Below, piece by piece: positions 1-64,000 of a stretch of DNA of 64,000 nucleotides. Under the pieces are notes generated by a model that ran no database searches, was not told where the DNA came from, and saw only the letters and a list, made by a program, of their open reading frames with translations. How positions within the stretch are numbered: the stretch's first letter is position 1; each line of letters begins with the position of its first letter. The stretch comes from Octopus vulgaris. Lineage: Eukaryota. The DNA is taken from contig OX597834.1 in assembly GCA_951406725.2 (NCBI GenBank), positions 42,780,001-42,844,000 of the forward strand, written 5' to 3'. The position numbers and the translations under genes were made by a program.

Positions 1-237
1 CTCACACACACACACGCACACACACACATACACTCGCACACACATGCATTCATATACAGGTGCGCGCAAGTGCAAACATACACATACACACACATGCGCA
101 CACACACAGACATTTGTACACACACATGAATGTACACATGTACACATGCATGCCCCCACATGCAAACATACATGAACGAGCCACATGAACAGAATTCCGC
201 TCGACATGAAGAACCATGTATATATATATTTATATGT

Positions 238-268
<31 letters not shown>

Positions 269-311
269 TATATATATGTGTATATATATATGTGTATATA
301 TATATATATAT

Positions 312-393
<82 letters not shown>

Positions 394-399
394 CTGCTG

Positions 400-868
400 T
401 AGGGACAAGGTCCGAAATTTTGGGGGAGGTGGGGCCAGTTGATTAAGTTTCTCCCCAGTATGCAACTGGTATTAAATTTATCGACCCCGAAAGGATGAAA
501 GGCAAAGTCGACCTCGGCAGAATTTGAACTCAGAACGTAAAGACAGACGAAATACCTATTTCTCTACTACTCACAAGGGACTAAACACAGAGAAGACAAA
601 CAAGGACAGACAAACGGATAAAGTCGATTATATCGACCTCAGTGCGTAATTGGTACTTAATTTACTGACCCCGAAAGAATGAAAGGCAAAGTCGACCTCG
701 GCGGAATTTGAACACAGAGCGTATCGGCAGACGAAATACCTATTTCTTTACCACCCATAAGGGGCTAAACGCAGAGAGGACAAACAAGGACAGACAAAGG
801 GATTAAGTCGATTATATCGACCCCAGTGCGTAATTGGTACTTAATTTATCGACCCCGAAAGGATGAAA
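400..868 (-). mobile_element. SINE family A, headless tandem multimer (about 2.5 units, 184-bp period)
   Basis: Repeated block tcgaccccgaaaggatgaaaggcaaagtcgacctcggc.gaatttgaac; AAGGACAG recurs at 602 and 786; reverse complement of the copy at 869. Confidence 0.85.
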
Positions 869-1090
869 GGCGAGCTGGCAGAATCGTTTGCACGCAGAGC
901 GAAATTCTTAGCGGTGTTTCGCCTGCCGTTACGTTCTGAGTTCAAATTCCGCCGAACTGAACTTTGCCTTTCATCCTTTCGGGGTCGATTAAATAAGTAC
1001 CAGTTACGCACTGGGGTCGACTTAACCCCTTTGTCTGTCCTTGTTTGTGCCCTCAAAGTTTAGTCCCACTGTGGGCAATAAAGAAATAGA
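869..1090 (+). mobile_element. SINE family A monomer (tRNA-like head)
   Basis: Head ggcgagctggcagaatcg with B-box-like gagttcaaattcc, body gcctttcatcctttcggggtcga, A-rich end; more than 15 related copies in the window. Confidence 0.85.
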
Positions 1091-2269
1091 TATCTTGTCA
1101 ACTCCCTTCCGTATAAAATTGGCTGCAAATGGCCTTCAACCTGGAACCTATCTCTCACCAGTGGCTTGAAGAAGCATCTGGGTCTGGCAGGGAATCATCC
1201 GCTTGTTAGGCTGGTGAAACCAGGCTGAAAGCAGCGGAACACATTTTAAAATTTAGATGTAGGTATTTAAGGCCCTTTCATCCAATATATGTAAAGTCTA
1301 AATTTCTAGGGGACTGTGCAGAAGAAATTCGATCGTCAAGTCTTAACCATTATACAATATCGAATATTATATCCGTGGGGCATGTTGTTCAGAGTTCACC
1401 GAAATCAATAGAACGCCTTACTCTTAATTCTTCTCTGCTATTCCTCCAATCAATTATGCCAGCCTTGCAATTGATCTAGGAATTAGGGGATGAGAGGAAA
1501 GATAATTGACAGATGTCGCCCTACACCCCTATAACCCAGGGTCAGCAAAACCGCAGCACACAAGGGAAGCTTTTGATCAGAGCAGTCAAGGTTTCACACC
1601 CGTCTGCGGCAGTGAAATTCCATTACTTTTGTAGTCGCATCACGTTTAAGGTGCAGTAGAAGCGGAAGATGCATCAAACCGGCGACTGGTTTGCATGACC
1701 GCATGACTGCATGATCTGCTGTTGATATTCTTTAACAATTGCATTCGGCGTTGTTCATCTTTGCAAACGATGGAAGAAAAAGCATGTAATGTTTTGAAAG
1801 CAGTTCCAATCAAAAGCAATCTATTTGAACATGTTATCATTTCAGTAAGTCTGCTCTCTTCAATTAGATATCGTTCGGTTATTTATTGTAGAAAAAGTAC
1901 GCCAGGTATAAATCGTTAAACATAACGATGTCCAGCGTTTATCTCTTCTCTAAGTGTTTATGTAACTGTGAGGGCCACACTGCTGTGGAACGGAGCTCTT
2001 TCAATGCAAATTTGAAAATAGCATTTTAATTACATCACTCACTGAGCAATTGCAAAATAATGTAAACTCGGCTCGCTGCTTTTCCTGTTAATTGGTTGGT
2101 GTCTTTGTCTAAAAGCATTTCTGCTGTTTCGCATGTCGCAGCCGGGAGAAGTAAGTGTATGAGATTGAAATATTTTCACCACAAGCACACACACACACAC
2201 ACAGACACGCACACACACACACAGACACGCACATACGCTCGTGCACTGACATAAGTATATGTGTGTATT

Positions 2270-2304
2270 TAATACATTGAAACACATGCGTCTGTGTGTG
2301 TTCG

Positions 2305-2335
<31 letters not shown>

Positions 2336-2510
2336 CTGCCTGCATATGTGTGCGCGACAGAAAGAGAGAGAGAGAGTGTGTGTGTGTGTTTATGTGTGTA
2401 TGTAATACATTGAAACACACACGTCTGTTCGTCCGTGTGTGTGTGTGTGTGTGTCTGCATATGTGTGCGCGACAGAAAGAGAGAGAGAGTGTGTGTGTGT
2501 TTACGTGTGT
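2270..2510. repeat. Local tandem duplication (about 130-bp unit x2) with embedded (TG)n/(AG)n
   Basis: taatacattgaaacaca...gttcgtccgtgtg...tgcatatgtgtgcgcgacagaaagagaga occurs at about 2270 and 2403. Confidence 0.85.
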
Positions 2511-2643
2511 GTGTATTATATGGCTACAGCTGAATTTTGTTCCATTACTTCAAGTCTGATGCAGAAGTGGCATTAAACAAAAGCCATGTCAACGATTTAA
2601 GCTTGGAACAAAATGATAATACTAAAAGAAATAAATAGCTAAA

Positions 2644-2687
<44 letters not shown>

Positions 2688-2688
<1 letters not shown>

Positions 2689-3238
2689 GCAGTGCCAGAC
2701 AGTGGCTCTCATGGCTTCTGATCTTAACTGATTGGAAGTGTTATCATGTACATTGTTGTTTGTTTTTGGTATAAAAGATGGGCTACAGCAAATATTCTGC
2801 TCAATACCACAGATTTGCTTGTCAGTTGTTTGACCTTAACCAGTTGAGCATGTCCCTCAGTGGCTGACGATATGTACATCTCTGATCACGAGCAGAAGTA
2901 GTGGGGGAGCATCATAGCCATGTGTTGAGAGGGATTCTTGCAGGTTTGGATAATTCACTTTTGGAAACATGGGTGGTTCGTTCAACATCATTAAACAATC
3001 CCTATTCAGGGACCCTTTGAGCGGGATGGGTTACTCGACCTGAAGAAAATTCTAACTGGGCCCTACCTGCAAGGTCATGCGCTGTTTATCTTGATATGAG
3101 ATCACCATGTCGCGCACATATGGTTGTGTTGCATGTGCCTGGTGTACCCTTATGAGACGGGTAGTCATGATGGGTATACTGGGCTTCGTATATTTTACCC
3201 CAGGGTCACTTTGATGGGCATGCACTGCTCTCTCACTC
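2688..3238. mobile_element. About 550-bp insert within an (AAT)n tract; probable 3' UTR remnant of a TAA-targeting non-LTR element
   Basis: Complex, higher-GC sequence with sharp (AAT)n boundaries on both sides; no credible ORF. Element class is inference. Confidence 0.5.
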
Positions 3239-3273
<35 letters not shown>

Positions 3274-3289
3274 TAATAACAATAATAAA

Positions 3290-3603
3290 ACCGGGCATTG
3301 TGTGTATTCATTGAGCCTAAAACGTCTAAAATCCCACGAGTCTCCCGCAGAGGGCGGTGGCAAACCTTGCTGTGCTCTTTCACCACAACTTTCTCTCACT
3401 CTTTCCTTCTGTTTCCGTTCTACCTGTATTTCAAAAGGCCAGCGTTTTCAAACTGTGTCACACTGAATCACACCGAGAACTGCGTTAAGGGTACACGTGT
3501 CTGTGGAGTGCTCAGCCACTTGCACGTTAATTTCACAAGCAGGCTGTTCCGTTGATCAGATCAACTGGAACCTTCGTCGTCGTAACCGACGGAGTGCCAC
3601 GAC
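3290..3603 (+). mobile_element. SINE family C, 5'-truncated
   Basis: Aligns by eye with 15254-15636 (ctctttcaccacaactttctctcactc ... gtctgtggagtgctcagccactt ... cgacggagtgc). Confidence 0.85.
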
Positions 3604-3689
3604 AATATTTTTATATATATCGGCTAAAATATCAAGTGGTGCATTCCTTTTGAATTTGCTCGCTTTAGTTGTACTCATTATATTTGTAT

Positions 3690-4105
3690 ACTCTTTTTTA
3701 CTTACTTGTTTCAGTCATCTGACTACGGCCATGCTGGAGCACCGCCTTTAGTCGAGCAAATCGACCCCAGGACTTATTCTTTGTAAGCCTAGTACTTATT
3801 CTATCGGTCTCTTTTTGACGGACCGCTACGTTACTGAGACGCAAGCACACCAGCATCGGTTGTCAAGCGATGGTGGGGGGGGGGGCGAGACAAACACAGA
3901 CACAGAGAACATCCCCCCCACATATATATATACACATATATATGACGGGCTTCTTTCAGTTTCCGTCTACCAAATCCCCCCACAAAGCTTTGGTGGGCCC
4001 GAGGCTATAGTAGACAACACTTGCCCATGTTGCCACACAGTGGGACTGAACACGGAACCCTGTGGTTCGTAAGCAAGCTACTTACCACACAGCCACTCCT
4101 GCGCC
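3690..4105 (-). mobile_element. SINE family B, full length, with internal microsatellite
   Basis: Minus strand: head ggcgcaggagtggctgtgtggtaag, ...ggtagacggaaactgaaagaagcccgtc, (TA/TG)n core, tail ggcggtgctccagcatggccg.agtc..atgactgaaacaagtaa. Confidence 0.9.
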
Positions 4106-4602
4106 TATATAATCTGTAAAAAGAAAATAACACACACACACAAAAACCTGTTTATCATAACTAATATTGAAAAGGTATAGTCTCGCAGTTTCACATAAGG
4201 CAAGGAACTGGCAGATTGGTTCGCACACCGGCAAAATGCTTAGCAACATTTCGTCCGTCTTCTCGTTATGGGTTCAAATTCCGCCTAAGTCGACTTGCTA
4301 ATATATTAGGAATCTAATCTGAAAATTATCTCTGTAGATTTTCTATAGAAATTAGAGCCGGCATTGAAAGTTATGACGTTTCGTATACGCACACGTCAAC
4401 GTAAGCAATGCGATCGAAGGCAGAAAAATGGATAATTGGTATATAAGCATATTTGCTCCTTCTTCGCTGCCACATCGAACCTATTAACTATCCACGGATA
4501 TATTGATCAAATACTCATAAAGTTTAGCAGTGTAACACTATTGGGTAGACGAATTTACATATTAAACACATTCCTGGCAACTGGTGCATACATATTAATG
4601 GG

Positions 4603-4688
4603 GATACAGTATTTAGTTTTGCAACCGTAATGTACGACGCTGAATATACTTGGTAGCACATTACGGTTGCACAACGAAATACGGTGTC
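4603..4688. other. 31-bp imperfect hairpin with 24-nt loop (pre-miRNA-like)
   Basis: 4603-4633 pairs with 4658-4688 with 3 mismatches and 1 G-U, including a perfect 14-bp core tgcaaccgtaatgt/acattacggttgca. Confidence 0.5.
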
Positions 4689-5696
4689 GCTGCCAGCAAT
4701 TAATGTCTAATCTTGAAAAAAATTTTTTAATTGCATTTGTATCCCTGGTGTATTCTTATGTAAGTTAATCGTAAAATAAATATTTTTACCTTTCTTAGTA
4801 ACTGCCCTTGACCCAACCTTTTGAAATTCAACCACAATTAACGCAAATTAATTTTTTCTCCGTGTTATTACAAGTAGATTCAATATAATTATTAAAACTG
4901 TAATAAATCTATATTATGTATATTAGCCCGTGCACTTAATTGAAATTTTAATTAAAACGCTGTGTTTGGAATCAGAGAGAAGAGTATTACAGCAAAGAGT
5001 GTAAGATATTGAATCCGACATTCTAAAGACTGGGCCCGTCCATTGTTGCTTTAGACTAATTAGCAGAGTCAGCAGAATTAGCTAAAACCACAAAATGGTT
5101 GATACCATTAAATATATTGAAACATAAATATTATCCTTTATAGTTTATATGCTAGCCTTAAGACAAAAGTACGAAAATATGCAATTCTACCTTATTTCTT
5201 CTGACGTTGTTGCTAATTATTTGCTGTTGCTAATTACTTGCTATTTAGTACATGCGAAGCGAGCATATATGAACCTCTTCTAGTTTGGCCCTCGTGTGTG
5301 TGAATGCGTGTGTTCGTGCCTGTGTGTATCTGTGTAAAGGTTCTCTCTGTGAGTATATAGCGCCGCTTAAAACCAGGTCTCTTACCCTACAATCTAACTG
5401 CACAACTTTGCCCTGACGAAAAGTAACATCCAGTAATTTCAATTATACTCTGTTATATGATTTGTGCTAAATTGCACTTTGCTTTCAATCAATATCAGAT
5501 TACCGAGTGGAAATCTAATCGTCTGTGATTAAACAGACTATGTGAAGGCCGCACTCAGACGTTTCTCACGGCGACAGAGTATATGTGTGAGTGCGTGTGT
5601 GTGTTTGTGTGTGAGTGCGTGTGTGTATATATGCATGTGTGTGTGCGTGTACATGTGCGTCTTTATTTGTGTACATGTGTATATATACATAGCCCC

Positions 5697-5727
<31 letters not shown>

Positions 5728-5759
5728 CACGCGCGTGCACACACACGCACATATATATA

Positions 5760-5985
5760 CACTTTACTCTCTTTTACTCTTTTACGTGTTTCACTCATTT
5801 GACTGCGGCCATACTGGAGCACCGCCTTTAGTCGAGAAAATCGACCCCAGGACTTATTTTTTGGAAGCCTAGCATTTATTCTATTGGTGCCTTTTGCCAA
5901 ACCGCTAAGTTACGGGGACGTAAACACACCAGCATCGGTTGTCAAGCGATGTTCGGGGGACAAACACAGACACACAAACACACAC
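5760..5985 (-). mobile_element. SINE family B, 3' half
   Basis: Same tail and body as 3690-4105; ends at the (CA)n core. Confidence 0.85.
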
Positions 5986-6039
5986 ACACACATACACACT
6001 GATACACACATATATATATATATATAATTGACTCTCAGA

Positions 6040-6213
6040 TTTAAGGCGTCGTTACCTGAACAGGTACACGGTGTACCACGCGTCGGCTGCGGAAGTGATC
6101 GCATAGCAACGTGAGATGAAGTGCTCTGCTCAAGAACAGAATGCCACGCCCGGTCTGGGAATTGAAATCACGATCGCTGGATTGTGAGTGCAACACTAAG
6201 CCATACGCCCTCA
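6040..6213 (-). mobile_element. tRNA-derived SINE fragment (head related to families C/D)
   Basis: Minus strand has ttcaattcccagaccgggcg...gttcttgagcagagcacttcatctcacgttgct, similar to 8218 and 15254. Confidence 0.65.
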
Positions 6214-6488
6214 CAATAATATATGCGAGCGTGTATTGGGGGGCGCAGTTTGATTTTGTGGTTGGGTGTCTTTCTGTTTATTTTCCACGAGCCCTTGACT
6301 GCCAGGTTTGCTCTATTAAGTTCCCTGAACCTAGCGGTTCGCTAAATGGCGCTGATACAATAAGTATCAGGCACACAAAATTGCATAAAGGGGTGATTCA
6401 TTTGTCTAAAACCCTTCAAGGAAGAGTATGCGAACATCCCACAGGAGACAGGCAGGAAGCTTTTGGACATGTACAAGAATCGTGTAGA

Positions 6489-6588
6489 ACGGTCACATCA
6501 CGTTGAAAGCACCGGTTCTCTTCCGATCACGTCGAGCCTAGTTAGTACTTAGATGGGTGACCGCTGGGGAAACCTACGTGCTGTAAGC
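6489..6588 (+). pseudogene. 5S rRNA pseudogene with an internal deletion of about 14 nt removing most of box A
   Basis: acggtcacatcacgttgaaagcaccggttctcttccgatcac^gtcgagcctagttagtacttagatgggtgaccgctgggga...gtgctgtaagc matches the metazoan 5S consensus except for the missing cgaagttaagcaac and first few bases; TTTT at 6598-6601. Confidence 0.92.
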
Positions 6589-6601
6589 GTCACATACTTT
6601 T

Positions 6602-6765
6602 GGCGCAGGTGTGGCTGTGTGGTAAGTAGCTTGCTTACCAACTACATGGTTCCGTGTTCTGTCCCACTGCGTGGCATCTCGGGCAGGTTTCTTCTACTAT
6701 AGTCTCGGGCCGACCAAAGCCTTCTGAGTGGATTTGGTAGACGGAAACTGAAAGAAGCCCTTCGT
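6602..6765 (+). mobile_element. SINE family B, 5' half
   Basis: ggcgcaggtgtggctgtgtggtaagtagcttgcttacc ... gacggaaactgaaagaagccc. Confidence 0.9.
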
Positions 6766-6825
6766 ATATACACATACACACACACACACACACACAACAC
6801 ATATATATATACATACATACATATA

Positions 6826-6990
6826 TACGACGGGCTTCTTTCAGTTTCCGTCTACCAAATCCACTCACAAGGCTTTGGTCGGTCCGAGGCTACAGCAGAA
6901 GACACTTGCCCAAAGTACCACGCAGTGGGACTGAACCCGGAACCATGTGGTTCGTAAGCAAGCTACTTACCACACAGCCACTCCTACGCC
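6826..6990 (-). mobile_element. SINE family B, 5' half, inverted relative to 6602-6765
   Basis: Reverse complement of the preceding copy, separated only by a CA/TA tract. Confidence 0.9.
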
Positions 6991-7678
6991 TATACTTATT
7001 TTAATAGAACTTATTCTGTTTTACTAATACATTTCTTATATCATAAAGTATCTTTAACCTTCTCGTTAATCATCAGCTAGTATCTGTTTCTTTCACACGA
7101 AGTTCAACACAGTCTTCTTCCTTCTTTCCTTCCTTCCTTCCTTCTTACCTTCCATTTTTTGTCGCAATTTCTTTTAAAGAAATGATCGCCGCAGTAATTT
7201 CACCGCGAAATTTAAACTCCCATTATAACACGTTCATTATTAATATATCGTCCATGACAAGGCTTATCTCACTCAATCAGCCGCAACAACTCTCACACCC
7301 TCCCTTTTCTTTGTACCCCACATACATCCAATCGTATTAACAGCAACATCATCAGCACGATTAACAGTAACAGCATCCTCGGTGGTTGTTGTTAGCGGAG
7401 GCGTGGTGACGACGGTTGTAGATTCAATATGGCAGTGGTGAATTTTTTTTGGGGTGGTGGTCATAGTAGCTGTGGCAGTTGGTAGTACTGTTAGTTGCTA
7501 TAGAAATGACAGAAAGCTATAGTAGGGAAGTTATTGGTATTATTAATGATAAGCTTGAACGAACGAAAAATAAAAAAAGAAAATGGCGGCGCGTATTTTT
7601 TGTTATTTTCCTAAAAGAGACTTACAAACAAATTCTTGTCATATACGCACGTTTTCCTCATTATACATACATACCTAA

Positions 7679-8078
7679 GGTGGCGAGCTGGCAGAATCGT
7701 TAGCACGCTGGATGAAATGCTTAGCGGTATTTCGCCCGTCATCACGTTCTGAGTTCAAATTCCGCCGCGGTCAATTTTGCCTATCATCCTTTCGGGGTCG
7801 ATTAAATAAGTACTAATTACACACTGAGGTCGATATAATCGACTTAATCCGTTTGTCTGTCCTTGTTTCTCCTCTCTGTGTTTAGCCCCTTGTGGGTTGA
7901 AAAGAAATAGGTATTTCGTCTGCCGCTACGTTCTGAGTTCAAATTCCGTCGATGTCGACATTGACTTTTATCGTTTCGGGGTCGATAAATTAAGTACCGT
8001 TGAAACACTGGGGTCGACTTAATCGACCAGATCCCTGCCCCGAATTTCAAGGCCTTGTGCCTTCTGTTAAAAAGATTA
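7679..8078 (+). mobile_element. SINE family A dimer (head + two bodies)
   Basis: Head at 7679; second body starts at junction aagaaata|ggtatttcgtctgccgctacg (about 7910); last unit has the alternative tail aatttcaaggccttgtgcc. Confidence 0.88.
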
Positions 8079-8167
8079 TACATACACACCTCCATACATC
8101 CATCCATACATATATGTGCGTGTGTGCGTGCGTATGCGAATGTTTCTATCTATCTATCTACACACAA

Positions 8168-8217
<50 letters not shown>

Positions 8218-8222
<5 letters not shown>

Positions 8223-8545
8223 TCAGTGGTTAGGGCGTCGAGCTTACTATCATGAGGTTGTGAGCTCAAATCCCAGACCGGGCTGCGTGTTGTGTTCTTG
8301 AGCAAGACACTTTATTTCACATTGCTCCAGTTCACTCAGCTGTAGAAATGAGTTACGACGTCAAAGGTGCCAAGCTGTATCGGCCCTTGCCTTTCCCTTG
8401 GATAACACTGGTGGCGTGGAGAGGGGAGGACGGTATGCATGGGTGACTGCTGGCATTCCATAAACAACCTTGTCCGGGCTTGTGACTAGGAGGGTAACTT
8501 TCTAGGTGCAATCCCATGGTCAGTCATGGCCGAAGGGGTCTCCTC
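8218..8545 (+). mobile_element. SINE family D (tRNA head plus CORE/V-like central domain)
   Basis: A-box tggctcagtggttagg, B-box-like gagctcaaatccc, then gtgttgtgttcttgagcaagacacttt...cactcagctgtagaaatgagt, resembling CORE/V-SINE domains from memory. Confidence 0.75.
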
Positions 8546-8879
8546 ATATATATACGTATGTATGTATGTGTGTGTAATGTTAAAACAATTTAGAACAAGG
8601 AAGTACTGTTACGTTTCTCAAGTAAAGATTTATTATCAAAAATGGTCGATCCATTACCTAACAGTCACCAAAGCATCCCTGGAATCCTATAACATACACG
8701 TGTGTGTGTGTATGTGTGTGTGCATGTGTGTGTGCCTGTGTGCATATATGTATGTGTCCATGTGTGAAGATTCTGTGCTTGAAACTCAGAGTAGCAATCG
8801 TGTGACTCGATCAAGATGAAAATATTAATCTCTACTATGATATCAACTACTCTTTCTTCCGCCGACAGTCGATACTAAA

Positions 8880-8943
<64 letters not shown>

Positions 8944-9032
8944 CACACATATATTGAAATTGTATGGATAATACCGTACTAAATTCTGGTGCCTCAACTT
9001 AAGTAACATATTCATCTGAATCTATACATATA

Positions 9033-9071
<39 letters not shown>

Positions 9072-9104
9072 ATATATATATAGACATGTATATATATATA
9101 TGTG

Positions 9105-9154
<50 letters not shown>

Positions 9155-9262
9155 AATAAATATAAATAAATATATATATATATGTATATATAAATATATA
9201 TATATATATATTTAGATTGATAGATGGATAAATATAGATATATATATACATATACAAATATA

Positions 9263-9296
<34 letters not shown>

Positions 9297-9753
9297 GTGC
9301 TCTGAACCTAGTGATGTTATAATGTCTGTACAAGAAGCGCTTTTGGAAACCGTTGAAAACCAATACAGATTTCCAAGTTCCATTAACGGAATTAGATGCT
9401 AATTCCTGCAGTCATAAACTATTCATACATTCCATTATGTTTACGTATAGTATAGTTAAATATTAATAAGTCAAGAACTATAGAGAAGACATCTACACCA
9501 GCTTTGCGCTTGTCGTCGAATGCACCTGAAACAATTGCCAACTTTTCTGTGGCTCAGGTTGGACAGAGAAGTGTATTTGACCTCTTATACATACATACAC
9601 GCACACATACATACATACATACATACATACATACATACATACATACATACATACATACATACAAACATACATACATGCAAACAAACATATATATATATAC
9701 ACACATATCTTCTTACCTACATATATCTATTTATCTATCTATCTATCTATCTA

Positions 9754-9791
<38 letters not shown>

Positions 9792-9805
9792 GCCATAATT
9801 GAATG

Positions 9806-9855
<50 letters not shown>

Positions 9856-10526
9856 AATATATATATATGTATATATATTTATATATAATGTACAGATACA
9901 CACGCACAGACATATATATGTATATATATGTACACATACATACATGTGTACATACAGACATACATACAATCATACATACACACACACATAAATATGATCA
10001 TATGCATATGTGCATGTATATATATATGTGTAGTGGGGGTTGTGTTTTGGGGGTGCGCCCCCACACCACACAAACACATATATGAGCTTGTCTTGAATAC
10101 ATAAGCAAATTTACGCAAATTGTGTGTGGGTTGATTCCAAGAGATGCAATGAGGAAAAACGGCCAACTCAATACATTTCGCGTTTTTCTGAAGTCCACGA
10201 TTTACCTCCGTTGCTATTTGGATTCATTACGTGTGTGCCATTATGCAGATTCTCTGAAACGTTGAATATTGTTTCGTAGACAATGCATATTAACCATTCA
10301 CCCTTGATCTCCAGTAGAAAGCAATGAAGATAACAACCGCACCACTAATAAGGAACGAGAGTCAGGAACCATTAATGATCCTGTTCACTATTTTGGATGC
10401 ACCATTAACTTTCAGCGAGCCCTGACGTCCCCAAATGTAAGACACATAAAAGCATTATGGAATATATCCTCGAATTAAGAACAATATATAAACTCTAGAA
10501 GTATTAATATCATTTACTGGTGCGCA

Positions 10527-10820
10527 TTTCTAAATCTGAGCGAATACCTGATGCTGTTTCATTAATTTCTGTTGTCGCACTGTTAAAGAACACCAGAAGT
10601 GGAGCGAATCAAACCCTATTCTTTTTCCGTGAGGATTATGCGATATCTCCAATGAAAGGGTATTAATACTAAATGCATTAATACCCTTTACTGATATTCA
10701 TTCCTAGATGTGAACGAATCCCTGCTGTTATTTTATTAATTTCTGTTGTTGCTCTGTTAAAGCACATTCGAAGTGGAGCGAGACGTGCCCACTTCTTTTC
10801 CTTGAGGATTATTAGACATA
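10527..10820. repeat. Diverged tandem duplication (about 174-bp period x2) in otherwise unique sequence
   Basis: attaatttctgttgt.gc.ctgttaaag.aca...gaagtggagcga and cttttcc.tgaggattat-like blocks occur twice. Confidence 0.8.
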
Positions 10821-11202
10821 TTCTATGAAACTGTACACAAGGCGCACTGTCAGCAAAGCAAGATTTTTTAGAAATATTCTTCTTTACTAACCATTTGTCT
10901 GACAAGTTTGAAAATAAATCACAGAAAAGACCAAAGAGATGGGAAATTGAGAATGTGAACAAGACCTCGTTAACATAATATACAGTCATCGGACTAATTA
11001 TTTACAAAAGCTAATCAATAACCAGCTGCTACACATTAAGCAATCATCTAACATTCATATATTCACAAATTAATTAAAAATGTTATGGTTCCAGATTCAG
11101 TCCTACTTCGTGGCAAATTAGGCTAGAGTCTTCACCTATGACCTCTAGGCTGTTAAAGCCTTTTGGATGAATTTAGTAAGCGGAAACTGAAAGAAGCCCG
11201 TT

Positions 11203-11238
<36 letters not shown>

Positions 11239-11261
11239 TATATATATATATATATATATAT

Positions 11262-11458
11262 AAATGGAAAGTTTACGAAACAAAACAAAAGACGAAGGCA
11301 GGTGGAGTACAAACAAACAAATGTATTAGTATAGCGCTCAGAATAGAAAAAGTCTTTTACGTTTCGAGCCTACGCTCTTCGACAGAAAGATACACAGAAA
11401 AGAAACAAGGAGAGAAAAAAATGCGTGTAGTAGCTAACGATCTGTCATGGCGTTTTGA

Positions 11459-11460
<2 letters not shown>
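11262..11460 (-). mobile_element. Probable PLE terminal remnant with variant HHR, flanked by (TA)n on both sides
   Basis: Minus 11390-11353 reads UCUUU-CUGUCGA-A-GAGC(guag)GCUC-GAAA-CG-UA-AAAGA; homologous copy on the plus strand at about 45560-45755. Confidence 0.55.
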
Positions 11461-11506
<46 letters not shown>

Positions 11507-11509
<3 letters not shown>

Positions 11510-11670
11510 TGGTCGACCAGAAACAAAGGTGGATAATGACGAACTGGAAGCCAATGTCGAGTCAGATTCATCTGAAAGTGGCCGTGAATCATCGTTGTTG
11601 TTTGGTGTTAGGAAGCAAACACTATTGACTCACCTAATTCAAGTCGGCAAATGGAAAAATTTGTTCTCAC
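11507..11670 (+). pseudogene. mariner transposase fragment (second HTH region)
   Basis: SGRPETKVDNDELEANVESDSSESGRESSLLFGVRKQTLLTHLIQVGK resembles mariner GRP.TKVDNDELKA.VE.D.SQ..RELA..F.VS..TIL.HL.QIGK. Confidence 0.75.
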
Positions 11671-11804
11671 AGGACAGTGAGAACAAAACAGTAAAAACAA
11701 ATGGTGAGGGCTGTAAGCCAAGACGATGTGAAGTGGTGAACGCAGGAAAAACGAGCTTTGAGAAGAGACAGATAAAATCGTGTCTTATCTTTAGGAAAGA
11801 AGTG

Positions 11805-11955
11805 ACTGGCACTCCACCACTTACGACGACGAGCGTTCCACTCGATCCAATGAACGTGAAATAAAGTGTCTTGCTCAAGGTCTCAATGCGTCGCCTGGAA
11901 TTGAACTCGCTATCCAGCGATCGCGAGACGAATACCCTGACTACTAAACCACGTG
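11805..11955 (-). mobile_element. Internally deleted or chimeric tRNA-SINE (D-like head, C-type tail)
   Basis: Plus strand tggcactcc...ttacgacgacgag (C tail) is joined to gtgaaataaagtgtcttgctcaagg...gaattgaactc (head). Confidence 0.6.
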
Positions 11956-13123
11956 TCATATATATTTTTTCAGGAAGAGATGTACTGAGTAATCTTTTGG
12001 TAAAAGTCTAATATATTTGTACTTTTGAGTAATCCTTCAGTTTAATCCCAAACTCTCTTTATTCTAACTCGACATAAAAATAAACATAAATGCAAATCTG
12101 CATAGACACTCACACACACACACACACACACAAAAACCATATATACATAGAGAGAGAAAGAGAGAGAATGAGAGATTGATAAAGACATTGATAAATAGAT
12201 AAAGACAGGCAGATGAATGGGGGGGCGGGAGAAAGATAGACATGTGTACTGAACAATGAATTACATCTGACATTTAATACAGTGTGCCTAACTAGAAATG
12301 TCCATGCCGTAAAATACACAGATAAGCAGAGAGACAGACAAGCGACCACCAGAAAGGCAGCTAGGTAGACGCATAAATATTTACATATATATATATATAT
12401 AATGCATAGAAGAATTGTGTGGAGGCGAAAAGATAATTATAGTCACTGATATAAAATCATTTATATTATTTAGTTAAATACAGCAGGCTTCTCGCGACAT
12501 CTTCTAGCCTTATTGTGACCTCATCAGCAAAGCATATGTTTCGCAAAATTAACTGAAGTGATTAATGCTGTACGAATCGCTAAGTAAATGAAAAAATATA
12601 TCCATTGGTTGAAAGTAGAAGTTATAATTGCATATATTTTGTAATTATTTTACTTATAGCACCTGTTACGAATTGCAACTGATTTACCGAAGGTATATTC
12701 TTTTCCTATCTTGGCACAAAGCCCGAAATTTTTTAGGAGGGGCCAGACGATTTGATCGACCACAGTAAGCAACTGATACCCGGCGGAATTTGGACTCAGA
12801 ACATAAAGGCAGACGAAATACCTATTTCTTTACATACATGTATACATACACAGGCGTATGTACGTACATACATACATACATACATACATACATACATACA
12901 TACATGCATACATGCATGTATGCATACATACACACATACATACGTACATATATACGACGAACTAACTGTTACTTTCTCAGATGCAGCAGGGATTTTTGTC
13001 AGTGAACAGGTCGCGGATTTTAGCGACGAAAATATTTTGACAAATTAAACTTAAATGTTGAAGTGAATCGAACGGCTTTTGTGTGTTTCTTAAATGGCTT
13101 ACAAACACCTTCCACGCTGCAAT

Positions 13124-13172
<49 letters not shown>

Positions 13173-13466
13173 CTTTGTATATGACATATGTCTACCTGTG
13201 CTCTCATAATATCTCCTATGCTATTTCTTGCTCGCTGCAATAAATTATTCTCAACATGCCGAATTAACTGCATGGCATTGTTATATAATGCGGTTCTCTG
13301 TGTAGCGAAGAATAAATACACTAATTAGGAGAAATACTTCACCGGAGGAGATTTTATAATTTAATTACCTCATTGCTACATATGTTTCGGCATAACATTT
13401 ATTTTTGTTGGACCACCTCACCATATCCATAGGATATCGTGAGTGTGTGTGTGTGTGTGTGTGATT

Positions 13467-13510
<44 letters not shown>

Positions 13511-14469
13511 GTCTTTTGGCGTTTGTCACTGCACCACCTCTTAAGAATTGGATGTAAAATTTATTGTAAAGGTATTCACGGTTCATCTAGCAGCGGGGGT
13601 GGAGTGCCCGTTCCATCCGCATCATATTTATCTTCATTTCATTTCCCATTTTTCATCCGTCTTTATGTCTCCGCATGTCCGTTGTATGCCCCTTCTATAA
13701 ATCAGGCCTTGTGCCTATAATAAAGAGATAACCTCTTAACAATTGGTGCTGTTTTATTTACGTCCCCTTAACATCACAAGTTCAGCAAAGAGATCGATAG
13801 AATAATTATATGCGCACAGGTATTGATGTAATCCACTCAAGACGGTGCATCGGCATAGCTGCAGATCAATGACCAAAACGCATAAATGGCAAAAGCTAAA
13901 AGAATATATTTCAAACGTATCACCCTCAAAATACGAAGCGATTCTACAAGCGATTCTGCTACAGATAGAACAAGAGACGTGAGAAGACGGTCACACAATC
14001 AAGGAACAGAGAGGAAAGATCAACGGAGCAAAGCGACAAGGTGTTCGTAGAATGTGTAAGAAATGCGTTGGAAGGAAGAAATAAGTGAGGCTAGAAATAA
14101 ACAAAACTAATGTATCATAAGAAGAGATGAGAGATTATAATCCGTAGAGAGGCTTATTTATTGAGAAATAGATGAATGCTAATGGACGGTAATGGCTGGA
14201 GAAAAAGTGGATACACGTAGGCATGCATGTCTGCGTACATAAAAACGTGAACACACACATATGTGTACATACATAGCCGTACACATACATATAGATATGT
14301 ATACATGCATGCCCATATATGTATATATATATATATATATATATACACATACACACACATATATACATATATATACAAACATACATTCACATATATATGT
14401 ATATACGTACATATTCACACATATATATATACATATACATACATATATACACACACATATATACACTTA

Positions 14470-14501
<32 letters not shown>

Positions 14502-14632
14502 CATATACATATATATACTTATATATATATGCATATACATATATATATACTTATGTATATGCATATACATATATATATACTTATGTATATGCATATACAT
14601 ATATATATATACTTATATATACGCATATACAT

Positions 14633-14706
<74 letters not shown>

Positions 14707-15253
14707 AACGAGAAATCTATACATAGATGCAGATATATATATAGATATATGTATGTATACACGTATATAGATATATTCATATAGATATATTCAAATGAAG
14801 AGCAGTTATTAATTCATAATAGCAGCCAGTTTTGGATTGAAATACGGAAACTGAAGAATGAACACCGCTGAATGGAGCACGTGATTTAACATGATAGAGA
14901 ATCGGTGTCGTTAGCTGTTTGTATGCAACTCTATGTTCGTGTCACTCAGTTCTCTACGACCGAGTCGACCTTCGTGGGAACAGGTGTCTTCATATGAAAT
15001 ACTCTCACACACGCACACTCATACTCACGCTCACGCACAGAGGCACCGTCTTTTTGCTTCTTTTAATTGTTTCCCTCGTCGGACTGCTGTCACACCGCGG
15101 CGTCATTTTGAAGAATTTAGATAGATAAATCGAATAGAGCAATTATTCTTGGGTTTCTGGTTTCTACTATATCGGTTTCATACGAAAAACTAGTTCGAAG
15201 TCCAATAATAAAACAGGAAAAACTAAAAAGCAAGGTATATCAACAACTATTTA

Positions 15254-15636
15254 GGAGGCGCAATGGCCCAGTGGTTAGGGCAGCGGACTCGCGGTCATAG
15301 GATCGCGGTTTCGATTCCCAGACCGGGCGTTGTGAGTGTTTATTGAGCGAAAACACCTAAAAAGCTCCACGAGGGTCCGGCAGGGGATGGTGGTGATCCC
15401 TGCTGTACTCTTTCACCACAACTTTCTCTCACTCTTACTTCCTGTTTCTATTGTACCTGTATTTCAAGGGGCCGGCCATGTCCCTCTGTGTCATGCTGAA
15501 TATCCCCGAGAACTACGTTAAGGGTGCGCGTGTCTGTGGAGTGCTCAGCCACTTACACGTTAATTTCACGAGCAGGCTGTTCCTTTGATTCGGATCAACC
15601 GGAACCCTCATCGTCGTTACCGACGGAGTGCTTCCA
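15254..15636 (+). mobile_element. SINE family C, full length, with 12-bp target-site duplication
   Basis: A-box tggcccagtggttagg, B-box ggtttcgattccc; atcaacaactat at 15239-15250 and 15637-15648. Confidence 0.92.
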
Positions 15637-16133
15637 ATCAACAACTATAAACTGAAAACAGACTCAGTATTTGTTTGCTGATATTCGAACACAGATACCT
15701 GCTTTTCAAATGAATATTTATTATCATTATTAATTTATTTACTTGCAAGCGAGAGACATTAAGACTTGTTATGACAAGTTTCAGAATAAAATAAACAAAT
15801 CGTTTCTTTGATATTGGCCTTAAGCTTGATGATGACATTTCAAAGTGGAGGAGAAGTGCAGAATATCTCAGTGAGATATAAAAGCAAAGAGAAGCTGGAA
15901 AATATCAGCGAATACTGGAAACTGAATCGAATGTTTGGTTGAGAAATAAGAAATAATGAAGAAAACACGTTGAAGTGTTTCGAATGCCAAAACACTCAAA
16001 TTAACCGGGATAAATATCATGACTTTTACTAAGCGAATGGTGCTTCAGATGGGCTTGAACCTTAATAGACATAGTTGGAAACAACAAGCGAAGGGAGAAG
16101 GAAATACAGAATAACAACTGTGAGTATGTATGC

Positions 16134-16217
<84 letters not shown>

Positions 16218-16394
16218 ACATATCCATATACATATATACGTATATATATATATATATAAAATATATCTATATATCTATATATATATATATATATACATAT
16301 TCATATACATACATATATACATATACATATATATGTATATATATATATATATATATCTATACACATACATATATATGTATATATATGTATATGA

Positions 16395-16439
<45 letters not shown>

Positions 16440-17056
16440 GATGAGTGTTTACGATTTGTGTATGTATGAATATGATAATCAGAGAGGGGGGAGAGAAGTT
16501 GGTGGCTGAGTAGTAAGAGATTAAGGCCGAAGGGTTTTGGTAGCCATTGTTTATGACTGGTGTTGGATGAACGGTAAACACAAGATATTATCGATATCGC
16601 TCGATATCGGGTGAACTATAGGTTACAAACACGAGTATTATACTCCTGCCAGCACGTGTTTGTATTATATCTAACGCCATGCTTTATAGAAGAAGTGAGA
16701 ATGCGAACGAAAGGCAAGGAGTCTGAAGAAGAAGGAGCGAAAGGTTAAAAGATACACAAGTGAGTTTATATCTATCTATATCTATATCTATATATATAGA
16801 AAGATAGATAGAGGGAAAGAGAGGGGATTAAGGGTAACTAGGATTACGAATCAACAAGTCGTTAGATTACACAAGTAGGTTTATGTCGTCTCTAGTATTT
16901 CTTCGATGGTGTGATTATGTGCAGCGACATCTTACGGTGTAAATCGATATACACGCGGTGTAAACTTGACTATTAGTTGACTGGCAAAACACACGCAGAA
17001 ATACATAACATATACACGCCCTCATATATTTATGTATACATACTGAGCTATATGTA

Positions 17057-17282
17057 TACTCTTTACTCTTTTACTCTTTTACTTGTTTCACTCATTTGAC
17101 TGCGGCGATGCTGGAGCACCGCCTTTTAGTCGAGCAAATCGACCCTAGCACTTATTCTTTGCAAGCCTAGTACTTATTCTATCGGTGCCTTTTGCCGAAC
17201 CGCTAGGCTACGGGGACATACACACAACAGCATCGGTTGTCAAGCGATGTTACGGGGACAAGCACAGAAACACAAACATATA

Positions 17283-17363
<81 letters not shown>

Positions 17364-17797
17364 GAAAAAACAAGTCAAAAATAGAAAATGCTAAGATGAT
17401 TTTATAGTGAATCTTTCAGTACCGGTTTCGGTCATTTTGAGACCTTTTCAACTGTAACGATTAAATAATTAAATTTAGAAAAATTAGAAGAAAAGTTTTT
17501 TTAAAAGAATATTTCTGTAGTAGTGTTCAGATATAAGTAGCATTCTGCCTTTCTCTGACTCCCTTGTTTGCTCGAGGTCGTTTCCAAGGAGAATTAGCAC
17601 AACTTTTAACGTAAACGAGCAGGGCAAATGAAAAATAACAAAAATGTATTTTTAGCGCAAGAGTCGACCACATAGTGGACACTCGCTTATATTTGTGTAT
17701 AAATTTTTATTGTATCCCTGGTTTTTATGCGCTAACCCACTTGGTGTTAAATTGATGGTATTATTAAATTAATATCCAATTTTTTCACCCTTATTTT

Positions 17798-17836
<39 letters not shown>

Positions 17837-17900
17837 TACGACGAGCTTCTTTCAGTTTCCGTCTACCAAATTCACTCAAGGCTTTGGTCGACTCGAGGCT
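17057..17900 (-). mobile_element. SINE family B split by a roughly 440-bp insertion in its internal (TA)n
   Basis: 3' half at 17057-17290, (CA)n(TA)n, insert 17365-17800, (TA)n, then the 5' part resumes at about 17836 (gacgagcttctttcagtttccgtctaccaaa). Confidence 0.8.
17414..17457 (-). ncRNA. Minimal type-I hammerhead ribozyme, U3:A8 core variant
   Basis: Minus strand: uuaCAG-UUGAAAA-GGUC(ucaaaau)GACC-GAAA-CCGG-UA-CUGaaa; perfect 4-bp stem II, palindromic stem III ACCGGU, GUA cleavage triplet; stem I is short. Confidence 0.7.
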
Positions 17901-18058
17901 AATGCTTCTGCCAGCTCGCCGCCTTAAATGATAGAGAAGCAATACCCATTGGTCTATTATAAGATGCTATGTTAACTGCTGCTTGATTTCTGTTCCCGAT
18001 AGCATCAGTTTCGGCTGATATCTATTAAATCTTTACAATCTTTTTAATTATTTTCACA

Positions 18059-18184
18059 GGCGCAGGAGTGGCTGCGTGGTAAGTAGCTTGTTTACCAACC
18101 ACATGGTTCCGGGTTCAGTCCCACTGCGTGACAAAGCATTGTGAGTGGATTTGGTAGACGGAAACTGAAAAGAAGCCCGTCGTA

Positions 18185-18222
<38 letters not shown>

Positions 18223-18438
18223 TGTGTGTGTGTTTGTCCCCCTAGCATTGCTTGACAACCGATGCTGGTGTGTTTATGTCCCCGTTACTTAGCGGTTCGG
18301 CAAAAGAGACCGATAGAATAAGTACTGGGCTTACAAAAAGAATAAGTCCCGGGGTCGAGTTGCTCGATTAAAGGTGGTGCTCCAGCATGGCCGCAGTCAA
18401 ATGACTGAAACAAGTAAAAGAGTAAAAGAGTAAAAGAG
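18059..18438 (+). mobile_element. SINE family B with small internal deletion
   Basis: Head, (TA)n(TG)n core, and tail ending in (gtaaaaga)n. Confidence 0.9.
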
Positions 18439-19004
18439 CTATCTGGAGCCATGTAATATAAAAAAAAGAAAAGAAAAATAAGAAAACAGCGCGAAAGCTC
18501 TGTTGATTACTGATGAAGAAAATGCTCTTAAGCGTATTATGATGGAGAAAATGAAACTGAGTGACGATAAACAAATGTATCTTAATATTTAAATATGTTG
18601 AGCGAGAGAAATAGCTAAGGTAAGTTATCCGTCAGCAAAAAATCAGCAAAGGTCAAGGAAGTTCCGGGGCAATGTCTTAAATAGAAGTGTAAAAGGTCAG
18701 CAAATGAAAAAGAAAATTCGAGAAGACGATTGGTGGTTTACTGCGTTGGCAAAAATATATTTGTTTACAAAAGTTTGTATTCCTGGGAGGGACGAGAATC
18801 CGAATGAATTGAAACATCAAGTTTTAACTGTCGGCCCACGATATGCTGACGTATGCGCATAACGGAAACCACCCAAGTGTAAGACTTGTACTGATGTGAT
18901 ATAATAAGTTATCAATCTGTGTCTTACATTGGAGCAGAGCAGCACATCTGTAGAGAAGCAGCGAGAGATGGGAGATATAATTGATTTAATATACCCCGTT
19001 GTAT

Positions 19005-19160
19005 ACGTTCTGAGTTCAAATTCCGCCGAAGTCGATTTTGCTTTTCGTCCTTTCACGGTCGATAAATCAAATACCAGTTGGGTACTGGGTGGGGTCGATA
19101 TAATCGACTTACTCCCTCCCCCAATATTTCAGGCTCTTGTGTCTTTAGCAGAAGGGATCA
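19005..19160 (+). mobile_element. SINE family A, 5'-truncated, followed by (ATT)n
   Basis: acgttctgagttcaaattccgccgaagtcga...ccaatatttcaggctcttgtgtc. Confidence 0.8.
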
Positions 19161-19262
19161 TTATTATTATTATTATTATTATTATCATTATTATTATTAT
19201 TATCATTATTATCATGATCATTATTATCATTATTATTATTATCATTATCATTATTATTATCA

Positions 19263-19691
19263 TCTCTCTATATATAAACGGCAGTTTGTCTGTCTGTGTG
19301 TCTGTGTGTCTGTCAGGTTGTACCCTCACTCTGACCACGGCTTTCAACCGATTCTGATGAAACTTGACACACACATAGCCCAATGTCATAATTCAAAACT
19401 AATGCAGCCAAAATTTTGAAAAGTTCCCCCAGTTCTGAAAAGAATCTATAAATTCGACATGGGGTCGAGAATCTAAGCTTTTCATATGCAACACATTTTC
19501 TGTCTTGGGGATACAACTCGACAGCTAGGGACAGCTAGGAACATCGTATACACAGAAGTATTCGAGTGAAGAGAAGACATTGCAACCTACACATGCGCCT
19601 TCGTTCCCTAGAGGGAAAGGACTAGATTGGGATTAGTCGTTGCCTACTAGGGGCTCTTACATACCCGGGCAACGCCGGCTTATGCTGCTAG
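19263..19691 (+). mobile_element. Non-autonomous Helitron (429 bp)
   Basis: 5' TC(tctctatatataaa), subterminal GC hairpin cccgggcaacgccgg, 3' CTAG, inserted between A and T with no TSD. Confidence 0.88.
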
Positions 19692-19705
19692 TTATTATTA
19701 TTATC

Positions 19706-19741
<36 letters not shown>

Positions 19742-20523
19742 GTTGTAGTTGTTGTTGTTGTTGTTGCTATCATCGTGGTTGTTGTTATTACTGGATTTTG
19801 TTATATGATAGAAAATTCCGCCATATTAAATAGACGTATACGATTTATAACGAGGAAAATTAAAACAAATTATAGTTTATGTAAAATTACAATTTCTGAA
19901 ATATTATTGTTTACTGCATACTTTAAATAGTTTCCGTTTATCGTGCTGTTCATTAAACTATATATGTATCCATATTTTTCTTCACACACACACTCCTAGA
20001 AGCCTACATACATGTATAGAAAAAGGGGTTATGACGGGGATGGGGGTACTATTAAATTAGGCTAAAATTAGGCTTTCCTTTTTATCTTAAAGTTTTATTC
20101 AAGTAGAACTAATTAATGACCAGATGGCAAATCGTTTAAAAGAAATAAAGAGTATGATGAATGTACTAACTTGGTAATGTAAAAGTTAATGAAAAATATT
20201 CTGTTACCGACAGTTTTTATGATAACTTATGAAATATAATATAGTGAAACTAAGCGTTTTATCGCCGCATGGTTTAGTATGATTGAAAAGTCGATTTATT
20301 TTTTGAAAAAGAAAATTATCATAATATAAGGAAATGTACGAAATACATGCTGGAAGCTGAAAGAAATTTGCAATTTGTAATTATAAGGAATCTGTGTATG
20401 TTAATTGTGGTTAGCAGTAATGGAATTTTAAGGTCTGTTTAAATGACGTTTTTCATCATTGAAACCAGCTTGAAAATCTAAATAAAGTTAAACATGTATA
20501 TCCGGTTAATAACATCCTTGATA

Positions 20524-20573
<50 letters not shown>

Positions 20574-20624
20574 CTATGTTTTCTTCTGTGAATGTTTATG
20601 TACTAAAATATTTTTTATAGTTAA

Positions 20625-21016
20625 CTAGCAGTATCGCTCGGCGTTGCACGGGTTTGTTTCGACCCTTTAGAATTGAAATTTTTGAAAAGTAAAAATTTTG
20701 CATTATGTAGCTTGTTATTCTCTTTAAGTAACATTTTTCTGGTTGAAATACACCGAAAAATGGCGACACAGCAGTCAAAAAAATCGTAAAAAATAGGGAT
20801 TTTCATAGAAAACAATGCTTTTTTTTATGTAAATAATTTTTGGTGTTACCATGGTCCGATTTGAATTTTTTCTTCTACGGAAGGAAGAGCAAGCCTTCGT
20901 CTATCATACTCTCAATTTTGGTCAACTTGAGCCGCAGGGTCTCGGAGGAGATAGTGTTAGTTGAAGGCTACCAAACCTGCCATACACAGACAACTTCAGT
21001 TTTATATATATAGAGA
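20625..21016 (-). mobile_element. Non-autonomous Helitron (392 bp)
   Basis: Minus strand: A|TCtctatatatataaa ... cccgtgcaacgccgagcgatactgCTAG|T. Confidence 0.88.
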
Positions 21017-21513
21017 TATATAACTGAAAAACGACGAAGATAATCGTAAAATTTTAAACAGTTTGTGGAATATGGAATGGATTATGGTTATTCCACAACT
21101 GCCTAAGCATGCATAGAAGACAGGGAAACCCAAATATATAAAATATACGTATGTGTATATGTTTGTATTGTCCGTCTGTGTGTGCGTTTATATATATATA
21201 TATATATATATATAGTAATCTCTCGCTATATCGCGGCTCACTTGTCGCAGTTCCCTACAATTGCATTATTATTTAAGCTTACGTCGATTCCTCTGTGGTG
21301 TTGGCTTGCATCTCTAATAAAATAAATGTTTACAAGTTATAACAATAAAAAACATAACTTACTCTACAGAATTGTTTCTGCTTCGCAGATTTTCACTTAT
21401 CGCTGTACCACCTGCGATAGTCGAGGAATTACTCTCTCTATCCGTCTCTCTCTCTCCCCTCACATACACCCATACATACATATATTTATGTGTATATATA
21501 TATATATATATAT

Positions 21514-21925
21514 TTTTCTTCTAGTTTCAGCTCAGAGCTGCGGCCATGCTGATGCACCGCCGTTTTGTGCTACACTGTTATTGCGAAGAACCTCGTCTAA
21601 TATATGGCACTTGGTGAAGAATGGAGTTTGATAGAGCTACTCTCATTTGCACCTCTTGCCGTGAGGTAGGTTCATCTGGGACTCTTGACAGGAAGATGTC
21701 CAGCTTTGATTTAAAAACCGCTACATCTACTTTGTGCAAGTTCCTCAGACTCTTTGGGAGAATATTAAAAAGCTGTGGGCCCTTGAAACCCAGGCTGTTG
21801 CAGAAGCTGGTCCTGAAGCGTGATGGCATTGCTGGGATCTTTGGCACTATGCAGTGTCGTCCCGTTCTAGCATTGGTGTAGCTTACAATGCCAAAATTTG
21901 GCACAATTCCTTCCAGGATCTTCCA

Positions 21926-21930
<5 letters not shown>
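21514..21930 (-). mobile_element. 3' end of a CR1/L2-group LINE (ORF2 C-terminus + short 3' UTR)
   Basis: YVWKILEGIVPN...GRHCIVPKI...SLGFKGPQLFNILPKSLRN...FKSKLDIFLSRVPDEP...SNSILHQ is typical of this ORF2 C-terminus; frame is open to the stop at 21578. Exact clade uncertain. Confidence 0.85.
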
Positions 21931-22013
<83 letters not shown>

Positions 22014-22049
22014 ACCAAAAAATAATAAGCAACAAGAATGGATCGGTAG

Positions 22050-22134
22050 TTTAGTACAATTGTTTCATACTATAACAATTTATTAAAGCTGCAAATATTA
22101 CAGCAAATATAATGTCAAGTAATCTTCAGCTAAA
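22050..22134 (-). ncRNA. Type-I hammerhead ribozyme with long stem-II loop
   Basis: Minus strand: UUUAG-CUGAAGA-uUACU...AGUAu-GAA-ACAAUUGU-A-CUAAA; 5-bp stem I, canonical core, palindromic stem III; about 37-nt tail then (TA)n. Confidence 0.7.
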
Positions 22135-22525
22135 TTTCATATAGGTTTTCCAAACATCTTAGAGAGTGTAAATATACTTATAAAGTTATAGATGTGAGCT
22201 CCAGGAACTTGAGGCAAGATTCCAAGCAGACCATATATGCTTTCCAACAATACAAAGTTCTTAAATTCATTAGTGACATCCCAGAGAAGGTAAATATACT
22301 CATAAAGGTGTGGATATAAATTCCAGGAAACATGAAGAAAGATGCCAGTCAGATCACGGTTAAGTTCGCATCTAACTGTTGCAAACAAATTTCTATAGTA
22401 GTAGGAATGAAAGCGGGGTAGGTCAAGGAAGCTGACTGGCTAGAGAAAAGAACAGAAGGAGAAAAAAATATATATGGGGGTGTAAAAGAAACAAAGATAC
22501 TAAAAAGGAAGTATCTATGCTTAAT

Positions 22526-22679
22526 GGTATTTTTGCCTGCCGCTACGCTCTAAGTTCAAATTCCGCCGGGGTCGACTTTGCCTTTCATCCTATCGGGGTC
22601 AATAAAATAACTAACAGTTACGCACTGGGGTCGATGTAATCGACTTAATCTCCTCCCCCAAGCTGCCCGTGCCGCAAAA

Positions 22680-22739
<60 letters not shown>

Positions 22740-23010
22740 TTGATCATTATTATTATTATTATTGTAGCTGGCAAAACCATTACCGTGCCGGAAAAAATGA
22801 TTAGCGATGCTTCTTCCGATTTCGTGGTCTTGGTTCAAATGCCACCGCAGTCGATTTAGCCTCTTATCTTCTCGGGGTCAATAAAATAAGTACCAATTAA
22901 GCACTGGGGGCCGGTGTAATCAAACAACTCTGTCTGTCTGTCTGTCTCTGTCTCTCTCTTTCTCTCTCTCTGTCTCAAAATTTCAGGCATTGAGCCTACA
23001 GTGCGAAGGA
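22526..23010 (+). mobile_element. Two degenerate SINE family A copies separated by (ATT)n
   Basis: gttcaaattccgccggggtcgactttgcctttcatcc at about 22555; second copy starts gctggcaaaacc at about 22767. Confidence 0.75.
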
Positions 23011-23544
23011 TTTTTACACTTGTTACTCGACAATATTTCAACTTGATATTGAAGTAAATTGTTCTTAAAAGTCTTTTCAAATGGGAAATACTAATGTTTT
23101 GGTGTAAGAATATTATCTGTAGTTTTAGAGGAAACGACATCGTTTTCATCATTACGGCACATGTGGATGTTACTTTAAAAATTACAAAATTATATTCAGC
23201 TATTTCATTAATTTTGTGTTAGGTATATATTTTATCTTCTCGTGATCATCACTTCTCATTAAGGTCTCATTAAAATAGGAACCATTATCTTTAAATGTTC
23301 TTTCATTAATTGAGATTCAAAATTTTGATTGCGATGTTTCTGACGAGAATATATAATAATTATAGATTTAGTTTAGATAAAATTATTTATATTCTATAAA
23401 GGTACATTCAGCTTATTAAGGTGGGGGAAATAATGACCAAGGTTAAAATTTAGAACAGGCCCAAGAAAATTAACCATTTGTATTATTCTATCAAACGTGC
23501 CTTGCTATACTCAAAAAGACCTGTTCTCCACAGCAGAAATTTCA

Positions 23545-23822
23545 GTGCTACGTCACCTGCCGAGGTGCCACTAAAAAATAGTACTGGCGACACATAAAAA
23601 GCACCAGCGCTGGCGCCACGTAATAGCACCTGTGCCGTCGTCAGGTAGAAAGCACCCAGTACACTCTGTAAAATATTTGACATGAGGATGGACACCCAGC
23701 CGTACAAACCAAGCCAGTCAGACTCTACACTGGTGCAGCCCCTGGCCTTCTTTACCAACTCTGGTCAAACCATCCAACCCGTGCCAGCTTAGAAAACAGA
23801 CATTAAAGTATGATGATGATGA
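23545..23822 (+). mobile_element. SINE 3' part with internal short tandem repeats and (GAT)n tail
   Basis: Repeated g.gccac.taaaaagcacc-like units, then cccagccgtacaaacc...gtcaaaccatccaacccgtgccagc...cattaaagta(tga)n. Confidence 0.6.
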
Positions 23823-24483
23823 GGAGGACGGTTATAATGATGGTGTGATAGTGAGGTAATAATTCCTAAAAGTTTTCCAAGTTTTACACCAAACGCAGAG
23901 GAATCAATGGTAGTGAAATAAAAAAAAGTCAATCTGTTGTAAGGCACTACATATATTCAGGAAATACTTATTTAATTCATTTGAGAAGAATAAAGTCAGC
24001 AAACCAGGAATATCAGCTGAATCGAAGTGGCAGCAGTAATACCAAAATTCTCTAATCTAGACTTTATGAAATTTACACATCTGCAATTACTATACCTTTT
24101 ACATTGAATAAGGCAATTACTTTTCAAGTTAAATTTATGTTTAAAATTCAACACTACAATCTGAAGATATTTCGTAGGAAAAACATATTTTAAATAAACG
24201 TACACACATACACGCATAACAGATATATATAAGTTTATGTACATATACACATATATATGTATATGTGTGTATATAGGGTCACCTAAGGCACAAAGACCAG
24301 TCACAGAATCATGTAGACCCCCACCCATATAAGAAAAATTAAGACCAGCCATGAACAACAGGAAACACAGTGGTTACTATACCAACACCAGTCTGCGCAT
24401 GCCACTTCCCTTCTTCCTCCAAGTTTCTCTTTTATCCCCACTCATCTGATCAACGGCTTTTCCAAATACAGCTTTTTCCATAT

Positions 24484-24519
24484 GTCCCGAAGAAGGGGTC
24501 ATAACCCCGAAATATCGAA
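24484..24519 (+). ncRNA. Degenerate hammerhead motif in a probable PLE tail
   Basis: CCGAAGA-A-GGGGU(caua)ACCCC-GAAA-uauc; perfect stem II, decayed stems I and III; tail reaches (TA)n at about 24657. Confidence 0.45.
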
Positions 24520-24653
24520 TTACAAAACAAAACTGCAACTTTCTTTTGTTTTCCTTTTCCTTATTTTATAACTTTCCGAAACCTTTCTGGCCTCACAAAA
24601 CTCCCTAACAATCAGACTATGCAATGCTTCGCCAAAACTACTTTAAGTATGCA

Positions 24654-24746
<93 letters not shown>

Positions 24747-24996
24747 CAGGCATATAATTACTTACCTGCATTGCAGATAATGTAATTCAAATTATTATAT
24801 AATTCAAATAAGTGCTGTGGATGAGTTTCCAGACGAAACCTTAACTGTTCATCCCTTGGGTAGCCAGATAATGTGTAAAGCGCTGCCTTCAGTTAAGAAA
24901 AAAAAAACATGCAGCCCAGACATTCATACTTACATACATATATACATAGATAAATGCATACATATATATAGATATAAACATATATACATATACACG

Positions 24997-25029
<33 letters not shown>

Positions 25030-25221
25030 CATATGTATATTTAAATACGTATATATATAATATAATTACACACACACACACACACATATATATATAAATG
25101 GAGTTTAACGCAGGTTTTATTCAAATTCTTTAACTTCCGACACATGTTTCGAAGACATCACTGATATTTTTCCAAAGGAATAAAGTGGTGTAAAACAGCG
25201 ACACAAAGACACATACCCATA

Positions 25222-25290
<69 letters not shown>

Positions 25291-25325
25291 ACAAACACAA
25301 TCAAGTATGATGTATACATACATAT

Positions 25326-25398
<73 letters not shown>

Positions 25399-25741
25399 AT
25401 TTTCATGTCTAATAGCTCATTAAAAATTGCGGCTTTTCTAAACAAATAATTAAAGGGAGATTGTGAACAGAAATATACGAAGAGCAATATCTTTGAAGAT
25501 ACGAAAGCCTTGGTGGAAACGCCTTTATTTAAAGCTTTAAGAATTGATTATCACTTAACACTTCCTTTATCTCCATGTGTGGGCGTGTATATATATACAT
25601 ATATATATATGTATCATTATGTAAGCATGTATATATGTATATATGAATATGTGTGTACATAGATATATATGAAACACGCTCTATATATATGTGTGTGTCT
25701 GTGTGTCTGTGTGGGGGTCTGTGTGTATGTCTTCGTATATG

Positions 25742-25775
<34 letters not shown>

Positions 25776-26075
25776 TTCGAGGTGTGTGTGTGCGCTGGCT
25801 AAAAGTAAACATTTAAGTTTGAAATATGGAAGAGGTAATTAAATTGGGAGTTAAGAACGCTAGTAATTTGTATGTCGAAAACAGATGTCTGCAGAGCGCA
25901 CATCAAAGCAGTAAGAAACTCTCGGTTTAAGGTATGGGTAATTGTGGTCACGCTCACATAGTTACACACTCGTATCCACACGTACACACACACATATACG
26001 CACGCATATACTCACACATATGTATATACATATATATATGTGTATACATGTGTATATATATATATATATATATAA

Positions 26076-26124
<49 letters not shown>

Positions 26125-26169
26125 GATAGATAGATGGATAGTTAGATAGATAGATATGCATATATATAT

Positions 26170-26307
26170 AAAATTAAGAGGAAGGACCTAATATGCTAAA
26201 AATAGATGTCAAATCGCCATTACCATACATTGTCCGTGGTAATGGCGATTTGACATCTATGTTTAGCATATTAGGTGTCCACTTTAGTGGTCCTTCCTCT
26301 TAATTTT
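26170..26307. repeat. Foldback (inverted repeat) element between (TA)n tracts
   Basis: 26187-26225 pairs with 26237-26275 (one mismatch); outer arms 26170-26188 and 26289-26307; right arm has extra tgtccactttagt. Confidence 0.9.
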
Positions 26308-26323
26308 ATATATATATATACAC

Positions 26324-26397
<74 letters not shown>

Positions 26398-26723
26398 ATA
26401 TATATATATATATATATAGATGTCTGTGTGTGTGTGTGTGCATGCGTGCAGCTAAATGATGGTCGCTGTCCCGTATGTGTCGTAAGAGTAAAACATACAT
26501 ACACATATACATCCATGTCATTGTTCAGTTTTATTTCAAGATCTCTTGCCAATAGAGAAGAAGCTCGTTTCTAACCTTCATTGGAATTTCAACATCAGTA
26601 ACAAGGTATATTTGTCTATGTACGTATGTACGTTCGTATGTATGTCTGTCCGTATCTATCTATGCATAAGCGATTTAAATCAGGTCCGTTTCTTCTCTGT
26701 TTCGTTGTTGAAACAAGTAAAAT

Positions 26724-26782
<59 letters not shown>

Positions 26783-26905
26783 CGTTATGATGAATATGTT
26801 TGAGATATTTCCCAACATATGAAACTATTAGTAGCACTTAAATATATGTATTGTGTCCTTTAATTAGATAGTATATATAAATACGTATGTATATAATTAT
26901 ATATA

Positions 26906-27129
26906 CGAGTGAGGGTGTCCTGAAAAGTTTCAGGCTTTGGGTAAAAAACAAAATATAAAAGCATCGGTTAATTATGATTTTACTCAAAATATTCCCCTCG
27001 CAGATTCACACATTTATTTCAGCGGCCCTTCAATTTTCCTAAGCCTTGTAAAAGTACTTGGAATGTTTGGCCTCCAACCAGGCGTTTCGAGACACCCTAA
27101 ACGCCAAGAACGTTTCAGAAACCCCTTTG
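26906..27129. mobile_element. Tc1/mariner-type MITE
   Basis: Imperfect TIRs gagggtgtcctgaaaagtttcaggc / gccaagaacgtttcagaaacccct, TA on both sides; homologous to 59007-59224. Confidence 0.8.
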
Positions 27130-27356
27130 TATATATGTAAGAATATGTATGTGTATTCGGTGTATTTTTCGTATCTGTTTGCAAGAATACTTCATGAAAT
27201 ATTTTCCCCGATCAATTATTAATTAGTTGACAGTTACATAAAAATGTCTGCTTCATTAGAGAATTGTTTACATTACACAAACATGACAGCCAATTTACAG
27301 AAAGGATATATCTCCATTTATGAGAGCTAAATGTAATGAAACTCTCTACAGATTTA

Positions 27357-27550
27357 CGAGGTTCATCCCAGAAGTTTTGAGATTTTTTTTATAGGAGAGG
27401 CAATTAGAACTCTTCTAGCCAATTGTAATTTTAGTATAACATTACTATACATCTATAGTAATGACATGTCAGTATAGCTGACATGTCAACTTTTGTCATT
27501 TCAGATTTAACGAGACTACTCTGACTGTAGTTTCAGCTGACTCTATTAAA
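27357..27550 (+). mobile_element. mariner-like 5' terminal fragment
   Basis: TA|cgaggttcatcccagaagttttgaga resembles a mariner TIR; two internal palindromes; no partner TIR seen. Confidence 0.45.
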
Positions 27551-27573
27551 AACTGCTAGTCACGGGTGACGAG

Positions 27574-28030
27574 TTGGCTGAACGCAGTTGGGATGTGCCT
27601 TGCCAAAAATGCTTCAGCTGCAAAGGCTGCTGTGTCAGCTCAACAACGGGGCAATCCGGTTGGCGGGTCTTGCCAAAATTGGTTCAGATGAAACGGCTGC
27701 GAACTCTCCACAACAGCGCACAACCCAAAGAAAGCGTAATGCTGAAACTACTGCGGCTACGAGGACTTCACTGTCCCCACAACAATGCTAAATGGAGGGC
27801 ACCCAAAGCTAAAACTACTGCTGCTGCACAGGCTGCACTGTCACCAGCACAGTGCACAACCCGAAGGAAGCGTAATGCTGACAACACTGTTACTGCAGAG
27901 TGACCAGCACAGTGTACAAATCCTTACGTTTTGAACGCTAGATATCGTTTCGAACTCAGAAATACGAGGTTGGGTTCCGTAACAAAATAGTTCAAAACAC
28001 GACAGGCGGCCAAAGCTCGTTCCATAGAAA
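27574..28030 (+). pseudogene. Possible degenerate Helitron RepHel N-terminal repeat region
   Basis: Repeats SPQQRTTQRKRNAETTAA / SPAQCTTRRKRNADNT, followed by LGSVTK*FKTRQAAK, which loosely resembles the IG.M...C..C.A.K motif after such repeats; stops and frameshifts present. Confidence 0.4.
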
Positions 28031-28259
28031 TTTAAATATCAATCAAATGCCTATTTATATTCAAATGAAACATTATAAGGTTTTATACGATATTCGTCAG
28101 TACACACCGTACTGTATGGCAATTGCAAAATAAAACAAACAACATACCGATATTAACCTAATAGCCCCCATTTGATACCAAGTGTGTATCTCAAACATTT
28201 TGCAGTTTAAATGTAATCATATGAAATGTTACGCACAGACGCTAACATCCCACATCCTA

Positions 28260-28300
<41 letters not shown>

Positions 28301-28586
28301 CATACATACATACATACATACGTGCATGCACACACACACATATTTATATATATATATATACAATTATATATATATATATATATATTTACATATATGTTTG
28401 TACACGTGTGTGTGCGTGCGATTATATATATATATGTATATATATGAATGTGTGTATAAATGTGTCTGTACTTTTGTATATGCGAGTGCACTTTTATATA
28501 TATATATAAGTACATATATACATACGTACACACTTACACATTTCACACACTCACAAACACTCGCATATATATATATATATACATAC

Positions 28587-28649
<63 letters not shown>

Positions 28650-29353
28650 TGTGTGTACATGTGTATATGGTAACCATCTAATTTGAAATCCAATACTAAT
28701 TAATTGGTTCTCAAATTTTCTGATTAATTATAAATACAAAATTTAAATCCCACATCCACCTAATAATTTACAGAAATAATTTAATCGGTTATATTGCTGA
28801 GAAATTCGTTTATTTTTGTTTTTGCTTTCTAATTTCAATAATCATGTGGTAATTTTCATTTTGAGATATTAATTAACAATCAAATTAAATTTTTGAAAAA
28901 TACTCCTCGTTGGCAATTTTCTCGGTTACATTTGGGTATAAAACTAAAACTATTAATTATTCTAATCAAGCTAGAAATAAACTGTTGTTCTGGGAGTGGG
29001 GTATCAGTTATATTTATTTTTATCAAATACTAATTAAGAATATACTCGGTCAATTATTAATCAAAATTAATCAACGTAGAATTAGTTACGAAATACACAG
29101 TACACATAAAAATCTTCAATTCACCGCAGGGATACTCAGTGTATGATATAAATGCAAGAAATACCAGCTATGTATCCCTCAAATGGCTCTGCATTTTCTG
29201 GAACATGAGAAGGGTGGTAGAGTCATATGCATATGTAACAATGGCTGGGTGGTCATAGAAGGAAAGATTTTGATCGAATATCGCGTGGATATTTTCCGTA
29301 CCATGTATCTTTCATTTTGTCTGTTTGAGAGCTTATCTATCTGTCCTTTCTTT

Positions 29354-29404
<51 letters not shown>

Positions 29405-29947
29405 CCTGTCTGTCTGTCTGTCTGTCTGTTTGCCTGCCTGCCTGCCTGCCTGCCTGCATGCCTGTCTGTCTTTCTCAGTGAGACATTATGTGTGTCTGTC
29501 AGACAGCTGACAGCCTGTCGCTATCAGACAGACATTTTGACACTTTCTATGCATCAACCCATCTACATGTCTGTCTGTCTGTCCATACTTTCATGGCGAG
29601 GCCAATATTTTTGGAATCACTAATATAGAAAGAATTTATTCAGGAATATTGTGGAAAAAATGTCTATGATCAGTAATCTATAACCATAATCGATATTGAC
29701 TTAGACTTTGAGTTACCGATGAGAACTTCAAGGTAGATTTCTTCAGCTATTTGTAATTATGATAAAATCAATGTCAGGTAAGCACCTAAATTTGACATCA
29801 TGGTGGTTGAAGTTAGCGTGTCATAGACAGAAGACATTGGAGGACATTTTGCTTTCCAATTTTAAGTTGTTAAACCCACGTAGAAACTATATTGGTAGTA
29901 GATATCTGCGCGCGTGTGTGTGTGTGTGTATGTATATATGTATATAT

Positions 29948-30538
29948 ATTTCTTTTTGTTGCTCACAGGGGGTAAAAACACAGGGAGGACAAACAAGGAC
30001 AGAGAAACGGATTAAGTCTATTACATCGACCCCAGTGCGTAACTGGTACTTATTTAATAGATCTCGAATGGATGAAAGGCAAAGTAGACCTCGGCGGAAT
30101 TTGAACTCAGAACGTAGCGGCAGACGAAATACCTATTTCTTTACTACCCACAAGGGGCTAAACACTAAGAGAACGAACAAGGACAGACAAACGGATTAAG
30201 TCGATTACATCGACCCCAGTGCGTAACTGGTACTTATTTAATAGATCTCGAAAGAATGAAAGGCAAAGTAGACCTCGGCGGAATTTGAACTCAGAACGTA
30301 GCGGCAGACGAAATACCTATTTCTTTACTGCCCACAAGGGGCTAAACACAGAGGGGACAAACAAGGACAGACAAACGGATTAAGTCGATTATATCGAACC
30401 CAGTGCGTAACTGGTACTTATTTAATTGATCCCGAAAGGATGAAGGTCGACCTCCGCGGAATCTGAACTCAGAACGTAACGGCAGACGAAATACTGCTAA
30501 GCTTTTCACCCGGCGTGCTAACGTTTCAGCCAGCTCGC
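29948..30538 (-). mobile_element. SINE family A trimer (one head + three bodies, 184-bp period)
   Basis: AAGGACAG at 29995, 30179 and 30363; head (cagccagctcgc) only at the right end. Confidence 0.9.
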
Positions 30539-31175
30539 TAATTAAGCACTGATAATATGACAAGAAAAAAAAAAAATCAAGTGAAAGCAACGGCATAGCA
30601 ACGAAGACAACAGCCATGACAACAATAAGAACAACACGAGCGTAAAGAAAATGCTGAGGTGAATCAGTTATAGACTCTCTTATTGAATTAAATGTTTTTT
30701 TCTTCTTTCTTCTTGATGGGAGAGTTCGGCTCATAATTGATACACAGCCAACAGATGTCACACTTGGTGACTTTTGCTGTTTGCACCTCTATTTAAAGAT
30801 TTCACCTGATAAAGACTGAATATACATCCAGAGTTTATTGCTGGCTTAGGTGTACATGCATACATGCATATACCTACCTACCTACCTACCTACCTACCTA
30901 CCTACCTACCTACCTACCTACCTACCTACCTACCTACCTACCTACCTACATACATACCTACCTACCTACCTACATACATGCATACGTACATACATATATA
31001 GATAGTACCTACATTCATATATATATATACATATATTAAATATATATACGTACATACATATGTGTATATATTTACATATATACGTATATATATATATTTT
31101 TATATACATATATACGTATGTACAAGTGAATAAATGTATATTTATGTATATATGTGTACATATATATATATATAT

Positions 31176-31224
<49 letters not shown>

Positions 31225-31328
31225 TATATATATATGCATATAAGTAAATGTACACGCATATATATGTATATGTATGTTTATATAGGTATGAATGTATTTC
31301 TATGCATATATACATATATATATATGAG

Positions 31329-31371
<43 letters not shown>

Positions 31372-31625
31372 GCATATATGTATATATATATAAGCATGCA
31401 CACAAACGAGCGCACATACACACACATATGTATTAGGAAACGATTTGTATTTCTGTATTTAAATTGATTTTGTAAATACATTTGTGTGAAGTATGTTGTA
31501 AGGGGAAGTTTTTTTTTGTCATTTGCACGCGCATACAGAAACGCTGACACCTATGCACTCACAAGCGCACACAAGCCTATGCTTAGATATATGCATGCAT
31601 GTACATACGTAATTATGTATATGTG

Positions 31626-31697
<72 letters not shown>

Positions 31698-31886
31698 GTA
31701 AATGTATGTGTGTTTGCATGTGTAAGTATGTATATATGCACAAACCGTAAACCTTGAAAAACTTTTGTCAAGGAAACATGGAAAAAAAATACAAACATGC
31801 AGGCGTATATTCATATATACACTCGTACAACATACATGTATATATCAACACACACACATATCTACGTATACATACATACATACATA

Positions 31887-31952
<66 letters not shown>

Positions 31953-32454
31953 TATAAACACATATATATATAAGCACATAATCACACATACGCACACACA
32001 AATCTTGGTACCAAAACAAAAAATATATTTACTGGAATGGTGAACGGCTACGCAAGTAAAGAAACGTTCCTTACATTTGTTCAAATATTGCCAGAGAGGG
32101 CAAATATTTTGCAGTATTTAAACTCAACTATATGTGTATATTCCATATTTTTTGTGTTTATTTTCCGGCAAAATTTCAAGGAGCATTTTTTTTTTATTTA
32201 GGGTTGTGTGTCAAGAAATCCTTTTACCTGGGGCTACAGGCAAAAAACTATTTACCCTTAATATGTCTGAAAATAAATCAGATGATATTGACCGAGAGCA
32301 CCCTCATGGCTTTCGTTTGTAGTGACTTACATTTTCTTGGCAGCAGTCCAACTCCCTAATGAAACTGTCCCCTAGAGCCGGTTAAGCTATATGCATATGT
32401 GTAGAACACGCACACACATACATATACGTACCTATGTATGCAAACACACACTCT

Positions 32455-32486
<32 letters not shown>

Positions 32487-32892
32487 CATTTACATACCTA
32501 TGTATATATATATATATATATCCATACCAATATATAATTATATATATAGACGTGTATACTTATAAGCGTTGATATACATACATACATAGAGATATATAGA
32601 TAGATATTTATGAATACAAGTACAATATATAAGACATAAGCACACGGAGTAAGATAAATGCACACATATACAAATATATTTATATATATACATATGTATA
32701 TACATATATATATTTATAAGTATGTATGTATGTATGTATGTACATATATGTATAATTGTGTGCATCTGCAATTTTCCTGTTTAAAAGTCCATTTATAAAT
32801 GCAGTTATATTTATCTACATGTATGTGTGTATTTGTTGTATATGTGTCTGTGTGTGCAAGTATATTTATTTGTATGCGTGCGCGTGTATATG

Positions 32893-32946
<54 letters not shown>

Positions 32947-33185
32947 TAGATAGATAGATAGATAGAGAGAGATAAAAGTTGAATTTAAAATTAAAGTTAT
33001 GATTTAGACTGGTGACATTAAAATGCAGCATCGGAATCTTTTTTCGAGCAAGTCCCAGATCGTCTGCCTGCAAAGCACGTTCACCTCTTATGGCTATATA
33101 TATATATGATATAGACAATATATTTATATATATGCATATATACATACGTGTATGTACATATTTACATCTATACGTATATATATAA

Positions 33186-33610
33186 GCATATGTGGGCACA
33201 GGACGTCACGAAACGTGTACATCCAAAGAAGTACGAAGCACGAGTACATAGAACATGAACTATTCTTTCGAACAACGAAAGACACAAATGGAAAACAAGG
33301 CAAGCAATATGAAGAACGACCCTTCATCAGTTAGTTGTTGGCTGTTTTCTAGTCTCGTGTTTTGAGCATTTAACAACGCTTTTGATAAAACAGTTGTTCC
33401 CTCAAAGCAAATTAAATAAAATTTGGGATTTTGTGGAGGGTCAAAATGGGTAACATAAACAGGACAGTGCAAACAAACAGGAAGGGCTACTAAGCCTAAA
33501 CGAGGTTGTTGTTGCGAACGTGTAAATCAAGCTAGGACAAGTGACAAACAAGAACACGTCTTCCTTGTTCCAGCTACAACAAAGAGAAACAAAGATAGAT
33601 GGCCGTTGTC
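33186..33610 (-). mobile_element. Probable PLE terminal-repeat remnant ending in (TA)n
   Basis: 33500-33605 is the reverse complement of 54925-55030, which precedes a PLE ORF motif; 33186-33370 resembles 63570-63745. Confidence 0.6.
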
Positions 33611-33735
33611 ATTACTATTCGTCCTTCAGAATAATAAATTTATAATCTTGAAAATATGGAGTAATCCTTCAGTTTAATCTAAAACATGTTATTTATAAGA
33701 AAAAATACACACGAACATTAATATATATGTACATA

Positions 33736-34110
33736 CGAGGTGGGACCCAAAAGAAACCGAAATTTTGAAATATTATGTATGTATATGTGTGTATATGTTT
33801 GTGTGTCTTTGTTTGTCCTCGCAACATCGCTAGACAGCCGATGCTGGTGTGTTTACGTCCCCGTAACAGTTTTATCGCCTTCAATGTATTCTCGAAGCAA
33901 TGCATTGGTCGAGATGCGTTTTCCACTATTCGAAGCAAAACACAAATTTATGAGTGGCTTCTACGCTGGAAGACCAACTTCGTTCAGGACAACCATTGAC
34001 CTCCAGAACGAATGAAAACATCATGAAAATTCACCAATTGATCTTGGAAGATCGTCATCGAACAATTGGCGAACAAATAGAAAGACGAGGCTTATGTCGC
34101 AGCTGCCGTG
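33736..34110 (+). pseudogene. mariner 5' end and transposase N-terminal fragment, interrupted by a SINE B piece
   Basis: TA|cgaggtgggacccaaaagaaacc TIR-like; SKTQIYEW then LEDQLRSGQPLTSRTNENIMKIHQLILEDRHRTI, matching mariner EDxxRSGRPxTS...EDRR.TI. Confidence 0.8.
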
Positions 34111-34668
34111 CTTCTGTTTAGTGTTTGAAGCTCACTCTATTTTTATAGGGAGTTCATGGCTCAAATTTATATAAGTCACCACTAGGATTTCATTGGTAGA
34201 GGACTGTCACATGACTGGTCTTAGAAATTGTAGATTCCACGCTACCTCCCTCTGTTAGTACCAAGTGACGATAATTGACATCGTAAGTCAAGGCTGACAC
34301 GATTGTCTGAACATGTCCAAACAATCAATGATCTGAATGTCTTGTGTCAAGTTTTTGTGGAGAATGAAGGCATGATTAAGTTTATCACCTTTTGTACGTT
34401 TCCCCGCTACGTTCGTACTTGAGTGAACATGTTTCTTCATAATCAAGGCACTCCAAATTTTAATCTGTCTGGTGGGAGAGCGGACATGAGTCGTTTGTAT
34501 GTAGTCCAGTGAGTAAAAGTTCAGGTTGTTAGCTGTGTAGGTTTTTCATGTCACAATGGATTTTGTGTGTGAAGGGTTATTTGTGAATGTACTCTGTTAC
34601 ACTTGTTAAGTCTTGGTTTGTACTTTTGTATGAAAGCATTTCCTTTGTTTATCCGTGCTTCATCTGTG

Positions 34669-34712
<44 letters not shown>

Positions 34713-34732
34713 ATATATATGTATGTATATAT

Positions 34733-34936
34733 GTACTCTTTTACTTGTTTCAGTCATTTGACTGTGGCCATGATGGAGCACCGCCTTTAGTCGAGCAAAT
34801 CGACCGCAGGGCTTATTCTTTGTAAGCCTAGTACTCATTCTATCGGTCTCTTTTGCCGAACCGCTAAGTTACGGGGATGTAAACACACCAGCATCGGCTG
34901 TCTAGCGATGTTGGGAGGACAAACACAGACACACAA

Positions 34937-34976
<40 letters not shown>

Positions 34977-35150
34977 ATATATATATATACATACACATAT
35001 GCGACGGGCTTCTTTCAGTTTCCGTCTACCAAATCCACTCACAAGGCTTTGGTCGGCCCGAGTCTATAGTAGAAGACACTTTGCCCAAGGTGCCACGCTC
35101 TGAGATTGAACCCGGAACCATGTGGTTTGTAAGCAAACTACTTACCACAC
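34733..35150 (-). mobile_element. SINE family B, near full length
   Basis: Same organisation as 3690-4105. Confidence 0.9.
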
Positions 35151-37077
35151 ATATAATATCTATGAATGTATGTATTCATCTTTATATAGTTATACATGTG
35201 GATATGAATGTGTGTGTATGTGTGTATCTGTATGAATGAATGTATATCTATACTCACAAACACACTTACCTGATGCGTCTTCGTGTCAAATGACGGTGTC
35301 AAATGACGGTGTCAAATGACGGTCGATCATCCAGTCGATCGATGAAGTGAGAAGTCTGCTTCTTCGATGAATGCACGTTCAAGTGGCTGAGTACTGCGCA
35401 GTTATGTGACGTCTCGTGTAGAATCAGTGTGATACAAAGGACTTCTAAATCTTTTCCCCCTACCGTGTGTTTCACACGCCAAGATGTTAAACAGTGGGGA
35501 CGAACACGGCACGTCTTGATTTTGAAGGGAATTTCTTACCCACCCAGTCATGCGTGCATTTTGACACACGTGTTGACGCGCACGCGCATTGGTACGTGTG
35601 CATGTATTTGATATATGTGTATTATATATGTGTGTGTGTGTGTGTGTGTGATGAATATATGCATTTGCATATATGTATGTATATGTATATATTTATATAT
35701 ATGTACATATTTGTGTGTGCGCGTGTGTATGTGAGTATATATAACCACACATATACACACGCATATATGTCTGTATATCCGTGTATGAATGAGAATTCTT
35801 ACACTTTTATTACGTTTACGTTCCGAGTACAGATGTCCACATTAAAAGCTTCACAATTCGAACATGTCACATTAGTAGCCCCGATTGTGTTTCCATTGTA
35901 TATCGTGACATTTTACCAATCAACTTTAATTTGAAATGTCCCCCAACTAGCAACTTCAAAAGTTCTTCCTTTCGGCTACTCAAAAGAGAAGGACACCCTG
36001 CCAATAACGTGATAAATCTATGAAGAGATTTCATTTTGATAATACTTTAAGCTATAGCCCTAAATCCATTTAAAATTGGAAATATATTCCCAACAGACAC
36101 GCTCATTGCAGTTCAGTTTTGATTATATCTTATCAATACATTTTGAAATTCATTTCTTTTCTAGTTTTCTCTTCTTTCTATTTTCTGTTTTTCTTATACA
36201 ATATAATAAGTGAATTTCGGTGTTCAATTCCCGCTGGAATTGGCTATTGAGAATCTTCGTCATTTTCAGTGAATTTTTTTTTTGATATATATATATATAT
36301 ATACTAATTACAGAAGTCTATTAATCTTGTTGGAAGTCGTGTAGTCGATTATATCGATCTTGCTCTGTTCAACAGGTATTTATTTATTCTCCCTGGAACA
36401 GATGTAAGGCAAAGTTGATCTCGGTGGTATTTGAACTCAGAACGGAAAGACGAAATATCACCTAGCATTGTGACCGACGCGTTAACGACTTTTCTGTTTG
36501 TTTAAAGCGTAAGACATAAACTTGTTTCTAGCGTTCTTCTTGTAATTAAACTATTTCCATAATCAAAATTAACATAACACTCGAATAACTGTCGTGACAA
36601 GGTCAATAAAAGTATTGGCTATTAATTAAATACGGTAGCTTGATGAAAATGCGTTGCGGAATAAGTATCGTCCCTTCATGTTCTGAGTTCAAATCCCACC
36701 GGGTTTTGCTATTCATTCATTTTTGGAACGCAATAATAAACTACATACCAAGACATATGTATAAAGAATTCTCTACTTGTGCATTCCACATTCTAGATAG
36801 AGGAATCAAAACTTCTTGTAATCATGCCACAGAGTCTTATGAGAAAGAACGTTAGACGCTGAGATTCCGGTTTCTCTGCGCTTATGAAAATAACGGGACT
36901 CGTGTCTGGAATAATTTTCCTCATAGATTACGTGTGGCTAAACGACAACAGTTATCCTTACCAGTAATAAAAGTTCCAATTTTACCAACTGTACCTCGCC
37001 CCACCCCACCCAGAAAAAGGTAGATTTGTGTCTATATTGAATAATGAACAGCAAATAATTTCATTGTTAGGCAGTTA

Positions 37078-37748
37078 ACGCAGCGAGTTGGCAGAGTCGT
37101 TAGCGTACCACGCAAAGTGCTTAGCGGTATTTCGTCTGTCTCTACGTTCTGAGTTCAAATTTCGCCGAGGTTGACTTTGCCTTTCATCCTTCCAGGTTCG
37201 ATAAATTATGTACTAGCTGCGTACAGGGGTCGATCTAATCGACTGGCTCCCTCCCACAAAATTTCGGGCCTTGTGCCTAGAGTAGAAAAGAATATTTTCA
37301 TTGTTAGGTAGTTAAGGCGGCGAGTTGGCAGACAACTTAGCGTGCCACGCAAAGTGCATTTCGTCAGTCTCTACGTTCTGAGTTCAAATTTCGCCGAGGT
37401 CGAATTTTCCTTTCATCCTTTCGGGGTCAATAAATTGAGCACCGGTGGAACACTGGGGTCAATGTAATCGAGTAGTACCCCTCCCCAAAATTTCAGGCCA
37501 TGTGCTTTTAGTAGAAAGAGTTATGAGAGGTAGTTCAACCGGCGAACTAGCTGAGTTACCGTGCCGGGCAAAATGATTAGGGGCATTTCGTCCGTCTTTA
37601 TGTTCTGAGTTCAAATTCCACCGTGGTCGATTTTGCTTTTCATCATTTTCGGGTCGATAAAATAATTACCAGTTGAACACTGGGGTCGATGTAATCGACT
37701 TATACTCCATCCGGAATTGCTGGCCTCGTGCAAAATTTGAAACTGTTA
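37078..37748 (+). mobile_element. Three head-to-tail SINE family A monomers, each with its own head
   Basis: Heads at about 37078, 37316 and 37541; the first two are both preceded by tttcattgttagg.agttaa. Confidence 0.85.
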
Positions 37749-38719
37749 TTAAGTGTAGTTTGTGAAGAGCAAAGAAAAGATATGGAAAGTTAATTTGCCC
37801 TCTTTAACGTGTTTCATTTAATCGACGTGCCTAGTTTTGTAATTTGCTTATTTCATAAGCATCAGTATTAGATCAAGGATCAAATAGCCGTAAACTGCTA
37901 ATTTCTATCTCGTCGTAGCGGATTGTATGAGAAGGGGTGCACAACATCAACCGTGACCCTGTAGCAATAGACCCCGTTTATTTTAATCACAACGCATAGA
38001 AGAAAGAAAGAAAAAAAATCAGTATTTGTTATATGTTCATTAGGGGTTCAATACACGACTGACTGCATCATGCAGGGATACCGCCTTCGAGTATTTTAGT
38101 GTAACGGATCGAACTAGTACATTTTTAAAGTCTTGTACTTGTTTTATCAGACTATTTTGTAGAACCGCTCAGTTATGGGAGCGTAAACATACCCACGCTG
38201 ATTTTTGAAACAGTGAAGTGGGAGGACAAACACAGACACAAAGACACACACATACAGACGCCCCCTAACATACACAAACACACTTTACGACAGGCTTCCG
38301 AACAATTCCCTCTACAAAATCTCTCAAGTCACTGATCGACACTGGAGCAAAAGTGAAAAGAAATAGATACCAAACAACCCCCCAAAACACACCCTACTAC
38401 CTTAGTAAAGGACAAGGTGTATGGTACAGCATTGAGTTCGTTGTACGCAGGTTAAAGATGGTTGGAATGTTTTTGATAGGACCTTTTATCCTATTGATTA
38501 GGGAAAACTGCATCCTACGAATCAAAATGAATAACAGCCATGGAAAATTTTCGGATGGTTACTGCTGGAACGCTTTTGATTGTGATGTCTCCTTGACACC
38601 CTCAACACATAGTCCTCACGTACCAACATTTAAATTCACCATGTTGCTAGCCTTTGAGTCAGATTTTCCGATTCATGGTTACCTGTTTCTTTGTCTTCCT
38701 CCATTCAAGGAAGACCTGA

Positions 38720-38750
<31 letters not shown>

Positions 38751-38759
38751 ATAGAAAAT

Positions 38760-39050
38760 AGTGAAAAAACTACAGAAGCCTTGTTTTATAAGGTTAAAGA
38801 ATATATTTAAGTCGTTATGTTTGAAAAATGTTATAAAATTTTGCAAATAGTAACTCTTCTTTGCACTTCATAACGAAGATATAACACGATGTAGATAAAG
38901 ACATTTGAGAAATTTGAAAAGTTAAATCGAAACCGGTAATTTCTCCAAAAAACTATGTTACTATTTGCAAAATTTTATAACATTTTTCAAACATAACGAC
39001 TTAAATATATTCTTTAACCTTATAAAACAAGGCTTCTGTAGTTTTTCACT
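38760..39050. mobile_element. Foldback element: 95-bp inverted arms around a spacer carrying a hammerhead; PLE-like inverted terminal structure
   Basis: 38760-38854 is the reverse complement of 38957-39050 with a single 1-nt indel; (TA)n on the left, tatatat on the right. Confidence 0.85.
38907..38945 (+). ncRNA. Minimal type-I hammerhead ribozyme, U3:A8 core variant
   Basis: GAGAAAU-UUGAAAA-GuuaaauC-GAAA-CCGG-UA-AUUUCUC; perfect 7-bp stem I, palindromic ACCGGU stem III, vestigial stem II. Confidence 0.7.
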
Positions 39051-39105
39051 CTTTACTATTTCCTATATATGCAACCACGTGCTTTCACACACCAACTTTC
39101 TCACC

Positions 39106-39142
<37 letters not shown>

Positions 39143-39308
39143 AGGCGCAGAAGTAGGTGTGTTGTAATTTGCTTTCTTACTAATCAAATGGTTCCTGGTT
39201 CATTCCCACTGCGTGGCACCTTGGCCAAGTGTCTTCTGCGATAACTTCGGGCCTGACCAAAGCTTTGTGAGTAGATCTGGTAGACGAAAACCGAAAGAAG
39301 CCTGTCGC
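39143..39308 (+). mobile_element. SINE family B, 5' half
   Basis: ggcgcagaagtagg...cccactgcgtggcaccttggccaagtgtcttc...ggtagacgaaaaccgaaagaagcc. Confidence 0.8.
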
Positions 39309-39310
39309 AT

Positions 39311-39357
<47 letters not shown>

Positions 39358-39380
39358 TTCGAAGCCTATCGCATATATAC

Positions 39381-39412
<32 letters not shown>

Positions 39413-39429
39413 GTTCGAAATTTCCCCAA

Positions 39430-39475
39430 GACACCTGAAGAGGGCTGGATGGTATATTAGTCGAAATGTTGTGTT
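39430..39475 (+). ncRNA. Minimal type-I hammerhead ribozyme, slightly decayed
   Basis: GACAC-CUGAAGA-G-GGCUGG(augguaua)UUAGUC-GAAA-UG-UU-GUGUU; differences from an ideal motif are consistent with C-to-T decay. Confidence 0.6.
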
Positions 39476-40681
39476 AACAACAAACAAGATGAGGACAATG
39501 TAAATGTAAATATGTAAATATGTAAATATCGAGATGAGGACAAATAATGTAAATAATGTACATAATTCCTCATCTCTTAAATATAGAACTGAAAATATGT
39601 TGTAGTTTAGTCCCATTGCGCTACACGTCAGACGTCTATTGCTGTAGCTTCGGTCAAAGAATGACTTTTGAGTGAGTTTGGTAGACGGTAACTTGTGGAA
39701 GCGCTTTGTATGCATATACCTGTGTGTCTTTATAGTTGTGCTTGCCTCCCACTTCTACCGTTTGTTAACTGGTGTTGGTTTGCTTATGTCCCTGTAACGC
39801 AGCCTTAGAGAGTCATTAAAAAAAGATAAAGCAAAAAAATATTAATACGAGCTGGGAAGAACTTCATCGCATTCGATCATTTGTCTTCGACTCGTATCGA
39901 CTAATGAAATAATTATTTGCAATAAACAGAAGACCATTTGAGGTGTAATTTTAAAATACCTGCTTCAACTACAAAACGAACCAGCGCTTTCCTGCATTGC
40001 CGTGTGGTTTCTCTGAGAAACTTAGCACTTGCAATATCTTTCAGTCAACAACTTAAAAACCAATAGCAATGTTAAAAATATCATTGAAAAATCATGAAGA
40101 AAAAAAGTAAAACCACTGGAAAATCTCCATCACACAAGCACACTCGCAGATATACATGCATACATGGAGACATATATGCATACGTACCTACAAACATGCA
40201 CAAATACAGGCACAAGCAGTGCTAACTTTCACTTTCGCTTTCCATAACTAATTTACCTGGCACTTAAAATTATCTACCCGGAGCCATTGTTTTCTGCTAG
40301 ACATAACAAGACGGAAATATCACGAAACCTGATCTCTTAGACACACATCAATAGGTAACAATAAGTAATATAGGATCTAAGATTTGGAAATTTCCGTTGG
40401 TGCCTGTACAATGACCACGAGATATCTGGCCTTTCCCACTGTCAAATCTTTATACGTATCTTCCATATGTCTATATTATTTATTGTTAACACACATTGCA
40501 AACTTTTTGTCGCTCTCCTTGTTGGATTCGTTGTTGTAATTCTCATTGTTATTGTTGGTAGTTGTAGCGCTGGTGGTCGGAGTATTAAGTGAATTATGTA
40601 TATCTAGCAATCCATGCATACACAGGTATGGGAAGAACGCATCTTAAACTTTTTCACAAAGCCTCTATAAACTCTCGACGT

Positions 40682-40778
<97 letters not shown>

Positions 40779-40809
40779 CATCTACCTTTATGTGAGAATG
40801 CATGTAAAT

Positions 40810-40899
<90 letters not shown>

Positions 40900-40954
40900 A
40901 TAAACAAACAGGCAAATATATATTTATGCATATATATACAAGCATACACACATG

Positions 40955-40986
<32 letters not shown>

Positions 40987-41888
40987 TATAAATATATATA
41001 TATATATGTACATATAAGCATATATATACAAACACATACATACACACACCCACACACACACACACATATATATCTATATAGATACACCAAAGGTTTTATG
41101 CATTGCAGATTGTTTTTACTCGTGTACACTCTGACATTCCTTAAATATTTTTTCGTTTGTTATTTGGTAAGAAACTTCACCTTACGTAGAGCAGAGTATA
41201 TCTGCCGAAAGCTATATCTTTCAATATTTGACAAAACTTCTTATATATGTATAATTCTTATGATAATTTACAACTACCTCTTTCCTGCTCCTCCTACCTC
41301 TGTCCGCTCCTTCTTCTTCTTCTTCTTCTTCTTCTTCTTCTTCTTCTTCTTCTTCTTCTTCTTCTTCTTCTTCTTCTTCTTCTCCTCCTCCTCCTCCGTT
41401 TAGCTGTATATTAAATTTTCCCTTCCTATTTCTTTTTCCACTGAAAATGCACACATAAACACACGCACGCGCGCACACAGACACAGATTCATATATGAAT
41501 AGAATTATATATATATATTATACACACATGTATATATGCATATATATATATATATATACACATATATACATACATTTGCAAGTAGACGTGTGCCTGCCTG
41601 CGTGTATGCGCTGGTATGCATGTTTTCCCCGTGTGTTTGAGTGTGAGAATTTGTGTATTTATACCTCTATGCATATTTTCAGCTTAGTTTTTGCGTGAAT
41701 GCCAAAATATCCTTCCTTCCTGCTTATCAAAGATAACCGACGGCTATTTCTAGTGAAAGAAACAAATGCATCAGGAAATCAAGCATGTCCTATCGATGGG
41801 TCTCCTGCATACGTACATAGGATATGTGTGTGTCTATACGTGTGTATATATATATATATATATATATGTATACATATATATATAAATA

Positions 41889-41934
<46 letters not shown>

Positions 41935-41964
41935 ACTATATAGATATATATATACATACATACG

Positions 41965-41998
<34 letters not shown>

Positions 41999-42388
41999 CA
42001 TACATATATACGCATTTACATATATACATATACATATATATACATGTATATATATATATATATTCACATACATATCTACATACGTACATATACCTATATA
42101 CATATATATATATATACATACATATACATCTATATATATGTATGTGTATATATACATATATATGTTATGTATATTTACATGTGAGATAAGATATACATGT
42201 AAGATATATATTTTTGTACGAGTTCTTATGTGTGTGTATATATATATATATATATACCTCTTTAAATATTAACTTACTTTTATATTCATATGAAATAGCG
42301 TGGTTATATTTGAGTATATATATGTATATATATATATATGCATACATCTGCTCATCTTGCTATTTATGAATATTTACACATATATGTG

Positions 42389-42428
<40 letters not shown>

Positions 42429-42495
42429 TGTGTGTGTGTGTGTGTGTGTAAAAACAAACAGGCAAATATATATTTATGCATATATATACAAACAT

Positions 42496-42570
<75 letters not shown>

Positions 42571-42849
42571 ATTATTAATATAATAATTATATATTTGTTC
42601 ATTTCTATGGCAACTTGTATAAAATACAAATTAATATTAAACTGACAGATTGCTCCATAAACTTTAGTAGAGTTGTATATGTATTAAGTTTTATGATAAT
42701 GTTGACAGTAATATGTATGATAGTAATTATGCGTATATTTGTTTATATATATCGGCTCATATTTATGCATATGTATGCATGTGTAAATATATGCAAATGT
42801 GCATAATTGTTTATATGTGTTTGTGATAGTGTTTTTAGCTGATACATGT

Positions 42850-43165
<316 letters not shown>

Positions 43166-43250
43166 AACCACATAAATTCTACAAGAAATGCGAACAAACC
43201 TGAGTGAAATCAATAATGATGATAATAATACTAATAAATATAATAATAAT

Positions 43251-44125
43251 GTCGTGTGGTTTAAAATCAGAGTAAGAAATGTCTATCCGAGCAGCGAATT
43301 ATCAATGTCTGACTACAAGAATCTGCCTGGCCAAAATCTTAAAGAACTACTGTAGCCCAACATGTCGTTTGTGTAAACAAGAAAATGAAACCATCGATCA
43401 TATTGTCTCCATGTACAACCTTCTTGCACCCACGGACTATCTCAACAGACATAATATACACAGTATATTCACTGCAAAGACTTGGATCTGCCCCATGATT
43501 TTAATTGGTGAGAATACAACACCTCCGGTGCTTGAAAATGATCACATGCGTGAAAGAATGTCAAAAGTTGGCAAAGGAAGAATATACGAAATGGAGGCAC
43601 GACCAGGTGGTAAAAACTTTGCACAGGAAATTTTGCCAGAAGCGAGGATTTGAAGCTGGAAATACATGGTAAAAATCATCGAGTCAAAGGAAACCTGGAG
43701 TCGGAGAAATGTAGGATTTTGTGGGACTTTCCTATTCAAAGAGACAAGAAGTTAGCAAATAATAAACAGTTATAGATAAGGAAAAGGAAAGTTGGTTACT
43801 GATTGATCCATTGTGCCCATTTTATTCCAGGATCGTAGACAAAGTGGGCGACAAACAAAGAATATACAATCCCTTAAAATTTGAAATAGGAAGAATTTGG
43901 ATTATAGGAACTGAAAAAGTCATGTCTAAAATAATTGAAGCTTTGGGAACAGGAAGCAAAGATATAGAGAAATGGCTGAAGAAGATTTGAATAGAATTCC
44001 TTGTAGAGCTTCAATAAAATGTTTGTCCCTTAGGGACAAAAGCTCGCGGACACCTAAGGTTACAGGTAGTAACCGGCTACCCTTATAAATATGCTAGGAA
44101 TAAGACCAAACCTGAGTTAAACCAA
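43251..44125 (+). mobile_element. R4/Dong-like RLE non-LTR retrotransposon 3' fossil (two fused fragments) beside (AAT)n
   Basis: GLKSE...PTCRLCKQENETIDHIVS...YLNRHN (zinc knuckle); then ECQKLAKEEYTKWRHDQV, ESEKCRILWDFPIQ.DK, IDKEKESWLLIDPLCPF, ALGTGSKDIEKWLKKI (restriction-like endonuclease); AAT repeats on both sides. Confidence 0.88.
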
Positions 44126-44730
44126 ATAATAATTTATTAACTAATGTGATCATGAAAGACATTAGCCTAAATATAAAGTATTAATGTGACCTTTAAAACG
44201 AAACAGCTTTGTAGACAATGTAACACTGCTTCATTTGAAACCACCTGTAAGAATATGTCAGCATAATGAATGGTATGTGTAAAACATTCTTGAACTAGCT
44301 GCTGTCTTTTGCAGGCTGTTGTTTTATATACACAGAAAACGGTTTTATTTAAGTTATCCTTATTTACTGATCGATTTAGAAGTCTCCCGCTTTTGACGTC
44401 TGGGATATGTTTAGTAATTATAGGTTCGTGGTGTGGTTCGATTTTACCGCATTTTATTTCTTCATTTAGCATATGTTATGGACAATGTTTAGCTATGCTC
44501 TCGGCTTGTGTAATGTCTTCGAAATTTAATGCTTCATCGATAGATGGTCTCGCAAATTTACTGTTTTATCAATAGTTTTAGATTAAAGAGTCTGAACATG
44601 CAAATTAGCACTTTCTTCAAGTTTTTCATTGCTTGTCTTTTTATAATATGGTATAAAATAAGTCCACAGACTGCCTCCACAGACTTGTATTGGTCGTTAA
44701 TATTCCATTTCAATGCATATAGGACAATAA

Positions 44731-44761
<31 letters not shown>

Positions 44762-45559
44762 TTTCTATATGGTATGATTTAATTAAATCATTGCTGAATT
44801 GCTACATGGTGGTTCTTCTCTAATTTATATACATATATTATATATATTGTGAAATGTGGTTTAGTATTATTAAATTGAATTTTTCCCTGTAAGTTTGGAA
44901 TCATATTCCCTATTATTATTATTATTATTAATCATTATTATTATTATTAGTATTAGTATTATTATTATTATATATGTTTCCAAATTATGATTGGTAAGAA
45001 TATAGAATCAAAGTGGGCACCGTAGTCGCATGTGTCGGTTATCAAAGCTTAGTATCAAGTTACCTTAAGTATGTTAACCTGACCCTAAGCATTAATACTA
45101 CCACTAACCATTTAAGGATGATCTCTCTCTGAAGAATACTAAAATTCCTTGGGCAGCTAGTTTTCTTGTTTTCCACTAATAGAGTTGAAAATGTTTCAAC
45201 TAGGCTATTCTTGGAACAATGAAAAACAACCACGTATATTTCGGCTGCACATGTATTTAATTTAGATCCTATAAGAACAATGTGGTTGTTTCCAACTTGA
45301 AGAATTGGTAAGCAACAATAAGTGCACATAAAGATACAAATTTTGCTATGTACGTTAGTTGATTGCCGCAGAAACATGTGTAGGTGCAGAAACGAAAAGA
45401 AGTAATCAACTGTTGAATAAAACTGGATATAAATCTCTATTCTCCTATATTATAAATTCATTATGCATACGCACCTGCACCTTAATTTGAAATCACCAAC
45501 ACTTTATTACTTCCCTTTCTTTCAAACTCTTCTTTCAAATATTTTTTTCTATTCATTCG

Positions 45560-45755
45560 CCTTGCTTGACCGCTAAATCTACAAGTTTTTTTTGTTTCAT
45601 TCTGTCTCTGTTTATTTTCTCTTATTCCTTTCAGCTGAAAAAGCGTAGGCTAGAAACGTAAAAGAATTTTTTCCTTTTCCCGAGCGTCAAACTATTACAC
45701 CTGCTTGTTGTTCATACACCTATCTTCGCATTTTGCCTGTCTGTAAATTTCATAT
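45560..45755 (+). mobile_element. Second, more decayed copy of the 11262-11460 element ending in (TA)n
   Basis: agcgtaggctagaaacgtaaaaga...gagcg...tacacct.tcttcg.attttg...gtaaattt then TA run. Confidence 0.65.
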
Positions 45756-45756
45756 A

Positions 45757-45830
<74 letters not shown>

Positions 45831-45900
45831 TATATATATACATATGCATATATACATATGCATATGTATATATACATATAGATATGTATTTATATATGTA

Positions 45901-45981
<81 letters not shown>

Positions 45982-46584
45982 GTATGTATAAACATAGACT
46001 CACATACACACATTAAAATATATATCATCTTCAGATGTTTTTAGTCCATCATATCATAACAACAACATTACATTTTTTTTCGTTTACTGCTTTCACCAAT
46101 CTCTTTCTGTCACACGATAAATCATTGAACTTCAAGTTCATCACAAGAGTCAATATAAACACTGCAAATGTTAAACACACACCTACAGATGCATTCGAAC
46201 ATTTGTACGCACACACACACACACACATACACACACATACATCAACACATGCCCACATACTCGCACGCAAACTCACATACCTACACATAGACTCACACAC
46301 ACACACGTACACCACACACATATACACATAAAGATATAATGAATGATTGAGTGTTTTTAATTAATGTTCCTGCAACAAAAAAAAAAAAAAAAACGTTTGA
46401 CTATTGATGCAAAATATTGCAATTCATTGGCTCGATGTATCGAGGTGGGTCTAGTAAGTGCTGTGTAAGTGTAGTTTAAAAGTGCAATTTCTTAATCAAT
46501 ATAAAAGCCACTTTTACTTTTGGGAAGAATTAATCTATGTTAGACTTGACTTGGGACGAAAGAGTACAACAGGGGTCGCCATCA

Positions 46585-46709
46585 GCCCCTGCCTCGTGGA
46601 GTTTTCATGTGTTTTCGCTCAATAAACACACACAACGCCCGGTCTGGGAATCGAAACCGCGATCCTCCGACCGCGAGTCCGCTACCCTAACCACTGGACC
46701 ATTGCGCCT

Positions 46710-46712
<3 letters not shown>
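46585..46712 (-). mobile_element. SINE family C head
   Basis: Reverse complement of about 15254-15375 (ggaccattgcgcctcc at the right end). Confidence 0.88.
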
Positions 46713-46800
<88 letters not shown>

Positions 46801-46859
46801 CACACATGCGCGCGTCTATGTCTTTGTATGTGCATGCGCGCGCAAGTGTATGCGTTCGT

Positions 46860-46914
<55 letters not shown>

Positions 46915-47624
46915 GAGGTCAAGTCACAAGTATTAACCAATGTTAGAAGAAAGGTTGCTACTTCATTTTAATCGAGGAAATTAACCTGTTAATCAAGCTT
47001 AATGAATTAGAGAATCAACGACGCCTGAAAATCACGTGAGACGGTTTGAAATCATGGGAAAGTAGGGCCGGATATGGAGCAGTTGTAGGTCAGGCTGAAA
47101 GAATCAGCTCATCATTTACGCCCAATTAGCAGCAGCTTTGGTTCTTCTGTTTCTTTCTGTGTCATTCTTTGATCTTTCAAATTGGGACAACTTCTGTTTT
47201 ATTCTCATTTGAGAATTACGCATTAAAAATTCTTTCAACTACTTAAATTTATTAGATAAATTATAAAACATGCGTACTCGACAGCATATGCACGCATTCT
47301 ATCGAACTCAATCATATAGAACTACAAACATACAGAAATGAATGCAAATATGTATAGATGCTCAAACGTGCTATTATCACACACAAATGTAAGTGGTTAC
47401 GTATGTACATATACACATACATACGTACATACGTACATACATACATTCATACACACATGAAGCAAAGCAGAAATCTGCACGTAAACATGCAGAAATACAT
47501 CTCATGAATTTCCAATGAGGGAGCCTTAGATCTAGGTTAGAAACCGGCTCTTTCTCTAGTGGCTGGAAATTTAAAAATAAAACTGAATAATGACATAAAT
47601 ACGCACATACATACATGCATACAT

Positions 47625-47912
<288 letters not shown>

Positions 47913-48782
47913 CCTAATAATCTTATACAAATTTCTTCAATGTTGCCATGAAATTAAACAGCAGAACCATAACACCGTTTTCTCAGATTATTCATTTGAC
48001 ACTTGCCATTAGAGTAACGTCTGCGTATGCACATTTTCCGATTCAGTGCTTCTCAGAACATTTTCAACCACCGAGTGTATAATATAATACGCATTTTATA
48101 TATTAACTAACACAAAATGAATATCCCCTTTATGGCAGAATTAATCAAATACATATTTTAAGTCGCATAAAACCCCGCTTATGTCACAACACATGTTGTG
48201 TCCCTTCCTACTAAAACTCAATCTTATTTTCCCTGCATAACCTCATATAATGTTTTGACTATTTAATTTTCGGAGTTAACTCCCTTGCCACTCTTTTGAT
48301 TAATCGTTATTCCTGCTAATGACTGTTTTTTCATTATGATTAAATTCATAACATTTTTTACTTTTTTGCTCTGTATATTTGCAGACACTTCACAAAATTA
48401 CATGCTTAAATTCCGTCTATATTAGAGGATGAAGTCTGAGCTAATAAGTATCTCATTGAAATATTTGTATCGTTTTTTGGCGGATTAAGCGTTAACTAAC
48501 AAATGTCTCCCGAGAAAACACATTGTATCGCGTGTCACTTAAGCCCATAATCGGTAAATCCAAAACGAACTCGATCTCTGTTCTATTTACTGAGCTCTCC
48601 TCCGCTAAGGTCACCAAAATTCCCCAATAAGGAATATATTACACAACCTCCATTCTCTCCGTTATGAAGTCAATGAAGTAGTCCATTGTTCACAAAAGAC
48701 TCATACAGTCAACAATATGTATCGTCTGCTACGTGGCTGAGTTATACGAATCGAAGAATTAAATGAATAAAGACAGAAATTA

Positions 48783-49316
48783 TTGGGTTGTCCGGAAGGT
48801 TCGTGCCGATTTTTAAAGGAAAGAAAAAGGTCAATAACTACTTGCCATTACATTTTTAATCAACCAAATATGAAACATTTTGTTGCACAATGCGTCTCCA
48901 TCTTTCCTTTAACGTGAAAATACCCCTTTCGTAGTTTCATGGCAAAGAATTCATCAAGGTATCTTTTTACGTCATCTAAGGAATTGAAAGTTTTACCATC
49001 AAGAGTATTCTGCAGAGACCTGAATAAGTCGAAATCCAAAGGAGCAATATCTGGTGAATATGGAGGATGGGGTAACAAATCCCAGCCAAGCTGCAGCAAT
49101 TTTTCTCTGGTTCCCAAAGCATCAAGTGCCGAAAATGAACTTTCTTATCATCCATTTTAAAGGGTTACAGAATTAACACAGGTTATAGGAACGTAAACCT
49201 TCTTCCCCAAAAAGATAGCTTAAACTGTGCTCAAAATGGAGGTGTAGTCAAATCCTATCTTATGGACTCAACTATGTTCTAAAATAAGTCGAAAGTTAAG
49301 CTGCTATAAATCGGCA
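48783..49316 (-). mobile_element. Internally deleted mariner transposon (DD34D-type C-terminus)
   Basis: TREKLLQLGWDLLPHPPYSPDIAPLDFDLFRSLQNTLDGKTFNS; left TIR ttgggttgtccggaaggttcgtgccgattt after TA; partial right TIR aaatcggca cut off by a SINE A fragment (49317-49425). Confidence 0.92.
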
Positions 49317-49974
49317 TTTCATCCTTTCAGGGTCGATAAAATAAAGCATCAGTTGAACACTAGGGTTGATATAATCAATTTACTCATCCACTCCTGAAAT
49401 TGCTGGCCTTGTGCCAAAATTTGCAACTAATGTAGGGGATAATTGGACGGTGTTTCTAAAGTAACGATACACCACACACACACACACATGTTCTGTCTTA
49501 CTGAAGGTTTTAAATATGTTTTAGCGTTGTGAGATGTGTGTGCCTGTCGACTCCCGACATCGTTTGCAGTGTAAACAAAGAAGTCTGCGATTAAAGTGAC
49601 AGCTAAAACCAATGCTTTTACCATTCCATATATCATGGATCATTACAGAAACTCCATTTAGAAATTATTTCCGATAACAGGTTCGCGCCAAAGATGTACA
49701 TCCGGGACTTTGCTTTATTTTCTTTATTTACTTCAGTCTGCACCACTTTGTAGTTGTTGTTGTTGCTGTTGTTGTTGTTGTTGTAAAAGGTTATTTCGAT
49801 TTTATTTCGTTGAATTCCATTATTGTAATTGTTACGGTTTCTGTTGTTCTTGTAGTTGTTGCAGTAGACGGTGATGATGATGATGATGTTGATGTTGATG
49901 ACGATGTTGATGATGATGTTGACAACGACGACGTTGCTGTAGATGATGATGATGATGATGGACGAACCGAAAGA

Positions 49975-50553
<579 letters not shown>

Positions 50554-51124
50554 TGCTATAAATGCATATTTATATAATATAGGCATGTTTTGCTCTTCGT
50601 TAAACCCTCACAACAGTTTCACCGTTGGAAAACCCTGAATTTTCTTACACCTGAAGAATGTTGATATTAGTTAGAAATCCAACGGTGCAAGCTACTGAAC
50701 CCAAAGTTCGGGTGGAGTCTTGCGTTGGAAGTACCTCATTTCTCTACACTCACAGGACCTTATATTTCTGCCCCTTACGGAATACACACATTGCAGTTTT
50801 GAGCACACACACGCATATACAAACGCACACAGGCACATACACACGCACACACATACACACCCATATATTCATGGGGTTAGAAGAGGACTGTCGAGTGTTA
50901 GTTACTGTTCGAGGTTCACTATCCTCTATGATTAGTCAACGTTCAGTTTCCCACCATTAACGGCAACGAAACGGATTAGGTTTCAACTGCATATATGTAG
51001 TTTGTAATTTAAATAGCCCCAGGAAATTATTGTAAATTTAATTAAAACGTCGTTTAAGTACTTCCAAACAGATTATGTGTGCGTGTATGTGTATGCGTGT
51101 GAGTGTGTGTGTGTGTGTGTGTGA

Positions 51125-51169
<45 letters not shown>

Positions 51170-51175
51170 TATATG

Positions 51176-51208
<33 letters not shown>

Positions 51209-51362
51209 GTATATATATATACATATACATATATATGTATGTTATATACGCATATATATATATATACACACATAGGCACACACGTATACATATATATACA
51301 TATGTATGTATGTATATGTATATTTATATGTATGTATATATCTATAACTATCTATTTATCTA

Positions 51363-51410
<48 letters not shown>

Positions 51411-51476
51411 TATATACACATACGCACACACGTATACATATATATACATATGCATGTATATATCTATATATATGTA

Positions 51477-51509
<33 letters not shown>

Positions 51510-52173
51510 ATATATATATATATATAATGTGTATATACGTGCGTATGTGAGTTTATGTGAGTGTATGTAAAATAAAAGTCATTAAATATATAAGTACTAA
51601 TTAGGAACGAATTTATATTAAAATTGTAAGCTGTTAATTTATAATGCAAACACGATCACACACACACACATACACACACACACACACACATATAAGTTTA
51701 CATACGATATGTGTGTACACCGCTTGTATTATATTTGTATATTTATACGTTTAATGTTATATATGCTTATCCACACACGTACACACACACACACTCACAC
51801 ACACACACACACATACATATATATATATGTATATATATCTATATAAACATGTATATGCATGTACGGGTGTTGCTAGGTATATATAGCTTTATATACATTC
51901 ATATGCGTTCAAATATATGTACAGACATATCGTACGCACATACTCATATATACTCATATATAGAATTAATCATATATAATATAATATATTAAATATGGAG
52001 CAATATTAAATGCATTTATTTATACGTGAGAAGGAAAGAAAGATTAAGGGAGAGACAGAGAGAGGGGGAAAGAAAGAGAGAGAGAGAGAATCAGTACAAG
52101 AATGCAGTATGTAGATATATATACACATACACTGAATATATCAGCAACTGTATTATAATAATGATTAATTGAT

Positions 52174-52222
<49 letters not shown>

Positions 52223-52499
52223 ACACATATACATACATACATACGCGCGCACATGCGCACCTATGTTTATTCACATGTGTGCTGTTTGTCAGCGTATATA
52301 TCTGTGTGTATACATTCAAAAAGAGTGAAAATTTGCTATTCAATACGAGAAGGAAAAATTAATTTTATTTATAAATATCAGTGTATATATCTGTGGAAGC
52401 AAGTACCCACGCATACAGAGCACATGCATGTCACATATATAATCGTATATTTATGTATGTATGTATGTAGATACACGGATAACTATATAACTGTGTGTG

Positions 52500-52576
<77 letters not shown>

Positions 52577-52597
52577 TTACACACACAAACACACACA

Positions 52598-53062
52598 CAC
52601 GCTGTATAGGGGTCAAATGCGAGTACTTGACCAATTCCACTTCAGCTGCTCCAATACTGAGGTGCCTCGCAGAGCCGGAATACCCTGGATCAAAGCCCTC
52701 ATCATGAAGGCCCAGCTCCGATGGGTCGGACTTGTAGTCCGAATGGACGACGCGCGTCTACCAAAGATGATCTCCCTCTCTAAGCTGGCTTCTGGAGCAA
52801 GAAACCCTGGAAGGTCACTGAGGCGATAGAAGAACAGCGTGAAGATTTCCCTTGAGGCTTGCTGCATTTCAGCTCGTGGCTGGGAATCGCATGCCTCTGA
52901 CCGCGTCGCCTGGAGTCCAGTTGTCCAAAAGGGTGTTAGGCTGTTCGAGGAAAAGCGCCTCAAGAAATGCCCGAAAAGACAGGATCCCCAACCCAACTTC
53001 TGCTGTTACGTGGTCAACACGTGGCCGCGTCTGCGTGTCCGCCTTTGGGTTCCGCTCCCATA
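52598..53062 (+). mobile_element. RTE-clade LINE ORF C-terminal fossil
   Basis: [14 protein letters not shown]...[34 protein letters not shown]...GRSLRR*KNSVKISL..C.I....WES.ASDR.AW...GRVC.SAFGFRSH; stop, deletion and frameshift present. Confidence 0.9.
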
Positions 53063-53374
53063 TATATGTATATATATATATAAGTATATTAAATTCAAAT
53101 TACGATGAACGTAAACAAACAAACAAACTTTCCTTGAGAAGCGTTGAGATGTCTTAGAAATTTAAAGAAGTAATTTTAAATTCACAAACGCAGGATAATG
53201 CTAATAATATAGTCTGAACAAGATAAGCTACCCCTAAAATCACACACACACACATATGATATATATGCGTATATATATATATATATATATATGCGATATA
53301 CGGGTATATATATATACATATAAATATATATATAGAAGCAGACCTGCTGATATATACATACATATACATATATA

Positions 53375-53441
<67 letters not shown>

Positions 53442-53462
53442 ATATATATATGTATATATATG

Positions 53463-53498
<36 letters not shown>

Positions 53499-53514
53499 TA
53501 TATGTATATATATG

Positions 53515-53551
<37 letters not shown>

Positions 53552-54719
53552 TTAAGCATGCATACAATTATTTATATATGTATGTGCAAGCAATCACTTG
53601 CATCTACACAGTCATACACACATATACACATATACTTTCACACATACATGCACACAAATACACAGTGCATCATACACACACAGACACACATACGTACATA
53701 CACACACACACACACACGTATGCATATATTGAGAGATACAGTACTGCCGCTAATATATTATATATACTCATGAAAATAAACGATTATGCAATCCGTAGGA
53801 AATCTGTGATAATATCGTATCAATTATATATTTCACTTGCAGGGGTGTGTATACAAAAGGAGAGCCAACGCTTAATGATGTAGATACGAATTTTATAGCG
53901 TATAATTAATTAGAAATTAGTTTTATGTATCATCCGATATCTAGCGTTATCGACCCTGACTCTTATTCTCTCTTTGCCGTAGCAGGGACACACAGACACA
54001 CGCATACAGGCACTCAGACACACAGACATGCATAAACACATACACAAGCATACACGCGCTCAAACACACAAGCATATATATATATCGAGCACGCACATAC
54101 ACACATTTATACAAGCATCCACTCGCACTGACACACAGACATGTACACATAAATAGCGAACGCACATACTCGCACATACATAAGCATACCTGCATACACA
54201 CACATATCGCGTACGTACATACACATACACACACGAGCATACGCGCGTACAGACGCACAGATATATGTACACACATATCGCGCGGGTACATACACACACA
54301 CATACAAAAGCATACACATATACAGACACATGGACACGCACGCACACATACATAACATAACATACATACATATACACCTGCATACAATAGTCCTTACACA
54401 CACAACGCACATAGGCACACATACACAACACTGATAGGAACACTGATATATGCCACACATGTTTACACGCATCACACACAGTCGCACAACCACACTCGCA
54501 TAGAAATTGCACAGAAATGGTAAGATACGCATCATACTCAAAATATGTTCCCAGAATTAATTAGATCTACACATGTGTGGATATCTGCGCATTTCGACAT
54601 CTACACACACAAAAAGACACACACTCATTCACATACACACACATATCATATATATGTATATACCTATCATATATATATATATATATATATGTCATATATT
54701 TATATATATGATATATATA

Positions 54720-55170
54720 TCATCGCCACGCATCCTCTTCCAAGTAAGTTTTATCTTAATTATTCTGATGCGCACTCTATACGATCTTTTTGCTCTTTCG
54801 TTTTTCTCTCTTTTTCTCTCTCTTATTTTTTAAACTCCCCTACTCTTCTATCTATTCTATCCTATTACTATTTCACTCTCTCCCCCTCACTCCTCCTCCC
54901 TTGTTCACGTGGCTCCCACGTGACCATCGGTCATCTTTCTTTCTTTCTCTCTGTTGTAGCTGGAACAAGGAAGACATGTTCCTGTTTGTCTCATGTCCTA
55001 CGTTGATTTATGCGTTCGCTACCACAAACTCTTGCATCATTGGAACTCCATAGTCTACAAAGACTTCTTACCCGAGATATCATCATCAAACCGGATGATC
55101 ATGACGGTTCCGTGATGATCTTACAAACCGATTTTTAGATGCAAGAAGCGCTCCAATTTCACAAATATTT
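54720..55170 (+). mobile_element. PLE remnant: terminal-repeat-like region followed by ORF fragment
   Basis: From 55076: DIIIKPDDHDGSVMILQTDF*MQEA, resembling the PLE DIIIKPADKG.AVVI...DY..EA motif upstream of the RT. Confidence 0.65.
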
Positions 55171-55749
55171 CTTCATCAGCAAGCTATCAGAGAAGTTTAC
55201 TAGGCACAGCCAGAAGGAAGGCCCCACAATTCTCTACATCAAACTATCTCTCCTCATTTTCTCCCTTCTTCTAAATAGCCCTATCAGCAAAACACCTAAC
55301 TGCTATAATTAACTTTCAAACCAACAATCCTAATCAACTTAACGAATTGGAAGGTGTACTAGAGTGTCGGAAGCAGGGATTTGTGCAATGGCACTGGAAT
55401 CAGTTTGTGCCACTCATCCTCCAAACGTCCATAAAAACGTAGGGAGCAAGGCAGTTAATGGATGGAATAAAAAGAAATTGAACCGGGTCATTTCGTTATT
55501 TGTCTCGCTTCTTTGTGCAGTGAGTTCAAATCCCGCTAAGGCAAGCCTGTATGCTAAACTTAACCTGTCTTCCGATCTAGCAATAACACGTGGCCTCTTT
55601 TTAACTGTGTCCACTTTGTCGCAAGCATTCAGACCACGTTTCCTGTTTTAGAATGCCTTCCCGCCAAGAGTCTCTGAGGCCTTATAAGGGTCATATGCCT
55701 CTTGACTAAGAGATTACAGTCGTACTGTACTATTTATTGTTGTGTTTTC

Positions 55750-56520
55750 AATGCATTTTGTATAGTTTTACGATAAAGTTTTCATCCATTCTATTCTTAA
55801 CTTGATTTGAATATCTGTTGCTGAATAGTATCTCGTTCAGTCTGCGAACTTCTTTGCTCAAGTTTTTTTTTCTTGGAAGACAATACAAATGCTATTTCAA
55901 GTATAAAATTATCTCACAACTGACATTTTGTATCTGCATAGGCTTTTACTGTCTTCATGTAAGTATAGGCATTTATTCATGCCTTCAGTATAGACAGATA
56001 TTATCTCTCTGAAATATTTATATCTAGCAATACAGTCGTTTTATTGGTGGTAGTTTTATTTTTATTGTTTAGATATTGAACTTTTGATAGACATCTGTTT
56101 CCCATGTCTTCATTTAATTTATGAAGTTTTCTAGCTGTCCCTTCCGACTTTCTTCCACTCACCTTAAATATATCGTATGTTCACTATTGGTATATCTTTA
56201 TCTTCTATTGTCTTCGAGTTTAACCAACGAACATAGACTCCCAAGTACACATCGCTCTGTCTCTTTGCTTATATATTTTACCTATGTTGGTCATCTAAAG
56301 ATTAGACTTCACTTGTTGTTTAAGACCAGTATATTAACTACCTGGTGTAATGGACGGTTTCGTTATTGGCTGTGTTTTGTTCATTACTTAAGAAGGCTTC
56401 CATCATTTCTGCTGCTCGAACTCTACTAAGCACTCTTCATACATCAACAGTAAAGACATGTTTGATTTGTCTCTTCTGGGATCTCTGGCAACTTTCCGAT
56501 CGACCTTATTGAGTATATCA
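55750..56520 (-). pseudogene. Highly degenerate PLE reverse transcriptase (RT C-terminus/thumb)
   Basis: Minus strand: LLDINI, SVYTEGMNKCLYLHEDSKSLCRYKMSVV (55912-56000), LSKEVRRLNEILFSNRYSN in PLE order (FLDV; VY.K.T..G.YL...S.CP.RYK.SV; E..R...IL..NGY). Confidence 0.6.
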
Positions 56521-56699
56521 TCAGCATATAGTGTTTGATGATGTTATTTAATTATTGTGTTTTAATGAATATATTTGATAAATTTTGGAGGGTTAAATTA
56601 ATGTAAGGAAGGGCTGGAACACGGCCTTGTACAAAAATTTAAAATCCGAAAGAATTCAAAGACTACATTTTTTAAAATGAACCTAAAAAAATACCAATT

Positions 56700-57200
56700 G
56701 TTTGTCCTCTCTGTGTTTAGTCCCTTGTGGGCAGTAAAAAAATAAGATTCGTTAGCACGCCGGACGAAATGTCCAGCAGTATTTCGTTCGTCTTTTACTT
56801 TACGTTCTAGGTTAAAATGCCGCCGGGGTCGACTTTGCCTTTTATTCTTTTGGTGTCGATAAATCAAATACCAGTTGCGTACTGGGGTCGATGTGATCAA
56901 CTGTCCCCCTCTACACAAAACCCAGGCCTTGTACCTATAGTAGAAAGGATTATTATTATTATTATTATTTTAGCTTCTTTATGAGGCGGTGAGCTGGCAG
57001 AAACGTTAGCACGATGGACAAAATAATTAACAATGTTTCGCTCGTCGTTACGTTCTGAGTTCAAATTCCGCCGAGGTCGACTTTGCCATTCGTCCTTTCA
57101 GGGTTGATAAATTAAGTACCAGTTGAGTACTCGGGTCGATGTAATCGACTTAGCTCCCCCACTACAAATTTCAGACCTTGTGCCTAGAGTAGAATGGATT
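56700..57200 (+). mobile_element. Two SINE family A copies in tandem
   Basis: Bodies at about 56745-56950 (preceded by a tail fragment, ending in ATT repeats) and 56985-57200. Confidence 0.82.
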
Positions 57201-58040
57201 GTATTTGTTTCTTTGTGAAATTTCTTTCGTCACACATCTACTGACCTCTTCAACGAATCTCAGTCCGACTGGTCTCCTCTTGTTCTGCCGATTCTATTTT
57301 TAGCTAATCGTTTTGAAGATGCTTACTTTTTTGAAAGGGAATGGTCATGGCCGAAACGCTTTGATCCTAATCTGCGAAATCGGAACTTCGCCTGAGGATA
57401 GGCTGCAGCAACAAAAGCAACAACAAAAACAACCACCACGATAGCAACAACAACAGCAGCAGGTACAACAACAACAACAGCTGCAGCAACAAAAATTACA
57501 GTTACGGAATATTAAACAAATATGTAAGTCTAAACGGGATCGTGAATGAATTATTAAAAAGTAATTGCTCGGAAAACTAATTTACTGTTGCAGATAGATT
57601 TCAAGGAAATGTTCTAAGAGAATTAGTTCATATCCTGGGAAGTAACACAACCTTACGCATAAGAAATCTATTAAAAGATTGCATACTTTTTCCCTTTTCA
57701 ATTTCCGTTATGTTTTTATCTTCTTTAATTTTAATTTGTATAAACAAACCGTCAAATGAACTGAATGTTTGTTTTCACTAAATTGCTATAATTTGATCAC
57801 AGTTTAAGCTTCTAAGTTCTTTCTAAACGCATATATACGTGTGTATACACAGACCCATTTGTAAGTATACTTCAACATGTATGTATAAATGTGTGGATTT
57901 ATAAATATGAGTGTGTGTATGTGTGTGTGTGTGTGCGCATGTACGGTCCTATGGAAGTGAGCGTGAGTAAATATATATGTATATCTATCCCCACCATTTT
58001 TATGTATATTGACACACCCTCATATATATATTTGTGCATG

Positions 58041-58087
<47 letters not shown>

Positions 58088-58217
58088 CTATCTATCTATC
58101 TATCTATTTATATATGTATGTATTTATGAATATGTATATATGTATACATATATATTTATATATATATACATATATATATACATGTAAATATATGGATATA
58201 TATATATACATATACAC

Positions 58218-58250
<33 letters not shown>

Positions 58251-58305
58251 CATATGTATATATATATATAAATATATATGTATATATATATATAAATATA
58301 AATAT

Positions 58306-58365
<60 letters not shown>

Positions 58366-58379
58366 TTATATATATATAT

Positions 58380-58431
<52 letters not shown>

Positions 58432-59006
58432 TTATATATATACTTATATATATATATATAATAGTTTATGGCTACTATTAAATTTTTATATAAATACCGC
58501 ACCTCAAAGGCTTTGAGTGCTGTATTCGTTTTGGAGATATTCTTGTTACAAAAACAATACATATTCCTATGTATACATATGTATGTGCATTTGCGTGTGG
58601 TAAAAAATTTCGTTTAAAGCACGTTTTTTATTGAAAACACCATTGTATCTTTATTTAATCTGTTTTATCAACGTTCATTTGTTTGTTTTCGAAAATGATC
58701 CCCGACGTTTCTTCAGAGTAAGGCCTTTTTTGCAGTAAAGTTACTTAGGTCGTTTTTAGCGTTTCTTTTGCGTTGATTTCCTTCAGATTCTATTAGGAAC
58801 TTCCATACATTTCGAATTAGGTTTGTCAGCTCTTGAGAAAGAGAGCTGCTTACGCTAAAAATAATTCGTCAAGAAGAAATAACTACAAACAGCTCGAAAC
58901 GTTCGTGGTGGATCTATAGCGTTTATCGTTCCAAATAAACTGTAAAAGACTAAACTGAAAATATGAAGGGGAGAAACCGTGAAATGATTAAGCAAGACCA
59001 TACATA

Positions 59007-59224
59007 TGTGGGAGTGCTGAAAAGTTCCTGGCTTTGGGTTAAAGAAAATAGAGGAGGATCAGTTATTTATAATTTTATTCCACATATTCCTCTCTCAGAT
59101 TCACACACTTATTGCAACGGTCCTTCAGTTTTTCTAAGCTCTGTAGAAGAACTCGGAAGGTTTTAGCTTCCGTACAGGCATTTCGTGATACATTTAAAGC
59201 CAGAAAGTTTTCAGCACCGCCTCA
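59007..59224. mobile_element. Tc1/mariner-type MITE with TA TSD
   Basis: TIRs gtgctgaaaagttcctggcttt / aaagccagaaagttttcagcac; same family as 26906-27129. Confidence 0.85.
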
Positions 59225-59581
59225 TAGTTCTGTATTATATGCATGCATGCGTACATGCATTTCACAACTTCATACTATTTTGCTCAGTTCCAGTTCATTT
59301 CATTTTGGTAAGTGTCATCTGAAACGAACTGGGATTCATCGGCCGATGCTTGGAAGTGAAACAGAAATTCTTAGAAGGAAACTGTGAAAGTTGGTCACGT
59401 CAGTATACATACACACATACATACATGCATGCATGAATACGTACATACATGCATGAATACATACATAGATACATACATACATGCATACATACATAAATAC
59501 ATGCATACCCACACACAAATATATACATACATATTCACATACACACACATTCATACATGCATATGTACACACATACCTATA

Positions 59582-59616
<35 letters not shown>

Positions 59617-59789
59617 CAAATAAGAAAATGGAGTAGAACAATAGTTGGTTCATCAATGCATGGATTAAAATTTTATCATATTTTAAACACCTTTTCTCTA
59701 TCTATAATTCTTTGTTGACTTTACACAGGTCTGTGTTCTATAAACGCTCATAATACACCTTATATATATATTCTTTCATTCTTTTATTC

Positions 59790-60335
59790 TCTTTCTTCTT
59801 TCAGTCATTTGGTTGCGGCCGTACTGGAGCACCTTAAAGGGTTTCAGTCGAAGAAATCGCCCCGAGGTCTTATTCTTTTTAAACCTGGTACTTATTGTAA
59901 TCGCATCTTCTGTCGGACCGGTAAGTTACTGGGACCTAAACACACCAGACTCGGCTGACAAAAGATGGCCAGGGGGACAGACACATAGACACACACACAC
60001 AAACACATGTACATTTCTTTATTGCCCACTGGGGGCTCAACATAAAGGAGAAAAACATAGAAGGACAGACAAAGGGATTAGGTCGATTACATCGACCCCA
60101 GTGTGTAACAGGTACTTAATTTATCGACTCCGAAAGGATGAAAGGCAAAGTCGACCTCGGCGGAATTTGAACTCAGAACGTAGCGGCAGACGAAATACCG
60201 CAAAGCATTTTGCCCGACCTGCTAACGTTTCTGCCAGCTCGCCGCCTTACGAAGTAGAACATCTGTGACCATCACGTCGTTTTGTAGGGACTGAACCTGA
60301 AACCATGAAGTTGGGATGCAAGCGTCTTACCGCAC
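59790..60335 (-). mobile_element. Degenerate SINE B with a SINE A monomer (60014-60248) inserted at its microsatellite core
   Basis: B tail and body 59790-59990, full A copy, then B head remnant gggactgaacctgaaaccatg at about 60290. Confidence 0.75.
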
Positions 60336-61201
60336 CTATATATGTATGTATGGATGGATGGACGGTTGGAGGGGGTGGCTGGATGAATGCCTGCACACGC
60401 ACAACGATCTACCTAATGTGAAACACAGACACACACAGAAGCAAAGTGTGAACGCCGCCACCCTTTCCCACCCCACTCCTCTCAGACACCCACAAAAAAA
60501 TAATACCACACCCAAATACACAAAATACACACTTAATATATATTTATATTTATATTATTCAGTTTTAACTCACTTAAATATACTATCTAAATAAAAAATC
60601 ATCGTATTTTTTTTAATCCCCACTTTTTCATCTTTATAGTATTATCTTGCCATTTTTCTTCTTGTAACTCCTAATACCTCCTACATCTGAAATCCATACT
60701 GTCAATCAATAGAAAATATAGCTTCTATATCCACTTTCTTATACTAAACCTCCATAAATAATAAATACAGTTCCTTGTCTCCCGACTTAACTTTTTATTC
60801 TTTTTCTTACCTCCCAAGGAAAAAGAGCTCTTGTCACTCTTTAGAAGATAAAGCAACGAGATAACTGTTTGGTTGATCAAGTTACGCATATTCCCTTCCA
60901 CCAAGTGTAATGTTTAATGTTGGCGTATATTTATTTATGTACATACCGCTGGGTTTTTGGTGTGTTTTTGAATTATATTTTGCTTCGTCTTATTTTATTT
61001 CGGTTTCTTTTCGGTGTATCTTTTTTGTATATTGATAACATTAATATATATATCTATTTATCAATCTATCCCTTTTGCCATATAAAAATGTAAAAATTAC
61101 ACCCCACCGTACGCACAAACACACATATACATATCTATATCTATATCTATATCTATATCTATCTATCTATATATATATACGTGTATGCATACATATATAT
61201 G

Positions 61202-61239
<38 letters not shown>

Positions 61240-61242
61240 TGT

Positions 61243-61278
<36 letters not shown>

Positions 61279-61298
61279 GTGTGTGTATATATATATAC

Positions 61299-61334
<36 letters not shown>

Positions 61335-61790
61335 AGTGAGAGAGAAAATAAAATGTATGCTTAGCCACTCTCACACACACACACACACACACAGTAAATG
61401 CTCGACACAACACACACACACAGTCAGTGTGTGTGTGTTTTGTGTGTGTATACTATTTACTTGTTCAATCGATCCTAATCTGCCTCAATTTCTTTTCATG
61501 TGTATTTTTTTCTTCATTCTCGGTAGTTTTTCTTTCTTTTGCCTCCACTTTCTTCTGTCTTTCTTTCTTTCTTCGTCTTCCTCTGTTTTTTTCTTCTTTT
61601 TGTCTTCTCTCTCACTTCCCACTATCTCACATCTAACTCTGCTGGTTATCCTTTCTATCATACATTACACATTACGTACTCGAAAGCGTTCGCTCTACTA
61701 TCGCCTCATCTAACTTCATATATTCGTCTGTATTTATTTGACTGTATGTATGTGTACATATATGAATGCATACATACATATATATATATA

Positions 61791-61821
<31 letters not shown>

Positions 61822-61854
61822 GCATATATATGTACACACACATATATATATACG

Positions 61855-61901
<47 letters not shown>

Positions 61902-61918
61902 GTGTGTATATATGTATA

Positions 61919-61969
<51 letters not shown>

Positions 61970-62246
61970 TTATATATATATACATAAATACAATGTTGTA
62001 AAACTTGTCCCTTCTGTGTTGTCTTTTTTCTGTTTTCTTGCTTCATATTACAGAGAGAGAAAGAGAAAGAGAGAGAGAGGGGGGAAGGAAAGAGAGAGAG
62101 AAAAGGGAGAGAGAGAGACAGAGCGAGAGAGAGACAGTGCGAGAGAAGGAGATGTATATAGATAAATAGATCTATCTAGAAAGATATTTATTAGTATCAT
62201 ACGGTTTTTGTTTTACTTCAAACATATCTACTTACATACAGACGCG

Positions 62247-62299
<53 letters not shown>

Positions 62300-62420
62300 A
62301 CACGCACAAATACACACACATACGAAGAACTATTTTTCCGGTTGCTTATATACATCAAAATACGCACACGAATACGTACATTTATTCTTATTAATATTAT
62401 CGTTATTATTATTATTATTA

Positions 62421-62499
<79 letters not shown>

Positions 62500-62942
62500 C
62501 CTGACGTTTTTCAGAAATCTATCAGCTTTATTTTCGGTCATCAAAAGTTTCACTGTTCATTCTACACCACGTGGGAATTCCATAAGAATCCAACTAGCAG
62601 AGCTGTCTTGTTGGTAAACATCAACCAAACTTCCAAACGCATAATTTCGTCTCGGTAAAACTTTGCACGTCTCCGAATTCCTAGAAGTGACACTTCGACT
62701 TAATCCCCCAAGAACATCTGTAATATGATGTCAGCAAAAATACTGAAACAGTTCTTCCCTTGATATTTACCATTTCAGGGCCCGTTTCTGGTCTACGGCT
62801 AAATTTGATGCTACCAAATAGATGATGTCTTTATAATCTTGTCACTTTGACCAACTAGGTAGAGTTTTCTGACATCCGGTAGATGTACATATTACCGCCT
62901 GCTTATCTATCTCTGTGTCTCTGCCTGCTGCCTATCTATCTA

Positions 62943-63020
<78 letters not shown>

Positions 63021-63147
63021 CCTACCTATCTATCTATTTATCTAACAATACACATGTAGAAAGTACACAGAGTTTTTTATGCATAATACGCACACATACA
63101 CCAGTTCACTTATGCAAAGACACGAACACATAGAGACACAGGCACGC

Positions 63148-63218
<71 letters not shown>

Positions 63219-63254
63219 CATTATTATTTCTAAATCTCTCAAAGAGCGATATTC

Positions 63255-63510
63255 AGTAAAGACTATTTGCCAACATAATGTGGCAAATAGGGACGACTGT
63301 TACTGTTCTTTATCCCCAGGAAATATCTTTTTTAGCAGTCTAAATGACAGAATATCTGTGTCCTTATATTTTCGAACAGGGTGTCCATCACCCCAATCCA
63401 GCACAAAGCCCTGTTCGAAGATATAAGGACACATGTTTCCGGGGGTTAAACAACAGTAGCAGTCGTCCCCTCCGGGACAGTCACATTATGTTGGCAAATA
63501 GTCCTTAACT
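63255..63510. repeat. Nested imperfect foldback element between TA-rich tracts
   Basis: gactatttgccaacataatgtg / cacattatgttggcaaatagtc; gggacgactgttactgtt / aacagtagcagtcgtccc; 63357-63381 pairs with 63409-63433. Confidence 0.88.
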
Positions 63511-63522
63511 ATACATATACAT

Positions 63523-63565
<43 letters not shown>

Positions 63566-63569
<4 letters not shown>

Positions 63570-63748
63570 CTTCGAAACGTAGAGTAGATGAAACCATAGC
63601 GACTGAAGAAGGGTTTTTTCTTTGTGTTAATTGTCGTGTACTCTATTTTTTTGTTGTTTAAAAAAATGTCCAGTTCCTTGGGTTTGTGTCTATGTTTTCG
63701 TTTCTCATTGTGTTCGACGTCTGTTTGGTGTCCTGTACTCATATATGC
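63566..63748 (+). mobile_element. Probable PLE tail remnant related to 33186-33370
   Basis: Shared order cgaaac..gag.ag ... actga.gaaggg ... gtcctgt.c.ca.atatgc; TA-rich flanks. Confidence 0.5.
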
Positions 63749-64000
63749 GTGTATATGTACATGTAGAGGTAGGTACGTACATATATGTTTATATATGTGC
63801 ATATGTTTTATTTATTAATATATATATATATATATATATGTTTCTCTGTGTGTGTATGTGCTAGTAATTTGTTATAAAATCAGGCAGTACAAGTTGAATT
63901 TAATCCTACCTATAAAGACAAGGGTTCCCTGAAAAGTGCGAATATCTTCGGTGAATCAGTTATTAAATAAGGAATTAAAAAAAAAAATGAAGAAACAGCT

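What the first reader, a model, noticed from the sequence alone, without database searches (positions are those of the whole stretch)
17414..17457. Hammerhead with U3:A8 core (UUGAAAA), recurring at 38907
Seen: two motifs with different stems I and II share UUGAAAA...GAAACCGGUA in place of CUGANGA. Established: C3 and G8 form a Watson-Crick pair in the active hammerhead, so U3:A8 is the compensatory change. Inference: the double substitution in two different elements suggests selection for catalysis, and this variant class would be missed by CUGANGA-based searches.
Basis: partly seen in the sequence, partly recalled or inferred. Interest (0 to 1): 0.75.

Follow-up and report, generated by a model that had tools for sequence, protein, structure and literature searches.

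The report
U-A core hammerheads in Penelope elements
Both motifs are end-pieces of Penelope-type jumping genes carrying a small, likely self-cutting "hammerhead" RNA whose C-G core pair is replaced by U-A, a variant already published for such elements; here the two copies most likely inherited one old swap, and cutting is untested.

Summary
Both motifs are type I minimal hammerheads (core UUGAAAA, palindromic stem III) in 5'-truncated ends of Penelope-like retroelements (PLEs). Site 1 comes from a young family with full-length RT + GIY-YIG copies. Site 2 is an older copy whose stem II has decayed to one pair. U3:A8 is not new: it was reported in nature in 2011 and in schistosome PLE hammerheads in 2014, including this exact core. 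Nor are the two sites independent double substitutions: their proteins sit in one clade (95/99) whose sampled lineages carry U3:A8 or its derivatives, so one old swap explains both. Copy counts (U3:A8 11,583; C3:A8 334; U3:G8 430) reflect amplification, not selection. Better evidence for selection is family-level: three compensatory switches (C:G to U:A, U:A to A:U, and C:G/G:C), with 20 of 22 hand-picked families Watson-Crick paired. A G3:C8 copy lies in this window at 13002. Natural A3:U8 and G3:C8 were not found in my paper searches, but key papers were unavailable, and this scan already noted them on other DNA of this genome. Cleavage is untested, and sister families tolerate U4C, A6U or A9C cores.

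The parts
17353..17571 (-). 5'-truncated 3' end (pseudo-LTR fragment) of a young Penelope-like element family, ending in a (TA)n run
   Evidence: 99.5% identical to the 3' end of full-length element L167; 27 of 48 listed genome matches identical over 207 nt, 3,023 first-look candidates
17417..17454 (-). Site 1: type I minimal hammerhead, core U3 G A A A8 A9 (17451-17445), 3-bp stem I, 4-bp stem II, palindromic stem III ACCGGU, predicted cut after A17 (17420)
   Evidence: identical motif in both pLTRs and the inverted copy of L167
38750..39062 (+). 5'-truncated 3' end of a second PLE family with an inverted truncated copy in front (90-nt perfect inverted repeat, arms 38765-38854 and 38957-39046)
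   Evidence: relatives 91-95% identical, 1,691 candidates; a family copy (L436) carries RT-EN 57% identical to the site-1 family and about 90% to L117/L119
38907..38945 (+). Site 2: type I minimal hammerhead, U3:A8 core 38914-38920, 7-bp stem I, stem II decayed to 1 pair (family form GUUAACAC has 2), predicted cut after A17 (38938)
   Evidence: 29 of 30 loci keep UUGAAAA, 19 of 30 have GTTAACAC, and this copy's GTTAAATC is unique
12958..13126 (+). 3' end of a third, unrelated young PLE family (1,025-aa ORF with C-terminal GIY-YIG)
12995..13044 (+).
   Evidence: z -3.56; 11,042 genome matches vs 176 control

Best explanation
Both motifs are type I minimal hammerhead folds with a U3:A8 core in the terminal repeats of Penelope-like retroelements; they likely descend from one old C:G-to-U:A swap, and intact family members are predicted to cut their RNA slowly after A17 when two copies pair. 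Shown: the anatomy, the position in pLTRs of RT + GIY-YIG elements, the copy numbers, and the family-level pairing of positions 3 and 8. Inferred: tandem or inverted element transcripts bring two motifs together; the self-complementary ACCGGU forms a 6-bp intermolecular stem III; U3 pairs with A8 so that the 2'-OH of residue 8 sits where G8's does; cleavage probably needs help from the element's protein, as in the anole PLE. The cut would trim or circularise read-through precursor RNA in only part of the molecules, because genomic copies were reverse-transcribed through an uncut (or re-ligated) motif. The two window copies are dead truncated insertions, and site 2 has further lost a stem II pair. 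Any selection acted on the master lineages, not on these copies.
For: Full-length L167: the identical hammerhead in two direct pLTRs 4,349 nt apart plus an inverted copy, flanking ORF1 and a 762-aa RT + GIY-YIG. The site-2 family is tied to RT-EN. Tree: the U3:A8, A3:U8 and U3:G8 families form one clade (95/99, 8 of 10 rows; 81/96 in the 18-row tree) with C3:G8 outgroups and 3 changes; 'U3:A8 only' as one clade is rejected (p-AU 3e-47), so A3:U8 and U3:G8 arose inside it. Stems I and II differ completely while the core is held across proteins 53-60% identical. Core-anchored table: 20 of 22 families Watson-Crick at 3:8, 1 wobble, 1 mismatch. With N3 and N8 free, purine-purine cores are near background (747 vs 587), and pyrimidine-pyrimidine cores (1,095 vs 250) are about 78 of the 100 listed rows one motif lying antisense in an APE-RT ORF with no stem I. 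ACCGGU duplex -8.3 kcal/mol; the dimer beats two monomers for site 1 (-23.5 vs -18.2). Literature: PMC4209133 (min-HHRs in pLTRs act weakly as dimers; U3-A8 class); PMC11167929 (in a PLE hammerhead C3G or G8C kills cleavage, the double mutant partly rescues, and protein is needed).
Against: No cleavage was measured or seen. In a deep scan of a type III hammerhead only the C:G to G:C swap rescued activity; all other changes in the CUGA turn, U:A included, were low (PMC9901934). U3 can pair with A17 in both sites, and the predicted site-2 fold extends stem I through that pair; this is analogous by inference to the inhibitory C3-G17 pairing (PMC3884650). Young intact PLE families here carry U4C (L404), A6U (L399) or A9C (L311) cores, and a tandem retrozyme-like subfamily has a C3:A8 mismatch (11 of 100 rows), so core constraint is not absolute. 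In the anole PLE, cleavage was not needed for insertion in vitro and no RNA-seq read ended at the site. The 22 families were hand-picked, partly through patterns that fixed 3 and 8, and are related, so the permutation result (0 of 100,000) overstates the case. The branching inside the clade is partly unresolved, and only two C3:G8 outgroups were used.
Confidence: 0.72

Rival explanations
1. The motif is a vestigial or purely structural element (protein-binding or dimerisation signal of the pLTR). The 3:8 pair is kept for fold or by slow compensatory drift under AT pressure, and cleavage is negligible or irrelevant to transposition.
For: Young active families with U4C, A6U or A9C cores; U3-A17 pairing; U:A not rescuing in one hammerhead; cleavage dispensable in vitro for the anole PLE; all genomic copies examined carry sequence on both sides of the cut site.
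Against: The 3:8 pair forms only in the active-like core (PMC3884650), yet three separate double changes all kept it Watson-Crick; no family other than the L373 row (G17 in the register chosen, C17 in its second copy) has G17; the G:C swap runs against AT bias.
Confidence: 0.2
2. One reading: the two elements acquired the double substitution independently, each under selection for catalysis.
For: The stems differ completely between the sites, and the proteins are only 57% identical.
Against: Every sampled lineage between them carries U3:A8 or a derivative, and one change at the base of the clade suffices.
Confidence: 0.06
3. Chance look-alikes in AT-rich DNA.
For: Monomer folding is no better than shuffles, there is no Rfam hit at the gathering score, and one false family exists for this pattern.
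Against: 0 of 100 shuffles match; 11,583 vs 97 genome-wide; fixed position in pLTRs of RT-EN elements.
Confidence: 0.02

Closest known systems
Minimal type I hammerheads of metazoan PLE pLTRs, U3-A8 class (Cervera and de la Pena 2014, PMC4209133; read: main text parts 1-2 of 4, supplement file 2 parts 1-2 of 3; supplement file 1 could not be searched)
   Same: Position in pLTRs, mostly solo truncated copies, opposite-strand pairs, small palindromic stem III, short stem I, U3-A8 covariation (about 1,300 hits in S. mansoni), the exact core UUGAAAA in S. mansoni(4), and a U3:G8 core in Saccoglossus.
   Different: Here U3:A8 marks a whole clade of families (at least 11,583 motif matches) with a 4-nt palindromic insert and often no extra nucleotide after A9. 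A3:U8 and G3:C8 families also occur; neither is among the alignment rows read.
Natural U3-A8 core variants (Perreault et al. 2011, PMC3088659; passages only)
   Same: Same covariation, described as first seen in nature there and as active in vitro.
   Different: The passages read do not place those examples in PLE repeats; A3:U8 and G3:C8 are not mentioned in them.
PAc Poseidon PLE hammerhead (PMC11167929; passages only)
   Same: pLTR hammerhead whose 3:8 pair is needed for cleavage; an engineered G3:C8 partly rescues.
   Different: It has the canonical C3:G8 core and is a Poseidon element. The elements here have ORF1 plus a CxxxxCxxC linker, as drawn for Neptune-type PLEs in PMC8557442 (passages); that clade name is by motif only.
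Small PLE-associated hammerheads that cleave as dimers (Lunse, Weinberg, Breaker, PMC5785218; not held, title seen only in a reference list)
   Same: By title, the same class and dimer mechanism.
   Different: Unknown: it could already list A3:U8 or G3:C8 cores.

Membership tests
Type I hammerhead ribozyme | Three-stem junction with stem I open at the ends | tested here: met
   Stems I, II, III placed around the core at both sites; Rfam HH9 alignment of site 1 below gathering score
Type I hammerhead ribozyme | Core U4 G5 A6 N7 A9, G12 A13 A14, A15.1-U16.1, H17 | tested here: met
Type I hammerhead ribozyme | Literal C3 and G8 | tested here: not met
   U3 and A8 instead; the Watson-Crick pair is kept, a published natural variant
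Type I hammerhead ribozyme | Stem II of at least 2 pairs closed by G10.1-C11.1 | tested here: inconclusive
   Site 1: 4 pairs. Site 2: 1 pair, family form 2 pairs. The 2-pair minimum is recalled, not from a call.
Type I hammerhead ribozyme | Self-cleavage after N17 | not testable with these tools
   Only assembled contigs were available; they cannot show ends
PLE minimal (dimer-type) hammerhead | Very short palindromic stem III allowing a dimer | tested here: met
   ACCGGU self-duplex -8.3 kcal/mol; dimer formation itself not measured
PLE minimal (dimer-type) hammerhead | Located in the pLTR of a PLE | tested here: met
   L167 both pLTRs; L436
Penelope-like element (EN+) | RT with C-terminal GIY-YIG endonuclease | tested here: met
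   RVT_1 33.9 bits in P0002 with a weak GIY-YIG hit (17.6 bits, below cut-off); GIY-YIG above cut-off in family copies L116, L118, L143
Penelope-like element (EN+) | Partial tandems, inverted 5'-truncated copy, (TA)n targets | tested here: met
Neptune clade of PLEs | Phylogenetic placement with reference Neptune RTs | not tested
   No reference sequences in the tree; only the linker Zn-finger and ORF1 layout agree
Non-LTR retrozyme | Short non-coding tandem repeats, one hammerhead per unit | tested here: not met
   Both sites are solo ends of coding PLEs; a separate 359-bp C3:G8 array exists elsewhere

The most novel reading that the evidence does not exclude
One genome holds active PLE hammerheads with all four Watson-Crick pairs and the U:G wobble at core positions 3:8, reached by repeated compensatory switches along the element tree. 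The U3:A8/A17 families would be self-inhibited by a U3-A17 pair until dimerisation or the element's protein opens it, so that cutting is tuned down to leave intact templates. Tens of thousands of such ribozymes per genome would be invisible to CUGANGA searches.
Probability: 0.3. Interest if true: 0.55.

Novelty: new member of a known kind. Interest (0 to 1): 0.3.

Why it matters
The finding as given is a known variant in a known setting. Its residual value: (1) about 24,000 motif matches in this genome have non-C:G Watson-Crick cores (11,583 + 11,042 + 1,808), against about 21,700 canonical ones in the two stem III classes counted, so fixed-core searches could miss roughly half of them. (2) The family series gives natural, matched constructs to ask whether PLE hammerheads are kept for cutting, which is still open. 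(3) Natural A3:U8 and G3:C8 cores would complete the covariation of the 3:8 pair, if they are not already in papers I could not read.

Tried and rejected
Whole-window Rfam scan: the 150 best of 423 matches shown were almost all microsatellite-driven small-RNA hits, none a hammerhead; 273 were not shown. Rfam at gathering score: 0 matches in 8 loci, including 3 canonical C3:G8 loci, so the miss is not due to the core swap. RNA evidence: no listed holder is on record as RNA; four runs laid were contigs only and showed no joint or end at the cut site, which is uninformative. The idea that the AG just before U3 is a splice acceptor got no support from those contigs. Test for insertions starting at the cut site: of the 40 scored copies 38 began at query base 1 and 2 at base 5, all upstream of the motif, but the tool keeps the best scores, so this is biased and inconclusive. 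My interim idea that U3:A8 is the genome's majority class was rejected: canonical cores with a CG stem III number 21,359. CTGAT(T/A)A-TTGATGTAAGG matches were rejected as antisense LINE coding sequence without stem I. A 535-bp repeat with GUGACCA has no stem II and was not counted. The RT beside a C3:G8 motif in L128 belongs to an inserted site-1-type element. No ORF was found for the two most abundant CG-stem families, so they are absent from the trees. The MAFFT alignment of the motifs misaligned the cores and was replaced by a core-anchored table. Papers not held: PMC5785218, PMC1986816, PMC2271363, PMC5850863. Searches for natural A3-U8 or G3-C8 cores returned only engineered G3:C8 mentions.

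Full report
Observation. Site 1 is on the minus strand: 3-bp stem I, core UUGAAAA (17451-17445), 4-bp stem II, GAAA-CCGG-UA. Site 2 is on the plus strand: 7-bp stem I from 38907, the same core, a stem II with only its closing G-C pair, and the same stem III. No shuffle of the window gave a match (0 of 100). Site 1 aligns weakly to Rfam Hammerhead_HH9 (22.9 bits against a gathering score of 52); site 2 does not. My descriptor left positions 3 and 8 free and also found a third motif at 13002, with G3:C8.

What they sit in. The window lies in a 2.8-Gb, microsatellite-rich animal genome. Site 1 is the last 207 nt or so of a young repeat: 27 of 48 listed matches are identical over that length. A full-length copy (L167) has the same hammerhead in two direct repeats 4,349 nt apart and in an inverted copy. 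Between them lie ORF1 and a 762-aa reverse transcriptase with a C-terminal GIY-YIG domain. That is a Penelope-like element (PLE) in the arrangement described in PMC8557442 (passages). Site 2 is flanked by a perfect 90-nt inverted repeat, the usual inverted truncated copy. Its relatives are 91-95% identical, and one carries RT-EN 57% identical to the site-1 protein. In 30 loci of that family, 29 keep UUGAAAA and 19 have a two-pair stem II; the window copy has lost the second pair.

Counts. With stem III fixed as GAAACCGGTH and a 6-24 nt gap, all cores give 16,614 matches (control 1,982). By pair: U3:A8 11,583 (97); A3:U8 1,808 (342); U3:G8 430 (51); C3:A8 334 (53); C3:G8 315 (45); purine-purine 747 (587); pyrimidine-pyrimidine 1,095 (250). 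These are pattern matches without a stem filter, and some sites match twice. By eye, 53 of the 100 listed U3:G8 rows are one genuine PLE subfamily; 23 of 100 C3:A8 rows and about 78 of 100 pyrimidine rows are a LINE antisense artefact without stem I; 11 of 100 C3:A8 rows are a retrozyme-like subfamily. Other stem III classes change the picture: canonical cores with GAAACGTH number 21,359 (1,330) and G3:C8 with GAAAATATTH 11,042 (176). Within the G3:C8 family, 4,786 matches have G3 and 140 do not. It is not a test of selection.

Origin. I took single reading frames from family copies and built two trees. With 18 rows, all U3:A8, A3:U8 and U3:G8 families grouped together (81/96), with a warning about long branches among the outgroups. 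With 10 rows (eight short, redundant or long-branch rows dropped, the site-2 family added) the group had 95/99 support and needed three changes. Holding the U3:A8 rows alone together was rejected (p-AU 3e-47). The simplest history is one C:G to U:A switch at the base, later U:A to A:U, and U:A to U:G. Sites 1 and 2 therefore share one event. In a distant PLE lineage the G3:C8 family has a sister 51% identical in protein with C3:G8 in a homologous motif, a third compensatory switch whose direction is inferred from the canonical state. Thirty loci picked by the GIY-YIG profile, not by the motif, gave downstream hammerheads mostly of a further U3:A8 family with stem III ACAUGU (12 loci), one A3:U8, two decayed motifs of the outgroup family, and none in 15. 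A core-anchored table of 22 hand-picked families shows 20 Watson-Crick pairs, one wobble and one mismatch at 3:8; relatedness and my choice of patterns inflate its permutation result.

Mechanism. The monomer cannot form a real stem III. The palindrome ACCGGU can pair between two copies (-8.3 kcal/mol), as described for PLE minimal hammerheads, which cut weakly as dimers (PMC4209133). In a lizard PLE the 3:8 pair is needed, an engineered G3:C8 partly rescues, and the element's protein is required (PMC11167929). I therefore think intact family members most likely cut slowly after A17 in tandem transcripts, trimming or circularising part of the precursor RNA. This step is inferred. Against it: only the G:C swap rescued a type III hammerhead in a deep scan (PMC9901934); U3 can pair with A17 here; young families with U4C, A6U or A9C cores have spread; and cleavage was dispensable for insertion in vitro. 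The sequencing runs on hand were contigs and could not show ends.

Comparison. Natural U3-A8 covariation was reported in 2011 (PMC3088659, passages). In 2014 it was reported in schistosome PLE hammerheads, about 1,300 hits, with the note that the first descriptor had missed it. The supplement lists the exact core UUGAAAA in a PLE and a U3:G8 core in Saccoglossus. The finding is thus a new member of a known kind. Natural A3:U8 and G3:C8 did not turn up in six searches or in the supplement rows read, but four relevant papers were not held and one supplement file could not be searched. This scan had already noted the G3:C8 family and the four-pair set on other DNA of this genome; I saw those notes after my own results.

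Verdict. Real, well explained, known in kind. Interest 0.3. The worthwhile follow-up is the matched panel of natural cores, not the U3:A8 pair alone.

Noticed in passing
window 12995-13044 (+): Hammerhead with a swapped G3:C8 core in a young PLE family; 11,042 genome matches; sister families with homologous stem II keep C3:G8 (L311, L373).
   Followed up: yes
L174:2500-2549, L085:1489-1538: A3:U8 hammerhead families (1,808 matches, control 342) tied to RT-EN and nested inside the U3:A8 clade; the three A3:U8 rows have C17 or A17, not the U17 that would pair with A3.
   Followed up: yes
L404:3961-4019; L399:4250-4300; L311:8385-8435: Young intact PLE families with fixed deviations at normally invariant core positions: U4C, A6U and A9C. 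An older relative of L404 keeps U4.
   Followed up: partly
L167:5148-5208 (-): ORF1 overlaps the RT-EN frame at a T TTT TTA heptamer, a likely -1 frameshift site (motif type recalled). ORF1 is 411 codons in 20 of 29 copies; no stable downstream hairpin was predicted.
   Followed up: partly
window 17452-17470 (-): The stem I strand before U3 ends in TTACAG after an AT-rich run, like a 3' splice site abutting the core; in Drosophila Penelope an intron ends in helix I. No joint was seen in contigs.
   Followed up: partly
L048:810-2828: 359-bp tandem array (5.6 copies, 98% matches) with one canonical C3:G8 hammerhead per unit, retrozyme-like; a subfamily with a C3:A8 mismatch is also amplified.
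   Followed up: partly
L113-L115, L107, L110: The U3:G8 subfamilies lack one base on the 3' side of stem I, leaving U2.1 unpaired.
   Followed up: no
L310:2471-5545 (-), L311:3942-7877 (+): Long PLE ORFs (1,025 and 1,312 aa) with a divergent RT that Pfam RVT_1 misses; RWR and DKS motifs recall the Hydra clade of PMC8557442, untested.
   Followed up: no
window 17572-17795: About 220 nt between the site-1 fragment and the next (TA)n run belong to a different repeat with weak matches in L128, L080, L091.
   Followed up: no

Follow-up and report, generated by a model that had tools for sequence, protein, structure and literature searches.

How does a short non-coding sequence come to lie beside its own mirror image, between runs of TA repeats and with a hammerhead ribozyme motif in the gap between the two halves? 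The locus that raises this question is found in Octopus vulgaris (assembly GCA_951406725.2, contig OX597834.1, positions 42,780,001 to 42,844,000 of the forward strand), in a stretch of 64,000 nucleotides that is called the window here and to which all coordinates refer. The window consists of non-coding, microsatellite-rich animal DNA (GC 28-43% per 2 kb) with repeats like those of octopus genomes. Its long open frames are made up chiefly of dinucleotide repeats, and ARAGORN detected no tRNAs. The foldback comprises 355 AT-rich bases (approximately 38751-39105; 27% GC), and its arms are perfect over 90 bp (38765-38854 vs 38957-39046). Carried outward to 38760, the arms reach 95 bp if a single indel within a T/A run is allowed for, and the spacer between them (38855-38956) is 102 nt long, so that the near-perfect foldback reported in an earlier note on this DNA is borne out. 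The predicted fold of 38751-39066 has an energy of -150.2 kcal/mol (z = -22.1), and none of 100 shuffled sequences folded as well. The likeness between the arms extends further, to approximately 38751 and 39066, and the outermost ~14 nt contain three differences (left vs right: a 7-nt gap, a 1-nt change in run length and one substitution). Mirror symmetry stops at the flanks, as the flanking DNA is not mirrored.

The two ends of the element are asymmetric. The left arm (38751-38854, minus strand) is an inverted, 5'-truncated copy that mirrors 38957-39066; it halts at the equivalent of 39066, which corresponds to the short 3' end of its family, bears no tail, and is followed by a (TA)n run (38720-38750) that, by its sequence, is likely the target microsatellite. 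The remainder (38855-39105, plus strand) is a direct, 5'-truncated copy of the pLTR-like 3' region of the family, and the longest ATG-started plus-strand frame in 38855-39106 encodes 13 aa. Its right arm (38957-39066, plus strand) starts 18 nt downstream of the predicted ribozyme cut, and the copy then runs 39 nt beyond 39066 to its own repeat run, a (TA)n(TG)n sequence (39106-39143) that is likely the other half of the target. This one-sided extension of 35-40 nt (39067-39105, plus strand) is A+C-rich (65% A+C over 39067-39106) and is likely the "tail" known from Penelope-like elements (PLEs). The earlier note had drawn a roughly 300-bp element at 38760-39066, each end of which would turn an identical tail towards TA repeats. 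The foldback itself stands; the right boundary does not, since the short TA stretch at 39064-39070 is internal to an element that goes on to ~39105, and the additional 35-40 nt are present at the right end only.

To which family these pieces belong can be read from public contigs. Parts of 38420-39105 were contained in 20 of 24 runs, three of which contained at least half of its words. Contigs of the four top runs (X1-X4, representing two organisms with three runs and one run) were aligned to 38855-39106 at 80% likeness, giving 693-1,078 aligned contigs in each of the four, with the 90-95% band the largest every time and all 28 bins of the direct copy covered. These alignments indicate that the foldback belongs to a large, diverged repeat family that is present in both organisms. 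Depths given below are summed over contigs and are a rough share of letters, not a copy number; the fall in depth towards 38855 is an edge effect and was not counted as evidence of truncation. In X4, record 25 carries 32 extra letters upstream of 38855. Family coverage continues past 39066 to ~39105 and there meets (TA)n. Among the 24 listed of 353 rows of loose ends, those entering (TA)n lie at 39070 (two contigs, X4), 39101 (two, X2) and 39103 (five, X4), so the family appears to have a short and a long 3' end, 31-35 nt apart and both joined to (TA)n. The left arm of the foldback ends near the short one (39070), and the right piece near the long one (39101/39103).

Strand switches are found elsewhere in the family as well, at 38874/38971 (X3) and at 38949/38983 (X1). 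These agree with the earlier expectation that the inversion breakpoint varies between copies, to the extent that one contig each, at 80% likeness and with the direction not given, can speak to it. A further joint in X1 (38879/39017, six letters between) is of unstated kind, and a fourth joint skips 37 nt. As with the inverted arm of the foldback, which starts 18 nt downstream, none of these other joints coincides with the ribozyme cut. Such joints bear on a different reading of the locus. MITEs are small and non-coding, with long inverted arms and TA flanks, and the foldback could be a non-autonomous unit of this MITE-like sort, fixed in extent, bounded by long terminal inverted repeats and amplified whole; its perfect 90-bp inverted arms, its GC content of 27%, the TA at both flanks and the lack of a coding frame all suit this description. 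The arms, however, are internal sequence of the family, the breakpoints appear variable, the ends are asymmetric with joints elsewhere in other contigs, and the haplotype of the arms is rare (0.13-1.4% of depth at 39032). BLAST within the window returned no second copy of the foldback family, and no transposase match was found among the window frames scanned. We therefore rejected the MITE as a highly improbable origin. The "mini-PLE" of the earlier note, as a unit amplified in its own right, is likewise not supported, as the locus looks like a one-off stump.

What the layout does resemble is the product of a PLE insertion. In PMC8557442, PLE insertions are described with an inverted, 5'-truncated copy beside the 5' end and a 30-40-bp tail that is often present at one end only, and with microsatellite targets that hide target-site duplications; PMC3846280 reports a case of two inverted pLTRs, only one of which bears a tail (31 bp). 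At the octopus locus an inverted 5'-truncated copy stands head-to-head at the 5' side, both outer ends match TA-joined ends of the family, the tail (39067-39105) is on the right only with the two family ends (39070 and 39101-39103) seen in few contigs, a type I hammerhead (38907-38945) lies in the pLTR, and (TA)n on both sides makes any target-site duplication unreadable, with no empty site seen. The locus is quite probably the result of a single PLE insertion in trans, which placed two head-to-head, 5'-truncated pieces of one hammerhead-bearing family between TA runs. In this respect the insertion with an inverted partial terminal repeat that had been proposed earlier is supported, by layout and hammerhead together. 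Neither reverse transcriptase nor GIY-YIG endonuclease was matched in Pfam by any of 106 stop-free window frames (at least 75 aa; frames of low complexity, or overlapping part of the element, set aside); none of the 106 reached the Pfam cut-off, and the one sub-threshold match was unrelated. No such frame being linked to the family, its membership in the PLEs is drawn from the RNA motif and the layout only, and by these the locus is probably the stump of an endonuclease-bearing PLE. For Octopus vulgaris, PMC13282606 counts 30 Penelope families with recent activity.

The proposed insertion would proceed as follows. A Penelope-like reverse transcriptase/GIY-YIG endonuclease, acting in trans, would nick the (TA)n run on both strands, and cDNA would be primed twice on the element RNA, from opposite strands. 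Priming at the long 3' end would give the right piece with its tail (251 nt), and priming at the short 3' end the left piece without one (~104 nt); both would be truncated early and their 5' ends then joined, which would make the mirror symmetry a by-product of integration rather than the terminal repeats of a transposase. According to PMC11167929, the tail lies between two start sites of the reverse transcriptase, in an AC-rich region, and AT-rich DNA is cut on both strands. Self-priming on an antisense template has been proposed in PMC3846280, and the locus does not distinguish this from the two-priming model. Compared with EN+ PLEs (Penelope/Poseidon, Neptune and Naiad; PMC3846280, PMC8557442), the head-to-head 5'-truncated pieces, the 35-40 nt extension at one end and the likely microsatellite target that hides any target-site duplication are alike. 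Unlike full EN+ PLE insertions, the locus holds the terminal region only, with no ORF and no second direct pLTR. Naiads are without a hammerhead, whereas the foldback element has one.

Does the near-perfection of the arms mean that the insertion is young, as the earlier note held? Youth is not established by the letters of this copy. The majority letter of all four runs differs from the window at no fewer than nine of 252 sites (those listed being 38895, 38926, 38927, 38965, 38966, 38989, 39032, 39062 and 39071), and 38967 differs from about half of the depth. Five of these ten sites fall in the inner right arm, and the left arm mirrors all five. At 39032 the letter found in the window accounts for 0.13-1.4% of depth, at 38989 for 0.65-2.4%, and the rare bases at 38965, 38989 and 39032 overall for 0.1-2.4% of summed contig depth. 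Had each arm drifted independently by 3-5.6%, the probability of finding zero differences in 90 bp would be 4e-3 to 2e-5. A single insertion from a typical master thus does not explain the rare bases common to both arms, and the insertion model requires a further step to account for the perfect inner arms. The outer ends, as noted, are unlike each other, and opposite 39062, a site at which the right arm bears a rare base, the left arm retains the majority letter of the family.

Three kinds of explanation were weighed for the identity of the arms. The slightly favoured one, with about an even chance of being correct, is that the insertion dates further back and that arm-to-arm repair later made its inner arms identical, up to the 7-nt gap. 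It is somewhat less probable that both arms were recently copied from a source copy that was already diverged, with errors near the ends; local duplication and polishing share what remains. As to how such repair might work, we tentatively suggest, as a doubtful possibility, that it copies post-insertion mutations from arm to arm across the 90-bp stem and that the 7-nt gap fences off the outer ends.

The rare bases common to both arms (38965, 38989, 39032) would also be expected if the locus began as a plain 5'-truncated copy and only afterwards gained its left arm, through a local template switch during replication. The switch would have read 38957-39066 in reverse and gone back via TA microhomology, from 39064-39070 to the left TA run. 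The TA at 39064-39070 would serve as the return point, and a contig of X3 is of some relevance here. Record 18 of X3 (38881-38997, depth 49) has one other letter over 117 nt and reaches 41 nt into the arm, passing by 11 nt the point, 30 nt in, at which a 31-mer path ought to be broken by an identical left arm; it is a hint against a fixed, identical left arm and at a haplotype without one, though contigs are simplified and the record proves nothing. Against this order of events, the left arm has the majority base opposite 39062 and is without the 7 nt, and so was not newly copied from the right arm; other copies contain strand switches too, and the layout is the standard product of PLEs. Such a switch is therefore considered unlikely. 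Two smaller observations were made in the same region. Three adjacent bases at 38965-38967, unlike those of many family copies, create a perfect 8-bp palindrome (38962-38969), as a template-switch mutation would. At 38852-38854, the same three bases are perhaps present in the family just upstream of 38855 (one X2 loose end), which would make a possible, weak 3-nt microhomology at the junction of the foldback.

Collapsed polishing would be expected to place the same rare bases in both arms, and the foldback, or just the perfect identity of its arms, might be an artefact of assembly or polishing. The junction (38854/38855) sat at the edge of the reference in the contig alignment and is without confirmation in independent reads, no aligned contig spans the whole stretch, and inverted PLE structures are known to trouble assemblies (PMC8557442). 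The unmirrored flanks, the differing outer arm ends and the match of each end to a real terminus of the family speak against an artefact, as does the occurrence of the spacer-plus-arm haplotype in X3 with one other letter over 117 nt, bearing in mind that X3 may be the source of the assembly. We regard an artefact as very unlikely, and the single PLE insertion in trans is the reading followed below.

The ribozyme motif in the spacer (38907-38945, plus strand) is a minimal type I hammerhead, with a stem I of seven Watson-Crick pairs and a core in which U3/A8 replaces C3/G8. GAAA is present, H17 is A38938, helix II is a single G10.1-C11.1 pair closing a 6-nt loop, and helix III is a 6-nt palindrome (38932-38937). 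The motif contains all core elements of the minimal PLE hammerhead (C3-G8 or U3-A8, G10.1-C11.1, GAAA and UH), and its palindromic helix III would permit a dimer, for which a fold is predicted. It lacks a helix II of several pairs and the bulge that would follow position 9, there being 1 bp and no extra base between 9 and 10.1. It is the sole motif in the window with a stem I of at least 7 bp, and chance is a poor explanation for it: dinucleotide shuffling of the spacer never produced it in 20,000 trials, nor did it turn up when the whole window was shuffled 20 times. The perfect 7-bp stem I and the cut site that had been predicted earlier (38938/38939) both hold, the latter by the position of H17. 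Rfam gave 0 matches in the window at the gathering threshold, and a local scan returned no hammerhead family among 40 matches to E=10; the weak local matches were dismissed as driven by microsatellites or hairpins.

Is the motif kept in other copies? None of the 40 listed of 68 variant rows falls within 38907-38921, 38928-38933 or 38936-38937, which leaves the 5' strand of stem I, the first core box, G10.1, C11.1, GAAA and U16.1 invariant in those rows. The variants listed within the hammerhead concern loop II, H17 (A to U; 13-51% of depth), a helix III CpG (0.5-7% of depth) and 38945, where the outer pair of stem I changes from G-C to G-U (19-68% of depth). Variation that spares the core and stem I is the pattern of a conserved motif, and the hammerhead of the family looks conserved though very reduced (U3-A8, helix II of 1-2 bp), in line with the earlier supposition that it is kept among copies. 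At 38926 and 38927 the window is unlike most of the family, with one helix II pair here vs two formed by the majority letters. Loose ends at 38948-38949 in X1-X4 outline a second subfamily with an A-rich loop II, a 1-bp helix II and H17 = U, which retains GAAA, the palindrome and stem I.

Whether the motif could cleave, and in what form, was approached by folding. For one molecule alone, adopting the hammerhead fold takes +3.2 kcal/mol, with a computed probability of 3e-8; within the full element stem I forms (0.84-0.98), and the core is otherwise paired (A15.1-U16.1 0.0; U3-A17 0.85). For two molecules, a double-hammerhead pairing with swapped stem I and a 6-bp helix III is predicted at -19.3 kcal/mol vs -13.4 kcal/mol for two monomers; in this fold U3-A17 is also paired and the helix II pair is absent, and a strictly active dimer (U3 and A17 free, helix II closed) scores -13.9 kcal/mol. 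Lunse et al. reportedly described small PLE hammerheads that cleave as dimers. PMC4209133 includes U3-A8 cores and small palindromic helices III among PLE hammerheads, with single minimal motifs that do not cleave and dimers that cleave at a low level. The earlier note had the transcript self-cleaving in the loop; given the palindromic helix III, which needs a second molecule, the fold probability of 3e-8 and the literature on inactive single PLE motifs, self-cleavage of one transcript in this way is unlikely. The hammerhead would instead be carried along with the pLTR, and any cutting by it would take place in dimers formed via its palindromic helix III. For the anole PLE, PMC11167929 reports a hammerhead that cuts only with protein and is dispensable for insertion in vitro, its cut site being without RNA-seq ends.

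Among known systems, the closest in RNA structure are the minimal type I hammerheads of metazoan PLEs (Cervera and de la Pena 2014, PMC4209133), which share the U3-A8 variant, G10.1-C11.1, the small palindromic helix III and the occurrence as a single dispersed motif. The octopus motif differs from those described there in its helix II (1-2 bp vs 6-8 bp), its stem I (7 bp vs 2-5 bp) and the missing base between 9 and 10.1; it would be expected to work like them, in a more reduced form. Supplementary hammerhead alignments may already contain equally reduced motifs. Animal non-LTR retrozymes (PMC7229834; bioRxiv 10.64898/2026.07.22.740005) are alike in being short, non-coding, low in GC, PLE-related and equipped with a type I hammerhead. 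A retrozyme was nevertheless rejected, as there is no head-to-tail tandem, one motif at the locus and no second copy in the window; with one hammerhead only, the locus has no means of releasing an RNA of unit length or a circle. Of four papers listed for octopus and hammerhead ribozymes, none concerns such a family by its title; the family may already be catalogued in Repbase, Dfam or supplements.

The window contains other repeats of related kinds. A minimal hammerhead of another family (17451-17420, minus strand) has the same U3/A8 core and palindromic helix III, with a stem I of 3 bp and, by eye, a helix II of ~4 bp after a bulged G; 56 nt beyond the cut its 3' end meets a TA run, and TA runs flank the block 17364-17799 on both sides. 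A further motif at 39435-39470 (plus strand) has a C3/G8 core, an extra G, a 6-bp helix II and a minimal helix III, and sits in a pLTR-like sequence (~39420-39592) 300 bp from the foldback, a 30-nt part of which occurs at four other sites of the window. SINE-like pairs in opposite orientation are found around microsatellites (6602-6764 / 6828-6990, 89%; 17062-17282 / 18213-18434, 87%), with a related copy at ~39150-39310; other nearby inverted pairs were considered as members of the foldback family and rejected, being oppositely oriented copies of a different repeat. At 36215-37744 lie five tRNA-like, SINE-like repeat heads (families D6, D10 and D11), three of them ~228 bp apart, and ARAGORN calls none. 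Two frames, at 43276-43653 (plus strand) and 21578-22069 (minus strand), resemble by eye what we take to be decayed C-terminal pieces of non-LTR retrotransposons, and had no match in Pfam.

The locus shows an already published insertion shape in compact form and is mostly of little wider consequence. Head-to-head PLE stumps of this kind are easily mis-annotated as MITEs, and the rare bases common to both arms are a caution against taking perfect arms as a sign of youth. The reduced, yet conserved-looking hammerhead lends itself to studies of cleavage that is assisted by proteins or by dimer formation. If the tentative proposal of arm-to-arm repair is true, head-to-head PLE stumps would be self-maintaining perfect hairpins in which arm identity is no clock for the age of insertion, and thousands of them could remain lasting sources of double-stranded RNA.
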